The position numbers and the translations under genes were made by a program. Source: Nanobdellota archaeon (GTDB lineage Archaea > Nanobdellota > Nanobdellia > Pacearchaeales > GW2011-AR1). Taken from it: a stretch of 26,831 nt of DNA. The notes beneath the pieces were generated by a model, which saw nothing but the letters and a program-made list of their open reading frames with translations, made no database searches and was not told the origin of the DNA. The stretch lies in NCBI GenBank assembly GCA_038045705.1, contig JBBSXO010000009.1:1-26831 (forward strand), given 5' to 3'. Shown piece by piece: positions 1-26,831 of the stretch; the first letter of the stretch is position 1, and each line of letters starts with the position of its first letter.

Positions 1-2
1 CA

Positions 3-2444
3 ACTCTTACACTATCTGCTTCTTCTGGTGCTACTCTTGTTTCTAATCAAAGTGTTATAATTACTGGAACAGGAACAGTTGTTAGAAATGTGAATTATAA
101 CTTGAGTGTTCTTTCTCTTACGGTCCCTAACTCTCCTTCTGATTTGAATGTTACTCCAGTAAGTTCTATGCAGTTGAGACTTAATTGGAAAGACAATAGT
201 GATAATGAGATGAACTTTAGAGTTGAAAGAAGACAATTACCTTCTGGTAGTTTTAATGTATTGTCTACTGCTTCTAATCTACAACCTAATACAATTACAT
301 TTACTGATAGTAGTTTAACTCCTGCTACTTCATTTGAGTATAGAGTTTTAGCGAATAATAGTGTTGGTGTTTCAGGTTGGTCTAATCTTGCTAGTAATAC
401 TACTTTTGCTTGTGATAATGGTCAAATGATGGGCTGTCCTAATCAAGCTGGAGCTTGTTCCGGGGCACAGCAAACTTGTACTGGAGGGTTTTGGCCTGGT
501 TGTAATTCTATAAACTATGAGAACAATAATCCTGCTTACAATATAAATGAAATTGGTTTATGTTCTGATGGAATTAACAATGATTGTGATGTTAGTGGAG
601 AATTCGATTACGCTGGTTCTAGTAATATAAGAGGAGATAATGACTGTCCAGTTCAGATTACAAATATAAATGCACCTGCGCAGGTTTTTGTTTCAAGTAA
701 CTTTGATTTACAATGTACTTCAAATGTTGCTAATGTTAGAAGTATTGATGGATCTCTTGATGGTCAATTATGTACTTTTGTTTTATGGAATGGTAATGTA
801 GCTTCTTTCAATTGTTTGAGTTCTTCTACTCCTGGTATAACTCAATCTGCAGAATGTGATATTGATTTGACTAAATCTTACCAAACAGGCAATGCTTTGA
901 GTTCTAGCATACAAGTGCTTGCTAGTTCTTGTCCTGGATATACTTCAAGCGGTTCTTGTGGACTGGATAATAATTGTGTTTGGTGTCTTGGATGTTCAAC
1001 AACAAATCCTTTCTTGTCTAGTGGTGGACAAAGTAGATGTGTTAATGCTGGAACTTGCGGAGTTGGAGTTTATCAATGTAGAAATGGTCAATGTGGAGCT
1101 ACATGTGATGGAACTACTAATGTATGTTCTCAATCACAAAGCTGTAACTTGAATTCTTGCGGTTGTACAGAACAAAATCCATCTATTTCAGGTATTAATA
1201 ATTTACTTAATCCTACACTATCATGGGGGACAAGTAATGTTTTAACTATTAGCGGACAATATTTTGCGCCTAATGTTATATTAAGAATTGATGGGGTTTC
1301 TATTGCTCAGAGTAGACTTACTGTTAATTCTAACAGCATAACATTTACGCGTAATTCGGAAGAGTTTAGTGTTGGAACTCACTCTGTTAGTGTTAGAAAT
1401 CCAACCTCTGGATTAAACTCTAATTCTCTGAACTTTACTTTGATGTCTAATCCAATTATCAATTTGTTAATTCCAGATACGGTTTTTAATAATGTTTTTA
1501 CCATTGTTAATATTAGTGGAGATGACTTTGATCCACTAGCAAGATTGATGATTTCTAGAGTTAATCCTGTTCTTCCATCTTTATTTACATATATAAATTC
1601 TGGATTGATACAATTAGTCGTTGTTCCTGGGCTAGATGGTGCTGATTTGGATATATCTGTATTAAATGGTGATGGTTCTGTGCTATCAAATGGGAGAAAT
1701 CTTAGGATTAATTACCCATTTGATTATGTTTTGAGCTTGAATGATTCTCAAGTTTCTATAAACTCTGGGGATTCATTTAACGGTTTTGTTAAAATAGAGA
1801 CTTCGATTTATATGATTCAAGAAAATATAAGTGTTAATGTTCAGACTCCTACTGGAATAGTTGTTGATATTATTGGTTTAGATTATTGTTCTGTTAATCT
1901 TTCTGTAACTCCCTATCCGTCTTGTGAGATAAACTTTAACTTATCTACTGAAAACTTATCTCCTGGGCAGTATAATGTATTGTTTAGATCTAACTCTTCA
2001 AGTACTTTTGTAAGTGATGTTGTAAATCTAAGTGTAAATATTAATAATCCTAGCGGTAGTGGCTCTGGATCTAGTTCGGGAAGTGGTTCAAGTTCTGGAA
2101 GTGGGACTGGTGGACCTCCTAGAATTATATTGCAACAATGTGATGATAATCTGGACAATGATGGAGATGGTAAGATTGACTATATCGAAGACCTTGGTTG
2201 TTCAAGTTTGAGAGATAATAGTGAATTAGATCCTTCTGAAATAGTTGAATCTAATTATTCTTTAACTGATGAGGATACTGAAACTCTTGAATTAGATGAA
2301 AAAGAAGTTGAAGTCAGAGTTGTATTTTGGACAGTTCTTATGACGCTTCTTGGAGGAATAGTTATTGCTTCCGTTTTAATCTTGAATAATTTAAGAAATA
2401 ATAAGTTTAGAAAATTGAGTAAAATTAAGATGAAAATTAGATAA
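3..2444 (+). CDS. Large membrane-anchored surface protein/adhesin, 5'-truncated by the window edge: fibronectin type III domain, Cys-rich segments, Ca/metal-binding-like CxDGxxNDCD and CDDxxDNDGDGxxD motifs, IPT/TIG-like Ig domains, Gly/Ser linker, C-terminal TM helix with basic tail
   Basis: The frame of ORF 90..2444 is open back to position 3 (TLTLSASSGATLVSNQ...), so GTG90 is probably not the real start. FN3 signature PSDLNVTPVSSMQLRLNWKDNSDNEMNFRVER...FTDSSLTPATSFEYRVLANN. C-terminal hydrophobic helix VVFWTVLMTLLGGIVIASVLIL followed by a K/R-rich tail. Confidence 0.85.
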   Translation, partial: TLTLSASSGATLVSNQSVIITGTGTVVRNVNYNLSVLSLTVPNSPSDLNVTPVSSMQLRLNWKDNSDNEMNFRVERRQLPSGSFNVLSTASNLQPNTITFTDSSLTPATSFEYRVLANNSVGVSGWSNLASNTTFACDNGQMMGCPNQAGACSGAQQTCTGGFWPGCNSINYENNNPAYNINEIGLCSDGINNDCDVSGEFDYAGSSNIRGDNDCPVQITNINAPAQVFVSSNFDLQCTSNVANVRSIDGSLDGQLCTFVLWNGNVASFNCLSSSTPGITQSAECDIDLTKSYQTGNALSSSIQVLASSCPGYTSSGSCGLDNNCVWCLGCSTTNPFLSSGGQSRCVNAGTCGVGVYQCRNGQCGATCDGTTNVCSQSQSCNLNSCGCTEQNPSISGINNLLNPTLSWGTSNVLTISGQYFAPNVILRIDGVSIAQSRLTVNSNSITFTRNSEEFSVGTHSVSVRNPTSGLNSNSLNFTLMSNPIINLLIPDTVFNNVFTIVNISGDDFDPLARLMISRVNPVLPSLFTYINSGLIQLVVVPGLDGADLDISVLNGDGSVLSNGRNLRINYPFDYVLSLNDSQVSINSGDSFNGFVKIETSIYMIQENISVNVQTPTGIVVDIIGLDYCSVNLSVTPYPSCEINFNLSTENLSPGQYNVLFRSNSSSTFVSDVVNLSVNINNPSGSGSGSSSGSGSSSGSGTGGPPRIILQQCDDNLDNDGDGKIDYIEDLGCSSLRDNSELDPSEIVESNYSLTDEDTETLELDEKEVEVRVVFWTVLMTLLGGIVIASVLILNNLRNNKFRKLSKIKMKIR

Positions 2445-2457
2445 TTTACGATTTCAG

Positions 2458-2751
2458 TTAAATCTCAAGTATAAATTTTTTATTGAATTTGCCCTTGATA
2501 TTTGACTTCTTTTCTTTGAGTTCTAAAATTTCTTTCTTATTGAATTTTTTGAATTTACCTATTGCATCTATTACTTCTAGAATATCTGCGAATTCTTCCT
2601 TTGAATCATCTTTGTTAAATTCATTTACTTCTTCAACTAATTTGTTTTTTAATGCTAACCAATATTCTTTATTATTTGCTTTATGAAAAATTGGTTTTTC
2701 ACCTTTGATTTTCATTATTTCAGGTATTTTGTCTCTGACTAGTTTCTTCAT
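2458..2751 (-). CDS. MazG-like/phosphoribosyl-ATP pyrophosphohydrolase-like nucleoside triphosphate pyrophosphohydrolase
   Basis: KLVRDKIPEI N-terminus, EExxE...EEFADILEV acidic metal-binding motif and KGKF near the C-terminus are typical of this house-cleaning family. Confidence 0.85.
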   Translation of the reverse strand: MKKLVRDKIPEIMKIKGEKPIFHKANNKEYWLALKNKLVEEVNEFNKDDSKEEFADILEVIDAIGKFKKFNKKEILELKEKKSNIKGKFNKKFILEI

Positions 2752-2841
2752 TTTGGCTTAAAAGTTTTAGGTATCTCTAGATATTAGTTGATTAACTTTT
2801 ATTTACTTTGCTATTGAATTATTCTATGTTGATTAGTTATA

Positions 2842-2913
2842 AGCCTCTGGAGGGAATCGAACCCCCAACCCTCAGTTTACAAAACTGATGCTCTGCCGTT
2901 GAGCTACAGAGGC
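2842..2913 (-). tRNA. tRNA-Thr(TGT)
   Basis: Reverse complement GCCTCTGTAGCTCAACGGCAGAGCA-TCAGT-TTTGTAA-ACTGA-GGGTTGGGGGTTCGATTCCCTCCAGAGGC-T folds as a cloverleaf with anticodon TGT and discriminator U. CCA is not encoded. Confidence 0.95.
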
Positions 2914-2965
2914 GTTGAAATTGTGAGAAAATGAATGGTTAAAAGGTTTTTGCTTTGCTATTTTA

Positions 2966-3556
2966 TTATTGTGTTTCTTCTTTTACTTGTTGTTCTACAT
3001 CCTTTTCTTTCTTTGGAGGACCTATTATTTCTATCCAACGTATTTCACAAAATGCGAGAGGATATATCTTTTTCACTTTTAGAGAAATTGCTTTTTGCAT
3101 TTTATTAGTCATTATTTCAGAAAATAGTTCTTTTGATGTTTTTATTCTTGCATTATTTTCTATGAATTTTCTTGCAGTTTTTCTTATTTCATTTCTAACT
3201 TTTCTGGACACATGGTTTCTTGTAATCATAAATGGCTTTACTAGAATCTCTGCATCCTTACAAGATATTTTAAATGAGTCTTCAACATAATCTATTCCTC
3301 TTCGCATTACTCTTCTTATATAACTTGGAAGAAGAACAAGACTAATTAGCTCACTATTTATCTGTCCTTCTTTAATATTTACTTTTGCTTTAAGTTCGAC
3401 ATTTTTACCTTTAAGGATTTTAGTCATATCTATCGTAACTATTTTTTTATCTAATTCTTCTTGATTTATTGCATATAACTTTACTTTAGTTGCTGTTAGG
3501 GGTACAGCTACATCAAAAAACTTTTTCTTAACTATCTTTTTTGTTGTTTCTGCCAT
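2966..3556 (-). CDS. rps3ae: 30S ribosomal protein S3Ae (eS1)
   Basis: YIRRVMRRGIDYVEDSF and KKIYPLAFCEIRWIEI motifs of eS1. Confidence 0.9.
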   Translation of the reverse strand: MAETTKKIVKKKFFDVAVPLTATKVKLYAINQEELDKKIVTIDMTKILKGKNVELKAKVNIKEGQINSELISLVLLPSYIRRVMRRGIDYVEDSFKISCKDAEILVKPFMITRNHVSRKVRNEIRKTARKFIENNARIKTSKELFSEIMTNKMQKAISLKVKKIYPLAFCEIRWIEIIGPPKKEKDVEQQVKEETQ

Positions 3557-3557
3557 T

Positions 3558-3887
3558 TTATTTAGCTATTTTTTCTCCTATTTGAATACGTGATACTCTT
3601 AATGCTTTCTTTGTGCCTTTTGATTTGTTACATACTGTGCATGTATAAAGAACTGGGAGTCTCTTTGTTTGCTTTGTTTTCCTCTTCCAAGATTTTATTG
3701 CTGGTTTTGAATATCTTCCTTGATTGCCAAAACCTCTACGTAAACCTCTTGCCATCACTCTGCTTGTTGAACCTCTTGATAATGGATTTGCTGATGAACG
3801 TGATTTTTGCTTTGCTACACTAACCTTTTGAGAGGTTTGCTTCTTGCAATATGGGCAGTATCTATTTGTTTTTTCTGGTAACTTCAT
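3558..3887 (-). CDS. rpl44e: 50S ribosomal protein L44e (eL42)
   Basis: MKLPEKTNRYCPYCKKQT...KQTKRLPVLYTCTVCNK zinc-ribbon pattern of eL42. Confidence 0.93.
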   Translation of the reverse strand: MKLPEKTNRYCPYCKKQTSQKVSVAKQKSRSSANPLSRGSTSRVMARGLRRGFGNQGRYSKPAIKSWKRKTKQTKRLPVLYTCTVCNKSKGTKKALRVSRIQIGEKIAK

Positions 3888-3950
3888 ATTATTCTGGCAG
3901 ATTATTTTAGCTAACCTCTTGTCGGCCAGGTGACTTGAGGGTTGATGCTG
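3888..3950 (-). promoter_or_regulatory. Structured 5' leader of rpl44e-rps3ae (candidate pseudoknot / r-leader)
   Basis: GC-rich island in AT-rich DNA. Hairpin AACCCUC-AA-GUC-[ACCUGGCC]-GAC-AA-GAGGUU; its loop CUGGC is complementary to GCCAG 6 nt before the AUG. TATA box TTTAAAAA at 3978-3971 on the minus strand. Confidence 0.55.
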
Positions 3951-4031
3951 ATATTTGTTTGAATTAGTGGTTTTTAAACCTTGTGAACATGTCCATGGAA
4001 ATGGTAAATTAATATTCTTGACTAGTTATGT

Positions 4032-4301
4032 CTAGGGTAATATTGTTTTCAATGCATCTGCAAAAGAATTCGGAATCCATGTTTGCCCGTTAGCATATCT
4101 TAATCCAAAGTAAGCTATTATTATTAATATTATTACAATGGTTATGTTTCTTTTTTTGGATTTTTTATTTTTTTCAGATCTTATTGCGAAGGAATATCCA
4201 CACTTAACGCAGAATGTGTCTGTTAAGTGGAGTTTTGTTCCACAAACAGGACAAAACTTATGATCTTTTTCTATATTGTTCTTTTTCTTTCTAAACATCA
4301 T
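4032..4301 (-). CDS. Zinc-ribbon membrane protein
   Basis: FCPVCG...FCVKCG zinc ribbon, basic patch, then one TM helix (ITIVIILIIIAYFGL). Confidence 0.8.
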   Translation of the reverse strand: MMFRKKKNNIEKDHKFCPVCGTKLHLTDTFCVKCGYSFAIRSEKNKKSKKRNITIVIILIIIAYFGLRYANGQTWIPNSFADALKTILP

Positions 4302-4375
4302 ATTCTTAATGTGTTTTTGTTTAAAAAGTTTGGGATGGTTAGATTTTTATATGGATTCTTTGGTTTAATGTAAAA

Positions 4376-4447
4376 GGTCTCATAGTCTAGTGGTTAAGAT
4401 GCTTCCTTGACGTGGAGGAGTCGGCAGTTCGATTCTGCCTGGGACCA
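4376..4447 (+). tRNA. tRNA-Val(GAC)
   Basis: GGTCTCA/TGGGACC acceptor stem, CTTCC-TTGACGT-GGAGG anticodon arm, GGCAG-TTCGATT-CTGCC T arm, discriminator A. Confidence 0.95.
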
Positions 4448-4453
4448 TTTATT

Positions 4454-4622
4454 CTAGGATTTTTTTTGCCTTTCTTTATACCTAATTCTTCTTTGAGAAA
4501 TAAATGATAATTGGCCTCTTATTGCAATTGCTAACTCAAAGTCTAGATTTTCTGTTGATTGTCTCATTTTTTCTAATTGAGGTATTAGTTTTTTATTCTC
4601 TGTTTTTAGTATATGTTTTTTA
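4454..4622 (-). pseudogene. Decayed remnant of a UVR domain (UvrB C-terminus-like)
   Basis: The minus strand reads KKHILKTENKKLIPQLEKMRQSTENLDFELAIAIRGQL, resembling the UVR consensus LE.EM..AA..L.FE.A..IRD.I. A frameshifted continuation gives FLKEELGIKK. No upstream gene body is present. Confidence 0.55.
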
Positions 4623-4626
4623 TTTT

Positions 4627-4663
4627 ACTTACTAAGTAAGTTAGTAACTTAATGACTTACTAA
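4627..4663. promoter_or_regulatory. Palindromic operator-like array upstream of RHH-like gene 1
   Basis: ACTTACT-A-AGTAAGT (4627-4641) and TTAGTAA...TTACTAA (4641-4663), immediately followed by TATA-like TTTATATA at about 4669-4676. Confidence 0.5.
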
Positions 4664-4817
4664 TAATATTTATATAGTTATTTTTTGTATTGTTTTTATG
4701 GTGTTTGATTGATGAAAATTTTACTAAGAGGAAATTACAGATGAAGATAATAAAATTCTCTGCACATTCAATTTCAAACTGCTCGTCTACACTCACAATG
4801 GTAAGAGGAAATTGCAC

Positions 4818-4949
4818 GTGAAAAAATACTTGCTTTTAATTGAGGATGAAAAATTGTGGGAGAGATTTAAAGAAAATATAGATAAAGACATTAATACGGC
4901 TTTAATTGAGCTTGTTAAGGATAAAGTAAATAAGGGAGATAAAAAATGA
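4818..4949 (+). CDS. Small ribbon-helix-helix-like DNA-binding protein (43 aa from GTG; start uncertain), absent from the ORF track
   Basis: Translates as MKKYLLLIEDEKLWERFKENIDKDINTALIELVKDKVNKGDKK. GAGG lies upstream of the GTG, the stop overlaps the next start (ATGA 4946-4949), and it is similar to 16716..16868. The frame is open back to 4728. Confidence 0.65.
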   Translation: MKKYLLLIEDEKLWERFKENIDKDINTALIELVKDKVNKGDKK

Positions 4950-6796
4950 GAAAAGGACAAGTTACTGTTTTTGTAATTGTTTCAGTAATAGTTGTTGCTG
5001 TTATTGCTTTGTTTTTTGTTTTTAGAGGATCATTATTTGGAGAGAATATTCCTCTTAGTCTTGTTCCAGTTTATTCAAGATATGGTGAATGCATATCTGA
5101 AGAAGCTTCTAATGGTCTCAAGTTAATGCAATCTCAAGGTGGAAGAATAGATATTGGTGAATTAAGTTACGCAAGTGATTTTAATCCATTCTCTTCTCAC
5201 TTAAATTTTCTAGGATTCAAAATACCTTATTGGTATGGTTTTACTGGAAATAATCTTGTTATTGAAAATGTTCCTTCTGTTAATGATATGGAAAATGAAC
5301 TTGCTACTTTTATTTCTGAAAGGCTTAACGATTGTGATCTTTCAGATTTTTATGCTCAAGGGTTTTTGATTGAAAAAAGTGAAGTTGATGCTTTAGTTGA
5401 TATTGTAGATGATAGTGTTTCTATTACAGTTAATGCTCCTTTGACAGTTTCTCTTGGGGATGATGTGTCTATAAAGAGGACTCATAATGTTAATGTAAAT
5501 AGTAAAATTGGAGTTTTGTATGACTCTGCTTTATCCATTTATAATTCTGAAAGAAATTCTTTGTTTTTGGAAAATTATGCATTAGATGTTTTGCAGTCTT
5601 ATTCTCCAGTTGATGGTGTTGAAATTCAATGTAGCCCTAAGATTTGGAAGACTAATGAAGTTGTTTCACAAATTCAAAGTGGTTTAAGTGCTAATATTGG
5701 GGCTGTTGGATTTTCAGGGGAATCTTCTGGGAGTAAATATTTCACTCAAAATCTTGGAGTTAATGAGCCTGTAAATATCTTATACTTGCCTGATGCTTTT
5801 CCTAGTAAAATTGAAGTTACTCCTGCTTCTCAAACCGTGATGATTGCTGAACCAGTTGGGACTCAAGAGGGTCTTGGAATAATGGGCTTTTGTTATGTTC
5901 CTTATCACTTTGTTTATGACTTAAGATTTCCAGTTCTTGTGCAAGTAGGGGATGGTATTGATAATTTCCAGTTTCCTATGGTTGTCAATATTGATAATAA
6001 CTTGGTTTCTTCTGGTTCTACTGGTGCTTTTGTGGAAGAAGAACAGGATGTTGATGTTTGTTCATTTGCAGAAAATGAAATTACGGTAAATACTTATGAC
6101 ATTAATTTAAACCCAATACTTGCTAATATTTCTTACAAGTGTTTTGATAGTGTTTGTGATCTTGGACAGAGTGTTCTTTCTCCTAGTGGTGCTGTTCTTG
6201 ATTCTAGTGTTCCTGCTTGCGTTAATGGTGAATTAATTGCTAGTGCTACTGGATACTCTGATTCTAAGGTGACATTCTCTTCCAATTCAGAGAGTTTTGC
6301 TGAAATTATTCTTGAGAAAGAATATTCTGTTGATGTTGAAATCAGACTTGCTGGACAAACTATTAGAAATTCTACTGCTGTTGTCCATTTTGTTTCAGAA
6401 GATGGAGAATCTGCTAGTGCTATTATTCCTGAATCTTCTGAGATTGACTTGAAAGAAGGACTTTATAGAATAGAAGCTTTTGTTTATGGAAACTCGAACG
6501 TGATTATTCCTGCAAGTAGAAAAACAGAATGTTTTACTATTAATAAGGGTGGTGTAGCTGGGTTCTTTGGAAGTACTAAAGAAGAATGTGTTAATGTAGA
6601 GATTCCTTCTACGAAGATTGATTACGCTTTACTTGGTGGTGGGAAATTAGAAGATTATTATATTTTAGCCAGTGAACTTGAAAATGGAAAAATTATTTTA
6701 GATGTTAGTGAACTTCCTAGACCAAACTCCTTAGAACAGTTACAATATAATTATGAAGTGTTTAACACTTTAGGGATAGAGGTGAATTTTGTATGA
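4946..6796 (+). CDS. Surface protein with class III (type IV prepilin-like) signal peptide
   Basis: N-terminus MRKG/QVTVFVIVSVIVVAVIALFFVF fits the archaeal [KR][GA]/Q plus hydrophobic-helix PibD-type cleavage pattern. It has a large acidic, Cys-containing ectodomain. Confidence 0.8.
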   Translation: MRKGQVTVFVIVSVIVVAVIALFFVFRGSLFGENIPLSLVPVYSRYGECISEEASNGLKLMQSQGGRIDIGELSYASDFNPFSSHLNFLGFKIPYWYGFTGNNLVIENVPSVNDMENELATFISERLNDCDLSDFYAQGFLIEKSEVDALVDIVDDSVSITVNAPLTVSLGDDVSIKRTHNVNVNSKIGVLYDSALSIYNSERNSLFLENYALDVLQSYSPVDGVEIQCSPKIWKTNEVVSQIQSGLSANIGAVGFSGESSGSKYFTQNLGVNEPVNILYLPDAFPSKIEVTPASQTVMIAEPVGTQEGLGIMGFCYVPYHFVYDLRFPVLVQVGDGIDNFQFPMVVNIDNNLVSSGSTGAFVEEEQDVDVCSFAENEITVNTYDINLNPILANISYKCFDSVCDLGQSVLSPSGAVLDSSVPACVNGELIASATGYSDSKVTFSSNSESFAEIILEKEYSVDVEIRLAGQTIRNSTAVVHFVSEDGESASAIIPESSEIDLKEGLYRIEAFVYGNSNVIIPASRKTECFTINKGGVAGFFGSTKEECVNVEIPSTKIDYALLGGGKLEDYYILASELENGKIILDVSELPRPNSLEQLQYNYEVFNTLGIEVNFV

Positions 6797-9700
6797 GAAA
6801 TTTAATTTTGATTGTTGTTTTTGTATTCTTATTATCTTTTGTTTCTGCGCAAGTGGTTAGTTCTGACAATGGGTTTTTTGGAAGCAGGAGTGGAACTGCT
6901 AACTTTGTAAATTATGGCAGTAGTTTCTCAAGTTATTATGGGTCAAATGCTAATACTTACTGGCCAATAATCTCTAATAGGGATGAGTGCACTTCTAGTC
7001 AAGACATACTTGTTCAGATTTCTCCTGCAGGATGTCAACCTACAGTTGTAAGAAGTGATCTACTTGCTGAACAGAATGTTCCAGTTTTTTGTCAGCTTGA
7101 TTTATTACAAGTAAACCCTGTTATAAACATTAAGCAAATCAGGAATATAAGATTTAATGGACAATATCCGAATTATGTTGCAGGAGTAGGATTTCATCCT
7201 GCTAATGCTGCTTTGAGAACTACAAATTCTTTACTTGGAACTCCTCTTGAAAGTAATATTGGTTATGTAGTTGTTGTTCTAAAGAGAAATCCTGATGAAA
7301 AAACTATGCCTGACTTTTTTAACTTTACTTTGAGTGCAAGTATAGACTATTATTCTGGAAATGCTGTAGGCATAGGTGCTACTGAATTGTTGCTAAAAGA
7401 AACAAATAATGATGAGTGGGAAGTTGCTAAAAATAGACAGATATTATTTGGTGGAAAAATGTCTGTTAGAGTAAGAGATACAGATTCTAACAATTCAATA
7501 AAAGTTGAACTTTATTCTGGAGATGTTAAATATTCTGAGATGGTCTTACAGAAAAATCAAGCTCAACCTAATTCTGTTTATTTGCCTGGAAGTTATTGTC
7601 AGACTGCTTTACAGTTCAGTTACAGTGATTTTGTTTCACCTTCTGCTATTGCAAGAATACAAGTTGATGATGATATACTTGATTTGTACCAGGGGAGTAG
7701 ATTTTTGAATAATAAATGTGTTGTAAAGACAGTTACAGATAAATCTGTTGAAATTAATTGTGGAAGGGAACCTATTTCACTTACCACTATTCCTACTTCT
7801 TTTGTTATTGGAGATAAAGTTTATAGAGTAAACTCTGATTTTAGTGTGGATATAACTAGAGAATATATTATTGAAAGTGTAACTAATAAAGATGGCAAAG
7901 TTTCTTACAAGCTTAATGGTGAAATGGAATTATTCACTTCCGATCATTTAAGATCTGTTTCAAATACTGTGCTTTATGAAGCAACTTATGGAGAATATGA
8001 ACAGTATATTGTAAACGCTACTAATTATTATGAATCTATTGCAAACGATTATGGTAATTTGAGAAAACAGGAAGTTCTTGGAGAAGAATACGGGGAAGTA
8101 GCATTAAGTGCTGCAATTGATTTAGCTGTTAATTATGACAAAAAAAATACTGCTTCAAGATTGATAAATAAATATATTGATTCTTATCCTAATGGAAAGA
8201 ATAAGGATAAATTTATTAGAGCTTTGAATGATTTGTATATTAGAGATAGTTCTTTAGGAACTATAAGTGTTGAATCAGATGATGGATTTCATTTGATAAA
8301 ATTAATTGATATTAGTCCTGCTGGTAAAAAATCGAGTGCTAAAATATTTTGGGGAGAAGAAGAACAAGTTTATCAAGGACAAACTATTGATTTTAATATT
8401 GGTAAACTCACATTGTTAAGAGTAAGAGACTATGGAACTATTGATGTTCAAACAGTTTGTAATAATAACAATAGAGATAGTAGGGCTTTTAATGGTACTA
8501 TTAGATTAGGCGCAACTGGAGTGATTACATCTTGCGGAGTTTCTTTAAGAGTTAATTCTATTGAATTTGAAGATTATGTTAGACTTAGAATATCTCCTGT
8601 AACTAGAAGTGGAACTATTACTAACTTTAGTGTTGGTGTTGGAATAGAGAAAAGAGCTATTGAATTGACTCCTTCAAAAGCTCAAAAGAAAATTGAAAAC
8701 TTGAATGAAAGCATAAAGAAATGGGGAGCTATTTCGAATAGTTTGGGAGAGGTTGTAACTGGTTTGAAAACTGCTTGTTTCGCGACTGCTGGTGTTTTAA
8801 CTGTTAAGAACTTCTTTACTGGATTAAGTGGAGAGGCATTAGCTAGAAGAGGAGTTATGTCTGGTGAAGATGGATGGACAAAGTTCTGTCAAAGTAAAAT
8901 TAACGATGAGACTTATGATTCATTGACTGAATGTTATAATTCTAATTCTGTTGATATTGGTAAAGATGTTGAAGCTAGAAAAAAAGCAATTACAGATACA
9001 AATGCTTTGACTCAACAAATTGAAGATGGGGCTAAATATCCAAATAGAGAAGGAGGATTTTCTGGAACAAACTTTAATGATACTCAAGCTAAGCAGGAAT
9101 TGATTGATAGAATTAGTACCGAATGTAGCTCTGAAGCTCTTGGTCCTAAGAGTAGTGGAGCTAGTACAAATTATAGTAATATTAGATCTTTATTTCCTAG
9201 CGGATATAATGTAGATTCTTACAGTTATACTCAATTGAGAGATATTTACTTTAATTGTCAGACTTTGAAGAATGGTGGAAGCTCAAGAGGAAATTTGACT
9301 GCTCGAGCTGAACTTGATTCTATAGGTTATGCAATAAGTGAGAGATTAAAGTATGACGAAAGAGTAAGTATACATGGAAGTGATAAAATATTCACCTTGC
9401 AAAACGGAAAAGAAGGAAATTACTTTGCAGATACTATTAATTCTGTTTCGAGTAGAGGTTACCAAGTAAGTGCTCTTGGATTAACTGGAAACACTCCTGT
9501 ACAGATTGTTGAAGGAAGAGGCTCAAGTTATTTAGTTGTACTCGATCAAAGAGGAGATATTTACGCTCCAGTTAAAGTCCATAGATTAGATGGTAAAAAT
9601 CTTGCTTCTACTTCTACTCCTGGATCTAGCGGTTCTGAAATTCCTCTTACCAACTCAGAATTAAGTGGATTGCCTTCTGCTTTTAAAATAGTTGATTCTA

Positions 9701-12324
9701 CATCTTATAATAATAAATTTGCACCCGGAGAAACTACTGTTAGATATTTTGAGACTGAACCTTATAAAGGTCTTCCTGCAATTGTTCCTTTTGATTTGAC
9801 TAGAGGATTTTATGCTGCCACAACACAGGCATTGCCTATTTTTGGAGGAACTAAATCTTATGAGGATAATGGAAGACCTTCAAGTTTTTTTGTATGTAAT
9901 GTAATGAAAGACAGTAATATTGGATTTTATGCTCCAAATTATGGGGATGATGAATGTGTTCAATTTAATCTTTATACTGGACAATCTTTTTCAAGTTTCC
10001 CTGGATTGAGTGAATCTGATACTAAGAAATTAGTAACTGACGCAATTAAAGCAATTAATGAGGCTCACCAACAATATGGCAAGAGCACAGTTAGAATAAG
10101 TGGTAATCAAATGAATGTTGGAAGAGCTGCTTCTCTTCTTCCTGGAAGTCAGTGTCAGGATTATATGAGTCCTCAAGATTGTAAAATATTATTCAATGTT
10201 TGTGACCCTGTAATTTGTCCTGCATCTAGGTGTAATTTTGGGGGAGAATATTATGTGTCTGATGTCGTCCAGTCAGGAGTTGTTGGGAGCGTGTTACTAT
10301 GTTTACCAAATATAAAAGAAGGAATTGTTGTTCCCGTTTGTTTAACTGGAATTAAGGCTGGAATTGATGGATATTTATCTATACTGAAATCTCATCAACA
10401 ATGTTTGCAAGAAGCTGTTGAAACTGGTAAATATGTAGGTATTTGTGATCAGGTTAGTTCTGTTTATCTTTGTGAGTTCTTCTGGAGACAGGCTGCACCT
10501 CTTGCTAAATCTGTTATTCCTAAATTAGTTGAGCATGCTTATTCTGGTGGACAAGGAAACGTTCGCGGAGGCGGGGAATATATGACTGTTCAGAGTTCAT
10601 GGCAAAATGCTCAAGATTCTGCGAATTACTTTACTCAGAGTTATGCTGTTAATTCACTTGATGCGTTTAAAATAAGATCTATCGAAGAAGCTGGAACTGA
10701 AATTTGCAGGGCTTTTGTTTCTGCTAAAGGTCCTAAGACTTTTGAGACTTTAGTTGAACCTGATTCACCTCCACAGTTCCATGCATGGTATAGTTCTATT
10801 GACTTTACTGACGCTACTATTCCTGCAACTTCACAGTATAAAGTATTTTATCATATATTTGCTGGACAGGAAAGAGGAGTTTCTTATAGTGTTTATCTGA
10901 AAGATCCTCCTGTTAGTTCTCAATATGCTTCAGCACCGTTTCTAACTGTTGCTACGGGATTTGTTGCTCGTGGTCAGTATGCTACTGAAAGTAAGGACTT
11001 TACTGCTCCTAAAGGCTATCAGCAATTATGTGTGAGGATAAATGATAAAGAAGAATGTGGATTCAAGCAAGTTTCTAGTAGTTTCGCTGTTAATTATGTT
11101 CGTGATTCTATTGTATCTGATGAATTAACTAGAACAGATATTACTACTGAAACAGAATGTGTTTCTGGAAGCATAAACCCTGGAGCTTTGCTAAATCCTA
11201 ATCTACAGAGTTCTGTTGAAGAGGCTTTAAATCCTGCAATATATAACCGAGGAATAGTCAGAGTTTGTGCAACTGATAATCCTGGAAGTAAGAGCGAACC
11301 TAGCCGTTATGTTAAAGTCGGAATTTGTGGAAGTGAAAGACTTGTATGTTGGCTTGACAAAAATAGTCTTGATAAAGCAATTACAGATATTAATGTTGGT
11401 TTACAAGACAAAACATTAAGTGAAGTTGAGCAAATACAAAAACAATATTTGGATAGTAATGATAGATTCGTTGGTTCTACTGAATTAGATTCTGAACTTA
11501 ATAGGATAAAACCTAAAGTTGATGTAGCAGATAAAGGGAATATTGGATCTTTGATTATGGAGTTAGATGGTTTATATGATAAAGCAGCGTTTGATCATTA
11601 CAAAGCGGAAATATTATTATGGAAAGCTAGAGCTTACGGGAATGCTTTTATCAATTCTTTACCTAGACAGAAGGTATCAAATCCTCCTCAAGGTACATCT
11701 GAAAGTGCAACTATAAACCAAAATGATTATACTTCTGTAGATAGTTATGATGATTTTGTGGCTGACGCAGTTTATTTACAGACAACTTCTGGAAAACATT
11801 ACCAAGTTGTTTCAGTTAACCAAACAGAAGTAATTTTGAATAGGCTATTAAATTGGGGAAATTATGATAGAGGTGATTTTATTAAAATATCTGAAACTGA
11901 TGTGGTTGAAATTTCTAACTTATTAAGATATACTGGAAGTGGTGACTTGTTTGATTCTTCTGCAAATTCTCTTGAAACGGAAAACAGAAATAATGGAGAA
12001 AGAATTTTGAGTTTTGAACAAGAGTACAGACCAAGTGTTCGTAATAGATTGTTATTAAATGGAAAGCAAACTCCTGTATTGTTTTTTAATAATGAAATAA
12101 TATTTGAAGGACAAGGGCTTATAAAAATAAGTTATCCTGTTGGAAGAATTGATAATGGTAAAATAATTTTTGATAATGATAATTATGTTGGAAGAATAAA
12201 TGAGATATTTGGAACAGATAGTTATGCTTTGATAAACAGATATATTACTGTAGATCAAATAAAACAGGGAATTGACTTAGAAGGGTTAATGGGTATAGTA
12301 AGCGGTTCTGTAATTGTTAGATAG
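6793..12324 (+). CDS. Giant (1843 aa) secreted Cys-rich protein of unknown function
   Basis: Sec signal peptide ending LSFVSA. ATGA overlap with the upstream gene. TPR-like helical patch (YYESIANDY...LINKYIDSYP), a coiled coil followed by an amphipathic/hydrophobic segment, a very Cys-rich central region, and no C-terminal TM helix. Confidence 0.85.
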   Translation: MRNLILIVVFVFLLSFVSAQVVSSDNGFFGSRSGTANFVNYGSSFSSYYGSNANTYWPIISNRDECTSSQDILVQISPAGCQPTVVRSDLLAEQNVPVFCQLDLLQVNPVINIKQIRNIRFNGQYPNYVAGVGFHPANAALRTTNSLLGTPLESNIGYVVVVLKRNPDEKTMPDFFNFTLSASIDYYSGNAVGIGATELLLKETNNDEWEVAKNRQILFGGKMSVRVRDTDSNNSIKVELYSGDVKYSEMVLQKNQAQPNSVYLPGSYCQTALQFSYSDFVSPSAIARIQVDDDILDLYQGSRFLNNKCVVKTVTDKSVEINCGREPISLTTIPTSFVIGDKVYRVNSDFSVDITREYIIESVTNKDGKVSYKLNGEMELFTSDHLRSVSNTVLYEATYGEYEQYIVNATNYYESIANDYGNLRKQEVLGEEYGEVALSAAIDLAVNYDKKNTASRLINKYIDSYPNGKNKDKFIRALNDLYIRDSSLGTISVESDDGFHLIKLIDISPAGKKSSAKIFWGEEEQVYQGQTIDFNIGKLTLLRVRDYGTIDVQTVCNNNNRDSRAFNGTIRLGATGVITSCGVSLRVNSIEFEDYVRLRISPVTRSGTITNFSVGVGIEKRAIELTPSKAQKKIENLNESIKKWGAISNSLGEVVTGLKTACFATAGVLTVKNFFTGLSGEALARRGVMSGEDGWTKFCQSKINDETYDSLTECYNSNSVDIGKDVEARKKAITDTNALTQQIEDGAKYPNREGGFSGTNFNDTQAKQELIDRISTECSSEALGPKSSGASTNYSNIRSLFPSGYNVDSYSYTQLRDIYFNCQTLKNGGSSRGNLTARAELDSIGYAISERLKYDERVSIHGSDKIFTLQNGKEGNYFADTINSVSSRGYQVSALGLTGNTPVQIVEGRGSSYLVVLDQRGDIYAPVKVHRLDGKNLASTSTPGSSGSEIPLTNSELSGLPSAFKIVDSTSYNNKFAPGETTVRYFETEPYKGLPAIVPFDLTRGFYAATTQALPIFGGTKSYEDNGRPSSFFVCNVMKDSNIGFYAPNYGDDECVQFNLYTGQSFSSFPGLSESDTKKLVTDAIKAINEAHQQYGKSTVRISGNQMNVGRAASLLPGSQCQDYMSPQDCKILFNVCDPVICPASRCNFGGEYYVSDVVQSGVVGSVLLCLPNIKEGIVVPVCLTGIKAGIDGYLSILKSHQQCLQEAVETGKYVGICDQVSSVYLCEFFWRQAAPLAKSVIPKLVEHAYSGGQGNVRGGGEYMTVQSSWQNAQDSANYFTQSYAVNSLDAFKIRSIEEAGTEICRAFVSAKGPKTFETLVEPDSPPQFHAWYSSIDFTDATIPATSQYKVFYHIFAGQERGVSYSVYLKDPPVSSQYASAPFLTVATGFVARGQYATESKDFTAPKGYQQLCVRINDKEECGFKQVSSSFAVNYVRDSIVSDELTRTDITTETECVSGSINPGALLNPNLQSSVEEALNPAIYNRGIVRVCATDNPGSKSEPSRYVKVGICGSERLVCWLDKNSLDKAITDINVGLQDKTLSEVEQIQKQYLDSNDRFVGSTELDSELNRIKPKVDVADKGNIGSLIMELDGLYDKAAFDHYKAEILLWKARAYGNAFINSLPRQKVSNPPQGTSESATINQNDYTSVDSYDDFVADAVYLQTTSGKHYQVVSVNQTEVILNRLLNWGNYDRGDFIKISETDVVEISNLLRYTGSGDLFDSSANSLETENRNNGERILSFEQEYRPSVRNRLLLNGKQTPVLFFNNEIIFEGQGLIKISYPVGRIDNGKIIFDNDNYVGRINEIFGTDSYALINRYITVDQIKQGIDLEGLMGIVSGSVIVR

Positions 12325-12353
12325 GTAAAAAATTATCTAACAATTACTGATCC
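12304..12353. repeat. 20-bp inverted repeat spanning the 3' ends of two convergent genes (possible bidirectional terminator)
   Basis: GGTTCTGTAATTGTTAGATA (12304-12323) versus the reverse complement of 12334-12353, GGATCAGTAATTGTTAGATA: 18/20 identical, with a 10-nt spacer. Confidence 0.85.
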
Positions 12354-13133
12354 TTGATTAGGAGTTACATTAGGAATTATAGCTGAACTATTTTCTGGAT
12401 TCCTAGCATTATATTCTGCTGAGCTTATTCCTCTCAAAGCATAGATTTCATTACTACGGATAACAATTCTTCCATCTTTACTATTTATTCTTTCTTGAGT
12501 TTCATCTATGAATCCTTCTACTGGTATCATTAATCTTTCAGTAATGACATCATTGTCATCTGTAACTATTGGAGCAAAAAATGCTATTTTAGGAGTTTCT
12601 ATTTTATTATCGTGATCTATCTCAATAGCTGGGATAACATATTCCCATTCTTTATTTGTGATAATTCTCACTCCTAACTGCTCGTTAGTGTTAGGTTTAG
12701 GAGAACCTTTTTTTCTTGCTATTATTGCATATTTTCCTGTTGTTTTGAATTCTACTTCTTTAGCAAATATGAGTCGAGAACTTTTTACACCTTTTTCATC
12801 AGTTACTTCTTCCGGTATCTCAAATTTTGGCAAGATATAAACTACATCTGAATCAATATCTATTGTTCTAGCACGTCTATTTTTAACTTCCCATGAGTCT
12901 GGAGTTCCATATGGTATACCCATAAATGGTAATTCAGTTCCTTGTCTATTTCGAGATACCATTGTGACTAATTCTAATCCAGAATGTGTTATTGTGGGAA
13001 TGCGCTCTTGATAATCTCTATTTGAAACTGAGACAATCTCACTATCATGAATAAAATTTATGTTGTGTAAATAAGGTGTACAGCTTGTTGTTAATGCACC
13101 CGCAAAAAGTAAAGATGTTAATGCTTTTTTCAT
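12333..13133 (-). CDS. Putative lipoprotein, unknown function
   Basis: MKK + hydrophobic stretch + LTTSC lipobox-like motif; 266-aa uninterrupted ORF; TATA-like sequence upstream. Confidence 0.75.
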   Translation of the reverse strand: MKKALTSLLFAGALTTSCTPYLHNINFIHDSEIVSVSNRDYQERIPTITHSGLELVTMVSRNRQGTELPFMGIPYGTPDSWEVKNRRARTIDIDSDVVYILPKFEIPEEVTDEKGVKSSRLIFAKEVEFKTTGKYAIIARKKGSPKPNTNEQLGVRIITNKEWEYVIPAIEIDHDNKIETPKIAFFAPIVTDDNDVITERLMIPVEGFIDETQERINSKDGRIVIRSNEIYALRGISSAEYNARNPENSSAIIPNVTPNQGSVIVR

Positions 13134-13213
13134 AGTTTGTTTAGAAAATGACTGTTTTTAAGTTTTTTTGCTATTTTGTTACTTGATTCAGTAGCAATTA
13201 ATTCGAGGATGTT

Positions 13214-14161
13214 TTATTGTTTAATTTGTGCTATTTGTTTTGCTGTTTTTGATTCAGCTTCTTTTAATTTTAGTTTATCTTCTATTCCTAAACGGTCTAT
13301 AAGTTCTTTGTATCTGTTTCTAATTGTAACTTCTGTTATTCCTGCAACATCTGCTACTTCTCTTTGAGTTTTTTTCTCGTCGTTAATAAGTGCTGAAACA
13401 TAAAGTGCTGCTGCTGCAATTCCTGCCGGACCTCTTCCAGAGGTTAACTCCGAAATATCTGCTTTCTTTAGGATTTTTATTGCTTCATTTTGTGCGTGAG
13501 GACTTAAATGTAAGATGGATGAGAATCTTGAGATGTAGTCTTTTGGAGACGAAGGCTTTACTTTGATTCCAAGTTTTCTTATAATAAATCTATATGTCCT
13601 TCCAATTTCTTTTCTTGCTACATCTGATGCGTTTGCAATTTCATCTAATGTTCTTGGAATATTGTATGAACGGCAAGCTGCATAGATACAAGCTGCTATA
13701 ACTGATTCCATACTTCTTCCACGAACTAGGCCTCTTTGAAGAACGAATTGGTATACTCTTGATGCTTCATCTCTTACTACTGAAGGTAACGTTAAAAATG
13801 AAGATACTCTTCTTAATTCTGCCATTGCTAACCTTAAGTTTCTCTCGATTGAAGTTGAAACTCTTTCTTGCCATTTCTTTAAACGTAAGAACTTTCTTGT
13901 TTGTCCCGCTTCTAATTTGTAGATATCTGATATTTCTCCTATATTTGTTGTTAGACCTTGGTCGAATTTTTGCCTGGAAATTGGAGCTCCACCACGACCT
14001 TTTTTTTCAGATTTATCAAACTGGCCACCAACATCTTGACCAGTGTCCACCATTTTATCTTCGACAATTAAACCACAATCACCACATATAATTTCTCCTT
14101 TTTGATCATCGTGGGTAAGGTTTATGCTATTACACTCCGGACATCTTTTGACAAAACTCAT
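13214..14161 (-). CDS. tfb: Transcription initiation factor IIB (TFB)
   Basis: CPEC...GEIICGDCG zinc ribbon, ERNLRLAMAEL, two cyclin repeats (GLVRGRSMES; GRGPAGIAAAALY) and TQREVADVAGITEVTIRNRYKEL. Confidence 0.97.
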   Translation of the reverse strand: MSFVKRCPECNSINLTHDDQKGEIICGDCGLIVEDKMVDTGQDVGGQFDKSEKKGRGGAPISRQKFDQGLTTNIGEISDIYKLEAGQTRKFLRLKKWQERVSTSIERNLRLAMAELRRVSSFLTLPSVVRDEASRVYQFVLQRGLVRGRSMESVIAACIYAACRSYNIPRTLDEIANASDVARKEIGRTYRFIIRKLGIKVKPSSPKDYISRFSSILHLSPHAQNEAIKILKKADISELTSGRGPAGIAAAALYVSALINDEKKTQREVADVAGITEVTIRNRYKELIDRLGIEDKLKLKEAESKTAKQIAQIKQ

Positions 14162-14218
14162 GAAATCGAAACCTTTATAAATGTATTTTTTACTCGAGAG
14201 TATTTAAACCTTTCTTAT

Positions 14219-14578
14219 TTATTCGACTAGAACCGCATTAACTACGCCTTCTCTAGAAGGTCTGTTTGTTATTCTTGCTTTTCCCTTTAATGTTTCAATT
14301 ATTGCACCTTTGATTAATCTGTTTTGACGTGCAAGGAACACATCTTGAGGAGTTTGGATAACATTCTTTATTTCAACTTGTTCGGTTTTTTTTCCAATTG
14401 TTAGATTTGCTTTGTTTGTTTTTAAAAGGATTGCTTTTTTACTCCCGCCCATTGTTCTTATTATTTTATTTTTAGTTTCGCCTAGAGTTGTCTCATTTTC
14501 TTGAGACTGGTTTTCGTACCATCTTTTCTTTCTGTTTCTGTGGTATCTTCCTCCAGATGTTTTTCGACCTATATTCAT
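14219..14578 (-). CDS. rps8e: 30S ribosomal protein S8e (eS8)
   Basis: RKTSGGRY...RTMGG...KGAIIET..GKARITNRPSREGVVNAVL. Confidence 0.95.
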   Translation of the reverse strand: MNIGRKTSGGRYHRNRKKRWYENQSQENETTLGETKNKIIRTMGGSKKAILLKTNKANLTIGKKTEQVEIKNVIQTPQDVFLARQNRLIKGAIIETLKGKARITNRPSREGVVNAVLVE

Positions 14579-14711
14579 ATAGTGATCTTTTAATTGTTGT
14601 TTTTAAAGGTTTCTAAGTATCTGGCTTTGTGTATTAAGTAGCTCTTGTGTAAAATTCAAGATGACTTAAATATTTAACAAATCTTATATACTTAATTTAT
14701 TTTCTATATTG

Positions 14712-15353
14712 ATGTCAAAAAAAGAGGTAAAAGTTATTAATTTTTTAGTTATTTTTCTTTTAATAACTTCTGTTTTTTCAATGATATTTTTTTATATGTC
14801 TGCTAAGAATTTGTTTATGCATATATCTGGATATGCAACAAGTACTGGAGAAATTAATTTAACTGTTGAATCTGATGCAACTGCCACTTTTACAACATCC
14901 CAGATTAATTGGGGTTCTGGAAGAGTTAATTCTGGCCAGAGTTCTGCTGGTTTGAATACTTTCGAGACAAATAATGTTACTAATGGAAATTGGACTCTTC
15001 AAAATTCTGGTGGTTTGAGAATACAAAATAATGGCAATGTTAATTTGACTTTAAATTTAAGTGGTTCTAAGACTGCTGCTCAAATAATTGGAGGCACTGG
15101 CCCAGGTTATAAATGGAATATCTCTAATGTTGAGGCTGGAAGTTGTAGAAACTCTTCTGGTGGGACTGGTTCATTACCATTGGATTTATTTTATGACGTA
15201 AATACTACTACTACTTTGTTTTGTAGTTTTTTTCATTATGATAACGGCCAAGATAGTATTCGCATAGACTTTAATTTAACAGTTCCTTCTGATTCTTTAA
15301 CTGGAGCTTTAGGAGATACTATAACAGCTACTGCATTTCCTGCTGCTTTTTAA
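14712..15353 (+). CDS. Secreted/membrane-anchored beta-rich glycoprotein (possible filament or envelope subunit)
   Basis: N-terminal TM helix followed by ISGYATSTGEINLTV. The rest is an all-beta, Gly/Asn/Thr-rich domain with several N-x-S/T sequons and one Cys pair. Confidence 0.7.
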   Translation: MSKKEVKVINFLVIFLLITSVFSMIFFYMSAKNLFMHISGYATSTGEINLTVESDATATFTTSQINWGSGRVNSGQSSAGLNTFETNNVTNGNWTLQNSGGLRIQNNGNVNLTLNLSGSKTAAQIIGGTGPGYKWNISNVEAGSCRNSSGGTGSLPLDLFYDVNTTTTLFCSFFHYDNGQDSIRIDFNLTVPSDSLTGALGDTITATAFPAAF

Positions 15354-15422
15354 TTGAAGTTTTATCTAAGCTATCAGAATATCAGAATAAAGTTTAAATA
15401 GTCTCTTTGTGCGTATCGTTTT

Positions 15423-15653
15423 ATGGTAAATGTTATAGAGAGACCGTTAGACCTTTTGAATAATTCGAAGGGAAAGGAAGTTATTGTGCAGTTAAAGAAT
15501 GAGAGGCAGTTTTCTGGAGTGTTAAAGGCATTTGATATACACATCAATATTGTTCTTGATCACGCTAAGGAAATGGTAAATGGTGAACTAAAGAAAAATT
15601 ATGGACCTACTTTTTTACGTGGAGACACTATTATTTTTATTTCTCCTGCTTAA
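15423..15653 (+). CDS. Sm-like (Lsm/SmAP) RNA-binding protein
   Basis: RPLDLLN...V.LK....GVLKAFDIHINIVL (Sm1) and FLRGDTIIFISP (Sm2). Confidence 0.95.
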   Translation: MVNVIERPLDLLNNSKGKEVIVQLKNERQFSGVLKAFDIHINIVLDHAKEMVNGELKKNYGPTFLRGDTIIFISPA

Positions 15654-15692
15654 TTCTATTACTTTTAATTAACTAGAAATTATTTTATTAGT

Positions 15693-16589
15693 TTAGACTT
15701 TCAAGACATCTAAGTCTTCAGGGATTAATGTGTTTTTGAAGACTTTCTTTGCTTCCTTTAGCATTTGAGGGATTCTATGAATATGCTTTTCTGATATATG
15801 AACTAAAGCTAGTTTCTTGACTTTTGCTTTTTTTGCTATTGTAGCTGATTGTTCTGTTGTAAGATGTTTGTATTCCTTTGCTTGCTCGCTTTCATTTTCG
15901 GCATAGGTAGACTCACAAATTAATAAGTCTGAGCCCTTTGCGAAACTTATTGTGTTATTATTCATCGCAGTATCTAAGATAACTGTTAATATTTTTCCTT
16001 CTTGCAAATATGTTACATCTTTTGATTTTATTTTTTTACCGTTGTAAACTATATCTTTACCTTTCTGTAAATCTCCTATCAAAGGAGAATTTGGAAGCTT
16101 TAGTTTCTTTATTTTTGATTTATCTATTCTGAGAACTTCTTTTAATATTATTTTGTAAGCTAATGTCGGCATACCATGATCCATGTGCTGTGCTTCAATT
16201 CTTATATCTTTATCTTCATAGACTGGACCAGTATCTACTTCTTTTACTTCCATCTTTATTTTGAATGGGTTGTATATTCTCTGCAATAATTCTATTTTTT
16301 CTTTTGTATGTTTTGGTCCGTAAATTTTGAGTGTTTGAGAATAACTATTCATACCTATTGTTTTCAGAAGCGGTGTTAAGCCTATAGTATGGTCTTCATG
16401 CCAATGTGTAAGGAGAACATGTGTTAATCTTGTTGCATTTTCTTCTGCTAACTTGAATTGTCTTTGGATTCCTTCACCACAGTCTAGCAATATTTTATGT
16501 CTTTCAGTTTTAATTAGATAACCGCTATGATTCTTTTTTTTACTTGGGACAGTACTCGCTGTACCTAAACAGACTACTTCCATATTCAT
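15693..16589 (-). CDS. rnz: Ribonuclease Z (tRNA 3' endonuclease)
   Basis: LGTASTVPS, LDCGEGIQRQ, THWHEDH metallo-beta-lactamase motif, flexible arm, ICESTY, and HLT...LVHIS. The start is more likely the Met at 16589 or 16583 than at 16634. Confidence 0.93.
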   Translation of the reverse strand: MNMEVVCLGTASTVPSKKKNHSGYLIKTERHKILLDCGEGIQRQFKLAEENATRLTHVLLTHWHEDHTIGLTPLLKTIGMNSYSQTLKIYGPKHTKEKIELLQRIYNPFKIKMEVKEVDTGPVYEDKDIRIEAQHMDHGMPTLAYKIILKEVLRIDKSKIKKLKLPNSPLIGDLQKGKDIVYNGKKIKSKDVTYLQEGKILTVILDTAMNNNTISFAKGSDLLICESTYAENESEQAKEYKHLTTEQSATIAKKAKVKKLALVHISEKHIHRIPQMLKEAKKVFKNTLIPEDLDVLKV

Positions 16590-16644
16590 AATTATTTCAG
16601 TCTTTAGCTGTTTAAATAACTTATTAATAGACATAGTGTTTAAA

Positions 16645-16715
16645 TACTAAGTAGAACTTAATTTAATTAAGTTAGAGTTAGTATATCTAACTTTGACTAA
16701 TGTTTACTTAGTAAA
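16645..16715. promoter_or_regulatory. Dense palindrome array upstream of RHH-like gene 2
   Basis: TACT-A-AGTA (16645-16653), AACTTAATT-T-AATTAAGTT (16655-16673), AGTTAG-TATAT-CTAACT (16676-16692) and TTTACT-T-AGTAAA (16703-16715). Confidence 0.55.
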
Positions 16716-16868
16716 ATGAGAAGTGGTATTAAATCTTTAAAAAGTGTTAAGAAGTTTTTACTTGAAGTTCCAGCAGATGTTTGGGAAAAATGGAAAGATA
16801 GTGTTCCAAGATCTATCTCAATAAATAAAGCTTTAATAGAAATTTTAAGAAAGGAGGCTGAAAAATGA
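16716..16868 (+). CDS. Small ribbon-helix-helix-like DNA-binding protein (50 aa), absent from the ORF track
   Basis: Translates as MRSGIKSLKSVKKFLLEVPADVWEKWKDSVPRSISINKALIEILRKEAEK, a beta-strand plus two helices pattern. The stop overlaps the next ATG, and AGGAGG inside its 3' end serves the downstream gene. Confidence 0.75.
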   Translation: MRSGIKSLKSVKKFLLEVPADVWEKWKDSVPRSISINKALIEILRKEAEK

Positions 16869-19825
16869 TTAAAGCAGTTTATTATTTTATTTTAATCTTG
16901 TTTGTTAGTTATTTTGCTTCTGGATTTTTAATTTCTGATCAAGGAACTAATGTTAGGTTATCAAATGGTTCTCTTTTAGATTATGGCAATTTGACAATTG
17001 ATATTTATGATAGTTCTGCTGGTGGAAATGTTGTTTTCAGTTCAACTATTCAAGACGCAATTATTAATGGTTCGTGGAATTTAATGATTAACCCAGATAT
17101 TCAATATGGTCAAATTTATTGGAAAGATTATGGTATAAATGGAGAAGATTTAGATTTTGATGGGAATGATAGGCTTCAATTTCAGTCATCTTCTGGGTTG
17201 ATTAACAATGTTTCTTTTGTTAATCTTTCAATGATTAACTCTTGTCCAAGTGGTAGTGCTATTAAGTTAGTTTATTCAAACGGAAGTGTTGAATGTGAGT
17301 CAGTTATTTCTGGAGGAGTTAATTTGACAGATTATGCTTTGAAAAATCAATCCGAAACATTTATTGGGAATATAACTACAACAAGTACTGGGTTTTTTGG
17401 ATTTTTAGGAAGTATTGCTAATAGAATAACTAGGTTGTTTGTTACAGATATAGATGTTTCTGGAAATATAGATGTTGATGGAAATGTAAGTGCTACTTAT
17501 ATATTAGGAGACGGAAGTTTATTGACCAATTTACCTTCTGCTGGTGCCGAATCTGACCCTATTTTTGTTGCTGAAAATTCTACATTGTGGAGTGCAGTAA
17601 ATTCTAAACTTGCTCAAACTGATCAAAGATATAATGATACTTCTTTGATAATTTCAATTAATAGGACTTCAAATATTATGTCACTTGGATTTTATAATAT
17701 AACTGAAATTAACAGTTTGATCTCTGGAATTTCTGGAGGAAACTCCAGCTTTAATCAATCTTTTACTGATGGCTTGTATTATTCAATCTCAAACCCTTTA
17801 AATTTTGTAAATTCATCTCAAATTTCTGCTTATAATGAAACTACTTTAGTTTTGACTTCAAATTCTTCTTTATGGAGTTATATAAACTCTAATCAAGCAA
17901 GTTGGAACTCTACTTTTAATTTGACTTATAATAACTTACTCGGAGTTCAATGTCCATCTGGATATTTTGTAAATGGGACATTATCTAATGGAACATTAAC
18001 TTGTTTATCTTCAATGCAGTCAGAGTCTGACCCGCTTTGGACAGCTAATTCTACTTCTGTTTTGTATATAGCAAACCTTCCTTTACAAAATAGGACAATA
18101 AGCCACATAAGTAATATAACTGGTTTTTCATTTAATTACAATCAAACTTTGCCTGCTATTGGTTATATTGACTCTTTAGGATTTTTGACTTCATCTGTAG
18201 CAAATGCTACTTATTTATTAATTACAGATTTACCTTTGGCTAATAGAACTGTGATTCATTGTTCAAATATAACTGGGTCTGTTTCTAATTTATGCACTCT
18301 TGCAAATAATGGTGCTACAAATATTTTTAATCAAATATTAAATACCAGTTCAAATGTTACATTTGAATCTGTAAATGCTACAAGAGAATTGTATGTATCT
18401 AATATAGCAGTTAAACAATGGCTTTATAATCAAACGACTCCTGCTCTTACTTATATTGATTCAGTAAATTCCTCAATTGTTTCTTGGACTGATTCTGTTT
18501 TTGCTAAAATTATTAATATATTTAATAGGACCGAAATTCAAAATCAATATTATAACAGAACTGACATAGATTCTAGGGGTTACGTCAATTCTTCTGGTTT
18601 ACAGAGTTATAATGAAACTCTTTTGATAAATACTATCAATCAAACGCTTAGCTCTTTGAAACTTGACGTTTCTGATCAAAGGTATAATGATACTTCAATG
18701 ATATTATCTGTTAATACAACTTCAAACATAATGTCTTTGAGTTTTTATAATCGAAGTGAAGTAGATAGTTTAATTTCTGGAATAGGAAATTCTAGTTTTA
18801 ATCAATCTTTAACTGATGTTTTGTATTATTCTGCTAATAATCCACTTAATTTTATTAATAGTACTTTTGTTTTTGATTATAATGATACTAATCTTGTTTT
18901 AAATGTCAATTCTACATTGTGGAATTACTTAAATTCTAATCAAGCAAGTTGGAATTCCACTTTTAACTTGACATATAACTCTATTTTGGGACAACAATGT
19001 CCTGTTGGAAGAATTGTTAATGGAACTTTGTTAAATGGTACATTAAGTTGTATTATTGATTCTAACGGATCTGGAAATGTTTTCAATCAAATTTTGAATA
19101 CTACCTCTAATGTTACATTTGGGAATGTTACTGTTAGTTCTAACTCTGTATTCTCTGGAAATTTAAGCGTTTCTACTGGATTTTTTGCTTATTTAGGGAG
19201 TGTTCTAAATAGGATTACAAAGATATTTGTTGTTGATTTAGATGTTTCAAATAATTTGAGTGTTGGTGGCAACATTTCTTCTCAGTTTTATTTGGGTAGT
19301 TTGAACAGATCGACTTTTCCTAGTTCTTCTTGTTCTGGGACTGATAAAGTTACTGGATTAAATGCTAATGGGAGTATTAGTTGTGGGGCTGATGAGAGTG
19401 GATCAAGTAGTCAAACAATTCCTGTGAAATTTATGAATGTTTTGGCTGGCGCTGTAACTGATACTAATGCTCCTGCTACAGAGAGGATTGTTGGAAACAG
19501 TTATTATTTAGTTTGTACGAATGCTACGGGATATAGTAATTTTAGATATGGATATGCTCGTGCTGCAACAAATGGTGGAGCAAACGCCATAATTTACATG
19601 AAATATATTGTTGATTCTGCAACTACAATTACAGGGAGTTCATATACTAATTTATCTAATTCTAGTGCTCAAATATTAAGATACACTGCTCAAAACACAG
19701 CTAATTTATCTGAATCTTATACCATGAATAATAATCTTGAAGATATATGTATTGGAGCATTTCAGATTGGAGGAGATGGTGTTCTTGATCCACAGTGGAG
19801 AAGTATTTGGATTGAACTAAGTTAA
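16865..19825 (+). CDS. Secreted repetitive fibre-like glycoprotein (tail-fibre/adhesin-like)
   Basis: Signal peptide, very many N-x-S/T sequons, and repeated modules: C...NG[ST]xxC x4, ESDP x2, STGFFxxLGSxxNRITxxFV x2, N[IV]FNQILNT[ST]SNVTF x2. It also has a roughly 127-aa internal duplication. Confidence 0.8.
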   Translation: MIKAVYYFILILFVSYFASGFLISDQGTNVRLSNGSLLDYGNLTIDIYDSSAGGNVVFSSTIQDAIINGSWNLMINPDIQYGQIYWKDYGINGEDLDFDGNDRLQFQSSSGLINNVSFVNLSMINSCPSGSAIKLVYSNGSVECESVISGGVNLTDYALKNQSETFIGNITTTSTGFFGFLGSIANRITRLFVTDIDVSGNIDVDGNVSATYILGDGSLLTNLPSAGAESDPIFVAENSTLWSAVNSKLAQTDQRYNDTSLIISINRTSNIMSLGFYNITEINSLISGISGGNSSFNQSFTDGLYYSISNPLNFVNSSQISAYNETTLVLTSNSSLWSYINSNQASWNSTFNLTYNNLLGVQCPSGYFVNGTLSNGTLTCLSSMQSESDPLWTANSTSVLYIANLPLQNRTISHISNITGFSFNYNQTLPAIGYIDSLGFLTSSVANATYLLITDLPLANRTVIHCSNITGSVSNLCTLANNGATNIFNQILNTSSNVTFESVNATRELYVSNIAVKQWLYNQTTPALTYIDSVNSSIVSWTDSVFAKIINIFNRTEIQNQYYNRTDIDSRGYVNSSGLQSYNETLLINTINQTLSSLKLDVSDQRYNDTSMILSVNTTSNIMSLSFYNRSEVDSLISGIGNSSFNQSLTDVLYYSANNPLNFINSTFVFDYNDTNLVLNVNSTLWNYLNSNQASWNSTFNLTYNSILGQQCPVGRIVNGTLLNGTLSCIIDSNGSGNVFNQILNTTSNVTFGNVTVSSNSVFSGNLSVSTGFFAYLGSVLNRITKIFVVDLDVSNNLSVGGNISSQFYLGSLNRSTFPSSSCSGTDKVTGLNANGSISCGADESGSSSQTIPVKFMNVLAGAVTDTNAPATERIVGNSYYLVCTNATGYSNFRYGYARAATNGGANAIIYMKYIVDSATTITGSSYTNLSNSSAQILRYTAQNTANLSESYTMNNNLEDICIGAFQIGGDGVLDPQWRSIWIELS
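17621..19051 (+). repeat. Intragenic duplication: copy 1 at 17621-18004, copy 2 at 18674-19051
   Basis: Both copies run DQRYNDTS...TSNIMSL.FYN...GNSSFNQS.TD.LYYS..NPLNF.NS...NSNQASWNSTFNLTYN..LG.QCP.G..VNGTL.NGTL.C. Confidence 0.9.
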
Positions 19826-19837
19826 TTAGGAAATTAA

Positions 19838-21253
19838 ATGATAAATAAAAATCTTTTTATCCAGGTACTTTTTTTTGTCATCTTGACAAATGGAGCTTTA
19901 GCTTTGACTGGTGTTTCTAATAGTTATTCTGTTTCAATGTTTGGAAATTCAATATCTACTGGAAATGCTAATTCTAATAGCTATATTGCTACTTTTCTTT
20001 CAGAAAATTTAGGAACAACTAGCAATGCCCAAAGTAATAGTTTTGTTGGAAATATAGGTTTTTTTGAAACAGGTTATTTTACAACTGTTAGTATAACTTC
20101 ATATTCTATATCTCCTAGAACTGCTGTTATTGGTTCTACAATTGGGTTATCTATTACTGCTTCAAATGTTGAGTCAGTTTGGGTTGAAATTACTTCTCCA
20201 GATTCCCAAGTTCAGACTTTGAATTTAGTTAATGGACAGACTTTAAACTATTTACCAGTTCCATCTATTGTTGGAAGATATCAAGTTATATTTTATGCTA
20301 GGAGTTCAACTGGTGCTATTGCTAGCGTATCTGATTATTTTGATTTGATAGAACAATCTTCTGGAAGTTCAAGTTCTTCAACTGGATCTGGCGGAGGTGG
20401 GACCGTAAGAAGTTGTAATTATAACTGGGATTGTACTCCTTGGAGTCTTTGTTCTAATGGTCTGCAAACTAGAAATTGTGCAAATATAGGCACTTGTATT
20501 GGTCAGGAAAGCAGGCCAATAGAATCGATGTCATGTTCTCAAGCACTTTTTGATATAACTTTGAATTTGGAAGGTGTTTCTTTAAATGATGGAGATGTTA
20601 GGTTTGATGTTAACCTTATTGAGCAATTTGGAATTGAAGAACTAGACATACACTTAAAATATTCTATCATTGACGAAGAGAATTATGAGATATTTAGTCA
20701 GATAGAAACTAAAGCCATTAAAGGAAGTCTTTCTTTTGAAAAGATAATAAATTTTGATTTGGAAAATGGAAATTATATCTTAAGAGTTGATGTTTTATAT
20801 GGTAACTTACAAAGGGCATTTGCTGAACAAAGTTTTGTTGTTTCTAATGGAAATATTGAGGAATCCGAAGGCAAAGGTATTACAGGATTTACTTTAATTG
20901 ATTATATAGACTCTAGAAGAATAACATTTTCAATACTTTCATTATTAATTTCTTTAACTTTGTTAATTACTTACTTTTATGTTTTAAGAGATAATAAAAT
21001 TGTTAAGGTTTCTAATTCATTGAATAACACAATTGGTCTTGATGTTTATACTGGTGGTGGTATGAAATTAGGAAAAGTTTATGATATAATTCTTAAGGAT
21101 AATATTATTTATGGAATAGCTGTTTTAATTGAAAAAGGTGTACCTGTCCATCATGATAGAGTCTTGATAAGATATGAATATATAGATGATATTAACGATG
21201 TCGTACTGGTAAATTCAAGTGTTTTGGAAAACAATTCTCACGAATCTGCATAG
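19838..21253 (+). CDS. Single-pass membrane protein: Ig-like ectodomain, thrombospondin-like Cys/Trp motif, TM helix, cytoplasmic PRC-barrel
   Basis: Signal peptide; CNYNWDCTPWSLCSNGLQTRNC; TM helix ITFSILSLLISLTLLITYFYVL; C-terminal IGLDVYTGGGMKLGKVYDIIL...IRYEYIDDINDVVLV matches the PRC-barrel pattern. Confidence 0.8.
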   Translation: MINKNLFIQVLFFVILTNGALALTGVSNSYSVSMFGNSISTGNANSNSYIATFLSENLGTTSNAQSNSFVGNIGFFETGYFTTVSITSYSISPRTAVIGSTIGLSITASNVESVWVEITSPDSQVQTLNLVNGQTLNYLPVPSIVGRYQVIFYARSSTGAIASVSDYFDLIEQSSGSSSSSTGSGGGGTVRSCNYNWDCTPWSLCSNGLQTRNCANIGTCIGQESRPIESMSCSQALFDITLNLEGVSLNDGDVRFDVNLIEQFGIEELDIHLKYSIIDEENYEIFSQIETKAIKGSLSFEKIINFDLENGNYILRVDVLYGNLQRAFAEQSFVVSNGNIEESEGKGITGFTLIDYIDSRRITFSILSLLISLTLLITYFYVLRDNKIVKVSNSLNNTIGLDVYTGGGMKLGKVYDIILKDNIIYGIAVLIEKGVPVHHDRVLIRYEYIDDINDVVLVNSSVLENNSHESA

Positions 21254-21285
21254 ATTTAAAAGGGATTTTTTATTACAAAATGTAT

Positions 21286-21360
21286 GCTCCCGTAGCTCAG
21301 CCTGGATAGAGCATCGGACTTCTAATCCGAGGGTCGTAGGTTCAAATCCTATCGGGAGCG
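21286..21360 (+). tRNA. tRNA-Arg(TCT)
   Basis: GCTCCCG/CGGGAGC acceptor stem, TCGGA-CTTCTAA-TCCGA anticodon arm, GTAGG-TTCAAAT-CCTAT T arm. A TTTAAAA box lies about 25 nt upstream. Confidence 0.96.
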
Positions 21361-21499
21361 TATAAGGATTTGAACACAGAAAATTGATATTTTCTGTACA
21401 ACAAATTCTAATTGTGAGAATTTGTTTGCATCTAGAAATGAGCAAGTCATTTCTATCCCTTCAACTTTAAAAAGATTGAAGGAATCCTATCGGGAGCGT
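21345..21499 (+). mobile_element. Miniature tRNA-integrated hairpin element flanked by a 17-bp direct repeat of the tRNA 3' end
   Basis: AATCCTATCGGGAGCGT at 21345-21361 and 21483-21499. The 121 bp between them consist almost entirely of inverted repeats. Confidence 0.6.
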
Positions 21500-21510
21500 T
21501 AAAATTGAAT

Positions 21511-21915
21511 ATGAAAATATTATTTGTTTGTAAATATAATAGATTTAGAAGTAAAGTTGCAGAGGCTCTACTTTTGAAATATTGTGCTGATGAGAATATA
21601 GACATTAATGTTGATAGTTGCGGGATTTTAATTGATGAAGATAGACCTTATGTTGCCGAGATTACCAAATTATTGCTTGCTCAAAAGAAAGCACATGTTA
21701 AAAATGAACATTCAAAACGTGTCAGTCCTTATTTGATATCTTGGGCTGACAAAATAATAGTTGTTGCAGACAATGTTTTAATTGAAGGTATTTTTCCTAA
21801 AAATAAGACTGAAGTTTGGGATATTAAAGATGTTTCAGAACATAATCCGATAGGCGTCTCGAAAATAATTGATGAGATTGATAAGAAAATTTTAGAATTT
21901 ATTTCTAAATACTAG
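21511..21915 (+). CDS. Low-molecular-weight protein-tyrosine phosphatase/arsenate reductase family protein
   Basis: ILFVCKYNRFRS (CX5R P-loop), VDSCG and WADKIIVV. The ATG at 21511 is preferred over the TTG at 21505. Confidence 0.88.
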   Translation: MKILFVCKYNRFRSKVAEALLLKYCADENIDINVDSCGILIDEDRPYVAEITKLLLAQKKAHVKNEHSKRVSPYLISWADKIIVVADNVLIEGIFPKNKTEVWDIKDVSEHNPIGVSKIIDEIDKKILEFISKY

Positions 21916-21922
21916 TTGAAAT

Positions 21923-22003
21923 CTCCAATCTTTAGGTTGGAGTTAGTATGCAGGAGATTATCAACGGTAATCACAAAACTCTTATCAAACTCATCAGAGT
22001 TTT
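21923..22003. repeat. Cluster of three hairpins between convergent genes (terminator or IS200/IS605-end-like relic)
   Basis: CTCCAATC-TTTA-GGTTGGAG (21923-21942), GATTATC-AAC-GGTAATC (21956-21972) and AAAACTCT...AGAGTTTT (21975-22003). Confidence 0.45.
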
Positions 22004-22009
22004 ATGATA

Positions 22010-22297
22010 TTAAAAAACATCACTAAAAGTGCGACAGAATTGTATTTTAGCAGAATCTAATTCTTTCTTTCCTTCAGGAGTGATAGAATAAGTAATTGTT
22101 TTCCCTTCTTTCTTTTCTTTTATTAAATTATTTTCTTTTAATTGTTTTAGTGCAGGATAAATTGTTCCTGGAGAAGGTTTACATCCCTTTCTTTTTTCTA
22201 ATTCTGAGGCTATTTCTTGACCGTGCATATTTTTTTTAGATAATATAAATAATATCAAGAAAGAAAGAAATCCTCTCATGTCGCAGTAGCCTTTCAT
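22010..22297 (-). CDS. PadR-family transcriptional regulator
   Basis: MRGFLSFLIL..L...MHGQEI...PSPGTIYPALKQL...Y.IT.EG. Confidence 0.92.
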   Translation of the reverse strand: MKGYCDMRGFLSFLILFILSKKNMHGQEIASELEKRKGCKPSPGTIYPALKQLKENNLIKEKKEGKTITYSITPEGKKELDSAKIQFCRTFSDVF

Positions 22298-22336
22298 GCT
22301 CTTTTTCTGTAGAGAGATTATTTAACTGTTTGTAAG

Positions 22337-22387
22337 TATCGTATAACCGATATATTTAAATATTAATGTATCGCATATACGATACAT
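22337..22387. promoter_or_regulatory. Twin palindromic operators flanking a TATA box (putative PadR sites)
   Basis: TATCG-TATAAC-CGATA (22337-22352) and ATGTATCG-CATATA-CGATACAT (22366-22387), either side of TATTTAAATA (22353-22362). Confidence 0.75.
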
Positions 22388-22408
22388 GTTGAAAGGAGGT
22401 AAACAAAA

Positions 22409-22567
22409 ATGAATGGACAATGTTGCGAGAGTTATTGCGAGGCTCCACGAAGCTTTCTGACTAAGAAAGAGAAAGTTGAGATGCTTGAAGAATATAAGAA
22501 GAAGCTTGAGCGAGAGACACAAGGAGTTGCTGAACGCATAAAAGAACTCTCTTTGAATAAGGAATAA
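22409..22567 (+). CDS. Small Cys-tipped coiled-coil protein (52 aa, DUF5320-like), absent from the ORF track
   Basis: Translates as MNGQCCESYCEAPRSFLTKKEKVEMLEEYKKKLERETQGVAERIKELSLNKE. Strong SD AGGAGGT at 22394-22400 and a T-rich tract downstream. Confidence 0.85.
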   Translation: MNGQCCESYCEAPRSFLTKKEKVEMLEEYKKKLERETQGVAERIKELSLNKE

Positions 22568-22664
22568 GATTATTTACTTTTATTTTTCTTTTTTTAATTT
22601 GATGATGCTTAAACCTTTTATTTTGGAATAAGGTTTAAATAACAACTTCCATCCCTTGTTTTAC

Positions 22665-22737
22665 GCACGGATGGCGAAGTGGTTAACGCGCTCGGCTGCA
22701 GCCCGAGTATTCAGGGGTTCAATTCCCTTTCCGTGCT
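22665..22737 (+). tRNA. tRNA-Cys(GCA)
   Basis: GCACGGA/TCCGTGC acceptor stem, CTCGG-CTGCAGC-CCGAG anticodon arm, discriminator U; TATA box TTTAAATA upstream. Confidence 0.95.
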
Positions 22738-22784
22738 TTTAGTTTCATCGAAAGATTTAAAGGAGGATTTCATTAGATTCTAAT

Positions 22785-24287
22785 ATGAATGAAAAGAAAA
22801 AAAAAGTTGAAGGTTTTGATGAGAAAGCATTCATAAGTTTTATTCAAGAGGCTGGTTTGATTTGGGGTCCAGAACCTGAGATATACGGTGGATTGGCTGG
22901 ATTCTATACTTATGGACCTCTTGGAAAACTATTAAAAAATAAGGTTGAAAATTCTGTCAGAAAAGTGTTTAATTCTCATAGCTTTAGGGAACTTGAAGGT
23001 CCTACTATAATGCCTGATAGGGTCTGGAAAGCTTCAGGACATTTAGGGACTTTTTCTGATAGGAGAATTACTTGTCTTAAATGTAAAGCTGTTTTTAGAG
23101 CTGATAAGTTAGCTGAAGAAAAATTAGATATTAGTGCAGACGGACTCGCGGACGATAAAATCCTTAAATTAATTCATGAGAAAAATATCAAATGTCCTTC
23201 ATGCGGAAGCAAGTTTGAAGATAAAATAGAGAGACAAAGTTTAATGATGAAGACTAATGTTGCAGGACAGGATGCTTCACTTAGGCCTGAAACAGCCACA
23301 GTTACTTATCTTCCATATATTAGAATGTACCAATATTTTAGAAAAAAATTACCATTTGGGGTTTTTCAAATAGGAAAGGCTTATAGAAATGAGATATCTC
23401 CAAGACAGCACGTTTTACGTGGTCGTGAATTTACCCAAGCAGAAGGCCAATTATTTATTGATCCTAATGAGAAGAATAATTGGGAACAATTTGATTCTGT
23501 AAAAGAAGATAAATTGCCTCTTTGGGATTATACTTTGCAAGAATCTAATAAGAATCCCATTTCTACATCTTTAGAAAATGCTTTGAAAAAGAAACTTGTT
23601 TCTTCTAAGGCTTATGCTTGGTGCTTATGGCTTGCTTATGCTCAGTTTAGGCATTTTGGTATTCCTGAAGATAGAATAAGGATAAGACAGCACTTGCCTC
23701 AAGAAAGAGCATTTTATGCAACTGACGCTTGGGATATAGAGATTAAGACAAATAATTTTAAGTGGGTTGAAGTTTGCGGAGTGCACGATAGAACTGATTA
23801 TGATCTTAAACAACATTCTAAAGAATCTGGTGTTGCTTTAGAAGCTATTCGCGAGGATGGGAGCAGATTTGTTCCACATATTTTAGAGATTGCTTTTGGT
23901 ACTGATAGACCAACTTACACTTTAATTGATTTATTTTATGAGAAGAAAGAAGAGGAAGATGGTAAGACTGTTTTCAAAATTCCTTATCATATGGCTCCGA
24001 TAAGCGTAAGTGTTTTTCCATTAATGAAGAAAGAGGAACTAACTGAAATTGCAGAATCTGTGTCAAATCAATTAGGTCAAAGTTTTATTGTTGATTATGA
24101 TACTAGCGGAAGCATAGGTAAGCGTTACTTGAGAAGCATGACTGCAGGAACACCATTTGCAGTTACCATCGATTTTGATAGTGTTAAAGATAGGGCAGTT
24201 ACTGTTAGAGACAGGGACACTGGAAAACAAGAGAGAGTTAAGATAAAAGAATTGACCGAACATTTGAGAAGCAAGCTTGGATTATGA
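22785..24287 (+). CDS. glyS: Glycine--tRNA ligase (homodimeric class II, archaeal/eukaryal type)
   Basis: EIYGGLAGFYTYGPLG, LRPETA, QIGKAYRNEISPRQ..LR.REFTQAE, DRTDYDL and the anticodon-binding domain SGSIGKRY...VTIDFD...VTVRDRDT. Confidence 0.97.
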   Translation: MNEKKKKVEGFDEKAFISFIQEAGLIWGPEPEIYGGLAGFYTYGPLGKLLKNKVENSVRKVFNSHSFRELEGPTIMPDRVWKASGHLGTFSDRRITCLKCKAVFRADKLAEEKLDISADGLADDKILKLIHEKNIKCPSCGSKFEDKIERQSLMMKTNVAGQDASLRPETATVTYLPYIRMYQYFRKKLPFGVFQIGKAYRNEISPRQHVLRGREFTQAEGQLFIDPNEKNNWEQFDSVKEDKLPLWDYTLQESNKNPISTSLENALKKKLVSSKAYAWCLWLAYAQFRHFGIPEDRIRIRQHLPQERAFYATDAWDIEIKTNNFKWVEVCGVHDRTDYDLKQHSKESGVALEAIREDGSRFVPHILEIAFGTDRPTYTLIDLFYEKKEEEDGKTVFKIPYHMAPISVSVFPLMKKEELTEIAESVSNQLGQSFIVDYDTSGSIGKRYLRSMTAGTPFAVTIDFDSVKDRAVTVRDRDTGKQERVKIKELTEHLRSKLGL

Positions 24288-24328
24288 TTTTTATAAAGTT
24301 TTAAATAGTTAAACATGTTTAACAAATT

Positions 24329-24589
24329 ATGGGTAAAACTATTATTGCTATAAGGGATGTAGATGAAGAAGTCTATAGAAAATTTAGAACCAGGTCTATG
24401 CAAAATAGGATCAAGCTTGGCAAGGCTATTACTCTTGCAATGACTGAATGGTTAGCTGAACAAAACGCGAAGATGAAAAGAAAAGATATTTGTAACCTTC
24501 TTAAGATTAAACCTTTTGATTTTGGGAATGAGAATTTAAGTGAAGAGATAGATGAAGTTCTTTATGGTGCAAATAAAGACAAATCATGA
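24329..24589 (+). CDS. Putative VapB-type antitoxin (RHH-like N-terminus)
   Basis: Small gene overlapping (ATGA) a PIN gene. IAIRDVDEEVYRKF N-terminus and acidic C-terminus SEEIDEVLYG, typical of archaeal antitoxins. Confidence 0.8.
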   Translation: MGKTIIAIRDVDEEVYRKFRTRSMQNRIKLGKAITLAMTEWLAEQNAKMKRKDICNLLKIKPFDFGNENLSEEIDEVLYGANKDKS

Positions 24590-24993
24590 TATTCTTAGAT
24601 AGCAGTTTTTTAATCTCTTATTATAATTCTCTTGATAAACATACAAATAAAGCTCAGAAAATAATGGATAAATTAATTACAGGCAAGTATGGAGATCCAT
24701 GCATTTCCGATTATATTTTTGATGAAGTTGTTACTGTTTTATTTATTAGATCTAAGGATAAATCGGTGGCTATTACTCTTGGAGAAATCCTAAAAAACTC
24801 TTTAGAAATAATTAGCATCAATCAAGAATTATTTGATAAAGCATGGAACATTTTTAAGAATCAGAAAAATACTAGCTTTAGTTTTACTGATTGCACTAAT
24901 TTAGCCGTCATGCAAGAATACGGACTTTCACATATTGTAACTTTTGATGAAGATTTCTCAAAATTTGAGGGAATAAAAGTTATTGGAATTTAA
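24586..24993 (+). CDS. vapC: VapC-family PIN-domain toxin
   Basis: IFLDSSFLI...IFDEVVT...SFTDC...IVTFDEDF acidic PIN catalytic residues. Confidence 0.9.
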   Translation: MIFLDSSFLISYYNSLDKHTNKAQKIMDKLITGKYGDPCISDYIFDEVVTVLFIRSKDKSVAITLGEILKNSLEIISINQELFDKAWNIFKNQKNTSFSFTDCTNLAVMQEYGLSHIVTFDEDFSKFEGIKVIGI

Positions 24994-25046
24994 TTCTTAA
25001 TTTTAAAAGTAATTAGGTTTATAAACAACAATTCCTAAATTATAGT

Positions 25047-25292
25047 ATGGGGTTTGGTGATATGATGTTCTGGCCATTTGCATTTGCATTTGGTGGGACT
25101 ATGCTTATAGTTGGTTTGATTGCTCTTGCTTTTTGGATTTGGATGCTTGTTGATTGTGCTAGACGTAAATTCAAAAATAATGTTGAGAAGGTTGTCTGGA
25201 TATTAGTTCTTGTCTTTGGTGGTTTGATAGGTGCATTGGTCTATTTAATAGTAATACGCTCGTTTAATCAATCTGGTTTAGCGAAGCACTAA
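25047..25292 (+). CDS. Small membrane protein with PLDc_N-like domain
   Basis: FWIWMLVDC..R.F....KVVWILVLVF...IGALVY pattern. Confidence 0.8.
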   Translation: MGFGDMMFWPFAFAFGGTMLIVGLIALAFWIWMLVDCARRKFKNNVEKVVWILVLVFGGLIGALVYLIVIRSFNQSGLAKH

Positions 25293-25293
25293 A

Positions 25294-26100
25294 ATGACAA
25301 AGACATTAGGTTTTATTTCTCTGAAAGGCGGTGTGGGAAAGACTACGATGTCAGTTGCTGTGGCTACACATCTTGCTAATGCATATCATAAAAAAATCTT
25401 ATTAGTAGATGCTAATTTTTCAGCTCCAAATTTAGGTTTGCATATGAATATTGTTTCTCCTCAAAAGACTATTCATGATGTCTTAAATGGAGACCCTATT
25501 TCATCTGCATTACATCTGCAATATGGTGTTGATGTTATTCCTGGAAATTTCTTAAATAATAAAGAACTTAATTTAATGCTTTTGAAAGATAGAATTGGAC
25601 ATATAAAAAAAGATTATGATTTTGTTATACTTGATTCTTCTCCTTCTTTAAATGATGAGATGTTGGCAACTATTATTGCATCAGACCATATTTTTGCTGT
25701 TTCAACTCCTGATTACCCTACTTTAAGTTGCACTATCCGTGCAGCTCAACTTGCTAAACAAAGGCATAGACCAATTGCTGGAATTATTTTAAATCAATCT
25801 CATGGACATTATGATGTAAATATAGAAGAAATACAAGAATCTACTGGAATTCCTGTCGTTGCTAAAGTAAAATATGATGATATACAACATATGGCTCTTG
25901 CTGAAAGAATCCCTGCTCCTTTATTTGCTGGTAAAACTCCTTTTACTTCTGAAGTGGATAAATTTTGTCGTGCTATCTTAGGTTTGCCTGAAAAATCCTC
26001 TTGGTTTTCTTCTTTATTTTCTAAAGATGCTAAACTTGAGATAGTTAATCGTGCTGTGATGTCTAAGAGTTTCTATAAAGGTGTTTTTAAGCACGATTAA
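25294..26100 (+). CDS. minD: MinD/ParA-family ATPase
   Basis: Deviant Walker A KGGVGKTT, LLVDAN...PNLGLH and DFVILDSSP; amphipathic SSWFSSLF segment near the C-terminus. Confidence 0.8.
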   Translation: MTKTLGFISLKGGVGKTTMSVAVATHLANAYHKKILLVDANFSAPNLGLHMNIVSPQKTIHDVLNGDPISSALHLQYGVDVIPGNFLNNKELNLMLLKDRIGHIKKDYDFVILDSSPSLNDEMLATIIASDHIFAVSTPDYPTLSCTIRAAQLAKQRHRPIAGIILNQSHGHYDVNIEEIQESTGIPVVAKVKYDDIQHMALAERIPAPLFAGKTPFTSEVDKFCRAILGLPEKSSWFSSLFSKDAKLEIVNRAVMSKSFYKGVFKHD

Positions 26101-26101
26101 A

Positions 26102-26464
26102 ATGAAGCAAGATAAGAACTGTGTTTTTTGCAAAATAATTCGAGGGGAAATTTCTGTTATTAGATTTGATGAAAGCGACTCTTTTATTGCAATTTTTGAT
26201 GCTAAACCTGTTACTAAAGGACATATTCTTGTAATTCCTAAAAAACATTATACTACTATTCTTGATATACCAAATAAATTTGGAAATGAGATGCTTGAAT
26301 TTACAAAGAAAGTTGCTTCTAGTCTTCTTGACAAAAAACTAGGAGATGGATTTAATTTGGTTATGAATAATTTAGCTGTTGCCGGACAAGTTGTAATGCA
26401 TGCACATATTCATGTTATCCCTCGTAAAGAAGATGATGGGATTAGGTTTTATACTAGAGTTTAG
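26102..26464 (+). CDS. hit: HIT-family nucleotide hydrolase
   Basis: CVFCKII, GHILVIPKKH and AGQVVMHAHIHVIPR histidine triad. The ATG at 26102 follows directly on the minD stop. Confidence 0.93.
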   Translation: MKQDKNCVFCKIIRGEISVIRFDESDSFIAIFDAKPVTKGHILVIPKKHYTTILDIPNKFGNEMLEFTKKVASSLLDKKLGDGFNLVMNNLAVAGQVVMHAHIHVIPRKEDDGIRFYTRV

Positions 26465-26519
26465 ATAACTACTAAATAATTAAAACCAAAGTATTTATTT
26501 TACAAATATATATTTTGTA

Positions 26520-26786
26520 GTGGATGTAGCATTTTTAAGTTATGAACAAAGATTTGCTTTACTTTATGGAATTTTATTAGGAGATGGTTGTCTTTCTCGA
26601 TATTTTTCAAATAATAGAAAACGTTGTGTAATTGTTGTAACTGGAAGTTATTATGACGATGTAGATTTTTTTGATAAGATTGTAGCTCCTTTGTTTTGTT
26701 CTTTTACTGGTAATTTTTCTAAGGTTAAACTACGTCCAAAAAAAGGTGCACGAGATATAGTTGTTAGTAATAAAGAAGGTGATTGA
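26520..26786 (+). pseudogene. Truncated LAGLIDADG homing endonuclease-like ORF
   Basis: LLYGILLGDGCLS is a first LAGLIDADG helix followed by a typical beta-strand region. The ORF stops after 88 aa with no second motif. Confidence 0.6.
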
Positions 26787-26831
26787 GGCATTTACGGACT
26801 AAAAAAGCTTATATTTGAGCTAAACTACGAC

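Follow-up and report, generated by a model that had tools for sequence, protein, structure and literature searches.

The rpl44e-rps3ae operon of this Nanobdellota archaeon appears to be preceded by a pseudoknotted RNA leader that is shared with its close relatives. The window analysed, a stretch of 26,831 nucleotides of contig JBBSXO010000009.1, carries on its minus strand a 62-nt segment (3949-3888) lying between a TATA box and the rpl44e AUG (3887). This segment is best read as the 5′ untranslated leader, with a predicted 5′ end, of the eL42-eS1 mRNA in a Woesearchaeota/Pacearchaeota-type DPANN clade. That it is a folded leader with a pseudoknot, confined to rpl44e-rps3ae, is strongly supported by covariation and by its single fixed context. 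The element is taken to be real because it is conserved and covaries in relatives, and it is best filed as a previously undescribed ribosomal-protein leader candidate whose function is predicted.

The two genes downstream are the sole ribosomal-protein genes of the operon. The rpl44e product falls under the curated cut-offs of both NCBIfam L44e (E 3.7e-13) and Pfam Ribosomal_L44 (20.4 bits) and aligns along its entire length with archaeal eL42 chains of known structure (E 9e-9). The rps3ae product is over the cut-off of Pfam Ribosomal_S3Ae (E 8.8e-17) and also matches NCBIfam S3ae (E 1.6e-19). The adjacency of the two genes is conserved across the whole order and, as it is present with or without the leader, it does not help in choosing between eS1 and eL42 as a ligand. 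A tie between the leader and the upstream zinc-ribbon gene was considered and rejected, as this neighbour varies among relatives while the leader stays at rpl44e. The leader was likewise rejected as coding sequence, since its hairpin insertions and compensatory changes ignore the reading frame. The features of the locus are collected in Table 1. The coordinates that the first-pass annotation had given for the stem, loop and TATA box are all correct on the minus strand, and its AAUAU for the spacer was a misreading of AAUAAU.

Table 1. Features of the rpl44e-rps3ae locus and of the predicted leader fold, in window coordinates.
Feature	Position	Strand	Remarks
TATA box TTTAAAAA of the rpl44e-rps3ae promoter, 8 nt	3971..3978	-	read in the sequence
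P1 5′ strand AGC	3947..3949	-	pairs with GCU 3911-3909; at the inferred transcript 5′ end
J1/2 internal-loop strand AUCAAC	3941..3946	-	terminal AC before P2 kept in nearly all variants
P2 5′ strand CCUC	3937..3940	-	pairs with GAGG 3918-3915
P3 5′ strand GUC	3932..3934	-	pairs with GAC 3923-3921
Apical loop ACCUGGCC	3924..3931	-	CUGGC 3929-3925 supplies the 5′ side of the pseudoknot helix
Hairpin 3′ strands	3909..3923	-	P3 GAC 3923-3921, AA, P2 GAGG 3918-3915
Hairpin 3′ side, continued	3909..3914	-	J2/1 UUA 3914-3912, P1 GCU 3911-3909
A-rich linker AAAAUAAUCU	3899..3908	-	runs back along the hairpin; ends in conserved UCU
Pseudoknot 3′ strand GCCAG	3894..3898	-	pairs with CUGGC 3929-3925
Spacer AAUAAU, 6 nt	3888..3893	-	between GCCAG and the rpl44e AUG
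rpl44e, ribosomal protein eL42 (L44e), 109 aa	3558..3887	-	AUG 3887-3885
rps3ae, ribosomal protein eS1 (S3Ae), 196 aa	2966..3556	-	begins 2 nt past the rpl44e stop

Most genes here had been described as leaderless, with rpl44e as an exception, and the genome as a whole bears this out. The distance from the start of the TATA box to the ATG is 25-34 nt in 151 of 338 TATA-ORF pairs, compared with 91 nt for rpl44e. Among the 15 same-genus leaders, 12 have the P1 AGC beginning exactly 21 nt past the end of the TATA box, with values of 20-23 nt in the remaining three. Because this TATA-AGC spacing is kept, and because the leaderless genes of the genome have a TATA-ATG spacing of 25-34 nt, the transcript probably starts at or just before A3949. 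A second promoter near the ATG was rejected for two reasons. With the A-rich linker at -22 to -15, the distance to the ATG falls about 7 nt short of the genome's usual TATA spacing, and in relatives the linker holds no conserved TATA-like word. The leader is indeed GC-rich relative to its surroundings, as had been claimed: its GC content is 0.444, that of the flank (3951-4031) 0.272 and that of the genome 0.327. The other GC-rich long 'leaders' of this genome (the S15 and HisRS cases) proved to be tRNA genes. Shine-Dalgarno-like words, which start at -16 to -6 in this genome, occur upstream of 28% of genes without a nearby TATA box versus 9% of genes with one. A search of the rpl44e spacer for such a word found none. 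The 16S rRNA of a congener has the 3′ end ...GAUCACCUCCU.

Judged from its sequence, the leader fold is a classical H-type pseudoknot, in which the loop of a P1-P2-P3 hairpin pairs with a strand 3′ of the hairpin. Within the hairpin, AA 3936-3935 and AA 3920-3919 form a 2 x 2 purine internal loop between P2 and P3. One to two nucleotides stand ahead of the loop strand and none or one behind it, the knot measures 5-7 bp and the linker at least 8-12 nt; on general grounds, loops and linkers of these lengths are feasible for an H-type pseudoknot. The linker is 8-12 nt long in most variants, and in eight leaders it holds an inserted hairpin (L009, L010, L012, L050, L052, L055, L056 and L061). Two extra hairpins, one of them with a GUAA loop, are inserted in J1/2 of L004, L010 and L060. 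Variable hairpin insertions at two fixed places, here J1/2 and the linker, are typical of structured RNAs. The only widely kept nucleotides are the AC before P2, the AGC region and the UCU before the knot strand, the loop and stems varying freely. The longer P2 helix of the first-pass annotation, AACCCUC/GAGGUU, is unsupported, as only CCUC/GAGG covaries.

Of 61 related genomes, 56 yielded an eL42 gene. All 15 readable rpl44e upstream regions from the same genus contain the element at the same TATA distance, the region of L011 being interrupted by Ns, and it is also present in two sister genera of the same family (L131, L132). A metagenome scan with the eL42 protein yielded 80 further loci. 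Those with an eL42 of at least ~61% identity mostly share the architecture and contribute 23 further distinct versions; the exceptions are L076-L079 and L081 (eL42 identity 58-67%), which are leaderless. At more distant loci the TATA box lies ~30 nt before the ATG, meaning that rpl44e is leaderless. Altogether, 40 distinct leaders from the same-genus genomes, the two sister genera and the metagenomes share the architecture. The pseudoknot pairing was found by script in 36 of 38 of the distinct leaders and by eye in L060 and L071.

Covariance model R1 gave one match per genome in 14 of the 17 genomes of the genus, all at rpl44e. Among 151 genomes of the order, it gave six matches at rpl44e, spread over three genera within a single family, and one further weak match (L133) that was dismissed as spurious. 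When 185,579 species genomes were scanned with a context-free pattern, 12 matches were returned. Eight of them come from DPANN genomes (labels Woesearchaeota, Pacearchaeota or Nanoarchaeota) and directly precede eL42. The other four are bacterial; the fetched loci contain no eL42 gene and inspection by eye revealed no knot partner. The element occurs once per genome, always directly before rpl44e-rps3ae or before a small ORF coupled to rpl44e.

The covariation sought in the rpl44e upstream regions of relatives is present, both stems being conserved and covarying across the 40 distinct leaders. In P1, AGC/GCU is replaced by UGC/GCA, CGC/GCG, GGC/GCC or AUC/GAU, and its alignment columns 3-45 hold AU 17 times, GC once and UA once. 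In P2, CCUC/GAGG alternates with CCUU/AAGG, UCUC/GAGA, UCGGUU/AACCGA and CCCAAA/UUUGGG. In P3, the variants of GUC/GAC are GCC/GGC, GCU/AGC, GUU/AAC and UUC/GAA. Changes on both sides were counted for all four pairs of P2 and all three pairs of P3 (20 leaders). About 12 versions of the knot helix occur, and every loop has its own matching downstream strand. These include CUGGC/GCCAG, AUCUGGC/GCCAGAU, AGUAAGC/GCUUACU, AGUGAGC/GCUCACU, UGAGC/GCUCG and AGCUUA/UAAGCU, and further CCAGC/GCUGG, CAGGC/GCCUG, GGUC(A)/(U)GACC, CGGAC/GUCCG, UGCAGG/CCUGCA and ACAGG/CCUGU. Two forms have 4 bp (AGGC/GCCU and GAUC/GAUC). With one representative per class, the cognate match of loop and downstream strand was strictly the best in 7 of 11 classes. 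For the 4-bp knots of L072 and L073 the match is no better than in shuffles (585 and 626 of 2000).

Pairing was quantified in 20 aligned leaders. Of 313 cells, 93.6% are paired, compared with 81.5 +/- 1.1% in shuffles (reached by 0/500), and both partners have changed in 13 of 17 pairs, compared with 5.8 when shuffled (0/500). Slid controls gave 26-47% paired. The P2/P3 helix, which lies outside the aligning model, is 98.6% paired with compensatory changes in 7/7 pairs. For the knot helix the 20 leaders give 100% pairing and 4/6 compensatory pairs, figures biased towards this helix as it is the sole structure in the model that made the alignment. The H-type pseudoknot of the first-pass annotation, with CUGGC pairing to GCCAG 6 nt before the AUG, is thereby upheld. 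Covariance-model alignments were used, as MAFFT alignments A1 and A2 set the 3′ strand of the knot out of register. At E <=1, model R2 recovered 24 of the 40 input leaders. It missed L015, L016, L050, L056, L060, L061, L062, L064, L065, L066, L067, L068, L070, L071, L072 and L074. The count of 20 also omits L009, L013, L073 and L131, which R2 truncated or misplaced; the helices of these leaders were read by script or by eye.

Thermodynamics alone would be insufficient for the claim, since the single sequence folds no better than shuffles: the leader has an MFE of -9.7 kcal/mol (z = -0.51), and equally good folds arose in 51 of 200 shuffles. The hairpin part by itself has a z of -1.36. When the downstream stretch was shuffled 2000 times, the 5-bp match between the loop and the downstream strand was reached in 8 cases. 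The leader matches no Rfam family. At gathering thresholds, a search of the whole window with Rfam 15 returned four tRNAs only and no family at the leader, and at E <=10 the top match over 3700-4150 scored 15.5 bits (E 5.3) against a threshold of 50. Inspection of the leader by eye found no G.A/A.G signature of a k-turn. Eight leaders were also compared by blastn-short, a measure of linear similarity, with the organism's own 23S rRNA and with the 16S rRNA of a congener, its own 16S being absent from the assembly. Exact words of 6-9 nt were shared among the matches listed. The same comparison gave one 11-nt match with a mismatch, and all E-values among the matches listed were >=0.87. The words of 8-9 nt shared with rRNA appear to be at chance level, and the matches listed show no linear mimicry beyond this. 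Ribosomal-protein leaders often, though not always, resemble the rRNA site of their protein.

A closer inspection of the start region revealed that in 28 of the 40 variants the 3′ strand of the knot ends 4-9 nt upstream of the first AUG; the distance is 10-14 nt in four and 20-49 nt in eight (the spacing for L060 and L071 was read by eye). The knot had been described as covering the ribosome-loading region. This holds for the 28 leaders with spacers of 4-9 nt and fails for the eight with spacers of 20-49 nt, so that direct occlusion of the start site is not universal. Some of the long-spacer variants carry added hairpins or the word GGAGGU (L009). Five distinct lineages have a small ORF between the leader and rpl44e, and its stop codon overlaps the AUG of rpl44e. 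The 3′ strand of the knot is then 7-14 nt before the AUG of the small ORF in four of the five, and 31-45 nt before it in L064.

By analogy with known systems, we propose that this is an autoregulatory ribosomal-protein leader that acts on translation initiation and is predicted to bind eS1 or eL42, a reading to which we assign a probability of about 0.5. The pseudoknot would occupy the place of the Shine-Dalgarno duplex on the 30S subunit. It is this location that points to control of initiation at an AUG lacking a Shine-Dalgarno sequence. Whenever eS1 or eL42 is in surplus over rRNA, the free protein would bind and stabilise the fold. The stabilised fold would then block or trap the initiating subunit, and less of both translationally coupled proteins would be made. 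The outcome would be negative feedback of the kind exerted by the bacterial S15 and S4 pseudoknot leaders. The divergent versions have few invariant nucleotides in common, and so show no obvious site for a sequence-specific protein.

We lean slightly towards eS1 over eL42 as the predicted ligand, a choice that draws on general knowledge and not on this sequence. In the available text of PMC9932298, the Shine-Dalgarno helix of archaeal initiation complexes is held by uS11, eS1 and h26, eS1 contacts the HCV IRES, and in yeast eS1 assembles early and eL42 late. The lean follows from the position of eS1, which lines the archaeal mRNA exit channel by the Shine-Dalgarno helix, and from this order of assembly. 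A bolder version, which we consider a long shot, would have the knot helix replace the Shine-Dalgarno:anti-Shine-Dalgarno duplex from within the mRNA itself. By recognising this helix, eS1 on the ribosome at the exit channel would recruit and position the mRNA in the manner of an IRES, and free eS1 would compete for the helix and shut off the operon. If so, a ribosomal protein of archaeal/eukaryotic type would be both receptor and feedback sensor of its own mRNA.

The position of the knot might also serve initiation with no ligand at all. The knot helix, or P2 CCUC/GAGG, could replace the Shine-Dalgarno:anti-Shine-Dalgarno duplex, dock in the exit-channel chamber (eS1, uS11) and set the AUG in the P site, in which case the leader would be an activator or tuner and not a repressor site. 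We rate this as rather unlikely. The 4-9 nt that separate the knot from the AUG in 28/40 leaders do fall within the range of the genome's Shine-Dalgarno words (-16 to -6). The leader has no Shine-Dalgarno word, and such a word can occur where the spacer is long, as GGAGGU does in L009. P2 in the window amounts to a core Shine-Dalgarno duplex, but its sequence differs in many variants; eS1 is located at the exit-channel chamber (PMC9932298, available text), but a long coaxial hairpin would be bulky for that chamber. Moreover, sister lineages use leaderless mRNAs for the same genes, so the device would be unnecessary. It is also conceivable, if improbable, that some other factor binds the leader, be it another ribosomal protein, an assembly factor or a small RNA. 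The sequence itself names no ligand, and some known leaders are bound by a protein not encoded by the first gene. However, the operon has only two ribosomal-protein genes, and the known leaders in the main text of PMC7247131 (Eckert and Weinberg 2020) are bound by a product of the operon controlled.

The structure could instead protect the mRNA, the paired 5′ end and compact knot shielding a highly expressed transcript from 5′-to-3′ decay without feedback. The beginning of P1 at the inferred first transcribed nucleotides would suit such a role, as would the compactness and conservation of the structure. However, a simple 5′ hairpin would suffice for it, and neither the kept position of the knot's downstream strand just before the AUG nor the restriction to this operon would be explained, making this a distinctly unlikely account. 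A riboswitch, in which the pseudoknot binds a small molecule or ion and thereby opens or closes the start region, we regard as very improbable indeed. The size and topology are like those of small pseudoknot riboswitches and the knot adjoins the start codon, but in all genomes searched there is a single gene context, a ribosomal-protein operon, and not genes of ligand metabolism or transport. Few unpaired nucleotides are invariant, the loop varies freely while its pairing is kept, and no Rfam riboswitch matches.

To our knowledge, very few cis-regulatory RNAs have been described in archaea. The element bears on how the balance of ribosomal proteins is kept in reduced, symbiotic archaea. It could also show how eS1 or eL42 recognises RNA away from the ribosome, and how an internal start codon lacking a Shine-Dalgarno sequence is used where leaderless mRNAs are otherwise the rule. 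None of the four candidates in the main text of the PMC7247131 survey is from DPANN and, apart from eL15, none belongs to a protein family confined to archaea and eukaryotes. The first-pass annotation knew of no leader for this operon, and no description of an eL42-eS1 pseudoknot leader was found in the literature searched, of which the main text of PMC7247131 formed part; its supplements may hold relevant motif alignments. That main text has no occurrence of L44, eL42, S3Ae (as a protein name), eS1 or DPANN. Two things limit how far the finding reaches, namely its narrow range (three genera within a single family, together with metagenomic relatives) and the fact that the organisms are uncultured. 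As a short, covariation-rich element with natural compensatory variants, the leader is a ready subject for in-vitro work.

The nearest mechanistic analogue is the leader of E. coli rpsO (S15), an H-type pseudoknot in which a hairpin loop pairs beside the start codon and which is believed to trap the 30S subunit upon protein binding. Both are pseudoknots between a loop and a downstream strand in the 5′ leader of a ribosomal-protein mRNA. However, there is no match between them in sequence or model, the domain of life and the proteins are different, the start codon here has no Shine-Dalgarno sequence, and protein binding here is predicted. We know of no bacterial homologues of eL42 or eS1. The mRNA of phage T4 gene 32 has a 5′-terminal pseudoknot followed by an A/U-rich stretch to the start codon, and is autoregulated by the nucleic-acid-binding protein it encodes. 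The present leader resembles it in having a pseudoknot at the mRNA 5′ end and then an A/U-rich stretch to the start, although the gene 32 protein binds single strands cooperatively and the two systems are not homologous. A compact H-type pseudoknot by the ribosome-binding region is also found in small riboswitches of the preQ1 type (PMC9410914, available text). These bind a metabolite through conserved pocket nucleotides and control metabolic or transport genes, in contrast to the ribosomal-protein context and covarying loop found here. Among archaea, L7Ae binds a k-turn in its own mRNA and, according to the available text of PMC5539422, is likewise a ribosomal protein proposed to regulate translation through the 5′ structure of its own message, with a k-turn there and a pseudoknot in the present leader. 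Nearest in kind are the archaeal leader candidates in the main text of Eckert and Weinberg (2020; PMC7247131), namely S15 Halobacteria, S15 Methanomicrobia, eL15 Euryarchaeota and L4 Archaeoglobi. They differ from the DPANN rpl44e leader in fold, lineage and first gene. Nevertheless, they too are supported by covariation, lie upstream of archaeal ribosomal-protein operons and are proposed to be autoregulatory, and the operons controlled by the two S15 motifs also contain rps3ae.

The pseudoknotted leader of rpl44e-rps3ae accommodates additional sequence in several relatives (see the table). In three versions the strand joining P1 to P2 holds two further hairpins, the first of which ends in a tetraloop, GUAA or a similar one, and has compensatory changes of its own between loci L004 and L010. 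Elsewhere the additional sequence lies 3′ of the pseudoknot: in locus L009 (same version as L144) the distance from the knot to the ATG is 49 nt, and the GC-rich insertion includes the word GGAGGU, 6 nt 5′ of the ATG. This species thus seems to have gained a start of the Shine-Dalgarno type 3′ of the knot.

Features within or near the leader and in the window; loci in brackets are the same version.
Feature	Position	Strand	Loci or context
Two inserted hairpins	between P1 5′ strand and P2		L004 (L044/L045), L010 (L053), L060
Small ORF	56-77 nt 5′ of rpl44e ATG		L064, L067 (L069), L070, L071, L073
tRNA-Thr	window 2842-2913	(-)	52 nt 3′ of rps3ae, same strand
tRNA-Val	window 4376-4447	(+)	upstream, opposite strand

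At five loci the leader and rpl44e are separated by a small ORF, 19-26 codons long, whose stop overlaps the rpl44e start (ATGA). The N-terminus reads MKQQ(K/N)... and FEL(H/Y)SS is present in three of the five. The ORF could encode a leader peptide or else a small protein so far overlooked. A 15-codon ORF at L096, MKVLKIFDFQLHFSK, is apparently leaderless and is possibly akin to them. In other lineages (L019, L080, L083, L084, L095) rpl44e is preceded by leaders of 115-145 nt that are unlike the pseudoknot motif, and these may be independent leaders of the same operon. The gap between rpl44e and rps3ae, 2-60 nt elsewhere, is approximately 500 nt in L048, L049 and L052, where some insertion separates the two genes. 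In the window itself, the tRNA-Thr gene may be co-transcribed with rps3ae.

The 23S gene of the window's own genome (G000:C1:166840-170647, L124) spans 3808 nt against a model of 2987 positions, and the 16S matches of two congeners (L128, L129) span approximately 2.6 and 2.1 kb. These overlong spans suggest rRNA genes with insertions or introns. The window's own assembly lacks a 16S gene.

Among the bacterial matches of the context-free pattern scan, L134 and L145 are two contigs of a single cyanobacterial MAG sharing an identical stretch of approximately 100 nt, present in at least two copies. It fits the search pattern through a GCCUC...GAGGC hairpin; it has no visible knot partner and no eL42 gene at the locus, and is probably an unrelated repeat.

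Within the leader, P2 (CCUC/GAGG, window 3937-3940 with 3915-3918) is identical in sequence to the core Shine-Dalgarno:anti-Shine-Dalgarno duplex, and UCACCU, in P3 and the loop (window 3928-3933), matches six bases at the 3′ end of a congener's 16S. Since neither is conserved among divergent leader variants, the likeness to the Shine-Dalgarno duplex and the 16S 3′ end is probably coincidental.
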